DNA of 64,000 nucleotides from Felis catus (Eukaryota), in the NCBI RefSeq assembly GCF_018350175.1, contig NC_058368.1, positions 99,512,001-99,576,000 of the forward strand, given 5' to 3'. A program made the translations under genes and the position numbers. Below, piece after piece: positions 1-64,000 of the stretch. Each line of letters begins with the position of its first letter. Positions within the stretch are counted from its first letter, which is position 1. Below the pieces are notes generated by a model. That model was not told the DNA's origin. It ran no database searches and saw only the letters and a program-made list of their open reading frames with translations.

Positions 1-94
1 ACTTTCTTGTTCAGGCATATTACTTATGTCTGTTATGTTTAGATCCCTGGGCTTGACCTCTTCTCGGAGATTCCTGCTTTCTTGGTCATCTTAC

Positions 95-169
95 CTTTCC
101 TAAATTCTGTCCTTTCCTGGATTAGCTTATTCCCCCTTTGACTTTATTCTCTTTGGTTGTCTTTATGGT
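95..169 (-). other. Orphan exon-like segment, same strand as the pseudogene
   Basis: ttttcttttcttacatgtttgcag|75 nt|gtaaga; TIKTTKENKVKGGIS*SRKGQNLGK; no homology recognised. Confidence 0.3.
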
Positions 170-217
170 CTGCAAACATGTAAGAAAAGAAAAAGATTTT
201 TTTGAAAAGGAGACGTA

Positions 218-635
218 TCCTTTCCTTCCTCAGGGTTCATCTGTTGTGTTTCTCAAATTCCGCCTGAGTGAAATCATATGGCACCTTTCTTTCTCTGACT
301 GACTTATTTCACTTAGCATAATATCCTCTAGCTCCATCCATGTTGTTGCAAATGGCAAGATTTCATTCTTTTTCATCTCTGAGCAGTGTTCTGTTGTGTA
401 TATGTACACCACATCTTCTTTATCCACTCATTTAAGAGGCTCTTAAATACAGAGGACAAACTGAGGGTTGCTGGAGGGGAGGTGGGTAGGGGGGTGGGTT
501 AAATGGGTGATGGACATTAAGGAGGGCCCTTTTAGGGATGAGTACTAGGTGTCCTATGTAAGAAATGAATCGATGGGTTCTACTCCTGAAGCCAGAATAT
601 ACATTAACTAACTTGAATTTAATTTTTTAAAAAAA
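218..635. mobile_element. 5'-inverted carnivore L1 3' fragment (218-430 minus, 431-635 plus)
   Basis: ORF2 C-terminus (NEILPFATTWMELEDIMLSEISQ) on minus, abutting the following 3'UTR and A-tail on plus. Confidence 0.85.
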
Positions 636-729
636 GGTGCCTCATCATGGGTCAAGAATTTATTTTACCGTGGTAATTTCATATTATGGGCTCATAGAAC
701 TATAATTCAGTTGCTACTATCTGCCTAAA

Positions 730-900
730 GGCAGTGAAATGCAGAAATTAAGGTTATTAGCTTTGGGGTCGCACACATTGGAGTATTACCAGTATTAAGT
801 AAATTAAGTTTCTGATACCTACTTTCTTCACGTGTAAATAAATACAATATTAATACAAGTTCAACCTCATAGATAGGTAAACACTCAATAATTGCTTCAC
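730..900 (+). repeat. MIR fragment
   Basis: Diverged MIR core (aagt..att aa..t.tctg...cct.ctttctt ca.gtgtaaa). Confidence 0.45.
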
Positions 901-1970
901 ATTAATAGCTATAGTAGTAACTTGCTTCTGTGGAACAGGAATGTCTAAGTTTCAGAGGCACAAATAGGAGACACATGATATGATAATCTTCAGCTCTGTT
1001 GCTTAATGTTCTCAGATTAAGATGCTTTAATAAGCAAAACCATTATCCAGGATGCCAAAGAATAATCTAAAAAGTATGCCCTATCCCAAGTTATTTTGGT
1101 ATAATCTCAAATATGTATAAGACATTGAATAAATATCCTTTCCATTTCTTCAATTTTCTATCATTTATTTAACAGAACTAAACTTCTCCATTGATCATCA
1201 GGGCGTAAACTACCAAGGAACCGAGTGCAATTGCTTTCTGGAACTTCTATCTAGCATCTAACACCATACTCCTGTTAAATACCAACTATGAAAAGACCCA
1301 AATAACACAAGGTTATAATGGAGCTATTTCATATCTATTTTATTGCATTTCCATAGGAAAATCTTTTGTTCTTCCCTGACCAGCTTTCTCCTCTACTTTA
1401 CCCCAAACTCAAGCATGAGCCATGGACGTGTTGAGTCTTGTAATATTTGGGTATTTTTACTGAGGCTTAGTTGTTGTGACCACATTAGCTTCTGACTTGT
1501 TCTAGGTTGTAAGTCAAATTATGTCCACAAATTTTCAAAAAATGATACTGTGCAACAATAATAGCAAATATATATAACCTACCTCTGTGGAGTAACCAGA
1601 TGATACAGACAATAAACTATAAACCTTAGTTTGAGTGGCAAAATGAATATCTGAGATCAGCAGAATCCAGGTCACTACCTGCAGATGGGCTATAAGTCTG
1701 ATGATAGATGCACAAAAGAATAGGGAACAGTAAGGCCTTAATAGTAGAAGAAGCCAGACAACTTGAGCAAAGGTACTTCCTGAAGAAGGTGATTGCGTTC
1801 AGCATCCAAACTCTGTGCCCATCTGTGTGAAGGCACAGTTCAGAGCCATCTCAGCAGATGAATTGAAAGGAAAATGTGTGGCACAGTGTGTTTTCTGGGG
1901 GGGAAGAAGCAGCTATTAAGGAAATGGACTAAAACTACTAACGCTAAGAACTGGTTTAAAATATAGCAGA

Positions 1971-2175
1971 GGGGCACCAGGGTGGTTCAGTTGATTAGAG
2001 TCTTACTCTTGATTTCGGCTCAGGTCATGATTCTACGGTCATGGGATCAAGCCCTGTGTCGGGCTTCTTGCTGAGCATGGAGCCTGCTTGGGATTCCCTG
2101 TCTCTCTCCCTCTGCCTCTTTCCTCAGCTAGTGTGCTCTCTCTCAACATTAAAATCAAACCATACAAAATAAAAT
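1971..2175 (+). mobile_element. Can-SINE
   Basis: ggggcaccagggtggttcag head, (CT)n, A-tail. Confidence 0.95.
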
Positions 2176-2289
2176 AATAGAGAAAACTACCAACAACAAC
2201 CTCATTTATCTCTTGGAAATTTCAGTTGCTGGAGGAACTCATAGGGAACAGAAACAGTAATAGGGAATAGAAACAACAATCACAGAGAT

Positions 2290-3900
2290 GTTGGCATTTG
2301 TGGACATAAACCTTAAAATAGTTATTTTACATAAAGCTTTTTATGTTCAGAGTTCAAAAGAAAACCTGAACATAATGAGGAGACAAGTAGATGCTATAAG
2401 AAAAAGAATCAAATGGAAACTCCAGACCTGAACTAAACAATATTGAAGAGAAAATTTTTAAGAGATCACAGTAACAAAAAGTTAAGGGTGGTGGAAGAGA
2501 TCATACAAATACTTATCAGTAGAAAGCTAGCATGGCTATATTACCATCAACTAGGTCACATGGGGCACGTTTTATAATTATTTATTCTGTATCTTTAATA
2601 TAGATTTCTGTGTATATGTAAATATGTAAAATATAAAAAATTAAACACGCACTGAAGATATTAGTCAATGAAATCAAACAAGAGAAAGCAATTTGATGTA
2701 TAACAAATGTGAAAAAAGTGGTGGAAGTAACTTGGTTAAGAGATGACTTTTTTGTATAGCTGAAAAACTGAAAAGACTCCATGGAAAAGCTATTACAACC
2801 ATGAGAAAATTCATTAAGTGAACAGGATATAAAATTGAATCTATCTAGGGGCGCCTGGGTGGCTCAGTCGGTTAAGCGTCCCACTTAGGCTCAGGTGGTG
2901 ATCTCATGGTTGATGAGTTCAAGCTCCACATTGGGCTCTGTACTAACAGAATAGGGTCTGGAGCCTTCTTCAGATTCTGTGACTCCCTCGCTCTCTGCCC
3001 CTCCCCCACTCACACTTTGTCTCTCAAAAAAAAAAAGTTAAATTTTTTTAAAATTAAATCTATCTGTCTTCATGTATGCAAACACTATCAATTTGAAGAC
3101 ACAGCGGAAGAGAAAATGCCATTTTCAATATAAAAATAGGAAATATGACAGTAAGAAATATGTTAAACTTACAGAAAGAAAGTGTTAAGCAGATCCTAAG
3201 ACACAGTAGTAGGCTTGAGGAATGTTGAAATACCAGAGTAACACTGCCTAAAAAACCTAAGCTACCCAAACCTAAGATGAAGCCTGAATAATCAAATCTA
3301 GATGGAGAGCCCAGTACATAAGAAGTTTAATATGGGTGACATTTCAAATCAGTGAGAAAACAATAGACTGTTTAATAAATGGTGTTGGGCCACCTACATA
3401 GCTGTTTATAAAATGTTACCTCACATTGTATCTTAGGGTCATTTCCACATGGCCAGAGATTTAAAAATGTAATCCGTACCATTACTTAAAACAACATTGG
3501 TTGATTTCTTTCATAAACTTGAGTGAAAAGAAATTTTTGTTTGAATTCCAGAAACTGTGCAAGAAAATGGCAACTATTTTGATACTAAAATTCAAAGACT
3601 TTTATTTAAAAAATAAGCAAAATACAAATAAAAAGTTACAGGAAATTAATTTCTAATTCTATGACAAGAAAAAGGTTAATCTCACAAACTCATTAAAACC
3701 TCCATGTTTTCAAGTAGAAAATGTCCAAGTTCCTGATCACGCAATGGTCAAAGACCATTCTTAATTAAAGAAATGCCAATAACCTTTAAGCACATGAAAA
3801 CAATGTTTAGATTCACCCTTGATAAGAAAAAAATCAAAACAACTCTGAAAATGTTTTCTAATGTCTCAGGGTAATGAAAACCAGACAGACAACAAACTTA
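2290..3900 (+). mobile_element. Old L1 fragments
   Basis: Diverged L1 ORF1/ORF2-like purine-rich sequence. Confidence 0.6.
2848..3049 (+). mobile_element. Can-SINE
   Basis: ggggcgcctgggtggctcag head; TSD aaaatt(g/a)aatctatct. Confidence 0.95.
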
Positions 3901-3973
3901 GTAGAAAAGGGATCATTTTATTTATCGCTATATGGATGGTGTTCAACAATATCTATCTTATTTCAAAGCAAGC

Positions 3974-4178
3974 TTTTTTTTTTTAATGTTTATTTTTTGA
4001 GAGACAAAGCACAAATTGGGGGAGGGCAGCAGAGAGAAAGGGAGACACAGACTGGGAAGCAGGCTCCAGGCTCTGAGCTGTCAGCACAGAGCCCAACACG
4101 GGGCTCAAACCCACGAATTGGGAGATCATGACCTGAGCCAAAGTTGACACTTAACTGACTGAGCCACCCAGGTGCCCC
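3974..4178 (-). mobile_element. Can-SINE
   Basis: Reverse-complement SINE ending ccacccaggtgcccc. Confidence 0.95.
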
Positions 4179-4725
4179 AGGGTAGTTACATTTTTAACTT
4201 TTTGAGGAACCTCCCTACTGTTTTCCACAGTGGCTACCCCAGTTTACATTCCCACAAACAGTACAAGAGGGGTCCCAACAATTGTTGTTTCCTATGTTGT
4301 TGATTTTAGCCATTCTGACAGGTGTGAGGTGAAACCTTGCTGTAGTTTTGATTTGCATTTCCCTGATGATCAGTGATGTTGAGCACCTCATCACGTGTCT
4401 GTTGGCCATCTGGTTGTCTTCTTGAAGAAATACCTGTTCGTGTCTTCGGTCAATTCTTAACTGGATACTTTGTGTTTTTTGTTTGTTTGTTTGCTTGTTT
4501 GGTGTTGCGTTTTATAAGTTCTTTGTATATTTTGGAAACTCCCTTTTTATCAGATATGCCATTTGCAAGTATCTTCTCACTTTCTGTAGGTTGCCTTTTA
4601 TTTATTTTTTATTGTTTGCTTCCCTGTGCAGAATCTTTTTATTTTGACTTAGTCCCAATAGTTTATTTTTTATTTTGTTTCTTTTGCTTCTGGAGGCATA
4701 TCTAGAAAGAAATTGCTATGGCAGC
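4179..4725 (-). mobile_element. L1 ORF2 fragment
   Basis: [23 protein letters not shown], an L1 ORF2 C-terminal motif. Confidence 0.9.
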
Positions 4726-5029
4726 ATATTGATATCTTAATAGTCTTTTTTTCATCATCTCAGTGGAGATATGTGCAGAGTTGATAGAGCACGTGTCAGA
4801 ATTGTACACCACCCAGTGCCACTGAAGGCAAAAGGGGTTGCCAAATTTATCCGTATAATTGAAGATTTCTAAAGCAATAGTAAGCTAGCGTCACTGATGC
4901 GTGCATTAGTCAGAATCACCTCTGAGATAGTGTGCGTCTTTAAACACTATCTGGTGAATTTAAGTGGAAATTGTAAGTTTTACCTGCTTCATAAAGAACA
5001 AAACTAAGTTTGCACTAAGAGCAGTTATT

Positions 5030-5600
5030 GTCACTCTTTTAAGTCAGAGATAAATCTTAACATCACCAATGGTGGGAGAACAGAGCAGGACAGGCCTCCT
5101 GACACGATGAAATCTGAAATGTACAGCGTCATCTCTTCAGTAATCTTGCCCAAATCATTTAACTTGAATCTCTTTGGGTCTTAAGATAAAACATCCATTT
5201 TTCCAGTAATAAAAGGTTGTTGGATTGTCAAATGCCACTGTAACAGACCGATGCAGAAGGTAGGAAACCTCTACAGAGCAAAACATTCATTCCCGTGTCA
5301 AAGGGAAGACACATTAAACAGACAGATTAAAACATTAAACAGACAGATTAAAAAGGCCACCGAAAGGTTAGATTATTGGATAATTATCACTTCAATGAGC
5401 TATAGATGATAGTGGGGGAAATAGAGAAAATATGAATATAGATCGGCTATTAGATATAGTTAGAAGATAATTGCTCCTTTTGTTATGTCTGCTAATCATG
5501 TCACAGTTACTATGTAAAGGAGTTCTTATTTTTTAGAGATTCACAGGAAAGTATTCATTGTTGAAATGTAATGATGCCTGCAGTTTATTTTAGAATACTC
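5030..5600 (+). mobile_element. Ancient L1 (L1ME/MC-like) 3' fragment
   Basis: cctcctga...aacttgaatct motif typical of old L1 3'UTRs. Confidence 0.55.
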
Positions 5601-5692
5601 TTGAAAACATAGTTGAGGTGAATAGTTTTAATTCTTCAAGGTAATATACCTACAAGTTTTCATTTTCTTCTGCACATTCCATTTGTTTCAAG

Positions 5693-5914
5693 TTTTTTTT
5701 AACGTTTATTTATTTTTGAGAGAGAGTGAGACCATATGAGAGACAGAGCACAAGCAGGACAGGGGCAGAGAGAGAGAGAGACACAAAATCCAAAGCAGGT
5801 TCCAGGCTCTGAGCTGTCAGCACGGAGCCCAATGTGGGGCTCAAATCCACGAACTGCGAGATCATGACTTGAGCTGAAGTTGGAAGCTTAACCAACTGAG
5901 CCACCTGGGCACAC
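5693..5914 (-). mobile_element. Can-SINE
   Basis: SINE consensus on minus. Confidence 0.95.
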
Positions 5915-6010
5915 CTTGCATATTCTATTTGTTTTAAATGTTTCTGTAACTAAAAGGAAAAACAAAAAGACTGATTGGAGTTTTATTGCTTCTTGTACTT
6001 TTCTTTTCAC

Positions 6011-6086
6011 CCATCCAGATAAACTCCAGAAGGAATCTGAACTCCGTCCATAACGACATTATTAAACTCAGACATGTAGATGACTC
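6011..6086 (-). pseudogene. Exon remnant, REJ module
   Basis: ttttcttacag|ESSTC (frameshift) EFNNVVMDGVQIPSGVYLDG vs PKD1 ECVSCKAQAVYEVSRSSYVYLEG. Confidence 0.65.
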
Positions 6087-6179
6087 CTGTAAGAAAAAAA
6101 AAATTCAAACCGACCTTTATAATTGTTTGAAGACAAGGGCATGTGTTTTGTAACTGAAAAATAAAAATATATGTTATCA

Positions 6180-6362
6180 GGGTACCTGGGTGACTCAGCT
6201 GGTTAAGCATCCAACTCTTGGTTTTGGCTCAGGTCATGAACTCACAGTTCGTGAGTTCGAGCCCTGCATCAGGCTCTGCACTGACAGCTCAGAGACTGTC
6301 TGGGATTCTCTCTTCCCCTCTCTCTCTGCCCCTCCTCTGCTTTCTCTGTCTCTAAAAATAAA
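6180..6362 (+). mobile_element. Can-SINE
   Basis: SINE head, body and tail. Confidence 0.95.
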
Positions 6363-6363
6363 C

Positions 6364-6403
<40 letters not shown>

Positions 6404-6635
6404 ATATATATATGTGTACATATATATATATGTATATATATGTATACATATGTATATATGTATATATATGTGTATATATATATGTACATATATATGTATA
6501 TATATACACATATATATATCATATATATCACATATATATCACATATATCACATACATATCACATATATATATCACATATATATAAACATATATATATCAC
6601 ATATATATAATCATATATATATATATAGATATATA
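6363..6635. repeat. Compound (TA)n/(TG)n/(TATATCACA)-like microsatellite
   Basis: Directly visible; grown from the SINE tail. Confidence 0.95.
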
Positions 6636-6639
6636 TTAC

Positions 6640-6722
6640 CATAGATATCAGGATATTTAACTTATTGTCAGTTTTTCAAAAAGACTAGGGATCAGCAGCT
6701 ACCTTGGAAAGTGAATAAACAC
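6640..6722 (-). pseudogene. Exon remnant, REJ module
   Basis: ttctcag|[26 protein letters not shown]|gtaata vs PKD1 GVEYTFSLTV...VPIVSL. Confidence 0.5.
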
Positions 6723-7481
6723 CTGAGAATCGTAAATGTTTGAAATTTGTATTGGTCTATAAAAGTATTATCCATCTGTTTTCTTAAATATATTCAAATA
6801 CTTTTTTAAACCCATTTTGTGTTTATTTGACAACCTTACCATTTTTGTAGAAAATAAACTTTATTTTCCCTAATCCCTTTCACCTTCCTCTTTGATCTTA
6901 TTCTAGTAGGGGATAGGGAAGAATTTAATGAGTAATACCAGCATAAAAATTAGTTTATAGCCAGTATAACTAATCTGTTTGATCATTCGAAAAATATGGC
7001 TACAGTGTAGTGTGTATAAATCTGGATCTATGTACTAAATTGAGCTAACTATCAAATCATGAAATAAATTGAGTCACCTCAAATTGCCTTTTAGTTAATC
7101 TCTACTGTGTCAAGCAAGTGAGTTAAACTCCTGAGTTTGAAATTTGTGGGATGAGATGAAATTCTCTATCATTCCCCACCCACACTAGCCATTTGATCTC
7201 ATCAGGTCTTATGTTTGTACACAGTAGATGAAACGTAATTAACGCAGGGTAAGAGCCTTAGGAAAAAGTCAATTGCATCAAAGAGAAAAAAAAAAAAAGT
7301 ACAACATAACCCAAAGCTAAAATCAAATAAAATGCAGATTTGCAACTGGCTCAAAATTAATACAACAACTGCACCCTGGAAAAGAAGATTTAATAGCTTG
7401 TGTTATTACAATTTCTCTATTATTAGAAGGGATATTGTTTGGAGCATATTAAAAATCCCATCAAGCAACACTGGAACTTAC

Positions 7482-7528
7482 TCTTTAAAGAGAAATATTA
7501 AGAAAATATAATATCTTATTAAAATCAC
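7482..7528 (-). pseudogene. Short exon remnant, REJ module
   Basis: ttatttccacag|GDFNKILYFLNISL*|gtaagt; strong splice sites, weak homology. Confidence 0.4.
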
Positions 7529-7974
7529 CTGTGGAAATAACAAAACCACAACATATCATCAAAATAAGAAAACATGTTATTCGCTAATGCAAATTAGGAA
7601 TTTAATAAACTTGGAAATTTAAATTTTTATGCAAGTCGAAGAATCTTGTGATCCTGGATCTGTAGTATATGTTATTTTCATAAAGATGATTATGAAGTTT
7701 AATGCCTAATTAGCATGCAACTAATAATAGTAGGATAATTGACTAGTATGCAGGTATGATACATATAGTTCCATACCTCTTATATAAAAATAATTTCCAT
7801 TCTAACCATTTGAAATGGACTTGTCAATTTCACCTAATCAACAGAAGGGTGAAGTATATCTGGCATTTAACTTTATTTAAAAATGAAATAATGTGAGAGC
7901 ATCAAATAGATTAAGCTTTTCTGTTGATGTTATTTTTTTTTGTTGTTGTTTCCTTTCAGGTTAGCTTTATGTAA

Positions 7975-8087
7975 ATAAAACCTCTTCAGAAGATCCAGAA
8001 TAGCACCTGGTGTTTAGGTAGACTTGCCCCATCATGACTAATATGCACTTAGTGTTTCTATAGTAGTCAGAGTTGTAATTTATTGGT
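7975..8087 (-). pseudogene. Exon remnant, REJ module
   Basis: Phase-1 continuation DQ*ITTLTTIETLSAY (frameshift) ISHDGASLPKHQVL (frameshift) LD vs PKD1 VTVAPERLVPIIEGG...DLVLD. Confidence 0.45.
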
Positions 8088-8259
8088 CTATATTGTTTTT
8101 CACAAAATAAAATAAGCAAACTTATTTTTTTAGGAGAAAAGGCACAAAAAAGTTATGAAAAACAAAAGGGAGTGGTCAGCTTTAAACATGCTGGAGAATG
8201 TTTTCCTCCTCTACAAACCTTTATAAATGGCTTCTCAAATGTCATCGTGATAGACTTAC

Positions 8260-8362
8260 CTTTTTTGTATGTTAACACTGAACTACCAAAATGCACTTCT
8301 ACTGTCAAATGGTAGTTACCCTGAGTAATCATAATCAGTATTTGTTTCCCTCAATTAGTTAC
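8260..8362 (-). pseudogene. Exon remnant, REJ module
   Basis: ttttcag|VTN*GKQILIMITQGNYHLTVEVHFGSSVLTYKK|gtaagt vs PKD1 LPVGHYCFVFVVSFGDTPLT. Confidence 0.7.
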
Positions 8363-8544
8363 CTGAAAATGTTACCGGATAGGTTTTTAAAAGAAATCAA
8401 ATAAATACACACTTTTGGATAATTGTCTACATAAAATATTAAGTCGCTATAGGTTAGTAGATAGTAGAGATTATTTACTCACTTTTAAAATTAACCTATT
8501 ACTCAAGTGAATCCATATAAATAGGTGTTATTAAGAATTTTTCT

Positions 8545-8794
8545 TCTTTTAAAAATTTTTAATTTTTTTCAAATTTTTAAAATTTATTTTTGAGAGGGAG
8601 GGAGAGAGAGAGAGAGCGTGCATGCACACACAAGCAGGGGAGGGGCAGAGAGAGAGGGAGACACAGAATCTGAAGCAGGCTCCAGGCTCTGAGCTGTCAG
8701 CACAGGGCCCCACACGGGGCTCAGAATCATGAACTGCGAGATCATGATCTTAGCCGAAATCAGATGCTTAACCAACTGAGCCAACCTGGCACCC
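8545..8794 (-). mobile_element. Can-SINE
   Basis: SINE consensus on minus. Confidence 0.95.
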
Positions 8795-8869
8795 CAGATT
8801 TGTTCATATTTAGTACGTTCAAGGGATTTAACTCAAATTGAAGTGAGTTGATACGTAACTGTGCAGACT

Positions 8870-9050
8870 ATGGTACCAAATCACTTGTGTATGACCTTGG
8901 CTGTCTCTCTTTCACTTTGTGGCTTTGGGCAAGTTACTAATGCTGTGTGTGCCAATTTCCCAGGGTGCAAATGGGGGACATAATGCCTAATTTTCCCAGC
9001 ATTAGTTGGAATACTGTTTGCATATACCAAGTGTTCAATAGAGGTTGCCC
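8870..9050 (+). repeat. MIR
   Basis: gtggctttgggcaagttactaa...tgcaaatggggaca. Confidence 0.65.
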
Positions 9051-10326
9051 ATTAATAGCATTTGTTCAGGTATTTAAAACAATAACAACAACAATAATTT
9101 CCAGATGGTACACATGTTTTAAATGCCAAAAAATAAATCAGAAGATAACTTGTTTTATTATGTTGGAGGAGAGAACCCTTTCGAATTATGTCCCAGCCTA
9201 TAAGAAATGTAAGAATATGAGGGAAATGGTCAGCAGCTGGCTTGAAATCTAATCCCTCCTTTTACCAAGAGGTTGCCGCCAGCAATGAAAGAAGGAAAGT
9301 GACCCAGACAAGTCGGGAAAATACACGAATGGCAGACCTGCAGGCAAGTTCACTTAATGGTATTTCTACGGTAGAGACAGACAGCCCTTGTCTCTAGTGC
9401 ACTTTAGGAGCGTGTAATTGGTGTGTCTAGATTATTTATGGTAAATTCAAAGGGAGTCTGTATAATTATGGGTCATATAAAACACTATGTTATTTATACT
9501 GTCAGAGTACAAAGCAATGGTATGCTGTAAGACAGCCCCCTTCTGCATAAACGATCTGATCACATACAAAACTTGAAGACCTCACACTTTAATTAATCTG
9601 ACCCAGGCAAAGAAAATCCTAATATCGAAAGCAGGGACCTGGGGGGTTCTCTTGGTGAACTCAACTACTTAAGGCTCTGCAGCAGGACAGTGTCTTCCTA
9701 TATTCACTCAGTTATCATTAAAACTTAATACTGGTTAAAATCTCTTAATTTGTGCTGATCTAAGCAGCCTGGGGCTTGAAAAGGTGTCTCCTTGAGAGGT
9801 TGGCCTCAGGGATACTGAGCCTCGTGCCATCTCTTCTCAAGCAGCTGATTCTCACTGTGATGCAAAATGCCTCGGTCCATGTCATTATTCCAGCTTGTTG
9901 TCTTCCAACGACTGGATGCTTTTAGGAAGATTTGTATGTAATAAAGTATCTTTATGTTTCTATGGTCTCAGTTTTGTATGAATTTCTTCATCTACCTTTT
10001 CCTGAAGTAGACTTTGAGGTCTCTCTAAGGCCAGAGTCCATGTTATTCCTTACCTACATGTGATGAACTTTGCCCCCGACAAATCATCACTCCTCCCCCA
10101 CCATGTCCAATGTATGTGGCTGATGTCATGATGAAGAGCCAGCACATTGTGCTACCAATCCCCCTATAGTTTACAAGACAGGTAAATGGTACTTTAACAC
10201 TTCAGGAAGCCCTGTTGATCTATAAAGTTCAGTTCTCAGAGCGAATTGTGTTTGTGATCCCTAGTTTACGGTACTGTCTATGAGGAGCAGTCTGACTGTG
10301 CGGGCAGACTGAGCATTAGAAATAGA

Positions 10327-10539
10327 TTTTTTTTTTCAACGTTTATTTATTTTTGGGACAGAGAAAGACAGAGCATGAATGGGGGAGGGGCAGAGAGAGA
10401 GGGAGACACAGAATCGGAAACAGGCTCCAGGCTCCGAGCCATCAGCCCAGAACCTGACGCGGGGCTCGAACTCACGGACCGCGAGATCGTGACCTGGCTG
10501 AAGTCGGATGCTCAACCGACTGCGCCACCCAGGCGACCC
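10327..10539 (-). mobile_element. Young felid SINE (SINEC_Fc type)
   Basis: CpG-rich, near consensus; TSD tagaaataga. Confidence 0.95.
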
Positions 10540-11231
10540 TAGAAATAGAAATAAAATACTGGGAAAGAAAGGCTTGGGACATGTCTAGGGATGGAGAGAG
10601 AATTGCCGAGTCAGGGGCAAAGTCACGGTGAGAAATAAAACAGAGTCCAAAGAAGTAGAAACATTTCAGTTTGGAATGTCCTGGAACTATTTTCCTGTAC
10701 GTATGGGTCAGTGTTTATAAATATATCACATCAACTTTCAATCAAGAATGCGTTCACCCCATGTAAAAGTACTTGACTTAGCTCTCTGGAGGTACAAGCG
10801 TGGCTGAGAATGTGTCCCGCAGCTCTCAGAGGAAGCTTTATGTGTATACATTCGATACATTAAAAGATATTTAGCATCAGTGCACTATTAATTAATGTGC
10901 TGTTTGTAGGATGGGTGTATGTTCCATGCGCTGCCTCTGGCTAAAACACCCGCCTGTTAATTTCATCTCTGTGTTGTATAAGGATCCTGTGCTTTGTTGT
11001 TGTTTGCCTTTTTAAAAGCATGCATATGCCATGTTAGTCGACTTCAGTACCTAAATACAAGAATATGGTAAGTGTTCTATAACATACGTCCAGCCAGGCA
11101 ACAAAGGTGGTGACGACAGGCTGTCATGAAAACCAGCAGGCATAAGATGTATTAAACAGCAGCACTGTTTTTGGAAAAGCAGAAGTAACAGGATGAACAA
11201 AGGTAGTTAATGCATCAAGTACTGAACTTTA

Positions 11232-11392
11232 GGGAAGTCTGGGTGACTCAATCAGTCAGGCGTCCGACTCTTGGTTTCAGCTCAGGTCATGATCTAGCGG
11301 TTCATGGGTTCAAGCCCCAAGTCAGGCTCTGCGCTGACAGCTTGGATCCTGCTTGGCACTCTCTCTCAAAATAAATAAATAAAACTAAAAAA
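11232..11392 (+). mobile_element. Can-SINE (shortened)
   Basis: SINE head and tail. Confidence 0.9.
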
Positions 11393-12199
11393 ATACAGAA
11401 CTTTAATAAAAATCTCTTGTGACAGTATATTTTTTTATTGCCAAGTGCTTAAACCAAAAACTAACAGAAAAAGCTGGCTTGTTTCAAATGTCCACTTTGC
11501 CCTGAGCCAAATCTTGAAGTGTACACAGAATTTTTATAATAAAACCCCTAATATGTGAATAGATGGTGATTAAAAGTGAACTTGACCTTATGCATAATAT
11601 AGAAGTAAATCAAAATCTTCCACGATCTCTGCTTCAGTTACACCAGACTTTTTTCATGTTACCAAGTGTCTGGTTTTTTGGTTTGTTTGTTTGTTTGTTT
11701 GTTTGGGTTTTTTTTGCCCTGTACTTCACAGTCCTTGCTACTCCACTGCCTTTATGTGAGAAAAACAGAAGTGCTTACTGATTGGCCTTAGTGATTTATG
11801 GGGGTTTTTGGCAACAGGCTACCTTGGAAAGAAAGCATGTCCTTATAGAGTGATTTCATCTGAACTCAGTTTCCTGCAGGACTGGGTCCCTAGGTGCTGG
11901 GTAGACTGCATTTCCAGCCCTTCTACCCCAGTAAGTGAGCTCAGCTGCTTGTGTGTTCAAGTAGTCTGTTTCTCTTTCAGTCCCAAACCACTCTCATGCT
12001 AACCCTGTAACATGGAAGCATAGAAAAAGGAGCAAGGTCCTCCCCAACAGCCCACATGGCACTCTGCACTCCATTGTGCCGTTCTGCAAGTTTCAGAGTG
12101 AATGGGTGGCCATGCTTCATTTCATCCTGACTTGTTTCTTCAGTACCAGGTAGAAACCTTGCTGGTTGCCCCAAGACCTTCATACATCATGGTGCTTGG

Positions 12200-12810
12200 G
12201 AAGATGTACCCCACATCTTGCTAATTCATTTCACTGTTCAGACCTCAGCTTATATACTTCTTTTTCACAGGTTTTTCTAAATCCCCCTAGTTCATCTCAT
12301 TTACACACTCTTAAAGCTTCCTACAATTTTTATAGGTATATTTATGTAGCGCTCATAATACTCTAGGTAGGGATATTTATTTAAACATTGTCTTCCATAT
12401 GGGCTGTAATATTCTTGAGAGCCAGGATAAAGTGTATTTTCCTTACTGTTGAATACGTGGATTATGGAAAAGACTCAGTTCAAATAAGCAGTTGTTAAAT
12501 AAATGGTTGAAGGGAATACCAACTGAGTAAAGAAAGTATAGATATTTATTATCTGTGAGTGTTATTATCCACTTCTTGTTGGATAAGATAAACACGTATA
12601 GCCCATTTTCAGAATTTCGGTGAATGGATTTGATAAACCGTGCATTAAGGAGTTAATTGATATTCATGGATTCATTCTATAGCTACTTAGAAATTGCTCG
12701 TTGTATGCCTGGCCCTGTCCTGGGCCCTGGGGATATAGTGTTGGGCAACACATACAGTTTCTAACGTGGCTTACAGCTCTGTGGACAAGACAGACAACAA
12801 TTGATGATAC
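12200..12810. repeat. L2 3' fragments in both orientations
   Basis: L2-end motifs (ttgttaaataaatg; ttcatggattcatt...gcctggccctgtcctgggccctgggg). Confidence 0.55.
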
Positions 12811-13398
12811 CAATAAATACTTCATATATTTAATATTCACCTGACATATCTGATATGAAGGATATGCAGGGTCTAAAGTGCAATATAATAGAGCAATGAC
12901 ATAGTTTAAAATTGAGACTGGTAAATTCAAGTAAGAATGAGTTCTGAATCACAAAGTTGAGTCATTCTTATAAAAATGACAGCGTCAGGGGAAGACGGTA
13001 AACAGTGTTCTGGGACTGTGAACCAAGAACTTGTCAGAGTCACTTTTCCACCAGGCAAAATTCATCATGTGATGGTCTTTGAAATATATCATTTTAGTGT
13101 TCTAACAAATGTAGTAGAGGTAGCCACAGCCAACCATGGGATCTATGAGAAACATTGGAATTGACTCTGTCGAATTACTCACGCTTCTCTAAAATCCTCA
13201 TACACAGCACATAAAATGAGATATCAGCTGATGGTTTTGTTGTTCGGATTTACTGTTGTAAAACCTCACTGTGAAAATTTCCCTTTATAGAGGATCAGTG
13301 AATAAATCCTATATAAAGTAAATAGTTGCTAGATTACATTCGGGATATTACATTTTCTCTGACAATCCAAGGCATGGGTTTGTCGAAAGAAATCTCAC

Positions 13399-13548
13399 CT
13401 GCCCTGTTTATTGTTAGCTAATGAGTAGACAGTGCGTATTTATAGCTAAGATGGCATAACAGAGTAAGCTCTCCCTGTGTTGCCATAAAGAGGAGCTACT
13501 TTAATACTTGCAGTTCATCTAATATAGTGTGACAGAATTATGGCATAC
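13399..13548 (-). pseudogene. Exon remnant, start of REJ module
   Basis: 150-nt phase 0-0 exon cag|VCHNSVTLY*MNCKY*SSSSLWQHRESLLCYAILAINTHCLLIS*Q*TGQ|gtgaga; parallels PKD1 VLAC...VLMRRSQRNYLEAHVDLRDC...YRWE. Confidence 0.6.
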
Positions 13549-13694
13549 CTGTCTGCATGTAAATGAAAATAAACAGTTGAAAAGTAAACACAAGGGATGC
13601 AGTGACTCATTATGGCAATAGTTAGAATACACTGAAAAGCACAATGCACAAACCACAAAAAATAAAAACGGGTACCAGACTTGATTCCCTCCCC

Positions 13695-15430
13695 CTTTTT
13701 TATGGAAGTAGAGTAGACCCACAGTGTCACATTAGTTTCACACATACATAACGGTGATTCAACATCTCTGTGCTTTATGCCGTGCTTACCACCACGGGAG
13801 CTACCATCTGTCACCTACGACACTATTAGGACACCATTCACCATTCACCATTCCCCTTGTGCACTTTTTATTCCTGTGTCTTATTCATTTCATAACTGGA
13901 AACTTGTATCTCCCGCTTCTCATCACCCATTTCTCCCTGCCTTTTCCCCTCTGGCAACCGCCAGTTTGTTGCCCGTGTTTATGGCTCTGTTTCTGCTTTG
14001 TTTATTCATTTGTTTTCTTTTTTTGATTCCACATGTAAATGAATAAGAAGGTATTTGTCTTTCTCTGTTCAACTTATTCCACTCACATCTTCTAGGTCTG
14101 TCCATGTTCTTGAAAATGTCAAACTCTTATTCTTTTAAGTCACTAATATCCCATTGTGTATATATACTATATCTTCTTTATCCATCCAGTATTAGTGGAT
14201 AAAGTTAGGTTACTTCCATATCTTGGCTATTTTAAATAATGCTGTATTATATGTAGAGGTGCATATATCTTTTTAAGCTACTAGTGTTTTTACTTTCTTT
14301 GGGTATATGCCCAGCAGTGGAATTACTGCATCGTATGTTATTTCCATTTTTAATTTTTGGTGCATCTTCCATATTGTTTTTCACAGTGACTGTCCTAACA
14401 GACATTCTCACTAACAGTACAGAACACTTGCTTTTTTCTCCACATCTTTGCCAACACTTACCATTTATTGTCACTTTAATACTAGTTATTCTGACTGCTC
14501 GGAGGTGATACCTCATTGTGGTTTGGGTTTTCATTTCCCTGACGACGAGTGATGTTGAGCACCCTTTCATGTGTCTTTGGCTATTTGTATATCTTATTTG
14601 GAAAAAAAAAAGTCTATTCTGGTCCTCTGTCCATTTCTTTTTTTTTTTTCCTCTGTCCATTTCTTAAATGGATTATTTGTGGGTTTGGTGTTGAGTTGTA
14701 CAACTTCTGCATTATTTTTGGTGTTAATTCTGTATTAGATGTATCAATTGTGAATACGTTGTCCCATTTGGTAGGTTGCCTTTTCATTTTCTTGATGTTT
14801 TACTTCTCTGTGCAAAATCTTTTTAGTTTGGTGTAGTCCCAGTAGTTACTTTTTGTTTTTGTTTCCCTTGCCTGAAGCGACATCTAGAAAAATGTTGGTA
14901 AGGCCAATTTCAAAAAGATTACTGCCTGTTTTCTTCTATGGGTTTTATGATTTCACATCTACTATTTTGGTCTTCTGAGTTTACTTTTATGTTTGATATA
15001 AGCAAGTGGTCCAATTTCATTGATTTGCATGTAGCTATCCTGTTTTCCCAGCACTTAGTGAAAAGACTGTCCCAGTCTTAGTGAAAAGACTGTCTTTTCC
15101 CCATTATGTATTCTTACCCTCTTTTCTCATACATTAATTGACCATATATTTGTGATTTTATTTCTGAGCTCTCCATGTGAGCTCACTGATCTATGTGTCT
15201 GTTTTTATGTCAGTACCATACTGTTTTGATTACTATAACTTTGTAATATAGTTTGAAACCAGGGAATGTGAAACCTTTCAAGATTAATTTTGATATTCAA
15301 GGTCTTTTGTGGTTCCACACAAATTTTAGAATACTTTGTTCCCATTCTATGAAACGTGCCATTGGTATTTTAATTGAGATTGAATTAAATATGTAGATTA
15401 TGTGGGTGTAGCATGGACATTTTAAAGTAG
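13695..15430 (-). mobile_element. 5'-truncated carnivore L1
   Basis: ORF2 motifs ([25 protein letters not shown]) and 3'UTR. Confidence 0.9.
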
Positions 15431-15680
15431 AATAATTTAATCTTCCCTTTAGATATAAGTGGTTTACTCTAATATTTAGCTCTCGAGATGACATTGAATA
15501 AACACATTAAGGGTGTCAGGATATGGGTTCACTAAAGAGGAAAGAATAGGAAAATAGTACATCTTGTTTCAGTACAGATTGTATTGAAAAGAGAACATTA
15601 AAAAAAAAATGAAAGTGAACATTTCTATCTAAGGATCCTAATGGCTAACTTAGCAAAATTTGCAGAAAGTAGTACAACTT

Positions 15681-16084
15681 TGTTGTGGATCCTCTTGTAT
15701 GCTACCCAGATCCACGTCAAAACTGAGAAATTGATCTCCCTGAGGATGGAAAGACTTTTGAGTAACAGATTTTGAACCCTTAGAATTCTAACTCAGCTGA
15801 AGAGAGCCTACCCCAATGTAGGCCTTTGTCAGAGACAGCCTGACTTTTTGCTACAGGGGCCTAAAGACCTAGGTCCCAAACAGAAATCCTCACAACTCAG
15901 TTGGGTCATCATTGCAGTGTTGGTTGAACCCTTCCTGGGACGGACTGCATTGCTGTCCATCTTCATTCTCTGTAGAAACTTGTATATTTATTTTCCCTTC
16001 CGTTGATGTTGATTCCAGTTCACCCCCTAATGATTTTCCAATGGCAACCTGTAAGTCCGCTTCCCCAGAAACACAGCCTTGACA
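15681..16084. mobile_element. LTR16-like ERVL solo LTR
   Basis: tgttgtggat...cccagatcc start, tcagctgaagagagcc core, cttcccc.g.aac...tgaca end. Confidence 0.55.
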
Positions 16085-16230
16085 TTCTCCAACCCTCTCC
16101 TCCTAACTGCCATTATTAGCATATCGAGTAACTAAAGGACATGTCTCTCCCTGGCCTTTGCATTCTTCCTTTGGCAATATATCCACGCCTTTAAGTGAGG
16201 GTAAAGAATGTAAATTCATTGTAAAAATAC

Positions 16231-16510
16231 TTGTTCCAGAGTTGGAGTTGTCGATGACAGGCTAGCTTTCTCCTGACTATTCTTGTCTAAAACCTCAAGA
16301 TAAAATCTCCCATAAGGGAATTTAGTTGTTATGAATTGGTTTTTCTTCTACCACCCCTATTGTATTAATCCTTAAGTCTGTTACTTTACAAGTGTCATCA
16401 CAAAAGTCATATGAGAGTTTTACGAGTTTACCTGTCCTGAGTAAAATTTGCAATAAAAACCATGAGGAAGACATCATAAGAAAGGGAGGGAATACTATCA
16501 CCAGAATTTC
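16231..16510 (-). pseudogene. Exon remnant, last PKD repeat before REJ
   Basis: ILLRTGKLVKLSYDFCDDT (compare GxxVxYxWDFGDG), then GRFYLEVLDKNSQ...TLEQ|gtattt, phase 0. Confidence 0.6.
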
Positions 16511-17116
16511 ATGCATCAGAGCAATCTGGTACAGGGACAATTTTATTTGCATGAAAGGGGTCTTCTTGTGGTCCTTTGTATTGCTTTAATTTTGGGTGAC
16601 GTCTAATCCTACCTGTTAAATCTCAATCCTTTTAACCTTTCATGATGATAGAATTTTCAAATATTCCTTATCATTTTTCTATCTATAATTACATAAATAT
16701 TATCTTACCCAAATAATTTGGTCATTCCCATCTGCAAAGCTAGAAGGTACATTAAGGAATTATATAGGAGACATTTAGTCATGACCTGTTATGCTGGAAG
16801 TTATCCCTCTGAAGATATTTTTTCACATGGGATGAATTATAGACCTTCAGTGACCCTCCCTCACCTATTTGAGCTCTCACCATCCAATACTAGGCTTTTA
16901 GCCTTTGCACACCACAGAAGGGAAAGCTACCTGCTCCTTTTCAGATAGGCTAAAGAAGATAAACTGTGTGGATGTAATAAAATTGGTAATAGCCATGGGT
17001 GTTGCTTATATCCAGGCAGTGCTAATCCCATGAGAAAGACTATCCCCTTATGATCTCTTACATGCAAGCACATGTCTGATGTTGATATGCAGACTGCATA
17101 ATTGTAAATTACTTAC

Positions 17117-17420
17117 AGCATCAGTTGAATCCTTGAGGATCTTATCTAAAATCTTAGGCCTTTTCACTTCTTGCATATGACTTCTTAATGTACTGCAGAA
17201 GCCAAATGAAAGCATTTCTCAGATGTTATCCACAGTAAAATGTGACAAAACTGTATACACAAGAATGTTTTCTGGCTCATATTTTTGTCTGTTTGGAAGG
17301 TATAGGTGGGCCTGCCAATTCTCCATGAGAAAGATTGCTGGATATAAGACCTTTGAACAGATTATTTCCACATGCATCCATAGTCCTTCACATGCACCAA
17401 GCTGAGAGCTGACCAAAACA
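17117..17420 (-). pseudogene. Exon remnant
   Basis: ccctatag acceptor and GCT|gtaagt donor; long mostly open frame VLVSSQLGACEGLWMHVEIICSKVLY; FSWRIG in a shifted frame. Confidence 0.5.
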
Positions 17421-17599
17421 CTATAGGGTAAGACATTAAAAAACAATGCTACATAAGCAAATTATTTAGCTGCTCATGTACCTTTTACTCTTTATTCAAG
17501 GATTTGCAACCTTAAATCAGTTGTGTTTCAGTCAACGGTTTTGGGCATCATTTGCTAGGTACTAGAAATTATAAGATAAAAAATAAAGTGTCCTCAAGG

Positions 17600-17730
17600 A
17601 CTGAGTTTAATGCAACTGAAAATCAGAACTCAAGAATTAATTACAGCTCTAGGCCATAGAAAGGAGTTAGTTTCAATGCCACTGTGACTTGAATATTCTT
17701 CTGGTTTTACCTGAGATGGGATGATGTGAG
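17600..17730 (-). pseudogene. Exon remnant, PKD-like start
   Basis: tcttgtctttgtcttacag|HIIPSQVKP (frameshift) KNIQVTVALKL. Confidence 0.4.
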
Positions 17731-17989
17731 CTGTAAGACAAAGACAAGAGTGAGCATAATCCTTTGAAGAGATTTTGTGTTTGCCCTTACCCCATCTCTT
17801 TGGAGTAGAAGAACCATTTGAGAGTAATTTCTCTTCATCCCAGTTCTCCCCCATCTATGGTGCTCCTTTTGAAAAAAATATTTTCTTTATTAGTCCCTTT
17901 ATTAGTGCTTGGGAGAGGATGACAGAGATTGAGCATATTAGAGAACGAACTGGTGATGATATCTGTTGTTTGTGGAGAAATTTAGAAAC

Positions 17990-18267
17990 TAAGAAACTAA
18001 GAAATTTACAGATGGGAAGACTGTCCTCAACTTGAAACAATGTCTTTCCTGGAGATAAGCTCTGGTTATTAGGGAATTTATTTTACTTATAAAAAGAATG
18101 TCTAACTGAACAGGTGGTTGGAACTGTCTTGGAAAGATTTTTTCCTATCAAAAAGGAGGTCAAACAAGCAAGCTAACTTCTGCATCCATCAAAACTCTTT
18201 TGCTTACCCTCTCCAATTCTTTCCCTTGGTAGTAAAAAGAAACTGCTGCAAAGTTGACAGATAATTC
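17990..18267 (-). pseudogene. Two exon remnants (18208-18267 and 18144 to about 17990) forming one PKD repeat
   Basis: ELSVNFAAVSFYYQ (frameshift) IGEG|KNLSKTVPTTCSVRHSFYK*..NNQSLSPGKTLFQVEDSL across a 63-nt gtaagc...tttgatag intron. Confidence 0.55.
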
Positions 18268-18529
18268 CTAAAATCCTAGATTTGTTCTAATATTTCTTTG
18301 CTCAGGTTAAAATGTATTAATCCAACATTTTAAAGATGATATTATGTGAATTCACTTATAAAATATAATTGCTATAACACTCCTTCAGTAGTGGTTCCTT
18401 TGGATGCTGCAATGCATGTCCAGTTCTAGATTCTCCTTTGTACTTAACCAGTAAGGCACAATTTTCACATTTCAACACATCGTTTAGGAGCACACAGGTT
18501 TGTACGTTTCCAATTTTCTTTTTCATTAC

Positions 18530-18760
18530 TCTAGTGCCACAATATAATTGGATCTGCAATTACTAACATAGATCTCCTCTTAGAATCTCCCACCCTTAGA
18601 AATTTAGAGACTGAAATTCTGAGAAATGCTTTAATGGCATTCTCTTGATGTCTCCCTTATTCAAAGGAAAATTTACCCTGAAGTGCCACAAGACTCTTTC
18701 ATCAGCAGTGAAGCTATGTTGATTTATGAAATAGAGTAGTTGCCATGCATTAGTATGAAG
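18530..18760 (-). pseudogene. Possible exon remnant, PKD-like
   Basis: HSFTADERVLWHFRVNF and MLVIADPII (compare VxVxEPI); boundaries unclear. Confidence 0.35.
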
Positions 18761-19150
18761 GAAGAGCAGCCGTGTGTAGTGAATAATAGGGAGAAAGAGA
18801 GACAGACACACAGACAGACAGACACCTGGAAGAAACAGAATGATAGATGCACTTAATATGGTTCTGCACAAAACCAAGGAGTTCTCTTTTACAGGAATAA
18901 TAGAGAAATGATCTCTAGTAATAGTCCTGGATGTCATTCTCTCACATGTACAACACGCTCCAAAAAAATAGAAGCATTACATACAACACCCAGTGCTCAT
19001 CCCAACAAGTGCGAGCTGTTGCATATGAGCAATGAGCCACGGGAATCTACCCCCAAAAACCAAGAGCACACTTTACACGCTGTATGTCAGCCAATTTGAC
19101 AGTAACTTTTAGTAAAAACTAATTTAAAAATATAAACAATAGAAAACTAA

Positions 19151-19420
19151 AGGGGCGCCTGGGTGGCGCAGTCGGTTAAGCGTCCGACTTCAGCCAGGTC
19201 ACGATCTCGCGGTCTGTGAGTTCGAGCCCCGCGTCAGGCTCTGGGCTGATGGCTCAGAGCCTGGAGCCTGTTTCCGATTCTGTGTCTCCCTCTCTCTCTG
19301 CCCCTCTCCCATTCATGCTCTGTCTCTCTCTGTCCCAAAAATAAATAAACGTTGAAAAAACAAATTTAAAAAAAGAGAAAAAAAAAGAAAAAAAAAGAAA
19401 AAAAAAGAAAAATAAATACA
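19151..19420 (+). mobile_element. Young felid SINE (SINEC_Fc type)
   Basis: ggggcgcctgggtggcgcagtcggttaagcgtccgacttcagccagg; long A-rich tail. Confidence 0.97.
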
Positions 19421-19642
19421 ATAAAATATTTTATATGATGTAAAATATTATGCTGGGAAGTTCTTTAACTTTGTAAGTTAACCAGAAAAGTAAATAATTT
19501 TTACAAATACTCTACATGAGCATGCAATTAATAATTTTGCCCCCAAAGTTACCTTCCTCTGAATCTGGCTTTTTCTCAAAGAACCTGTATTGTATTTTTT
19601 CTGCCTTTCCCTTGCTCACCCTCTCCTTTTTTTTTCTCTTAC

Positions 19643-19650
<8 letters not shown>

Positions 19651-19676
<26 letters not shown>

Positions 19677-19697
19677 CGCACGCGTGTGTGTGTGTGT
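19651..19697. repeat. (TG)n microsatellite
   Basis: Visible. Confidence 0.95.
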
Positions 19698-19731
19698 AGC
19701 TTAAAATGTTAAGATCCAGGTGTGTGCTTAC

Positions 19732-20482
19732 TGTGACCTGCCATATTTGTATTTGGTGTGTACCTAACATTTTAGCCAGCTGAATACACAATGGTCGACC
19801 TGATTGTGCACATAGGTGCCAAAATATACAATCCTCTTTGTTTATTCTTCCAAATTATTACCCCAAGTAAGACCCCCTCTTAATGAGGTGCTCATTACAG
19901 TAATTCCTCTTGATCTGCAGAGTATGTGTTCCAAGACATCCAGCCCCCAGTCGACGTCTGAAACCTAGATAGTACCAAACCCTGTGTATACTATGTTTTT
20001 TCCTAAACATGCATACGTAGGATAAAGTATAATTTATAAAGTAGACACAGTAAGAGATTAGCAACAATAACTGGTAATAAAATAGAACAATTATAACAGT
20101 ATGCTGTAATAAAATTATGTGAATGCGGTCTCTCCACACCTCACTCTCAAAATACTGTACCAGATTCACCCTCCTTGTGTTGATGCGACTTTACAAAGTG
20201 CCTACGTGATGAGAAGTTAGGTTCATGACACAGGCACTGTGACTTAGTGCTTGATGATAAGACGTAAGGAGGATCACCTGCTTTGGGGCCTGTGTTAACT
20301 GTGAATTAACTGAAACTGGAAAACAAAACGATGCATGAGGAAGGACTAATGTATTCCCAAAGAGTTCTGTTCCATAATCAGATTTGGATAATATTAAAAT
20401 TCTTTCTATTACATCAAAATCCATTACCCTGTATTTTCTGCCCATTTAACCTACTTGAAACCATTTCAGCAGTTGTAGTTAA
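19732..20482 (-). pseudogene. PKD-repeat exon split by a MER44 insertion (19898-20351)
   Basis: Removing the element and one TA gives the in-frame read FDVIERILILSKSDYGTELFGNNEHLIKRGSYLG**FGRINKEDCIFWHLCAQSGRPLCIQLAKMLGTHQIQIWQVT|gtaagc. Confidence 0.65.
19898..20351. mobile_element. MER44/Tigger7-derived DNA transposon
   Basis: cagta... left terminus, ...gactaatg right terminus, TA on both sides; internal MER44 motifs (gttccaagac..cccccagt, cacagtaagagatta.caacaataact). Confidence 0.85.
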
Positions 20483-20487
20483 CTGAG

Positions 20488-20500
20488 TGCTATGGTCTGA

Positions 20501-20547
<47 letters not shown>

Positions 20548-20861
20548 TGTCCCACACCCTGCCAAATTCATATATTGAAAACCTAATGCCCAAAGGTATT
20601 GGGACCTTTTGGATGTGATTAGGTCATGAGGGCACAGCCCTTGTGTATAAGATTAATTTCTTTATAAACAAGGCTCTGGAGAGGTAGCTCCTCCCTTCTG
20701 TCTTGTGAAGATATGAGAAGTGTATGGAAGGGCCTCACCCAACCATGCCAGCATCTTGATCTGGGACTTCTGGTCTCCAGTACTGTGGCAAATAACTTTC
20801 TCTTAAATATAAACTGCCTAGCTCACAGTAATGTGGTATAGAAGCCTGATGGACCATGACC
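20488..20861 (+). mobile_element. MLT1A0-type MaLR solo LTR with internal (TG)n
   Basis: tgctatggtctgaatg start; 5-bp TSD ctgag on both sides. Confidence 0.85.
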
Positions 20862-21224
20862 CTGAGGGGGAGTAGTCCCCAAGCCCCTCCCCCCCAGTCC
20901 TTCACTCCTGGTTTGCTGATAGGCTACTATCACTCACATATCCTACCAGAAGTAGGTTTTGTTCTAACTTCATCTACAACCCCCTGACTTGAGGTGGCTT
21001 ACCTTCCAGGACACATGGTTTTCCTCTAGCCTCATTTCATTTTTTTCCCCAGCAGTTGCATCATCTGAATGGAAGTAGAAACTTGTTCCACAGTAGTTAC
21101 TGTATTTCCACAAGGAGTACACTCTTCTATTATTTCTTCCATGTTTTCTACATTTTTTAAAAATAATTTACAGGTTTCTCTTAGAAATAATATATTTGTA
21201 ATAGTTGTGACATTTAAAGTTCTT

Positions 21225-21440
21225 GGGGCTCCTGGGTGGCTCAGCCAGATAAGCAAACCACTCGTGATTGCCACTTAGGTCATTATCTCACAGTTAGTGG
21301 GTTCGAGCCCTGCATCGGGCTCTGCACTGACAGCGCAAAGCCAGCTTGGAATTCTGTCTCTCCCTCTCTCTCTCTGCCCCTCTCTGGTGTGTACTCTCTC
21401 TTTCTTTCTCTCTCTCAAAAATAAATAATCATTAAAAAAA
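21225..21440 (+). mobile_element. Can-SINE
   Basis: SINE consensus. Confidence 0.9.
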
Positions 21441-21596
21441 ATAAGATTCTAATATGATGTTATCTTTTCCCATAGGAATTCATGAACATAAATTTTACAT
21501 ATCCCATAATTCCTTGTTTCTTTATATTGCATCTCATCTATGTTTCCTGCCCCCCACCTGTTTCTTACATTTTTTGGATATGAATAGTTTACTATT

Positions 21597-21822
21597 CTTT
21601 TTAATATTTATCTATTTATTTATTTTATTTTTGAGAGAGAGAGAAAGAGAGAGAGAGCATGAGTGGGGGAGGGGCAGAGAGAGAGGGAAACACAGAATCT
21701 GAAGCAGGCTCCAGGCTCTGAGCTGTCAGAACAGAGCCTGACGTGGGGCTTGAACCCACTAATCATGAGATCATGACCTGGGCCAAAGTTGAATGCTCAA
21801 CCACCTGAGCCACCCAGGTGCC
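21597..21822 (-). mobile_element. Can-SINE
   Basis: SINE consensus on minus. Confidence 0.95.
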
Positions 21823-22502
21823 ACAAGAGTTTATTTTAATTTCAACATTTTTTGTCTGTACTCTTGTCTTCTTTTTTAGTTTTTATTTAAACTCCAGTTA
21901 GTTACCATTTATTCTGTACTAATTTCAAAGTGATACAACCTGTTTCTAACTTTTACTTGGTACCCAAGAAACTGCAATATGAATATTTAGTTTAATTTTG
22001 TCATCTTTAATCTCATGTGACTTACACTTGTTGTTGGAATACTTGTTAATTCTATATTTTTAAAATTTGATCCCTAGGATATATCATTATGTTTTCAAGT
22101 AGTCTATATTTAATTAAGTTTCCTACCATTTTCCTAGTTACTTTTCCCCATATCTTTCCTGTTCTTTAAATCTTCCAGCTGGAATGGAAATTCAGCATTC
22201 AAAAATCCTCCAGGTATGTCTATATTTTGTTTTCTGGAAACAGTTTTCTTGTGGCCATACTCTTGAAATAAATCTTCACCAGGCATCTGTTCCTTATTCC
22301 AGCACAGAAGGAAAGACCGTTTGTCTGTCCTCTGGATCCAGCTGTGGCTTCTGGGAAGTCCCTTCTCAGTCTGAATGTTACTTTTTAAAGATATTTTTGT
22401 CTATTTCTAAAATGATCTTTTTGTCTTATCGGGTTTGAAATTGCACCATAAAGTGTCTGGATGTAAATCTCCTTATATCTGTCACACTTGAGATTTTCTC
22501 TT

Positions 22503-22776
22503 TGTCTTGGTCCATTTGGGCAACTCTAACAAAAATATCATAAACTGGATGGCTTCTAAGCAACACCCATTTCTCAGAATTTTCTATAACATTACATGGC
22601 AGGAGAGGCAAGGGAATGTTCTCAAGCATCTTTTATAAGGGCACTCACCCCATTCATGAGGGATCCACTTTCATGACTTAATCACCTCCCAGTAACCCGA
22701 CCTCCTAATACTATCACCTTAGGGGTAAGGTTTCAACATAGGAATTTTGAGGGACACAAGCACAGGGATCATAGCA
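22503..22776 (-). mobile_element. MLT1A-type LTR (internally deleted) inside an old L1
   Basis: tgtcttggtccattt...cccattcatgaggg...catagca. Confidence 0.8.
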
Positions 22777-22962
22777 ATTTTTCTTTGATTCTGGATGAAT
22801 GGGTGGAGATCTTTCATCACTTCTGAAAAATTTTCTGGTAAGATCTTTTCTGCTATGTTTTTTCCCAAAGCACTCTGTGATCTTCTATAACGTTGGTAAG
22901 ACAAATATTTGATGCATTTTATATTCATATATTTTACATCCCTCTAATAGTTTGCATCCTTT

Positions 22963-23168
22963 GTGGTGCCTGGGTGGCTCAGTTGGTTAAGCATCTGACT
23001 TTGGCTCAGGTTATGATCTCGCAGTTGGTGAGTTGAGCCCTGTATCGGGCTCTGTGCTGACAGTTCAGAGCCTGGAACCCACTTTGGATTCTTTGTTTCC
23101 CTCTCTCTGTCTGCCCCTTTCCTGCTCACGCTCTGTCTGTCTCTCTCAAAAATGAATAAACTTAAAAA
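22963..23168 (+). mobile_element. Can-SINE
   Basis: SINE consensus. Confidence 0.95.
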
Positions 23169-23309
23169 TACATATATTTTGCCTCCTTTATCCTTCTTTG
23201 GTATATTATTTGGCATATCCTTCTTTGGTATATTTTCTGCTGTCTGTTCAAATCTAGCATAATATAAAAATTATCCACTGGCACACACAAAATGGGCAAT
23301 TGAAGAGAT

Positions 23310-23692
23310 TTTTCTTATATATTTATTTCTTTAATTCCAGTATAGTGAAAATGCAGTGTTATATTAGTTTCAGGTATACATTAGAGTGATTCAACACTTC
23401 CACCCATCACCTAGTGCTCATCATGGTAAGTGTGCTCTTAATCCCCTGAACTTCTTTCACTCACCCCTCCACCCACCCCCCCTCTGGTAACGACCATTTC
23501 TCTGTATTAAAGAGTCTATTTTTTGGTTGGTCTCATTTTTAATTAGTTCTTTTTTTCTTTCATTCTACATACAAGTGAAAACATATAATATGTCTTTCTC
23601 TGAGTGACTTAATTTCACTTAGCATTATAAACCCTAGATACATCCATGTTGTTGCAATGGCAAGATTTCTTTTCAATGTCTGAGTAATATTC

Positions 23693-23743
<51 letters not shown>

Positions 23744-24320
23744 GATAGATAGATAGATAGATAGACCACCTCTTCTTTATCCACTCATTTATCAATGCAC
23801 ACTTGGGTTGCTTCTATATTTTGGCTAGTGTAAATAATGATGCAATAAACAGAGAGGTACATATGTCTTTTGAAATTAGTGTTTTCATAGTCTTGAAGTA
23901 ACTACCCAGTGGTGGAATTACTGGATCATATGTTAGGTAATTCCTTTTGTTAAATTTTTTATTCAAATTTCAGTTAGTTAACTTACAGTGTAAGGTTAGT
24001 TTCAGGCGTACAATATGGTGATTCAACACCCACTGCTCATCACAACAAGTGCACGCCTTCATCTCCATCACCTGCTTAACACATCCCCCTACCAATCTCC
24101 CCTCTGGTAACCATCAGCTTATTGTCTATACTTAAAAGTCTTTTTCTTGGTTTTGCTCTCTTTCTCTTTTTTCCCCTCTTTGCTCGTTTGATTTGCCTCC
24201 TAAATTCCACATACAAATGAAATTGTATGGTTTTTGTCTTCCTTTTATTTATTCCATTTAGCCTAATATGCTCTAGTTCCTTCTATGTCATTGCATATGG
24301 AAAGATTTAATTCTTTTTTC
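23310..24320 (-). mobile_element. Two stacked L1 3' ends with a (TG)n(TAGA)n microsatellite
   Basis: Two successive L1 3'UTR + ORF2-end copies. Confidence 0.85.
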
Positions 24321-24509
24321 TTCTATTTTACTGCCATTTTTATTTAAGTAGCAGAAGTATAATAGAAGATTAGTTTGCTCTAGTGAAAATTTGTCCTTTT
24401 TTTCACAAACCAAGGAAGAAAATGGAACTGATAATCAAACGGGGGGCAATGTCACAGAGACATAATATTTTAATTATTATTTGTTATAAATTATGCTTTG
24501 AAAAAGCTA

Positions 24510-27290
24510 GACTTTTTTTCTTTTTTTAATTTTTAAATTTTATTTAAATCCATATTAGTTAATATATGGTGTAATAATGATTTCAGGAGTAGAATTTAGT
24601 GATTAACCATTTACATTTAACAACCAGTGTTCATCCAAACAAGTGCCCTCCTTAAGGACCATCACCCATTTAGCCCATACCCCCAACCGACACCCCTCCA
24701 GCAACCCCCACTTTGTTCTCTGCATTTAAGAGTCTCTTATGGTTTGCCTCCCTTTCTCTTTTAACTTATTTTTCTTTCCCTTCCCCTATGTTCATCTGTT
24801 TTGTTTCTTAAATTCTACATGAGTGAAATCATATATTTACCTTTCTCTGACTGACTTATTTCACTTAGCATAATACACTCTTCCATCTACATTGTTGGAA
24901 ATGTCAAGATTTCATTCTTTTTGATCACCAAGTAATATTCCATTGTATATATATACCATATCTTCTTTATCCACTCATCCATTGATGGACATTTGGGCTC
25001 TTTCCATACTTTGGCTATGGTTGATAGTGCTGCCATAAACATTGGGTTGCATGTGCACCTACGTATCAGCATTTTTGTGTCCTTTGTATAAATACCTACA
25101 AGTGTAATTGCTGGGTCATAGGGTAGGTCTATTTTTAACTTTTTGAGTAATCCTCATACTGTCTTCCAGAGAGGCTGCACCATTTTGTATTTCACCAACA
25201 GTGCAAAAGTGTTCCACTTTTTCCACATCCTCGCTAACATCTGTTTTTTTTTTTTCCTGAGTTGTTAATTTTAGCCATTCTGACAGGTGTGAAGCAGTAT
25301 CTCATTGTGGTTTTGATTTGTATTTTCCTGATGAGTGATGTTGAGCATTTTCTCATGTGTCTGTTAGCCATCTGGATGTGTTCTTTGGAAAAGTGTCTGT
25401 TCACATCTTCCGCCCATTTCTTCCCTGGGTTATTTGTTTTTTGGGTGTTGGTTTGATAAGATGTTTATAGATTTTAGATACTAACCCTTTATCTGATATG
25501 TCATTTGCAAATATCTTCTTCCATTCCACTGATTGACTTTTAGTTTTGTGGACTGTTTCCTGTGCTGTGCAGAAGCTTTTGATCTTGATGAAGTCCCAAT
25601 AGTTCATGTTTGCTTTTGTTTTCCTTGCCTCTGGACAGTTGTCTAGTACGAAGTTACTGCGGCTGATATCAAAGAAGTTGTATTCTCCTGTAGGATTTTG
25701 ATAATTTAGGTCTTTCATCCATTTTGAATTTATTTTTGTGTATGGTATAAGAAATCAGTCCAGTTTCCTTCTTCTTCATATCACTGTCTGGTTTTCCCAA
25801 CACCATTTACTGAAGAGGCTGTCTTTTTTCCAGTGGATATTCTTTCCTGCTTTGTATTTGTCAAAAATTAGTTGGCCATATGTTTGTGGGTCCATTTCTG
25901 GATTCTCTCTTCTGTTCCATTGATCTATGTATCTGTTTTTGTACCAATACAGTACTGTCTTGACAATTACAGCTTTGTCATGCAACGTTAAGTCCAGAAT
26001 TGTGATGCCTCCGGCTTTGGTTTTGTTTCTTAACATTACTCTAGCTATTTGGGGTCTTTTCTGGTTCCATACAATTTTTTAGCATTGCCTCTTCTAGCTC
26101 TGTGAAGAAGGCTGGGGCTATTTTGATAGGGATTGTATTGAATATGTAGGTTGCTTTGGGTAATATCAACATTTTAACAATATTTGTCCTTCCAATCCAT
26201 GCTCATGGAATGATTTTCCATTTCTTTGTGTCTTCTTCAATTTCTTTCATAAGATTTCTATAATTTTCAGCATGCAGATCTTTTACCTCTTTGGCTAAGT
26301 TTATTCCTAGGTATGTTACGGTTTTGGGTGCAATTGTAAATGGGATCTATTTCTTGATTTCTCTTTCTGCTGCTTCATTATTGGTGTATATAAATGCCAC
26401 AGATGTCTGTATATTAATTTTGTATCTTGTGACTTTATTAAATTCATTTATGAGTTCTGGTAGTTTCCTTAGGAGTGTCTTTAGGGTTTTCTATATATAG
26501 TATCATGCTATCTGCCAATTGTCAAAGTTTTACTTGTGCCTTACCATTATAGATGACTTTTGTTTCTTTTCTTCTTCATATGAATGTTGTGGCTAGGACT
26601 TCCAGTACTATGTTGATAAAAAGTAGAGTGGACATCCTTGTCTTGTTCCTGATATTAGAGGCAAATCTCTCAGTTTTTGACCATTGAGTATAAGGTTAGC
26701 TGTGAGTTTTTTGTATATAGACTTTATTATGTGGCACTGTGTTCCCTCTATACATACTTGCTGAGGGTTTTTTGGTTTTTTTTGTTTGTTTGTTTTTTTG
26801 TTTTTTGTTTTTTGTTTGTTTTTTTAGTATGAATGGTTGTTGTACTTTGTCAAATGCTTTTCTTGTATCCCTTGGAAGAATCATAAGGTTTTTATCCTTT
26901 CTCTTGATGTGATACATCATAGTGATTGATTTGCAAATATTGAATCACCCTTGCATCTCAGGAATAATTTCCACTTGATCATGATGAATGACTTTTTAAT
27001 ATGTATTCTTGTATGTGGTTTGCTAGTATTTTGTTGAGGATTTTTGCATCTACGTTCATCAGAGACATTTGCCTGTGGTTCTTTTTTTTTTAGTCCCTTT
27101 ATCTGGTTTTGGTATCAGGATAATGCTGGCCTCATAGAATGAATCTGGAAGCTTTCCTTCCTCTTCTATTTTTGGAATACTTTCAGAAGAATAGGTATTA
27201 ACTTTTCTTTTAATGGTTGGTAGAATTCACCTGTGATGCCATCTGGTTCTGGAATTTTGTTTGAGGAGGTTTTACTATAGTTTCTTTCTT
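24510..27290 (-). mobile_element. 5'-truncated carnivore L1 (about 2.8 kb)
   Basis: ORF2 motifs [28 protein letters not shown]. Confidence 0.95.
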
Positions 27291-29262
27291 TCTTTTTTTT
27301 TAAAGAGGTTTTAATGAAGGGGCCTTTGACATAGGTGCAAACAGAATTCAGGCAAATCAAAAAAAGATGATGACATATACCTGGTATAGTAGCAACAGCA
27401 AGCAGACTACCACCTCTAGACCTGAAGGGGCAAGTGGAGTGGGTTCTAACATCCAGCAAGACCCATAGCTATTAGGGAGCTGCCATGGTCTAGCAGCACA
27501 GGAGCCAGGGGACAAAATCCAAATTTCCCACCTCTCCCACTTTTAATATCTTAATGGTCTTTAATGAGCTCCTAATGGCAAAACCCAACTGAGAGACATG
27601 GGAACAATAAAACCTGGACTGTAGGGTAGGAAGGAAACAATAGAGGATACACTTAAAGGAGCCACAGGAGAGTATCCTGCTATGTGTGCGGTTTAAGGAA
27701 ATGATACCTTGAAAACTAAGACAGATCTATTAGTCTATAAACATGCAGACTCATTACACTGATAAAGAAGAAATAACATTAGAAGGTAAATAATGCCTAA
27801 TTTTCTAAAAGCTATAGATATTTCTAGAGTTTGTGTAAAATACTACCAACAAAATTTCTCTTAAGCATAGACTCTAAAGTGACTTAAAGCATGTTCTTGT
27901 TTTCTTTTATGGGTCTATAAGTTTGAGTTCTCATAAAACTTAAGGTTGTATTATGAGCAAAGACAAGATCTAGTCCGAACATTTAGCAATAAATACTCAT
28001 AAATAAAAGGCTTTATACGATTTGTATATATATTTTATTTTTGTTAGAAATAGTGTTACAATTTTACATCATGAATGAGAGAACTAGTTTCCAAGAATAT
28101 TAAATTATATAGTTCTTTTACTAATGTATGACCAAAGGAGACAAAATTAGGCTCATTGAGACATCTTGTTAAAAAACAAATATAAAACACAGGCACACAT
28201 TTATACCCTATGGGGCTGAAATTGACGGAGTGAAGAAGGAAAGTGAGAGTCAACACAAAGATGACAGAAATTGGATTTCTCTTGACTATAATAGAGTTTT
28301 CTACCTTCTTCCTTCAATATTGAAATAATTCTAGATTCTGGAACTTTTCATTATATTTTAATTTCAGTTATTTCTGTGTTCTTCCTTTATATTAAAGGAA
28401 AAAACCCAAAAATTATCCATCACTGCCATGTTAATCTTGTTTGTATTTAATTCAACTTAATACAACTTGGAACTTCTCCACCTTTATAATTTAAATGACA
28501 TAAAAACCTTTTGATTTAAAATCTACAATTTTGAATTCCATTCCTCATATTGTCCATGCTTTTTGAGATCTGTGGAAATGATATTACTTTAATTGGATAT
28601 CATGGCTTATCACAATTTTTGTCAACAACAATACAGTGTGACTTGGTCAAACTTTTATTGGGAACTCGATTTCTTTTTCATGTTTTCCCCTAAGTTCCAG
28701 AATAATAAATTGTTATAAATCCCTTGGTCACCTGTGGATTATAATTTTAAGATACCCTAAGGTCACAGTTCCTCCAGACTTTCTCAGCTAGCTTTTGTGA
28801 CAGTACTTTGAATTTCTGCCACTAATATTGTGATCTTAGAAGATTTTAAGAGCTTAAAAACTTAAAAACAGTATTAATATTACAGCATTAAAAAGCATTG
28901 TAATGGACAGATAGAACTTTGAAAAAGACCCCCAATAATGGAACATAGTATACAGAAATGTGTATGGGTTGCCTTACAGGGGCAATTATTGATAATGGGC
29001 TATTATTTTAGATTCTTGTGCCTAAACTAGACTCCAAAGTGAAGATTTTCAGTAAATTATATTAGAATTTAGTGGAAAAAAAAGAAAAAGTGAGATGCTT
29101 GGTTATTTGTATAATGTATTTTCTTATTTTATATAATTTGTTCTAGAATTACTCAAGTTGGAGGAGAAAAATCAATTTTTAGTGCAGGCTGATTAGTCTT
29201 AGGCACCATTGTAAAACAACAGCTAATAATACCATTTAATGGCCGATAAAATATTTACAAAC

Positions 29263-29385
29263 CTACTCCCATTAGAAGATAACTTTAGAGCGATTTTGTG
29301 ACAAGTGCATTGATGCACATCCTCTGTTGATCATGCTCAGTGATGGTGAAGGAAATGACATGCTATAACCATTTCCTGTCTTCTT
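29263..29385 (-). pseudogene. Exon remnant, PKD repeat
   Basis: Polypyrimidine tttcctctttatag acceptor; MCINALV (frameshift) QNRSKVIF*WE matches AxVxxGSxVxFxW. Confidence 0.5.
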
Positions 29386-29403
29386 CTATAAAGAGGAAAC
29401 ACA

Positions 29404-29598
29404 GGGCACCTGGGCAACTCATTCAGTTAAGTGTCCAACTCTTGACTTAGGCTCAGGTCAGGAGCTCCCAGTTTGTGAGTTTGAACCCCACGTCAGGCTC
29501 TGTACTGATGGTGTGGAACCTTTTTGGGATTCTCTCTTTTCTTCTCTCTTTGCCCCTTCCCCACTGGCTCTCTAAAAACAAAATTTTAAAAAAAAGTT
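29404..29598 (+). mobile_element. Can-SINE
   Basis: SINE consensus. Confidence 0.9.
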
Positions 29599-29672
29599 AA
29601 AGACACACATGTCCTACTTCTTCATGTAAAGCAGTATAAATTAAAACCATGCTAAAATGTTTGTTTAGTTAC

Positions 29673-29778
29673 CCATTATAATGTACCAGTGCTTTAGAAT
29701 TAGGGGTATTCAAAACAAGAGTCTGCATTTCATTAATTCTGAGATGTACTTCTTTTTGTTTCTGTAATTGGAGTGAAC
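29673..29778 (-). pseudogene. Exon remnant, PKD repeat junction
   Basis: tgtag|GSLQLQKQKEVHLRINEMQTLVLNTPNSKALVHYNG|gtaact; open frame throughout. Confidence 0.5.
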
Positions 29779-29899
29779 CTACAATGAATATGAACTTGTG
29801 GCAGTCTTGTCTCTTCATGCTTTCTTCCTTGTAATATATGACTAAATATATAGTATGCCATAAAATGAAAGGAAATTTAAAATTAAGGATATACAATAT

Positions 29900-30249
29900 G
29901 TCATTCATAATTCAAGTTGTTGTAAGTGTCAAGAATTAATAATATTTTGTAAGACTCGTTAGTATTCCATTGTATGTATATACCACAATTTCTCTATATA
30001 TTGATCCATCTGTGCACACATTGATTGTTTCCGTATTTAGATTATTATTTTAAAAAATGCTGCAGTGGGAGCGCCTGGGTGGCTCAGTCACTGAAGCATC
30101 AAACTTTTGATCTCAGCTTGGGTCTTCATCTCACAGTTTGTGGGATCAAGCCCAGGGTCTGGCTCTACACTGACAGCATGGAACCTGTTTGAGATTCTCT
30201 CCCTCTTGCTTTGCCCCTCCCCTCTTTAAGCACTGTGTCTCTCCCTCTG

Positions 30250-30302
<53 letters not shown>

Positions 30303-33300
30303 AAATACATAAATAATAAAATAAAATAAAAATAAAATAAAATAAAATAAAATAAAATAAAATAAAATAAAATAAAATAAAATAAAATAAAATACTGCAG
30401 TAAACATGGGTAACTTACCACTTTTCAAATTTGTGTTTTTGTTATCTTTGGATAAATACCTACAAGTGGCATTACTGGATCATATGGCAGTTCTATTTTT
30501 AATTTTGTGAGCAATCTTTGTACTGTTTTCCATAGTAGCCACACCAATTCATATTCCAAGGGTGCACAAGTATTCCCTTTTCTCCATATCTTTGCCAGCA
30601 CTTCTCTCTTGTCTTTTTGTTACTAGCCATTCTAACACTTGTGACGTGACACTTCATTGCATTACTTTAATTTGCATTTTCCTGAAGATCAGTTATGTTA
30701 AGCAGTTTTTTGGGTACCTCTTGGACGTGTGTATGGCCATCTTTGAAGAAACGTTGGCATCTAGTAAGATCCTCTTTCCAATTTTTAGATATTTTTTTTC
30801 ACTACAGAGTTATGTGAGTTCTTTATATATTTTGGATGTTATCCCTGTTGCGTATATATTATTTGCAAATATTATCTCCCATTTGGTAGACTGGATTTTC
30901 ACTTTGTTGATGGTTTACTTTGGTATGCAGAATCCTTTTAGTTTGATGTAGTGTCACTTGTTTTTTGCTTTTGTTATCTTTGCTTTTGGTGCCAAGTCCA
31001 AGAAGTCATCTCCAAGACATGTGAAGGAGCTTAATGCCTTTGTTTTCTTCTAGGAGTTTTATGATTTCAGGTCTGTCATTCATTTTGAGTTCGTTTTTAT
31101 GCATAATGTAAGCTAGTAATCCAGTTTTATTTTTTTGCTTGTGACTTTTCAGGTCTTCAGCACCAAATTGAAGAGACTATGCTTTCCCAAGTATATATTC
31201 ATGGTTAATCTTTGTCATTAACAAATCGACCATTTTGTGTGGGTTTATTTCTGGCCTCTCCATTCTGTTGGATTGATATTTGCATGCCATTTGCATACTT
31301 TTTAGATTTCTATGGCTTTGGAATATATTTTGAAATCTGGGAGGATGATACTTTCATCTTTGCTTTTCTTTCTCAAGGTTGCTTTGGCTCTTTGGGGTCT
31401 TCTGGGGTCCCTACAAATTTTAGGACTTGTTTATTTCCATGAAAAATGTTGTTAGAATTTTCATAGGGATTATTGATTCTATAGATCTATAGATCTTTCC
31501 GTTAATTGTATTTTCTTCAATTTCTTTCATCAGTGTCTTGTAGTTTTCAGTATATAGGTCTGTCACCTCTTAGGTTAAATTTATTCCTAGGTATTGTATA
31601 ATTTTTGATGCAGCTGTTAGTAGGATTGTTAATTTGTTTGACTGTTGTTATTCATGTATAAAAACTAGTTTTTGTATATTGATTTTGTATCCTATTTCTT
31701 GACTGAATTTATGTATGAGTTCTAACAGCTTTTTGATGGAGTCTTCAGGGTTCGCTCTGTAATATTTTATCCTGTCAAATAGTGACAGCTTTACTTTTCC
31801 TTTACAATTTGAATGACTTTCATTCCTTTTTCTACCTAATTGCTTTGGCTGGATTTTCAATACTAAGTTGAAAAAAAGTGATAAGATTGAGCATTCTTGT
31901 CTTGTTCCTGATTATAGAAGATTATGTTAGCTGTGGGTTTGGCCCATGTAACTTATAATGAGCTATGTATGATTCCCTTATATACACTTAGTTGAGAGTT
32001 TTTAATCGTAAATGGATGTTGATGTTTGTCAGATGCTTTTTTCTGGATCTCTTGCGATGATCACATAATATTTATCCTTCATTTTGTTAATGGGGTATAT
32101 CTCATTGATTGATTAACAATGCTGAATCATCCTTGCATCCCTGGAATAAATCTCACTTGATCATGGTGTATGTTCCTTTCAATGATTGTTGAATTCTGTT
32201 TACTAATTTTTGTTGATGATTTTCGCATCTCTATTCATCAAAGATATTTGCCTATAATTTTCTTTTCTTGTGGTTAGCTATCTGTTTTGGTATCAGGGTA
32301 ATGAGAGCTAGATAAAATGAGTTTGTTAATATTCCCTTCCTTTTGTTTTTTTGTAAGAGATTGAAAAATTATTGGTATTAATTCTTTAGTGTTTGGCAGA
32401 CTTCACTATTGAAGCCATCTGGTCCTAGACCTTTGTTTGTTGGGAGATTTTTAATTACTGATTCTGTCTCCTTACTAGGAATTGATCTGTTCAGATTTTC
32501 CATTTCTTGATGATTCAGTCTTGGTACTTGCATATTTCTAGGAATAATTTATCCTTTTCTTCTAGGTTGTCCAATTTTTTGGATGTAATATTTCCTAGTA
32601 ACCTCTTATGATCCTTTATATTTTTGTGCTATCAGTTGTAATGTCTCTTATTATAGTTCTAATTTTATTTATTTCCCACTCTCCTTTTTCTTGGTTAGTC
32701 TGGCTAAAGATTTGTCAATTTTGTGTATCTTTGCAAGTACCAGTTCTTAAATTTATTAATCTTTTCTATTGTCCTTTTAGTTTTTATTTCATTTATTTCT
32801 ACTTTAATCTTTTTATTCCTTTCATTCTCCTAACTTTGGGCTTTGTTTGTTCTTTTTTTAGTTCCTTGAGGTGTAAGGCTGGGTTATCTGAGATTTTTTT
32901 TTCAGGTAGGTATTTACTAATCTGAACTTTCCTCTTAGAACTGCTTTTCTTGTGCCCCATAAACTATGGTATGTTGTTTTTCCCTTTTGATTAATTAATT
33001 AATTAGTCAAGGTATTTTTTTTTAATTTCATCTTTGATTTCTTATTTCACCCATTGGTGATTCAGTAGCATGTGGTTTAAGCTCCATATTTTTGTGAATT
33101 TTGCAGTTTTCTTGTTGTATGTGATTTCTAGTTTCACACTATCCTCTTTAGAAAAGATGCTTTGTATGATTTCAGTCTTCCTAAATTGATTCAGACTTGT
33201 TTTGTGACCTAACATATGATGTATCCTGAAGATGTATCCATCCGAAGCCTTTGGGAAGGATATGTATTCTGTTGCTTTTGGATACAGAAGTGTATATCTG

Positions 33301-35085
33301 TTAAGTCGTTCTGATCTAACACGTCACTCAAGATCAATATTCCATTATCTACCCATTGATGAAAGTCGGGGAGTAAAGTCTCCTACTATTATTTTACTGC
33401 TATTTTATTCTCCCTTTAAGTTTATTCGTATTTAGCTGCTTCTGTTTTAGGTGTATACATATTTATAAGTGTTATATCTTCTGTATGATTGACCCTTTAT
33501 CATTACGTAGTGCCTATTTTTCTCTTTTACTGCATTATTTTTTTTAAGTCTGTTCTGTTATGTGGAACATCTTTTTTCATCCCTTCACTCTCAGTCTGTG
33601 TGTCTCCTTATATCTCACTTGACTCCCTTGCAGACAGTATATAGATGTGTCTTTAGTGACACTAGGTCTTTTGATTGGAGAATGTAGTTCTTTTATAGTT
33701 ACAGTAACGTGTGACGAGTGTGCACTTACTGCAATTTTGTTAACTGTTCTCTGGCTGTTTTGTAGTTCCTTTGTTCATTTTTTTCTCCTCTTGGACTCTT
33801 CCCTTCTGGTTTCATGATTTTCTTTAGTGGTATGTTTATATTAATATGTCTTTCATGTGTCTGCTCTAGGTTTTTGTTTTGTGGTTACCATATGGCATAT
33901 ATATAATAACATATTTATAGCCATCTATTTTAGCTTGGGTAAATTCTAACGCCTTACATATTTACTCTTTTGACTCCCACATTTTATGTTTCTGAGTTAT
34001 ATTTTACGTCATTTTCTTATAAATTCCTAAGATAACTATTGTGGTTAGTTATTTTTTACTACTTTTGTCTTTTTAACCTTCATACTAATTTTGTAAAAGC
34101 TTAATCCACCACCTTTAGTTTATATTTATCTTTATCAGAGAGATTTACACTCATGTCTTTTGTTGTTGTTGTTGTTGTTGTTGTTACTAGTTAGCATGTT
34201 TTAATGTCAGCTTACAAAAGTCCCTTTTAACATTTATTTTAAGGCTCTTTCACAGGTGATGAAATCCATTAGTTTTAGACTGTCTGGAAAACTCTTGGCC
34301 ACTCTTTCAATTCCCAAGGACAGCTTTGCCCTGTATAGCATTTTTGGTGGGATTTTTTTTCTTTGTGCATTGTGACTATATCATGCCAGTGCCTTCTGGC
34401 CTGCAAAGTTTCTGCTGAAAAATCTGCTTATTGTCGTAGTGGGATTGTTTGTACATAACAGGTTGTTTTTCTTTTGCTGCTTTTAAGATCCTGTTCTTTC
34501 ACTTTGGACTTTAAAAGTTATAACACGTCTTATTGTGTGTGTCTATTTGGAAGTCTCTGGACTTACAGGATCTTGATATCTCTTTCCTTTTGCAGGTTAG
34601 GCAATTTTTCATGCATCATTTCTTCAAATACTTTTTTCTATCCCTTTCACTCTCTCTTTTCCTTATGGGACCCCCATAATGTGAATATTGGTCTGCTTGA
34701 TGTTGTCCCATTAGTCTCTTAGCTTTATTCACACTTTTCCTTCTCTACATTTTTGCTGCTCTGATTGAGTGAGTTCTAGTGTCCTTTTTCTGAGTTCACT
34801 GATCACTTCTTCTGCTTTATCTGGTCTGTTCTTAAACCCCTGTAGTGTATTTTTCAGTTCAACTATTGTATTCTTCAGCTCTTTGACTTCAATTTGTACT
34901 TTGTTATAATTTCTGTCTCTTTGTGTCTCTTTGTGTTCATTCTTCTCTTTAGTTCACTGAGCATGTTTATAATAATTATTTTGAGCTCTTAATCAGGTAC
35001 ATCACTAACCTGAGATATTTGCTTTTTTTTCTAAACTTTTCTTTTTATTTTAATTTAGATCTAATTCCTCTCTTTTTTTTCCATT

Positions 35086-35133
<48 letters not shown>

Positions 35134-36275
35134 AACTACCTCCCCCTGTCTTGAAGGAGTGGCTTTGTGTAAGGAGACAAACCATATTGTTCAACCCTGC
35201 CCTAGTTGTTAGTTGTCTCTTCAACCTTTGCAATTGTTCAAGCATCCTCTTTTACTTATAATGACTCCCCAGTCTAAGAGGTCCCTTTCACTGGCACTTG
35301 AAATGGGACCAAAGGGAATCTGAAGATAGAACCTGCTGCCTTAGATCTCTGGAAAGGATTACAGTCACCTTTTAGATGTGTATTTAATTAGAAGTCGGCC
35401 CCTCAGGCCAACACTATGAAGATAACCTAATTAACCTCTTTCATATAAAGCCTAGGCTCTTGAGACTATTGATTCTTTCTGTGTCTAGGGAGTGGTAGTT
35501 ATTGAAGAATCCTTTCTCTGTTAGGTATAGTCCTATGGGACCCCAGGTAATTAGCCCTGAAGGCCACTGGAGCCAGGCAATCTGGTGTCTTTTGGGCGGC
35601 AGCCAGAAAAGTCAGGTTGCTGGAGGTGGTTACAAAGTCTTTTCCAAGAAGTAACATCAAGCTGGAGTCAAAAGATGGCATATACTGTGGAGCAGAGAGA
35701 GTATAAAAATGGTGCCCACCAGCCATCTTCCCTGAAGAGCATCCTAGTAGCCCTCTACATGTGTATTAAGTTACATGCCCAACCCTCAGGCGGACAATTG
35801 AAGGTGAGTAAAGAAGCCTCTTTAACACAAAATCTGGGCGCCTATCAGTTAGTGCTTTTGCACTGGTCTCTGGAGCAGGTGAGTCCAAAAGGATGATTTT
35901 TTGAAAAACTGTTTATCAGTTTGCTATAGGTCCTCAGGATGTCAATTCTCCTGTTTTTCAAGGTTAGATATCTGAGGGTTTGAGGTTCCTGATGTGCTGT
36001 TCAAACCCTTTGTTTCTCAGAGAGAATCTTTAAATTTGGATTTACCTCCTGATCATCACCGTACTGGAGGCATTGAGATTTCGTTTCAGCCTCCATCATC
36101 GGCTTGTTGGATTTTGTTTTGTTTTGTTGTTTGCCTGATAAGTGTAGGTGTTGCTTAGCCAGTTTTTACATTTGTTTCTGAGGAAACTGCTTCATATGTA
36201 GCTGTAGGTTTAGTGTGTCCATAAAAGGAGGTGAGTACCAGATCTTCCTATTCCATCATCTTGAAACAGAACCTT
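29900..36275 (-). mobile_element. Near full-length decayed L1 (5'UTR near 36270)
   Basis: Continuous ORF2/ORF1/5'UTR-like sequence (e.g. KVKLSLF, KLLELIHKFS). Confidence 0.85.
30066..30393 (+). mobile_element. Can-SINE in L1 with (CT)n and (TAAAA)n tail
   Basis: TSD aaaat(g/a)ctgcagt. Confidence 0.95.
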
Positions 36276-36516
36276 GTCTGTTAAGCAAATTTGAGTCTTA
36301 CAGAAAATTGTCTTACTGATCTTGGATTAACTTTTCAATAACAGCATATTAAGAGTTTTTCAATTTGCAGTTCTTTTTGCTTTGATAAAATCTGCTTGGA
36401 AGTGCGTATAGTTAAGTTGCTAAAAGTACTCACCATCTAAAGGCTCCTGTGCCATGTTTTTATATGATTAAAAATAGATGTGTTGGTAAAATATTGATAA
36501 GATCTTTTTGACTCAC

Positions 36517-36743
36517 AAATAGAACTATACCCCCATTGCACACTATTTCACACTCTTACAAAGGTTTCCAGTATCTTTAGGAGACTTCAGTGCAAATAAC
36601 TTTGAGAAGAAAAGCATTTGGAGGATGCTTTTAACCCACACATATTTTTCACTATTGAAATTGATCCTCAACCCGTTGGTAAGTTTTTGAATCAAGATAG
36701 TTCCATAGTTCTGTGGATTAGAACTATTCCTCTCTATTGTCCA
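36517..36743 (-). pseudogene. Exon remnant, PKD repeat junction
   Basis: ttttaag|WTIERNSSNPQNYGTILIQKLTNGLRINFNSEKYVWVKSIL...|gtgagt; matches VxVQExIxGLxI. Confidence 0.55.
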
Positions 36744-36761
36744 CTTAAAAAAATCAGCCTT

Positions 36762-36945
36762 GGGGCACCTGGGCGGTTCAGTGGTTTAAGCATCTGACTT
36801 AGGCTCAGCTCATGATATCATAGTTCGTGGGTTCTAGCCCAGCATAGGTTCTCTGCTGCCATCACAGAGCCTATTTGGGATTCTCTCTCTCCCTCTCTCC
36901 TGCCCCTGCCACCCCCTCCCCAAAATAAATAAAGTTAAGAAAAAA
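36762..36945 (+). mobile_element. Can-SINE
   Basis: SINE consensus; TSD aaaaaatca(g/a)cctt. Confidence 0.95.
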
Positions 36946-37204
36946 ATCAACCTTATCTCAACAGGGAATGAATAAAGATGAAAATCTGAACACCATATCT
37001 TTATTTTTTTTTATGTTTTCTTCAGTCTTTCCCATTAAAACTACAATATGTCTTCCATTTTTTTTAATTAATCTGGTTATGCTTGACCATCTTCAAATCT
37101 AAAATAAAAACACAAAAAATAACTTCAAAAGTAAAATCATGGCATCAGGAAAGAAATCTCAAGGATACTTCACACTTATTTGGAGTTGTTATTTATGCGG
37201 ATAC

Positions 37205-37457
37205 CTTTGCTAGTGCTCCCATCTGATCATTTTCTCCAGATATATGTTGAATTCTAGAGAATTTTGAGAGAGTTTGTATAAAACAAAGGACGTCAAATTT
37301 AGCCCCAAGATTCCTTGTTATAACTGAGGTTTTGGTCTCCCACACCATTTCTATCTAGCCTCTCAACTTTTAGCTGCTTTACAGGCTTCCCGATAATATT
37401 TCATACCAAAATGTTTGAAAAACATATGTATAAGATGAATCTTCTCATTTGAGTCAC
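37205..37457 (-). pseudogene. Exon remnant, nearly a whole PKD repeat
   Basis: cag| ...QTFWYEILSGS... GDQNLSY... LSQNSLEFNIYLEKMI ...|gtatcc, spread over shifted frames. Confidence 0.5.
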
Positions 37458-37716
37458 CTGCCTTTTAAGCTACAAGCAGCAGGAAATGTTACTGCATTCT
37501 TATATAATGAATTTGGGATATATATTTTATCAATAATCAGCATAGATTTTTCCAGTAAATAGTAATGCAGTGAAGTCCACTATATTCTTAATTCCAGATT
37601 AGGTGTGCAAATCTAGTTTCACATTTTTTTTATTTAAAATATATCCATGAAGTAATAACTGAGAACCAAGTATATGATGGGCTATGAAATGTTCTGTATT
37701 AAATGTGGGTAAGACA

Positions 37717-37935
37717 TGGGGCACCTGGGTGGCTCAGTTGGTTGTACCTCTGACTTCGGCTCAGGCAATGATTTAATGGCTCATGAGTTCTAGCCCCACA
37801 TTGGGCTCCGTGCAGAGCCAGCTTCAGATTCTGTGTCTCTGTCTCTCTCTACCCCTCTTCTGCTCACACTCGATTGCTCATTCTCTCTCTCTGTCTCAAA
37901 AATAAATAAATGTTAAATTTTTTTTAAATAAATAA
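37717..37935 (+). mobile_element. Can-SINE
   Basis: SINE consensus. Confidence 0.95.
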
Positions 37936-38003
37936 ATGTAAGATATTCTCTAATATATGGCTTTGTCAATACAGTATTAGTAAAGACAATCTATGTTACT
38001 TAC

Positions 38004-38062
38004 CTGCCTGGCTTTAATCCATGCTCATAGCTAATGTAGGCTCTTCAGAATTCATATAAAAT
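38004..38062 (-). pseudogene. Exon remnant, PKD repeat
   Basis: FYMNSEEPT (frameshift) ISYEHGLKPG|gtaagt; resembles PKD1 TDEPRAEHSYLRPG. Confidence 0.5.
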
Positions 38063-38559
38063 CTTAGGGTAACTCTTACATATGCAGTTGTTTTCTGTTT
38101 TTTTGTTGTTGTTGTTTGTTTGTTTACATACATTAAATACTTTGGATTAATGTCAATTCACTTTTCCTATCTCACTTTCTCCCTGCCTCCTTTTCTTCCT
38201 CCTGTCATTAAACAGATTTATCAGGTGCCTTCTATTTATTGATGTAGGAAATACCTCTAATATTAAAAAATGATAATGTCTAGATATTTTGTCTAAATTT
38301 AAGGCACAAATTGCTTACAATATAGGTGTAGAATGGTTAGCATATACAGACTGAAGCAAAAATAAAATCTTTTTTTTGTGTTTCCTAACTTAATACTTAT
38401 ATGACTTACAATCTAAAAAGTAAGAGGAATAGAAATTCCAGAAATTTTATCTTCAACTAAAAGAAATCATATCATCACCATAGCTACTTTTCATTATAAT
38501 TATCTCTTTATCAGGAATTTACTTAACTGGTTAACATACTTATTCTTATGTAATGTTTG

Positions 38560-38725
38560 TGACAGCCCTGTCAGGTGCATACTATAATACTTATTTTCTC
38601 ATTGGAGAACTGGAAACAAAGATAGTTGAGTATAAGGCTTACAACACATAAATCACTTAGTGACTATTTGAATCCAGGCATTCTGACACCAGTATCTAAG
38701 TTCTTATGGCTGCATTATACTGTTT
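38560..38725 (-). repeat. MIR
   Basis: ggagaactggaaac...atttgaatccaggcattctgacacc. Confidence 0.65.
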
Positions 38726-38850
38726 CATGTTTGAGCTAATATAGAAACTTCTACTTGCTCATTCCTTTAGTCAAGTAACTTTCCATCTGTCCACATTACT
38801 TCTTTGATGCTCTATTGCATAAATGTGTAATGGAAACAGGTTTCACCTAC

Positions 38851-38935
38851 CTTTGGGAGACATACATGTTGAGCATGATAAGCTGCTTCTTGGTCCTTTT
38901 ATCATAAATCTTGTTCAGAAGCCTCTGTATTGCCC
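38851..38935 (-). pseudogene. Exon remnant, PKD repeat
   Basis: gacag|GQYR (frameshift) LLNKIYDKRTKKQLIMLNMYVSQ|gtaggt. Confidence 0.4.
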
Positions 38936-39579
38936 CTGTCAGATTTATAATTAAAATGAGACATGGAGCTCCCCCCCCAGAAATGGTCATTACAGTACAA
39001 TTTTTAAAGGTGACATTTTTCAAATTACTTTGGTAATCCCAGTTTTCTTTATGTTTAGAAGATCTCATATTGCCTGGAGGCCAGGTTTCCCTTTTCAACC
39101 AAGGAAGACAATTTTTTATTTAAAAACAAAACAAAACAGAACTTCTCACATTCTGTTTTATTTTTCTACAGTATGTGTGGTTTGGGCTTTCTGGTACTTT
39201 CCTTGACTGTATATTCTTTTTAGCTTTCTGATTGATTTTTCTATGAAAAAATCCTCTCTCCTATCTTATTCCTCCCCTGCATCGTCATATGTACACTGCA
39301 TTTTTCATTACTTTCAAAAAATAGTTGTTGAAGTGAGAACTGGCTGAAAGTTTGTCATTATTAGCCTCTGGTTGACCCTGGGCACCAAGTTATGATAGGA
39401 AAACATAGGATAAAATAGGCAGAGAGGGAAAGGATAAGACCTGAGGTCACAGGGTGGGGAAAAACTTATTTTGGAACAATGCCGAGGTGCTTGACCACAA
39501 CATACCCCCTCAGGCTTAAGGTTCCTCTTAAGAATGTAACAGATCATTAGTCAGATTCCTGAGAGGGAAGTAGATGTCC

Positions 39580-39672
39580 TGCTCTCTCTCTCTCTCTGCC
39601 CCTCCCTAGTTTGTTCTCTCTCTCTCTCTCTCACTCTCTCTCTCTCTCAAAAATAAATAAACTTAAAAAAAA
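39580..39672 (+). mobile_element. 5'-truncated Can-SINE tail
   Basis: (CT)n plus aaaaataaataaacttaaaa. Confidence 0.75.
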
Positions 39673-39802
39673 ACCAAACAGGGAATACCAGAGAGTGGTG
39701 GGAGTTGGGGGCTAATTTTTTCCAGGAAGTGAAATATGAAGCAGGAAAATACTTAACCTTAATAATTTTTTCAAAACGTGTGCAGTTTTCAAAAACCAGT
39801 AC

Positions 39803-40021
39803 TTTTTAAAAATTTTTATTTATTTTATATTGTTTTTAATTTGAGAAAGAGAGAGAACATGCATAACCCGGGGAGAGGGGCAGAGGTGGAGAGAGAATCC
39901 CAAGCAGTCTCCACACTCAACGGGGAGCCTGAGGTGAGGCTTGATCCCACAACTCAGGGATCATGACCTGAGCTGAAATTAAGAGGCAGAGGTTCCACCA
40001 ACTGAGCCACCTAGGTGCCCC
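39803..40021 (-). mobile_element. Can-SINE
   Basis: SINE consensus on minus. Confidence 0.9.
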
Positions 40022-40269
40022 CCAAACTCAGTACTTTTTAATGAAATGACTCTTTCAGTGGCCTTAAGATGTTTAAATGTTTTTGAAGAACAATTACCTA
40101 AAATAATTCAGGGTTTAGGTTTTATGAGGTAGCTGCAAATGTCAAATACATTACGAAGTGAAAAAGTTACATTATTTGGACTATTAGGTTAAAGACTCAC
40201 TGAGGAAATTCAGGTTTTTCGTATTAGTATTACCTCCACTCCCCACCCCCCCCACCCCCATACATTGGA

Positions 40270-40500
40270 AAGCACTGGAATGTAATGGTTTACAGCACTG
40301 TCTCTTCCCCAACTCAAATACTGAGTTTCTTCATTTAGTAGCTGTGTGATCATGAGAATGTTACTTAAACTCTAGTTGCTGCCTCTTTGTCAAAAAAGAG
40401 GCATGGTAACAACACGTACCTCCCTGAGCAATTTAGAATAAAGAAAGATAACCTCTTACCATAGTGCTTACTATTTAATAATACTCAAAAATAATAAATG
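40270..40500 (+). repeat. MIR
   Basis: tagctgtgtgatcatgagaatgttacttaaactct. Confidence 0.6.
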
Positions 40501-40673
40501 TGACTACAGGTATTAACAATTATCTTATGCACTCCCATATTAATGACACATAGTATAAAATCTTTTGTTTCTAATTTTCATACCTCAAATTTATGAATAC
40601 AGTTCATGGATTAATCTATGATAATGCATTACTAATGTTACTATATCAATATTTTATGTGTCATTTCTCTCAC

Positions 40674-40767
40674 CAGGAAAACACTATAAATAAGTCAGCA
40701 AAAAAATAATGTAAACCTCTGAGATAACATCTTTCTCATGATATATCCATGAAAATATAATACAATC
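40674..40767 (-). pseudogene. Exon remnant, PKD repeat
   Basis: ttag|GLYYIFMDIS*...|gtgaga; matches GxYxV/IxVxASN. Confidence 0.5.
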
Positions 40768-40899
40768 CTAATTCAGTTTAAGCATTGCTAGGAGCCCAAA
40801 AGGAGAAAAGTAGAAAATAAATGATTTTGAAATGCTTTTTTTTCTTTTTTCTTTTTTTTTTACTTCTTTCCATCTATTATCAACAAAACAATCAAAGAA

Positions 40900-42030
40900 A
40901 TATTTTTGAAACTGTAAGCCATATCATATCACCCTCTAATAACTACTAACAACTAGAATAAAATCCCATGTTACTGTTACAACCTTTAAATCTCTACATT
41001 CTTGCCCCCTGAATCTGTCTCAGCTTCCATTCTATTGTTATCACCCATAATTTCTTCACACCCCACTGGTCTTTTTGCTATTCTCTGGGAAAACGCACAC
41101 CCTCATACTTATAGATTTGTGCACTTTCCCTTCTCTCTATGTAATATTATTTCCCCCAAATAGTTCACTGTGTCACTTCATCTATGGTGTTCCTGTTAAC
41201 CTCCGCTAGGAGCACTTCCTTAACCATCCTATCTAAAGGTACGCTTATCACTATTTTCTTACTTTAAATTTTTCAGGACAGAATATTTACCCACCTAGCA
41301 CAAATAATAGTAAATATGTGTGTTTATAGTTTTTCAGTTCATGTCCCCACACTAGAATATACATTTTATAAGAGTAGAGTTATTTTGGCAAGAAACAGAC
41401 TCTTAAGTCTAGAGAACAAACTGAGAGTTACTAGAGGGGCAGGAGGTGCAGGGCTGGGTGGGGGAAACAGGTGATGGGGATTAAGGAGTGAACTTGTGAT
41501 GAGCACCTGGTGTTGAATGGAAGTGTTGAATCATATATTGTACACCTGAAGCCAGTATAACACTATGTTAAATACAAAACTAAATACAAACTTAAAATGC
41601 AAATTTTAAAAAAGAATTACTGTTAATTTTTGGTGCAATAAAAAAAGAATAAAGCTCCCCCCCACCCCAAAAAAGAAATAACTTTCACGTATTTGAGGTT
41701 TGGAGTTGAGTTTACTGTAAAATAATTTTTAAAAAACAAGTATTGTTTTTACAGGAATATATTTTTTGGAATAGATACAGAGGATCAGATTTGCAATTGG
41801 AAACAACTTAGTGTAATTAGCTTCATAAATGAACTGGGAGATATTAATGTAACCTCTCTGTTAAATTGGTGATTAATAATAGCAAGCTGACAGAATTCAA
41901 AGGGAAAAAAAATAAAAACCTTTCTGTCTTAAAAAAAAAGTAATGTTTTATTTCACTGTTATATGCCCACTGCCTTGAAAAGTAACAGGTGCTCAGTATG
42001 TGCTCAATAAATATATACTAAATAAATAGT
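40900..42030 (+). repeat. L2 3' portion, interrupted at 41390-41940
   Basis: ccccacactagaat...|...ttcactgttat...gctcaataaatat, L2-end motifs. Confidence 0.7.
41390..41940 (+). mobile_element. L1 3' end plus additional polyadenylated sequence
   Basis: L1 3'UTR 41390-41610, then unique sequence ending aataaa...A9. Confidence 0.65.
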
Positions 42031-42575
42031 AAGTGCTCAAAATTATTTAGTGAAGGAATACATTAAATATTTTATGAACTACTTCCAGCTAGGTACGAAT
42101 ATTGGTATCAGACAAAGCATCATAACATATAACTGCAAAATCTGAATGATACCCAGTAGGTAACACCTGATATAGAACAGCTAAAGGTCTGAAAACGTAT
42201 GGGAGCCAAGGTGGAAAAGAGATCACAGCATAGAAGATTTTTACTTTGATTTTACTTTGGGTAGACTTTTACTTTGAGGTGAAACCATTGTTTTAGCTGA
42301 AGCTTCCAGGTCTAGAAGCCAAATAGCTCAAATTCTCTGAAACAAGAGAATCAAGTGCTGAAAAACCCCAGAGTAAAAGATTGGAGGGACAGTGAATGAA
42401 GTGGAAAGTGATGTCAATGTTGACAGACCGAATGGAATTGGAGACATTTTTATGAAGGTAGAGCAAAGAGCACTCACGAGCCCAGGAAAACAGGGTAGAA
42501 GACATGGATACAAATGTACTCTCTAAAATAAGCACTAAGCAAATTAGTTAAGAAATAGATATCAAAAGAAGTCTT

Positions 42576-42787
42576 GGGGTGCCTGGGTGGCTCAGTTAGT
42601 TAAGCGTCAGACTTCTGCTCATGCTCTTGTGGTTTGTGAGTTCAAGCCCCACGTCAGGGTCTGTGCTGACAGCTCAGACCCTGGATCCCGCTTCGGATTC
42701 TGTGTCTCCCTCTCTCTCTCCGTTCCTCCCCCACTCGCACTAGGGCTCGCTGTCTCTCAAAAACAAATAAAGAATAAAAAAAAAAAA
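42576..42787 (+). mobile_element. Can-SINE
   Basis: SINE consensus; TSD aagtct. Confidence 0.95.
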
Positions 42788-42859
42788 GTCTACAAGGGAA
42801 ACTTGTATACCTGAAAAATACTTGATTAATCTGAAAGAAGCGCCTCCCCTCCCCAAAAA

Positions 42860-43170
42860 CAGAGAAATTGGTTAAGTGAAATAAACCGGTCACAGATGGA
42901 CAAGTACTTACTTGAAGTATCTAAAGTACCCAAAGTCTTGAAAGCAGAGTAGAAAGTTGGCTACTAGGGCCTGGGGCAGCGGTGGGGTAGGGGAGAGACC
43001 TCCCAGGAGGGGAAAGTAGGAGGTTGTTCAAGGGGCATAAAGTATCTGTTATGCAAGCTGAATCCATTCTAGAGCACAACAGTAGTGCCTGTAGTTAATA
43101 ATGCTGTAGTGTATTCAGCACATTTGTTCAGAGGGAAGATTTCCTGGTAAGTGTTGTTACCACAATAAAA
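42860..43170 (+). mobile_element. L1MA-type 3' fragment
   Basis: gttaagtgaaataa.cc.gtcacaga...aagtgtt.ttaccacaataaaaa. Confidence 0.75.
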
Positions 43171-43439
43171 ACTGTTTCTCTAAGAGATCACCTTTCTTCT
43201 AAAATCAAAACGCATGCTGTGACTTTAAGTAGTCAAGTAGACATAAGTTCTGCACTCCTTCAGGCCCCGTGTTTTTATTCGACTATGAATTATCATCGTG
43301 ATTTTGCCTCTAATATCGTTTGAAGAGCAGAACTCTTTCTGTGACTTTTTTCCTTCATGTCAAGTTTCCCTGAGGTTGAGAAAAGGAACAACACAGCAAC
43401 ATGTTTTATAGGTATTTGCTTTAGCAGCATTGAAGTATT

Positions 43440-43543
43440 TTATACTCAAGAAAATAATCTAAGCATATTCATTATAGATGGTAGAGTTTTGGTAAACAGT
43501 TTGGCTTTTAAATATCACAGTTTCAGTGATAACAACAATCAGC
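43440..43543 (-). pseudogene. Possible exon remnant, PKD-like
   Basis: LIVVITETVIFKSQTVYQNSTIY resembles the PKD xVxTxExVxFxA segment. Confidence 0.35.
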
Positions 43544-43731
43544 CTGTTTATTTACAAAGAAAATGCTGTTGAAATAGTGTTTTATACATAAGAGTCTTAC
43601 TGGGTGAAGTATTATTTTACAAAAGGCCACAGATCCTGTAATTTCATTTTATAATAGCTAACGTTAGTATTTAGCTAGAGCTTTAATGACACTTTTTACT
43701 TAGATTGAAAAGTGAATTTTCTTTGTTATTA

Positions 43732-43956
43732 ATTTTTTTTTAATTTTTTAATGTTTATTCATTTTTTGGAGAGAGAGCATAAATGCAGGAGGGCAGAGAG
43801 AGAGAGAGAGAGAGAGAAGGAGACAGAATCTGAAGCAAGCTCCAGGCTCTGAGCTATCAGCAACAGAGCCAGATGTGCGGTTCAAACCCATGGATGGTGA
43901 AATCATGACCTGAGCTGAAGTCATACACTTAACCAACTGAGCCACCCAAGTGGTCC
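43732..43956 (-). mobile_element. Can-SINE
   Basis: SINE consensus; TSD tgaaaagtgaatttt. Confidence 0.95.
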
Positions 43957-44149
43957 TGAAAAGTGAATTTTCTATGGTGAGATAGATAGCTATACCCTCA
44001 TGTACTAAATATTTTGAAACAGAGATTATCGTTAATCACGCTCTTGACCACATGCCTTAAAAAATCAGAGAAGGTAAAAGGGAGAAACACGAAGCGTCTC
44101 TCCAATTTAAGCCCTATTTATTCTGTAAGCATTACATTTTGAATTCTGT

Positions 44150-44266
44150 ATTTTATCTTGTTTTCATATTCATTGTGAGGTCTTTGACCTGTCTTTGCTT
44201 TTGAAATTGCATTAATGCAATACTTCTGTTTAACTCTGTGTGTTTTTTACCAACCAAGAATCTATT
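44150..44266 (-). pseudogene. Exon remnant, start of next PKD repeat
   Basis: tttag|NRFLVGKKHTELNRSIAL, phase 0, compatible with the previous donor across a 201-bp intron; 3' end uncertain. Confidence 0.4.
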
Positions 44267-44467
44267 CTAAATTTCAGAGATGAGCTTAAAGTGTTTACAT
44301 TATTCATTTAAGAGCATTTCCTTTTATTGCTAAGGGACTATCCCTCACCTTTCCCCTCCTTGATTTGATGATGCACTGGCTATCTGCTATACTAATTAAT
44401 ACATCTTAAAGTCTGTACTCATTTTATGTTATTTCAGAAAATGAGTAGTCAGTTATTTTACACTTAC

Positions 44468-44551
44468 CTTTTGTATAACCACAGGGAAGTGAACTATAAG
44501 TTGAGTTTTAGCCAGAGACTTACTCTTATATGTATACATATATGATATATC
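44468..44551 (-). pseudogene. Exon remnant, PKD-repeat C-terminal strand
   Basis: Reads ...YKSKSLAKTQLIVHFPVVIQK|gtaagt; strong donor; 5' boundary uncertain. Confidence 0.55.
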
Positions 44552-44608
44552 CTACATTTATTTCTCGTACATTATCTTTTCAAGCTTTTATTTAAAATCC
44601 AGTTCGTT

Positions 44609-44860
44609 GGGGCACCTGGGTGGCACAGTCAGTGAAGCATCTGACTCTTGATTGTGGCTCAGGTCATGATCTCACGGTTCATGAGTTCGAGCTCTCCATT
44701 GACCTCTGCGTTAATGGTATGGAGCCCGATTGGAATTCTCTCTCTCTCATGCTCTCTCTCTGCCCCTCCCAGGCTCGCTCATGCTCTGCCTCTCTCTCTC
44801 TCTCTCTCTCAAAGTAAATAAATGAATAAATTATACAAAACTATAAACAATAACAATAAA
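44609..44860 (+). mobile_element. Can-SINE
   Basis: SINE consensus. Confidence 0.95.
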
Positions 44861-44869
44861 TAATTTCTT

Positions 44870-45651
44870 GTGTAGCATTAGCTTGAGGTATACAATATAT
44901 ATCCTGCATTTTTTATGGCAGCTGCAGATTTTCATAGAGTGAACCAGGACAATTAGGACTTATCCTTACTTCCTGAAGCTAAGTGTCAAAGTCTTTTATT
45001 TTTTGCATGGGTGGAAATACTAGTTGGAAAAATGACCTTTATGTCCTGGGGTTTGGTACTTTTTTTTTTTTTTGAAATTGTGTAACTCTAAATTCAAATT
45101 ATTTAGCAGCTATAGTTCCTGTACTGTACAAGTCTTTCTTCTTTCATTTTTCAACAACATTGTTACAATTCATGTATTTGTCATAGTTGTGATGAAAAAG
45201 TTCTTTATAGTATTTATTAATTATCCTATAATATTTGAAGGGTCTGCGGTGATGTCCTTTTCATTTCTCAATTTGTTGATCTTCTCAAACAACCAGTTTT
45301 TGTCACATTGATATTTTATGCACATTTTTTGTTGTTTATTAATTTGGTTTTTACCCTGATGGTTTTTCCCTGCTTTACGCTGCTTGGTTAGATATTGTCC
45401 TTCTTTTGCTGGTTTTTAAAGGCAAAACCTGTGGTCATTGACTTGAGATTTTTGTTCTTTTCTGACGCAAGTATTGAGTGCTGTAAATTTCTCTTTTGTA
45501 AACACTGTTTTGATTGTATTCTACATGTTTTGATAGGGTGTGTTTTCATTTTCACTTGGCTTAATACGGTGTAAGCTTTCCCTTGATACTTCTTTCACAC
45601 CAGTCTTTACCTGGTTTCCTCAAAGAGTAGGTTAAGGACACTTTATTATTA

Positions 45652-45697
<46 letters not shown>

Positions 45698-45940
45698 CTA
45701 ATCAGCTATAAAAAGCCTCTATCTGGTATCCTCTCCCTCCTGAATGAGTAACTTGTATTTTTGTAGCTTAAGTGTCGTGACACTGGATTTTTTCAGTGGA
45801 TAGTGATGGTGGTATTATTAGTAATGTCTGAGATAGTCTTAATTTCCTTTTTGATATGTGAGGCGGAGAATTATAGATTGAAAGCTGACTTTAACACTGG
45901 AAGACATCACTTTACTGCCTTTTGACTTGTCTGGTAAATA
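44870..45940 (-). mobile_element. Old L1 fragments with (ATT)n
   Basis: T-rich, diverged L1 ORF2-like sequence. Confidence 0.6.
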
Positions 45941-45964
45941 GTACGAAGCCCTCTGTATAAGAAT

Positions 45965-47719
45965 CGACTAAAAATGATTAAAGACTGAAACATAAGCCCT
46001 GAAACTGTAAAACTGCTGAAAGAAGGCAGGGTTGAAGTTAAAGACACGGATCTTTGGAAATGACCTCACGGGCAACAAAAGTAAAACCAGAGAAGTGCGA
46101 CTATATAAGAGTAACAGGCTTCTGCATAGGGAACAACCAACGGAGGGGAAAAGTAACATACAGAATGAGAGAAAATATTTGTAAACCATGTATTTGATAA
46201 GGAGTTCATTTCCAAAATACATAAGGAACTCCTACAAATTAGTCATACACACAAAAAAAGCCAAAATAACTAGGTTAAAAAATGGGCAAAGGAACTGAAT
46301 AGACATTTTCCCAAAGACCTACGGATAGCCAACAGGGATGTGAAAAGAGGCTTACTCTCACTAATCATCAAAGAAATGCAAATAAGAATCATAGGGCTCT
46401 CACCTTACACCTGTTAGAATGGCTGTTATCAAGAAAACCAGCAAGAAGTGTTGGTGATGGTGGAGAAATCAGAGCTGTTCTGCACGGCTGATGGGAATGT
46501 GAAATAGTACAGTCACTATGGAAAAACGTGTGGAGATTATCAGAAAAAAAAAAAAAAGAAAACTACCATACGGTGCAGCAATCACACTCTTGGGTATCGA
46601 TCCAAAATAATTGACATCCTCTTCTCAAAGAGATGGGTTTACTTCCATGTTCTTCGTAGCACTCTTCACGATATCTGTGATATAGAAACAACCCAAATGT
46701 TCAACAGATCATTGAAAGAGACTACATAGTATACACATACAATGGAAAATTATTCAGCCACAAAAAGGAACTCTTGCCATTTGTGGCAACAGGGATGGCT
46801 TTGGAAGACATTATCCTAAGTAAGTGTCCTTCTGGGACTGACAAATACTGCATAATTCCACACAAATGAAGCATCTAGTTATAATACTCATAAAAGCTCA
46901 AAATGGTAGTTTCCAGGAGGAATGGGAAATGGTGAGTTATTCAATGGATTTAAATGTACAGTTATAAAAGAGTACATTGTGCAGATCTGATATACAACAT
47001 ACTGCTTAGAGAAAACAATGTGGTATTATATACTTAAAAATTTAGAGGGTGGAGCACCTAGGTGGCTCAGTGACTTAGGCATCTGACTCTTGAGTTTGGC
47101 TTAGGTTATGATCTCATGGTTGGTGGACTTGAGCCCCGCATCAGACTCTGTGCTGGCAGCATGGAGTCTGCTTGGGATTTTTGCTCTCCCTCTCTTTCTT
47201 GCCCTCCCCCACTCATGAGCTCTCTTTCTTTTTCTCTCTCCTCTCTTTCCCTCTCTCTCAAAAATAAATAAACTTTAGAAAAATGTTTAGAGGGTAGGGT
47301 CATCTGGGTGGCTTAGTCAGTTGAGTGTCTGACTCTTGATTTCAGATCAGGTATGGTCCCAGGGTCATGGGATCAGACCACACATTGGCCTCTGTGCTGA
47401 GTGTGGAGCCTGCTTATGATTGTCTCTCTGTCTCTCCCTCTCCCCCCTCCCCCATGTCCCTCTTTCCCCAGCTCATGTTCTCTCTCTCCAAAATACAAAA
47501 TAAATTTAAAAAATTAATTTAGAGGGTAGATCTCTTATTAAGTGTTGCTGGTACGAGAGAAAACAACATAGGGACACAAGGAAGTGATGAATATATCTAT
47601 TATCTTGATTGCAGTGATGGTATGACAGATATGCCTACCTATGTCCAAGCTCATTAAATTGTATACATTACATATAGAGAGAGGGTTTTTTGTACAACAA
47701 TTAGACAACAACAAAAAAG

Positions 47720-47720
<1 letters not shown>
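45965..47720 (+). mobile_element. L1MA-type 3' portion
   Basis: ORF2 C-terminus and 3'UTR motifs; interrupted by two SINEs. Confidence 0.85.
47050..47520 (+). mobile_element. Two tandem Can-SINEs (47050-47285, 47297-47520)
   Basis: Target sequence tttagagggt occurs three times. Confidence 0.9.
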
Positions 47721-47763
<43 letters not shown>

Positions 47764-48021
47764 TATCAGTTTATAATACTCTATTTGGTTTTCCATAGTG
47801 CTGTGTGTGTTTCATTTACTCTATAAGATAATGGATAATCTTAAAAACACACAGAATTCTCACCAAGGATCTAAATTAGTAAAAAGAGTATTACAGAATG
47901 TTAAAAAAGAAATCTATTTCTTGTTATAAACATATATAACATATAGACTGTATGTTATATATAATCTCTTTCTTACTAGCACATAATAGATAAAATTGAT
48001 TATAATTAGCATGTTATCTCT

Positions 48022-50060
48022 CTTTTTTTCTTTTTTACATCTTATTTATTTTTGAGAGAGAGACAGAGCACAAATGGGGGAGAGGCATGGAGAGAGGGAG
48101 ACACAGAATCCGAAGCAGGCTCCAGGCTCTGAGCTGTTGGCACAGAGCCCGATGCGAGGCTCAAACTCATAAACCGTGGTGAGATCATGACCTGAGCTGA
48201 AGTAGGACGCTTAACCGACCGAGCCACCCAGGTGCCCCAGCATGTTATCTCTAATCATTGTTAAAATAATAGCAAGATTTCTGTTGTCCAGACCCTGACT
48301 TGGTAAGTGGGGAAACGCTATGGTCCTGCCTCAGTTCTTTTTTCAGTATTCTGAAGAGCTCTGTCACTTGCTCAGAATTCCTATGTTTGAAGGTTTTACA
48401 TTATGCCAGTTTCTTGGGCAACAGATTCAATAACTCAATTAGCTGTATTTTCTTCATATGCAAAAAAAAATGGGTTAAACTAAATGATGTCTAATTTCAG
48501 ATCTAGAATTCTTTTTTTTTAAATTTTTTTTTACATTTATTCATTTTTGAGAGACAGAGACAGAGCACAAGCAGGGGAGGGGCAGAGAGCGAGGGGACAC
48601 AGAATCTGAAGCAGGCTCCGGGCTCCGAGCTGCCAGCACAGAACCCAATGTGGGGCTTGAACCCACAAACCGTGAAATCATGACCTGAGCCGAAGTTGGA
48701 CGCTTAACTGACTGAGCCACCCAGGCGCCCCAATCTAGAATTCTTCTGATTCCAAATTAAGACTTTATTTTTTATTGAGATATAATTACCAAAATAGCAT
48801 TGTAGGTTTCAGGTGTACAAAATAATGATTCTGTATTTGTATGTATTATGAAATAGTCAACAAAATAGGTTTCATTAACATCCAGTGCCATGCATACAAT
48901 TTTTATTTTTTAATGTTAGAGGAAAAGGGCAAGCATGAGCAGGAGAGAGGGGCAGAGGGACAGAGAGAATCCTAAGGAGGCCTAACACTCAGCACACAGC
49001 CTGAAAGCAGGTCTTGATCCTATGACCCTGTGATCATGACCTGGAACCAAATCAAGTCAGACATTAAACCAACTGAGCCACTCAGGTGCTCCCACAGATA
49101 GTTTTTTTTAAGAGTTTTAAAACTCACTGAACATACTAATTCACAGTTTCAGACTTTATTTTTTTTAAATGTTGATTTTAGAGAGAGAGATAGAGAGACA
49201 GAGACAGAGAGAGGGAGAGGGAGGGGCAGAGAGAGAAGGAGACAGAGAACCTGAAGTGGGCCCAGTGCTTTTGGTGCAGAGCTCACCAGGCCGAACCCAC
49301 CAACCATGAGATCATGACCTGAGCTGAAGTCGGACGCTTAACCACCCAGGCACCCCTCAGTTTAAGACTTTAAATGTTACAGGGGCGCCTGGGTGGCTCA
49401 GTCGGTTGGGTGTCCAACTTCGGCTCAGGTCATGATCTCGCGGTTTGTGAGACCAAGCCGCAGGTCGGGCTCCGGGCTGACAGCTCGGAGCCTGGAACCT
49501 GCTTCGGATTCTGTGTCTCCCTCTCTCTCTGCCTCTCCCCCGCTTGTACTCTGTCTCTCTCTGTCTCTCAAAAATGAATAAATGAAAAAAAAATTTTTTT
49601 AAAGACTTTAAATGTTATATACACTTGTAGTTTCCAAACTTTTTTTTATAAATAGGTGGTGTAAAGATCTTTTCTAGTTGAATTGCAAATAAATAAAGAA
49701 ACTTAAATGAATGAAGTCTAACTAAATGTACCGTCTCTACCATCTCCTACCTTGAGAAAGAATTTTAAGCTGGTTGAGTAGTTTGACTTTTTCAAGCTAA
49801 GATAAAAAGTATTACAGAGTAGGGGCACCGGGGTGGTTCAGTCGGCTAAGTAGCCGACTTTGGCTCAGGTCATGATCTCCTGGTTCATGGGTTCAGACCC
49901 CGTGTCGGGCTCTGTCGTGCTGACAGCTTAGAACCTGGAGCCTGCTTCAGATTCTGTTTTCTCCCTCTCTCTCTGCAACCGCCCCCCCCCCCCCCGCCGC
50001 CACCACTGCTTAAGCTCTGCCTCTCTTTCAAAAAATAAACATTTAAACAAATTTTAAAAA
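48022..50060. mobile_element. Cluster of six Can-SINEs (48022-48238 -, 48512-48731 -, 48900-49092 -, 49157-49355 -, 49382-49600 +, 49821-50060 +)
   Basis: Each matches the SINE consensus; several have TSDs (agcatgttatctct, atctagaattctt, aaagtattacagagta). Confidence 0.92.
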
Positions 50061-50949
50061 AGTATTACAGAGTAATGAAAAACTTGTTGGAATAAAAATA
50101 AAAATAAATACAGAGAGTAATAAAAAAAGAAGTTTCATGAGATTTCCCCATTCACGCACACAAAATTAGACTTTCTGGTGATATTCAGTCCCCTTTCTTT
50201 AGGAATACATTCCAGCAGGGCACTTTTCTATCTTCTCTGAGGATTTTTCCACATCTTGATCTAATACCTCAAAATATTCTCCCTAAAATCTGCATCTCTC
50301 CTACACTACTTCCTGGTGATCTCTGTGACACTGTTGCTGTCAGTGCTGGGATGAGAATTCTTCCTTTTAGTGTCTTTTCCTTCTATAATCATTTTCATGC
50401 GGATTATAGAGCTTCTCTTCCTTCTCCGTCAAACGGGTAGTTTTGAGGAGGTAAAATAAACCAAACGGGAGTTTTAATATGGTCTCAAAAAAAGATACAG
50501 TAGTAAAAAAGTTGATAAACAAAAGATTGATTTGAATGAGGGGAACTCCTTGACTAAAAGGAAATAAAATTATGTGTCGAAAAACCTATACTTTTTATCT
50601 TTGATTCTCTATATGTAGTATCTCTCTTTTTCCCCCAGTGCCTTCAGGAATTTTTGTTTATGTTTTGTGTTCAGCGAATTCAATAATGTATATCTGGGTG
50701 TTTATGTTTGTTTGGGATTCATCCTCACATTATTCACAGGATCTCGTGGATTTGTCATTTGGGCATCTGTCATGAATTTATAAAAACTTTCAACCATTAT
50801 GTCTTTAAATACTCCAATTGCATATTCTGTGTCCTCCTTCCGGTATTCCAGATTTATTTATGTTAGACTATTAAATATGTCGCACTGTTCTTGGAGGCTC
50901 TGAATTTCCCCCATTTTTTCCCCCTCTGTTTATGAAAATTGTCAAAGTC

Positions 50950-51560
50950 TGTAACTAAAGCATCTAAGACCGAAATTCCTATGAAAATTAGTTTAGGAGA
51001 AGTTTAGGAGAAAACATTAGAATTGATGAAGCATCAGGGAAAAAAATTCCAAGTGATAAAGCATATTCCGTGGGATTAATGCCTATAAAAGTAAGATTGG
51101 CCATCCATACAACCCTTCCACTCTGTATAATTTTTTCTCTTCTTGGTAACTTAAATAAAATCATGAGTACACTGTAGTTTCTATAAAGCTGGAGTTTCTC
51201 ACATGGTGTAATGTTTTTTGAAAACCTAGAGAAGCATCTTGTATAGTAGAATGACAGCCATATCACTGAGGGGTGTTGTATGTTACCAAGCTTGTGCAGC
51301 AAAATCATTGAATACCTTTGAATATCTGAAAATGATGAAGGGGCAGATCAATGTTTTGTTCAAGAACTTAAATTTCAAAGCAAGTCAAAGATGGTTTGAA
51401 AGATTTAGGAATTCCAAGTCTACATAATTTGTAAAAGCAGCTTCCACATTCTAGACCCCAAATCGGGCAACAAACTTGTATCACACGCCTAAATGATAGC
51501 TTCTGTAGGTGAGCATGAGCCTGAGCATAACACAAGCATCACATCAAAAAATTTAATAGA
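50950..51560 (+). mobile_element. Tigger/pogo transposase remnant
   Basis: CENP-B-type HTH motifs SDKAYSVGLMP and NFKASQRWFERFR (compare FKASxGWFxRF). Confidence 0.7.
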
Positions 51561-51872
51561 ATTGCAGCATCAAGTTACCAGGAAATAATCCTAAGTAATG
51601 TAAATATATATTCATCTTAAGTATGTCTTTGCTTTCTTTCTGATTATTTGTCTTCCTGTAGTTTTAAGAATGTCATTGTTCTGCCTCCTTATTTTGAGTC
51701 TTAAGTGCAAAAATAATTCTTTCTACCAGATCTCTGTATTTGGACATCAATGAATACTTAGTAATTGCTGCTTTTCTCACTACTTGAACAATATTCTTCT
51801 CACCTTCAATCAACACGAAAGACTAACCAAGAAAGTGTACTTAGGCAATGCTTTAATAGTACAAAAAATACT

Positions 51873-52200
51873 GGGCACCTGGGTTGCTCAGTCAGTTGAG
51901 GTTTTTTTTTTCCAGTATATGAAATTTATTGTCAAATTGGTTTCCATACAACACCCAGTGCTCATCCCAAAAGGTGCCCTCCTCAATACCCATTTCCACC
52001 CCCCCACCCCTTTTTACTTGGGGTCAGGTCATGATCTCATGGTTCATGAGTTCAAGACCCACCTCGGGCTCTGTGCTGACAGCTCAGAGCCTGAAACCTG
52101 CTTTGGATTCCGTGTGTGTGTGTCTGTCTTTCTCTGCCACTCCCCCTCTCATGCACTTTCTCTCTGTGTCTCTTAAAAATAAATAAATGTTGAAAAATTT
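51873..52200 (+). mobile_element. Can-SINE containing a short antisense L1 3' end (about 51903-52015)
   Basis: SINE head and body separated by a poly-T + felid L1 3'UTR; TSD aaaaatact. Confidence 0.9.
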
Positions 52201-52599
52201 ATAAAAATACTTGTTGATCACTGCATTTTTTAGTCATTTTACTTAAAAAGCAGTTTTTTTCCCATGTCACTTTAATACCATTTTGCTATTTATTTATAAT
52301 AATTCACTCAGTATTATTTCACTTGCACAAAAATATACACACCGATGAGTTCATTAAAAGTTAAATTAGATAACTGATATTAGGAAGGTTTTATATCATA
52401 CACAAGACAAAATGAAATTTTTATACAGGTATTTAAATTATATAAATGATATTTAGAAAAATTTGATGGATTTAATTAACAGGTGGGAAGTGAATTATTG
52501 TAGCATTTAAATAGATGGAATATAATTTTCTGCTATTTTGGAATTCATTTCAAAATATCCATCATAATTGGATCATCAGGGGTACTTTATTAAAACGAT

Positions 52600-53560
52600 G
52601 TTTGAATGTTTCCCAGAAAAGATAAAAGACTTAAAAATTTAGTTTCAGGAAATAAGGAAAGTCCTAAACAAGATCAATGGGAAGAAATCTACACCTGGAG
52701 ATGGGGTAGTAAAACTGAGGAATAAAAAATAAGGGAAAAATAGGTAAAAACATCAGCAGAATAGACAGATTATGGACATGGAAATTTAGGATAAATACCC
52801 TGATTTATTAAGAGTAATAAGACAGAAAAGAGTAAAATATCCTCATACTGCTTATAGAAAATAGCAGAAAAATTAGGAAAGAAAACCCTGGGTACCATTT
52901 CCACAATGAAAGCAAGTCGACTGTTAAAATGAGAAGCACTCTAGCAATTTATTAATAGGAGGTATGACTAGAGGTAGTTTAAATATTATGCTTCAGTGAG
53001 ATGAAAAATAATTCTGATCTGACACACATGAAAATAATTACTTAAATAAAGCCTGGCAGGTATGTAGTTAAATTTCAACAAATGATGACTGAAAATGTCT
53101 CCTTCAGTTGACTAAAATAATGAATCTGAAAGAATGGTAAAATCTAACAAATAAGAATGGAAGGGGTTAGTGTAATTAAAGTGCTTATAATTTCTTCTTC
53201 TTTTGGAAGAGGAGTGATAGTGATTTTTTTTACATTAATTTTTAAGTAGAGATTAAATTTTTAAGAGTATCCATTGGAATGTGAAGTTTTAAACTGTCAA
53301 TTCTATCCATATTAATCTATAATTTGAATGTAATCCCAATAGTGATTGGATCACAAGAATTAGAGTAGCCATGGGGCACCTGGGTGGCTCAATCTGTTAA
53401 GCATCTGACTTCAGCTTAGGTCATGATCTCACAGTTCATGGGTTCAAGCCCCACATCGGGCTCGCATTGGGCTCTCATCGGGCTCTGTGCTGACAGCTCA
53501 GATCCTGGTGCCTGCTTCGGATTCTGTCTCCCTCTCTCTGCCCCTCCCCCGCTCACATTA

Positions 53561-53605
<45 letters not shown>

Positions 53606-54100
53606 AATAAATAAACATTAAAAACAAAAATTTAGAATAGCTCCCAAAAATATTTGGAAGACTCATAAAGCCTGATTTCATATACTGTCATTATTAAGAC
53701 AGTGAGGTATTAGTATAATGTACATAAGTGGATAAAAAATAGACTCACACTGACATGGAAAATTTACTTTCAACAAAGGCACCAGAGAAATTCAGTGTGG
53801 AATGGAAAGCATTTTCAACCATGATGCTGGAATAATTGGATATCTGTATGAAAAATCATAAAACTCAGTCCCTACTTATATTTATACATGTGAACAAATT
53901 TGAGATAGATCATGGGAGAACACCTGGAGGTAGGCATAGATACCTTAGGACACAGAAATCACTAATAATTAAATGAAAATGGATAAATGAATGCATTAAC
54001 CCGAAAAACTTCTATTCATAAAATGCCTTTGCAAAAATCAGTTAGGCACTGGGAAAAGAAAGGCATGAGATGCTTTCTGTGGTGAAGAAAATATTTTTAT
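52600..54100 (+). mobile_element. Old L1 fragments
   Basis: Diverged ORF1/ORF2-like sequence. Confidence 0.6.
53373..53628 (+). mobile_element. Can-SINE with internal triplicated catcgggctc-like motif
   Basis: SINE consensus. Confidence 0.95.
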
Positions 54101-54439
54101 GGGGCTTGGATTATGTGGATGTAAACATTCTTGGAAACCCACGTTGTCGTGCAAATTACTTCTATACATTTTGTTTTACATAAATCCTGTGCCAGTGTAG
54201 GAGTAAGGTACATAAAGTGCTATTCATTTTATGATAATTTCTTTAAAAAATGTTCATCAAACAACACAAGCATAGGAAAAGAGAAGAAACACGTTAGAAA
54301 TAAAAAGGGTTGTATTCAGATTAAATAAAGACTATCCTAAGAGAAAACAACCAGTAAACTGAACGTAATACTTTTGCGAAGAGGATAACCCAATGGCAAA
54401 GAAGCCCATAAAAGAATATTCAACTTTATTATTATCATT

Positions 54440-57400
54440 AACTGTAATTGACATTGTTAATTGAGTTTCAGGTGTACAATGTATTCACCAATTCTATATC
54501 ATATTCGTTCTCATCATGATGAGTGTAGACACCATCTGTAACCACACAGTATCATTAATTATATTGTATACAATTTTCTTCCCCATGACTTATTTATTTT
54601 ATAACTGGAAGTTTGTATTTCTTAATCCCTTGTTCTGTTTCACCTATCCCATGGCCATCTTCCCTCTGGAAACCACCAGTTTGTTCTCTGTATTTAAAAG
54701 CCTGTTTCTTTGCCTCTTTTTTTTTAATGTTTATTTATTTTTGAGAGAGAGACAGAGTGTGAGTGTGGGAGAGGCAGAGAGAGAGGGGGACACAGAATTC
54801 AAAGCAGGCTCCAGGCTCTGGGCTGTCAGCACAGAGCCTGATGTGGGGCTCGAACCCACAACCAGGAGATAATGACCTGAGTCAAAGTCAGTTGCTTAAC
54901 TGACTGAGCTACCCAGGTGCCTCTCATTTTGTTTTTTTTAGATTCCACATGTAAGTGACATCATACGATAAATTGTATTTCTTTGCCTGACTTACTCAGC
55001 ATAATAGTCTCCAGGTCCATTCATGTTGCAAATGGCAAGATCTTATTCTTTTTTATGGCTGCATAATACTCCATTGTGTATGTATTTACCACCCCTTCTT
55101 TATCCATTCATCTGTCAACACATGCTTAGGTGGCTACTGTATCTTGGCTTTTGTACCTAAACATAAATGTAGGGGTGCATATATCTTTAGAATTGGTGTT
55201 TTTGTTTTCATTGAGTGAATACCCAGTAGGGGAATTACTGGACCAAATGGTATTTGTTTTTAATTTCAGTACATGTCCTTTTTTTTTCGTTGTTGATGAT
55301 TTGCTTCACTGTGCAAAATATTTTTATTTTGGTGTAGTCTCAGTAGTTTATTTTTGCTTTCATTTTCCTTGCCTAAGGAGACATGTCCATAAGGCAGGTT
55401 GCCAAGGTCAGTGTCCAAGAGATTACTGCCTGTGTTTTCTTTTAGAAGTTTCATGGTTTAGGTCCCACATTGAAAACTATAAACTGTTCTGTGGCACCTG
55501 GGTGGCTCAGTCGGTTAAGCATGTGACTTCAGCTCAGGTCGTGATCTCATGGCTCATGGGTTTGAGCCCCCCATGGGGCTCTGTGCCGACAGCTTGGAGC
55601 CTGTTTCAGATTCTTTGTCTCCATCTCTCTGCCCCTTCCCCACTTGACTCTGTCTATCTTTCTCTCAAAAATAAACATTAAAAAAATTTTAATCCAACTC
55701 TAAACTGTTTTGCATTTATTTCAGCGTATGGTGTAAGAAACTGGCCCAGATTCTTGTCTTACTTGTAGCTATCCAGTTTGCCCCAACATCATGTATTAAA
55801 GATGCTGTCTTTTCACCATTGGATATTCGTGCCTCCTTTGTAGTAGATTAATTGACCATATAAGTATGGGTTTATTTTTGAGTTCTCTATCTTGTTCTAT
55901 TACTCAGTGTTTCTATTTTTGTGCCATTAACATCCTTTTCTGATTACTATAACTTTGTAGTATATCTTGAAACTTGGGATTGTGTTAACTCCAGCTTTGT
56001 TCATTCTATAGATTGCTTCTGCTGTTTAGGGTCTTTTGTGGTTCCATACAAATTTTAGGATTATTTGTCATAGTTCTGTGAGAAATGCTATTGACATTTG
56101 GGTTGAGAGGGCAATGGCATCAGATCTGTAGATTGCTTTGGGTTGTATGGGCATTTTAACAACATTAATTCTTCCATTCCATGAACATGGTTTATCTTTT
56201 CAATTGTGTTTTCATCTTCAATTGCTTTCATCAGTGTTTTAAAGTTTTCAGATATAGGTTTTCCACCTCCTTGGTTAAGTTGATTTCTATTTTACTCTTT
56301 TTTATGTAATTATAAATGGGAGTATATTCTTTATTTCTCTTTGTGCTACCTCATTATTGAGTATACAGAAACACGACACATTCCTGCACATTAATTTTCT
56401 TTTACAACTTTACTAATTTATTTATAAGTTCTAATAGTTTTTCAGTAGAGTGTTTAGAAGGTTTATATATAGAATCATGTTCTCTACAAACAGTGACAGT
56501 TTTACCTCTTCCTTATCAATTCGGATGCTTTTTACTTATTTATTTTTGTCTGATTGCTATGGCTAAGACTTCTAGCACTATGTTGAATATAAGTGGTGAG
56601 AATGGACAACATTGTCTTGTTCCTGATTTTAGCAGAAATCTTTCAGTTTTTCACGATTCATTATGTTGTTAGCTGTGTCGTTTTCATAATGGTCTTTATT
56701 GTATTGAGGTATTTTCCCTCTAAACCTACTATGTTGAGTTTTTATTATGAAGGGATATTGTATTTTGCCAATGCTTTTTCTTCATCTGTTGAGATGATCA
56801 TGTTTTTTTATCCATCGTCTTGTGAATTTGATGTATCACATTGATTGGTTTTCATTTTAAGAACCACCTTTGCACCCTTGGAATAAATTGTACATGATTA
56901 TGGGGAGTGACTTTTTAAGTTTTTTTTTTTTTATAAAATATTGAGAGAGAGTGCAAACAGGAAACAATCAGCAAAACTAAAGGCAACCGACAGATTGGGA
57001 GAAGATTTGCAAATGACATATCAGATAAAGGGTTAGTATCCAAAATCTATAAAGATCTTATCAAACTGAACACCCAAAAAACAAATAATCCAGTGAAGAA
57101 ATGGGCAAAAGACATGAATAGACACTTCTCCAAAGCAGACATCCAGATGGCCAACTGACACATGAAAAAATGCCCAACTTCACTCATCATCAGGGAAATA
57201 CAAATCAGAACCACAATGACATACAACCTCACACCTGTCAGAAAGGGTAATATTAACAACTCAGGCAACAACAGATGTTGGCGAAGATGCGGGGAGAGAG
57301 GATCTCTTTTGCACTGCTGGCGGGAATGCAAACTGGTGCAGCCACTCTAGAAAACGGTACAGAGGTTCCTCAAAAAATTAAAAATAGAACTACCCTATGA

Positions 57401-57556
57401 CCTAGCAATTGCACTACCAGGCATTTATCCAGGGGATACAGGTGTGCTGTTTTCAAGGGACATATGCACCCCAATGTTTATAGCAGCACTATCAACAATA
57501 GCCAAAGTATGGAAAGAGCGCAAATGTCCATCGAAGGATGAGTAGATAAAGATGTG

Positions 57557-57608
<52 letters not shown>

Positions 57609-58180
57609 ATGGAGTGTTACTCAGCAATCAAAAAGAATAAAACCTTGCCATTTGCAACTACGTGTGGAACCAGAGGGTATTATACTAAGCAAAATTAGAG
57701 AAAGACAAATAACCTATGACTTCACTCATATGAGGACTTTAAGAGACAAAACAGATGAACATAAGGGAAGGGAAACAAAAATAATATAAAAACAGGGAGG
57801 GGGACAAACAGACTCATAAATATGGAGAACAAACTGAGGGTTACTGGAGGGATTGTGGGAGGGGGGATGGGCTAAATGGGTAAGGGGCACGAAGGAATCT
57901 ACTCCTGAAATATTGTCGCACTATATGCTAACTAATTTGGATGTAAATTTAAAAAAATAAAATTAAAAAAAAAAGTTGAACACTTAACCGAGTCACCCAG
58001 GCACCCTGGTGAATGATTTTTTTTAAGCGTATTGTTTATTTGGCTTGGTAGTATTTTGTTGTAAAATTTTGTGCCTATGTTCATCAGAGACATTGGCTTA
58101 TACTTGTCTTTTTTTTGTAGTGCTTTTTTGTGGCTTTATTATTAGGGTAATATTTGCCTTATAGAATGAATTTGGAAATT
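54440..58180 (-). mobile_element. Carnivore L1 hosting SINEs at 54716-54921 (-), 55493-55690 (+) and 56917-58006 (-)
   Basis: Continuous 3'UTR/ORF2 on minus around the insertions. Confidence 0.88.
56961..57973 (+). mobile_element. Younger felid L1 3' end (about 1 kb)
   Basis: [18 protein letters not shown] motif, 3'UTR, A-tail. Confidence 0.92.
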
Positions 58181-58649
58181 TTAAAGGGTATTTAGTCTAA
58201 TTAGTGATGAGGGAAATGGACAGTAAAACCAAATGAGGTGCCATTACATGCCTAGCAGATGCACAGTGTTTTTTGTGTGAATCTGACAAACTCATGTGTT
58301 GGTGAGGATTACAAGAGTAGGGTTTTTCAGAGTCTCCTTGTATGAGCATAATTTTGTTAAACCCCTTTGAAAAACAATTTCACATCATGTAGTATAGTTA
58401 AACATTTGCATATCCTAGTGCCTAGCAGTTCTAAACTTTAGAATATATTCTGCTGAAACTCTTGCACCAAGCACTGGAGATTTATGCAAGGAAATTTATA
58501 GCATTATTATTCTTAGCAGTGAAACACCCAGCCTAACCCAAATAGCTAACAATGGACTTGATAAACAGTGTTTTCAAACACTGGAATATCATGTCTGTGG
58601 TATTTAGCTTCCAGAGTTGAATGTTTTCTTTAATTAAAATTTCATGGTT

Positions 58650-59620
58650 TGAATGCTCTGAGCATAGCTTCTGGTTTTCCTCTTATCCCACAGTAACTGA
58701 CTGTCTTGTGAAGTTGTGTTGCCTGTTCTCAAAATGGTGGTGTCCATCAAAAAATTTTTTTTCACCTTCTTCCTATTCTTCACATTACTGATGGTTAATC
58801 TCATTCACACACAGAGCTCTGGCATTTCTGTGTTCTTAACTGCAAAACTGATATCTCTGCTGCACCTAGATTCCTACAGCATCACATCATTACGTCCTTT
58901 ACTTTATCATCTACGTGGACACTTGAAAGAATGAATCCAAAGCTACCCTTCTGGGCAGCAAGGACAAACCACAGCTGTTGAGGACAAACAGAGATGCATA
59001 TTATTCTACCAATATACCACTACTTTTTGATATTTCTATTTTAATGTCTCACAGCCACCCAGAATTTCCATGTCTTCTGATGAATTGATCATCTGTTGGC
59101 TCAAGCCTTTTTTTTTCCCCATTTTTTGGGATTTGTCTCCCAAGTCAGAAAATAGGAATCACCCTCACTTCCTTCTCTCTCTCTCTCTTCACATTACCTC
59201 AGTTGCTGAGTATTTATAGTATACTTTAAAAATAGCTCTTAAATATTTTTCATTCCTCTCCACCCCTACCCCTCTATGCTAACCAATTCCAATTTTCTTT
59301 CTCTCTTATATTCAAGCAGACCTATCAAATTCTTTTCTGCTCCTCATGTTGTAATCCAGGCCAGTCTCCATACTGCAGCAAGAGGTAACTTCTAAACACA
59401 AAATCTGTCCTGTTATTCCCTTTATTCATTGCCCTTTGACTTCTTTTATTATTAGATCACATAATACTTTCAGTTTTATGATGAAGTTTTAGAAGTCTTT
59501 TTATTCTCACTGCCAGGCTGTCTAGGGCTCACTGTCTCTGTGTCTCTGTCCCTCACCTCACATTCAGCATTAAAGCAGAATACAAATAACATAACTTACC
59601 ATGCCTCCATCATCTTTTTC
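58650..59620 (+). repeat. L2 fragments
   Basis: L2-like motifs (cccaagtcagaaa, ccatactgcagcaagag...aaacacaaaatctg). Confidence 0.55.
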
Positions 59621-60062
59621 TGACTTTTTAGTTTTCTCTTATGTTTCACAATATTTTGAGTGCAGTTAGGTTGGAAGATTCATGGATCGACACCTTTATT
59701 GTTTTTCTTAATTTGTCTCATACTTGAAGCAAAGCCAAGGCATACCCCAAGCCAAAGGCTTAGTACGTCTTGTTACGTTTTGCTTCATTTTATAATATTT
59801 GTTGATGTCCTCCAAATTCTTGCATTATGCTATACCTTACTCCTAGATATTTTCCTTGTTATTAAGATATAAAAATATTAATTTTATTCTCTGTTTTTTA
59901 CTGCACAATGAATGACAAATTGCTGTTTCAATCCAGGCTAATATATTTTATTTTTAATGTTACTAAATGTTATAATTAGAACAAATAACTGGTAGAGTGT
60001 TATTAGTGTTGAAGGTTCAAATTTATTTCAACTTCTGGCATTTTTTTTAAATACTTTTTTGA

Positions 60063-60465
60063 GGGGCGCCTGGGTGGCTCAGTCAGTTAAGCATCCGACT
60101 TCGGCTCAGGTCACGATCTTGCGGTCTGTGAGTTCGAGCCCCGCGTTGGGCTCTGTGCTGACTGCTCAGAGCCTGGAGCCTGTTTCAGATTCTGTGTCTC
60201 CCTCTCTCTCTGACCCTCCCCCGTTCATGCTCTGTCTCACTCTGTCTCAAAAATAAATAAACGTTAATAAATAAATAAATAAATAAATAAATAAAATACT
60301 TTTTTGAGAGAGAGAGAGGCAGAGAGGGAAAGGGAGAGAGACAATCTCAAGCAGGCTCCATACCTGTGCAGAGCCTGATGCAGGCTTGATTTCACAACCA
60401 TGAGATCATGACCTGAGCAGAAATCAAGGGTCAGAGGCTGAACTGACTGAACCACCTAGGCACCT
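60063..60465. mobile_element. Can-SINE (+, 60063-60292) inserted in the tail of an older Can-SINE (-, to 60465)
   Basis: TSD aaatacttttttgag flanks the plus copy. Confidence 0.9.
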
Positions 60466-60932
60466 CTCAACTTACAGCATTCTCAAAACAACTCTTGAGG
60501 TAGATGCTATTCCATATAAGAAAAAAAAAAAAAGTAGCACACAAATAGCCAATAGTAACTTCGTTTATATTTGGTGCGGAGAGTCACAAAGTGTGACATT
60601 CTAGAATATATAAGAGATGAATGATATAAATATGATATATGAACAGACTATTAAATATTGGTTATGGAGCAAATCTAGATAAAGAATTAATTACCTATAA
60701 TTAAAGCGTACTCAGTGAAACTAGGATTAAGTGATGGCAAAAATAAATGTGATTGATATGAAGGGGTGGTAAAAATGAAGGTAATAAAAATTCAAGTACA
60801 AAGTAGAAAAACATAATTTTGTGAGGATTCCTTCTAAAAGTCAGTATTGAAAAGCAATTTTCTTATTTTTAGTGGTGATCAACTGAATGAGGAAATTCAA
60901 GTATGAGGAAAATACCACTAGCATTAATTTCT

Positions 60933-61164
60933 TAAACTTCTTTAATTTTTAAAAATTTGTTTAATGTTTTATTTATTTTTGAGACAGAGAGAGACAGAGC
61001 GTGAGCAGGGGAGGGGCAGAGAGAGGGAGACACAGAATCAGAAGCAGGTTCCAGGCTCCGAGCTGTCAGCACAGAGCCCGACGCGGGGTTTGAATGCACA
61101 AACCAGGAGATCATGACCTGAGCCGAAGTCGGACACTTAACCGACTGAGCCACCCAGGCGCCCC
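60933..61164 (-). mobile_element. Can-SINE
   Basis: SINE consensus on minus. Confidence 0.95.
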
Positions 61165-61234
61165 TAATTAATTAAGCTTTATTATGGCATGATCTTCATT
61201 TAAAAGTACATCAATTTTAAGTGCACAATTGATA

Positions 61235-64000
61235 GGAGCTTGGGAAAATGGCAGAGTAGGTGGACCCTCAGCTTTCTCTCTCTCACATTGACAACTAGAT
61301 GTCATCCACACCCAAGTCAGTAAACCACAGGGGGATCCAAAGGCCAGCAGGATGATGCTCCATCTGGAAGGTTAGGAAGGCCAGAAAAGCAGAGAGGGGC
61401 TGCTTGAAGGAGGGAGAGAGCTTTCCAGTGAGATGGCAGAGAAACAAACCCTTGCACCAGGGAGCTCACATGGGGAAGAATAATCACTATAGGGATTATT
61501 GCATGGCTTTAAACCAGAGGCGCTGAATTCAGTGTGTTTACAAAACCAATGGTACTTGGAGGCTGGAGCTTTGGAGCTGACTCAGCACTGGATGGTCCCC
61601 AAGGACCAGTGGAAGCTGGGTCTCTGCCATTAAAGACGCAGCAGCCTGCACAGAGAGGCAACACAAAACTGGAAGCTTATACAATGCCAGGCAATTGGGA
61701 GCCATATATATTCATACAGATTTGGGACATGTCAGTGACTTTGAAAATGAGGGATCTGGCAGACGCCATTTTGCTCCCCTGCCCCCTAGCATAAACACAG
61801 TGCCACCTGTAGAAGGTAGCATTGCATGACCACTTGCTATCTAACTTTCTAGCAGTGCACCCACACACAAGTTCTTCAGAGAAGTTGCCCACTCTAAGTC
61901 TGCTTGCCTTGGCCCTGGGCTCAGAGAAAATTTTGTTAAAACCACACAGGTCCTGGCCAGCCACCTGGTGCACAGCAGAAAAAATATGGGACAAAGTACA
62001 ACATCCATTCATGATTGAAAAAAAAAAAAGGTTTTGAGGGAACACACCTCAACATAATAAAGATTATCTATGAAAATCCCATAGCTAACATCATCCTCAT
62101 TGGGGAAAAACTGAGAACTTTTCCCCTAAGATTAAAAATAAAACAAGGATTCCACCCTCAACACTTTTATTCTACATAGTACTGGAAATCCTAGCCACAA
62201 CAATCAGACAACAAAAGAAATGAAAGGCATCGATCCACATCAGCAAAGAAGTCAAAATGTCACTGTTTGCAGATGACGTGATACTATATATAGAAACTCT
62301 AAAGAGTCCACCAAAAACCCTACTAGAACTAATAAATGAATTCAGTAAAGTCGCAGGATACAAAATCAATGTACAGAAAACTGTTGCATTCCTATACACT
62401 AATAATGAAGCTGCAGAAAGAAATTAAGAAAACAATCTCATTTACAACTGCAACACAAATAATACGATACCTTGGAACAAACCTAACCAAAGGGTGAAAT
62501 ACCTGTACCCTGAAAACTATAAACACTGATGAAAGAAGTAGAACATGACACAAGAAATGAAAAGACATTCTGTGCTCATGGATTAGAAAAGAGATACTGT
62601 TCCCATGTGTGTATTATCAGAGCAATCTACAGATTTAAAGCAATCTCTAACAAAAGACCAGCAGCATTTTTCACATAACTCGAAGAAACAATTAGAAATT
62701 TTATATGGAACCAGAAAAGGCCCTAAAGAGATAAAGCAGTCTTGAAAAACAAAAGCTGGAGGCATCGCATTTCAAGACTTGAAGTTATATTACAAAGCTA
62801 CAGTCATCCATACACTGTGGTACCGGCCCAAAAACAAACACACAGATCAATAGAGTATAGTAGACAACTCACAGCTGTGTCATCAATTAATCTTTGACAA
62901 AGCAGGAAAGACTATCCAATGGGAAAAAGATAGGCTCTTGAATAAATAATGGGAAAACCAGATAGCAACATGCGAAACAAAGAAACTGGACCATTTTCTT
63001 ACATAAAAATAAATCCAAAAAGGCTTAAAGATCTAAATGTGGATCTGAAACCATAAACATCCTGCAGGAGAACACAGACTATAACCTCTTAAAAATCAGC
63101 CACAGCAATTTTTTTCTAGATATTTCTCCTGAGGCCTGGGAAACAATAGCAAAAATAAACTATTAGAGTTACATAAAAATAAGTGCATGGCAAAGGAAAC
63201 AGTCAACAAAACTGAGGGTCACCACATGGAGTGGGAGAAGGTATGACATATCTTATAAAGGGTTAGTATCCAAAATGATATCTATCCAGAATGAGATAAA
63301 GAACTTAGAATACTCACCACCCGAAAACCAAATAATCTAATTTAAAAATGGATAGAAGACATGAACAGATTATATCTATATCTATATAGATATAGATATA
63401 TATGTTATACACATATATTATATATATAGATATAGATATATATTATAGATATATATATATATCTATAATACAGGATATATTAGGTATATAATATACCTAA
63501 TATATCCTATAATATATTAGGTATACAATATACCTAATATATCCTATAGGATATATTAGGTATATAATATAGGTATATATTATATATATATATATATGTT
63601 ATACATATATATTATAGATATATATACATTATATATATTTTACATATATATTTATATATAAAATATATATATTTTTATATATAAATATATATATATATAT
63701 TTTAAAGAAGACCTACAGATGGCCAACAGACACATGAAAAGATGCTCATGATCAATGATCATCAGGGAAATACAATTCGAAACTACAATGAGATGTCACC
63801 TCACACCTGTCAGAATGGCTAAAATCAACAATACAAACAACAGGTGTTGGTGAGGATGTGGAGTAAGGGGAACCCTCATACAGTGTTGGTGGGAATGCAA
63901 ACCGGTACAGCCACTGTGGAAAACAGGATTGAGGTTCCTCAAGAAGTTAAAAATAGAACTACCCTAAGATTCAGCAATTGCACTACAGGGTATTTCTTCA
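61235..64000 (+). mobile_element. Carnivore L1 with 5'UTR joined directly to mid-ORF2; runs off the window
   Basis: aaaatggcagagtagg 5'UTR start; from about 61974 reads AEKIWDKVQHPFMI, later the LFADDV RT motif. Confidence 0.85.
63371..63702. repeat. AT-rich low-complexity tract with perfect palindromes, inside L1
   Basis: Visible (TA)n with inverted ATATTAGGTAT units. Confidence 0.95.

Follow-up and report, generated by a model that had tools for sequence, protein, structure and literature searches.

Two old insertions interrupt what is probably a real dead exon on the minus strand of the window, that is, the whole stretch of 64,000 nucleotides of Felis catus DNA that was analysed (NC_058368.1, positions 99,512,001 to 99,576,000). 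The exon would be left over from a gene of several exons that died long ago and that was most likely polycystin-1-like, with PKD repeats. Anatomically, a Tigger-type element has gone into a TA of the exon, and at what appears to be its acceptor there is an inserted MaLR LTR. Judged by divergence and by the published order of the families, both insertions would have taken place around or after the primate-carnivore split, probably when the gene had already died or become dispensable. They would then set a lower limit on how long the gene has been decaying in the carnivore line, without dating the first disabling hit, and human need not share them. We consider this reading, of a dead polycystin-1-like exon with insertions near or after the split, somewhat better than an even bet. 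What the insertions do show is damage with an age of tens of millions of years; they show neither sharing with human nor that they killed the gene.

The decayed exon lies in two halves, a 5' half at 20354..20482 and a 3' half at 19732..19897, both read on the minus strand. When the insert between them and one TA (456 nt in all) were removed, the minus-strand frame was stop-free for 30 codons before the junction and for 12 codons after it. Past these 12 codons there are two adjacent stops (19860-19855) and then 41 open codons up to a weak donor-like GT after 19732, the score of which is under the 2.0 print cut-off of the splice matrix. The exon has additional lesions in the 5' half, namely, a stop at 20448-46 and one frame change that is required near the 5' end. 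An earlier note, made from the letters of this DNA, had claimed that excision restores one reading frame; the frame does join across the junction, but the note did not mention the two adjacent stops, the stop at 20448-46 or the frame change. By chance alone a stretch could be as open as the emptied exon (P=0.23 for the best of three frames). A frame shift directly after the two adjacent stops was considered and dropped because the same frame stays open for 41 more codons; the local profile favoured another frame in the 3' half beyond these stops. Unitary pseudogenes can be dated by the repeats inserted in them, provided that the orthologous site is compared across several species. As in the unitary pseudogenes that have been dated by repeats, there are stops, frame changes and repeats inside exons in the window, and the stops and the frame change of this exon are disabling lesions of the kind expected in a unitary pseudogene.

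The insert at 19898..20351 is a TA-flanked, non-autonomous DNA transposon of 454 nt on the minus strand, which we take to be Tigger7/MER44-like from the look of its ends. As in Tigger7/MER44 elements, it is bracketed by a TA target-site duplication, with the left copy at 19896..19897 and the right copy at 20352..20353. Its ends look like decayed inverted arms in which 12 of 24-25 bases match between the ends, and these arms are absent from the list of 19 inverted pairs found in the window. Among three matches from pattern scans of genome contigs one, L245, is a true copy, and the insert is an interspersed element because this further copy has unrelated flanks; the same kind of scan found no further copies in viral contigs and none in phages. 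L245 is identical to the insert in 159 of 201 alignment columns over 20115-19899. Since the alignment ends at the left boundary of the insert, this boundary is real. The element that was said to be excisable at 19898-20351 with one TA is therefore upheld by the TA pair, by the length of 454 nt and by the boundary that L245 backs. L245 itself (482-692) is a mammalian-type transposon copy at the end of a contig in a bacterial metagenome-assembled genome and is probably host contamination. The insert is like MER44A-D, the Tigger7 derivatives, in its TA target, its putative terminal inverted arms and its lack of transposase, and unlike them in being nearly stop-free in the frame of the host exon. 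The derivation of MER44A-D from Tigger7 is given in PMC5753468, and the length of the insert falls between those of MER44A (339 nt) and MER44B (550 nt) in the supplement of PMC1914374.

The LTR is a solo MaLR-type element of 374 nt at 20488..20861 on the plus strand, with a TG microsatellite at 20502-20550, and it is presumably MLT1A0-like, judged by its ends. It is flanked by CTGAG at 20483..20487 and by an exact match at 20862..20866; within 20400-20950 this motif occurs at these two places only, and an exact 5-mer duplication by chance has a probability of 0.0006. The minus-strand end of the left copy is the candidate acceptor AG, which scored 1.5 with the LTR removed versus -3.7 with the LTR in place. 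The presence of an MLT1A0-type LTR with the target duplication ctgag, as well as its position at the acceptor of the exon, had been proposed before; the exact duplication around the element confirms an inserted LTR, presumably of this subfamily, and the acceptor scores in the emptied and filled states fit the proposed position. With the LTR removed, the frame likewise runs open through its insertion site, and the LTR may lie inside a longer exon rather than at an acceptor. In PMC1914374, the MLT1A0 solo LTR of the MaLR type has, like the LTR in the window, a 5-bp target duplication, and the MLT1A0 consensus is about 365 nt as against 374 nt here, the latter including a 49-nt microsatellite. 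A second MLT1A-type LTR, at about 22567-22764 and in the opposite orientation, is identical to the LTR at 20488-20861 at 121 of 185 positions.

The likeliest reading of the exon is that it comes from a polycystin-1-like gene with PKD repeats, and it is suggested by weak strand-consistent signals and by a resemblance by eye to polycystin-1. Neither PKD nor REJ of Pfam was found in any of 82 sequences, which were selected non-repeat pieces of the window with the exon entered as separate halves. Sequence searches of the PDB, where a single short PKD domain of PKD1 was to be found among the 33 profile hits, gave nothing relevant, and hhalign gave nothing. A match to Ephrin_rec_like at about 21120 (E=0.011, below the cut-off) and those to four other sub-threshold Pfam families were taken as chance. 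PKD repeats were gathered by motif scans and built into frameshift-aware profiles of our own, s1 from 116 PKD repeats and s2 from 17 metazoan repeats. Two of the profile seeds, L131 and L158, come from metagenome contigs; these ORFs (1,232 and 1,328 residues) resemble by eye the PKD array of an invertebrate polycystin-1 with REJ following on. In the whole-domain fit to s1 the emptied exon had a z of 2.3, a score that was reached by 0 of 100 shuffles; z was 0.6 for the filled exon, -1.1 for the plus strand and 2.8 for the candidate preceding exon. One of 12 controls likewise exceeded all of its 100 shuffles, with a z of 2.6. With s2, 18 of 100 shuffles were as good as the emptied exon. Local PKD profile scores for the exon were not significant and a phage-PKD profile gave no signal. 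Thus, the PKD repeat that the earlier note placed across the junction has no match in Pfam, in the PDB or by hhalign, and what speaks for it is the weak signal from our own profile s1; the result with s2 and the control that scored as well speak against it.

Other candidate pieces of the gene lie on the same strand. The candidate preceding exon, at 21003..21200, has a donor score of 7.0, the 99th percentile of the GT sites of that strand being 5.2, and its donor at 21003 would leave an intron of 136 nt up to the LTR target site. A long decayed exon-like stretch at 15640..17400 probably belongs to the same gene as the exon at 19732-20482. With an invertebrate polycystin profile, the minus strand of 15600-18900 exceeded 30 of 30 shuffles and the plus strand did not, and the minus-strand tile 16001-18000 ranked 12 among 62 real-sequence tiles; no support was found for a plus-strand reading of 15600-17900. 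The AlphaFold prediction for 15641-16519 had a mean pLDDT of 29.5 and is uninformative. A candidate downstream exon of 103 nt at 8260..8362 has a strong donor (8.0) and looks by eye like the start of a REJ module, with no match in Pfam; when 8200-8420 on the minus strand was compared with REJ, 1 of 100 shuffles reached its score, this being one of 14 tests, and a REJ scan of the whole window was not discriminating. Two exon-like pieces on the minus strand, 9770-9950 and 12990-13142, fit by eye an order of PKD and then REJ; neither was significant in profile tests, where 11 and 12 of 100 shuffles, respectively, reached their scores. The non-repeat, coding-looking stretch 28150-28950 gave no signal in Pfam or with the profiles, whichever strand was read. 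The scanned pieces yielded no PLAT, GPS or polycystin channel part, PLAT and the channel being expected mostly beyond the left end of the window, and Rfam gave no match in 15000-22000.

The stretch at 15656-16172 has homologues (P0002-P0006). A phmmer search with 15641-16519 gave two proteins, from short ENA and Logan contigs, with E values of about 4e-5 and 6e-5. Each aligns with 15656-16172, at an identity of about 33-36%, and stops short of the insertion site. For P0003 the matches fall in two different frames of the window, and P0002 and P0003 agree in 87 of 93 C-terminal residues and differ in their N-terminal parts, as a frame change would make them do. We read P0002 and P0003 as ORFs that probably arose by chance in the homologous DNA of other mammals, one of them or both with a frame change. 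If so, this DNA is broken in at least one organism besides the cat. The homologue searches, word-based ones included, gave no intact vertebrate relative, a weak negative given their three-word threshold and 2,000-residue ceiling, and related-locus scans with alignment A1 gave none in three collections.

It is improbable, in our estimation, that the flanks are not a polycystin exon at all and are instead old non-coding DNA, an older unrecognised repeat or part of another gene family, with PKD-like words in them by chance. The missing library match, the openness of the emptied exon within chance, its weak donor and acceptor, the uninformative predicted structure and an Atlas that is blank for P0002 and P0003 would all agree with this. 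It has to account, however, for a weak PKD signal that is strand-consistent over three neighbouring pieces and for strong donors at 21003 and 8260 on that same strand. With the 22-nt seed excluded, the insert differs from L245 by 23% (JC 0.28), while four SINE copies in the window, used as a yardstick in six pairs, differ by 4-17%. Because of this difference between 23% and 4-17%, a recent, felid-only insertion is unlikely. A still older date, with the insertion before the primate-carnivore split and common to human and dog and with the death of the gene in the placental or boreoeutherian stem, is a reading that we regard as unlikely, but the age of the insert copy fits it, as does the broken homologous DNA in other organisms, and PMC12212084 describes Tigger7 as ancient, dating it to about 90 million years ago or near that, or earlier. 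Against it, Tigger7 is ordered after MLT1A0, and is thus the younger, in Giordano 2007, PMC1914374 (249 versus 236 in human, 238 versus 228 in cow, 254 versus 240 in dog), and the same paper cites MLT1A0 insertions that are specific to primates and rodents or to carnivores and artiodactyls. The subfamily counts listed in the supplement of PMC1914374 are also very uneven, to which species-specific repeat libraries may contribute: there are 801 MER44C in human, 13 in cow and 8 in dog, and MER44B has 11 rows with none of them in the dog sheet. The Tigger7/MER44 and MLT1A0 families straddle the primate-carnivore split, and therefore sharing with human cannot be assumed; the presence of a family in primates and carnivores is not sufficient for one insertion to be shared. 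The proposal of an ancient MER44/Tigger7 insertion is partly supported, in that the copy is 23% diverged from L245 but belongs to a family ordered after one that has clade-specific insertions. An old death with remnants in other mammals is supported by the broken homologous DNA of P0002 and P0003 and not by the dating argument that was offered for it, that is, the presence of the family and the knock-out step.

The knock-out step is weakened because the insert keeps the frame and has one stop. An insertion bounds the death of a gene only if it is disabling. With one TA the insert makes 152 codons, and in the exon frame on the minus strand it has a single stop (20193-20191) where dinucleotide shuffles average 7.9 (P=0.0024 in this frame, or 0.006 if any of the three frames is allowed). 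Over the part that aligns to L245, none of the six stops that L245 has in the exon frame is present in the insert in the window, versus 20 of 24 in the other five frames (Fisher P=0.00035; simulation P=0.00075). All six of these stops are within an ungapped block of 127 nt. With the 456 nt preserving the exon frame, these numbers could mean that a living gene carried the insert in frame, or that a later ORF was translated, with the 152-codon insert losing its stops and the death of the gene coming later by other lesions, such as the insertion of the LTR at the acceptor. We regard this as very improbable. The stop pattern was spotted after the fact, it was compared with the single other copy, L245, and the six stops may be private to that copy or its subfamily. 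Third-position changes are not in excess (15 versus 25), we infer no stepwise path by which the loss of six stops could be selected one by one, and the ORF of 84 aa across one junction is absent from the protein collection. Chance or a subfamily difference is a more likely explanation of the missing stops than translation. The two ORFs across the insert junctions on the minus strand are that of 84 aa (20445-20191) and one of 103 aa (20169-19858). The boldest combination, to which we give very little credence, is that a giant polycystin-1-like gene, either pkd1b or a paralogue without a name, survives unannotated as a fossil in placentals, and that the carnivore line read a Tigger-derived insert of 152 residues in frame within one of its PKD repeats, the stops of the insert being lost before the final death. 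For the nearly stop-free insert to be of weight, those stops would have to be present in the other copies that carnivores have of the family.

We return to the reading that we prefer, that of a dead polycystin-1-like exon with insertions near or after the split. The window probably lies in a block of cat chromosome A1 that matches human 5q, where we know of no PKD-repeat gene; this is a lead only. According to England 2017 (PMC5318412), pkd1b is present in shark, gar and teleosts and not in human or mouse, and the pkd1b and polycystin-1-like genes described there have PKD repeats and REJ, whereas PLAT, GPS and channel parts were not found in the window pieces scanned here. If the exon belongs to a polycystin-1 paralogue, then mammals would once have had an additional polycystin-1-like gene, and the fossil would place a loss that England 2017 set only within the lobe-finned line. 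In the openly accessible literature, bioRxiv supplements excepted, no published account of such a polycystin fossil was found. As insertions, the two elements are ordinary and would be useful as presence/absence markers near the primate-carnivore split. The window is rich in SINE and L1 pieces, the repeat classes being assigned by eye, and at 21900-22470 on the minus strand there is a decayed reading that we take to be like an L1/HAL1 ORF1.
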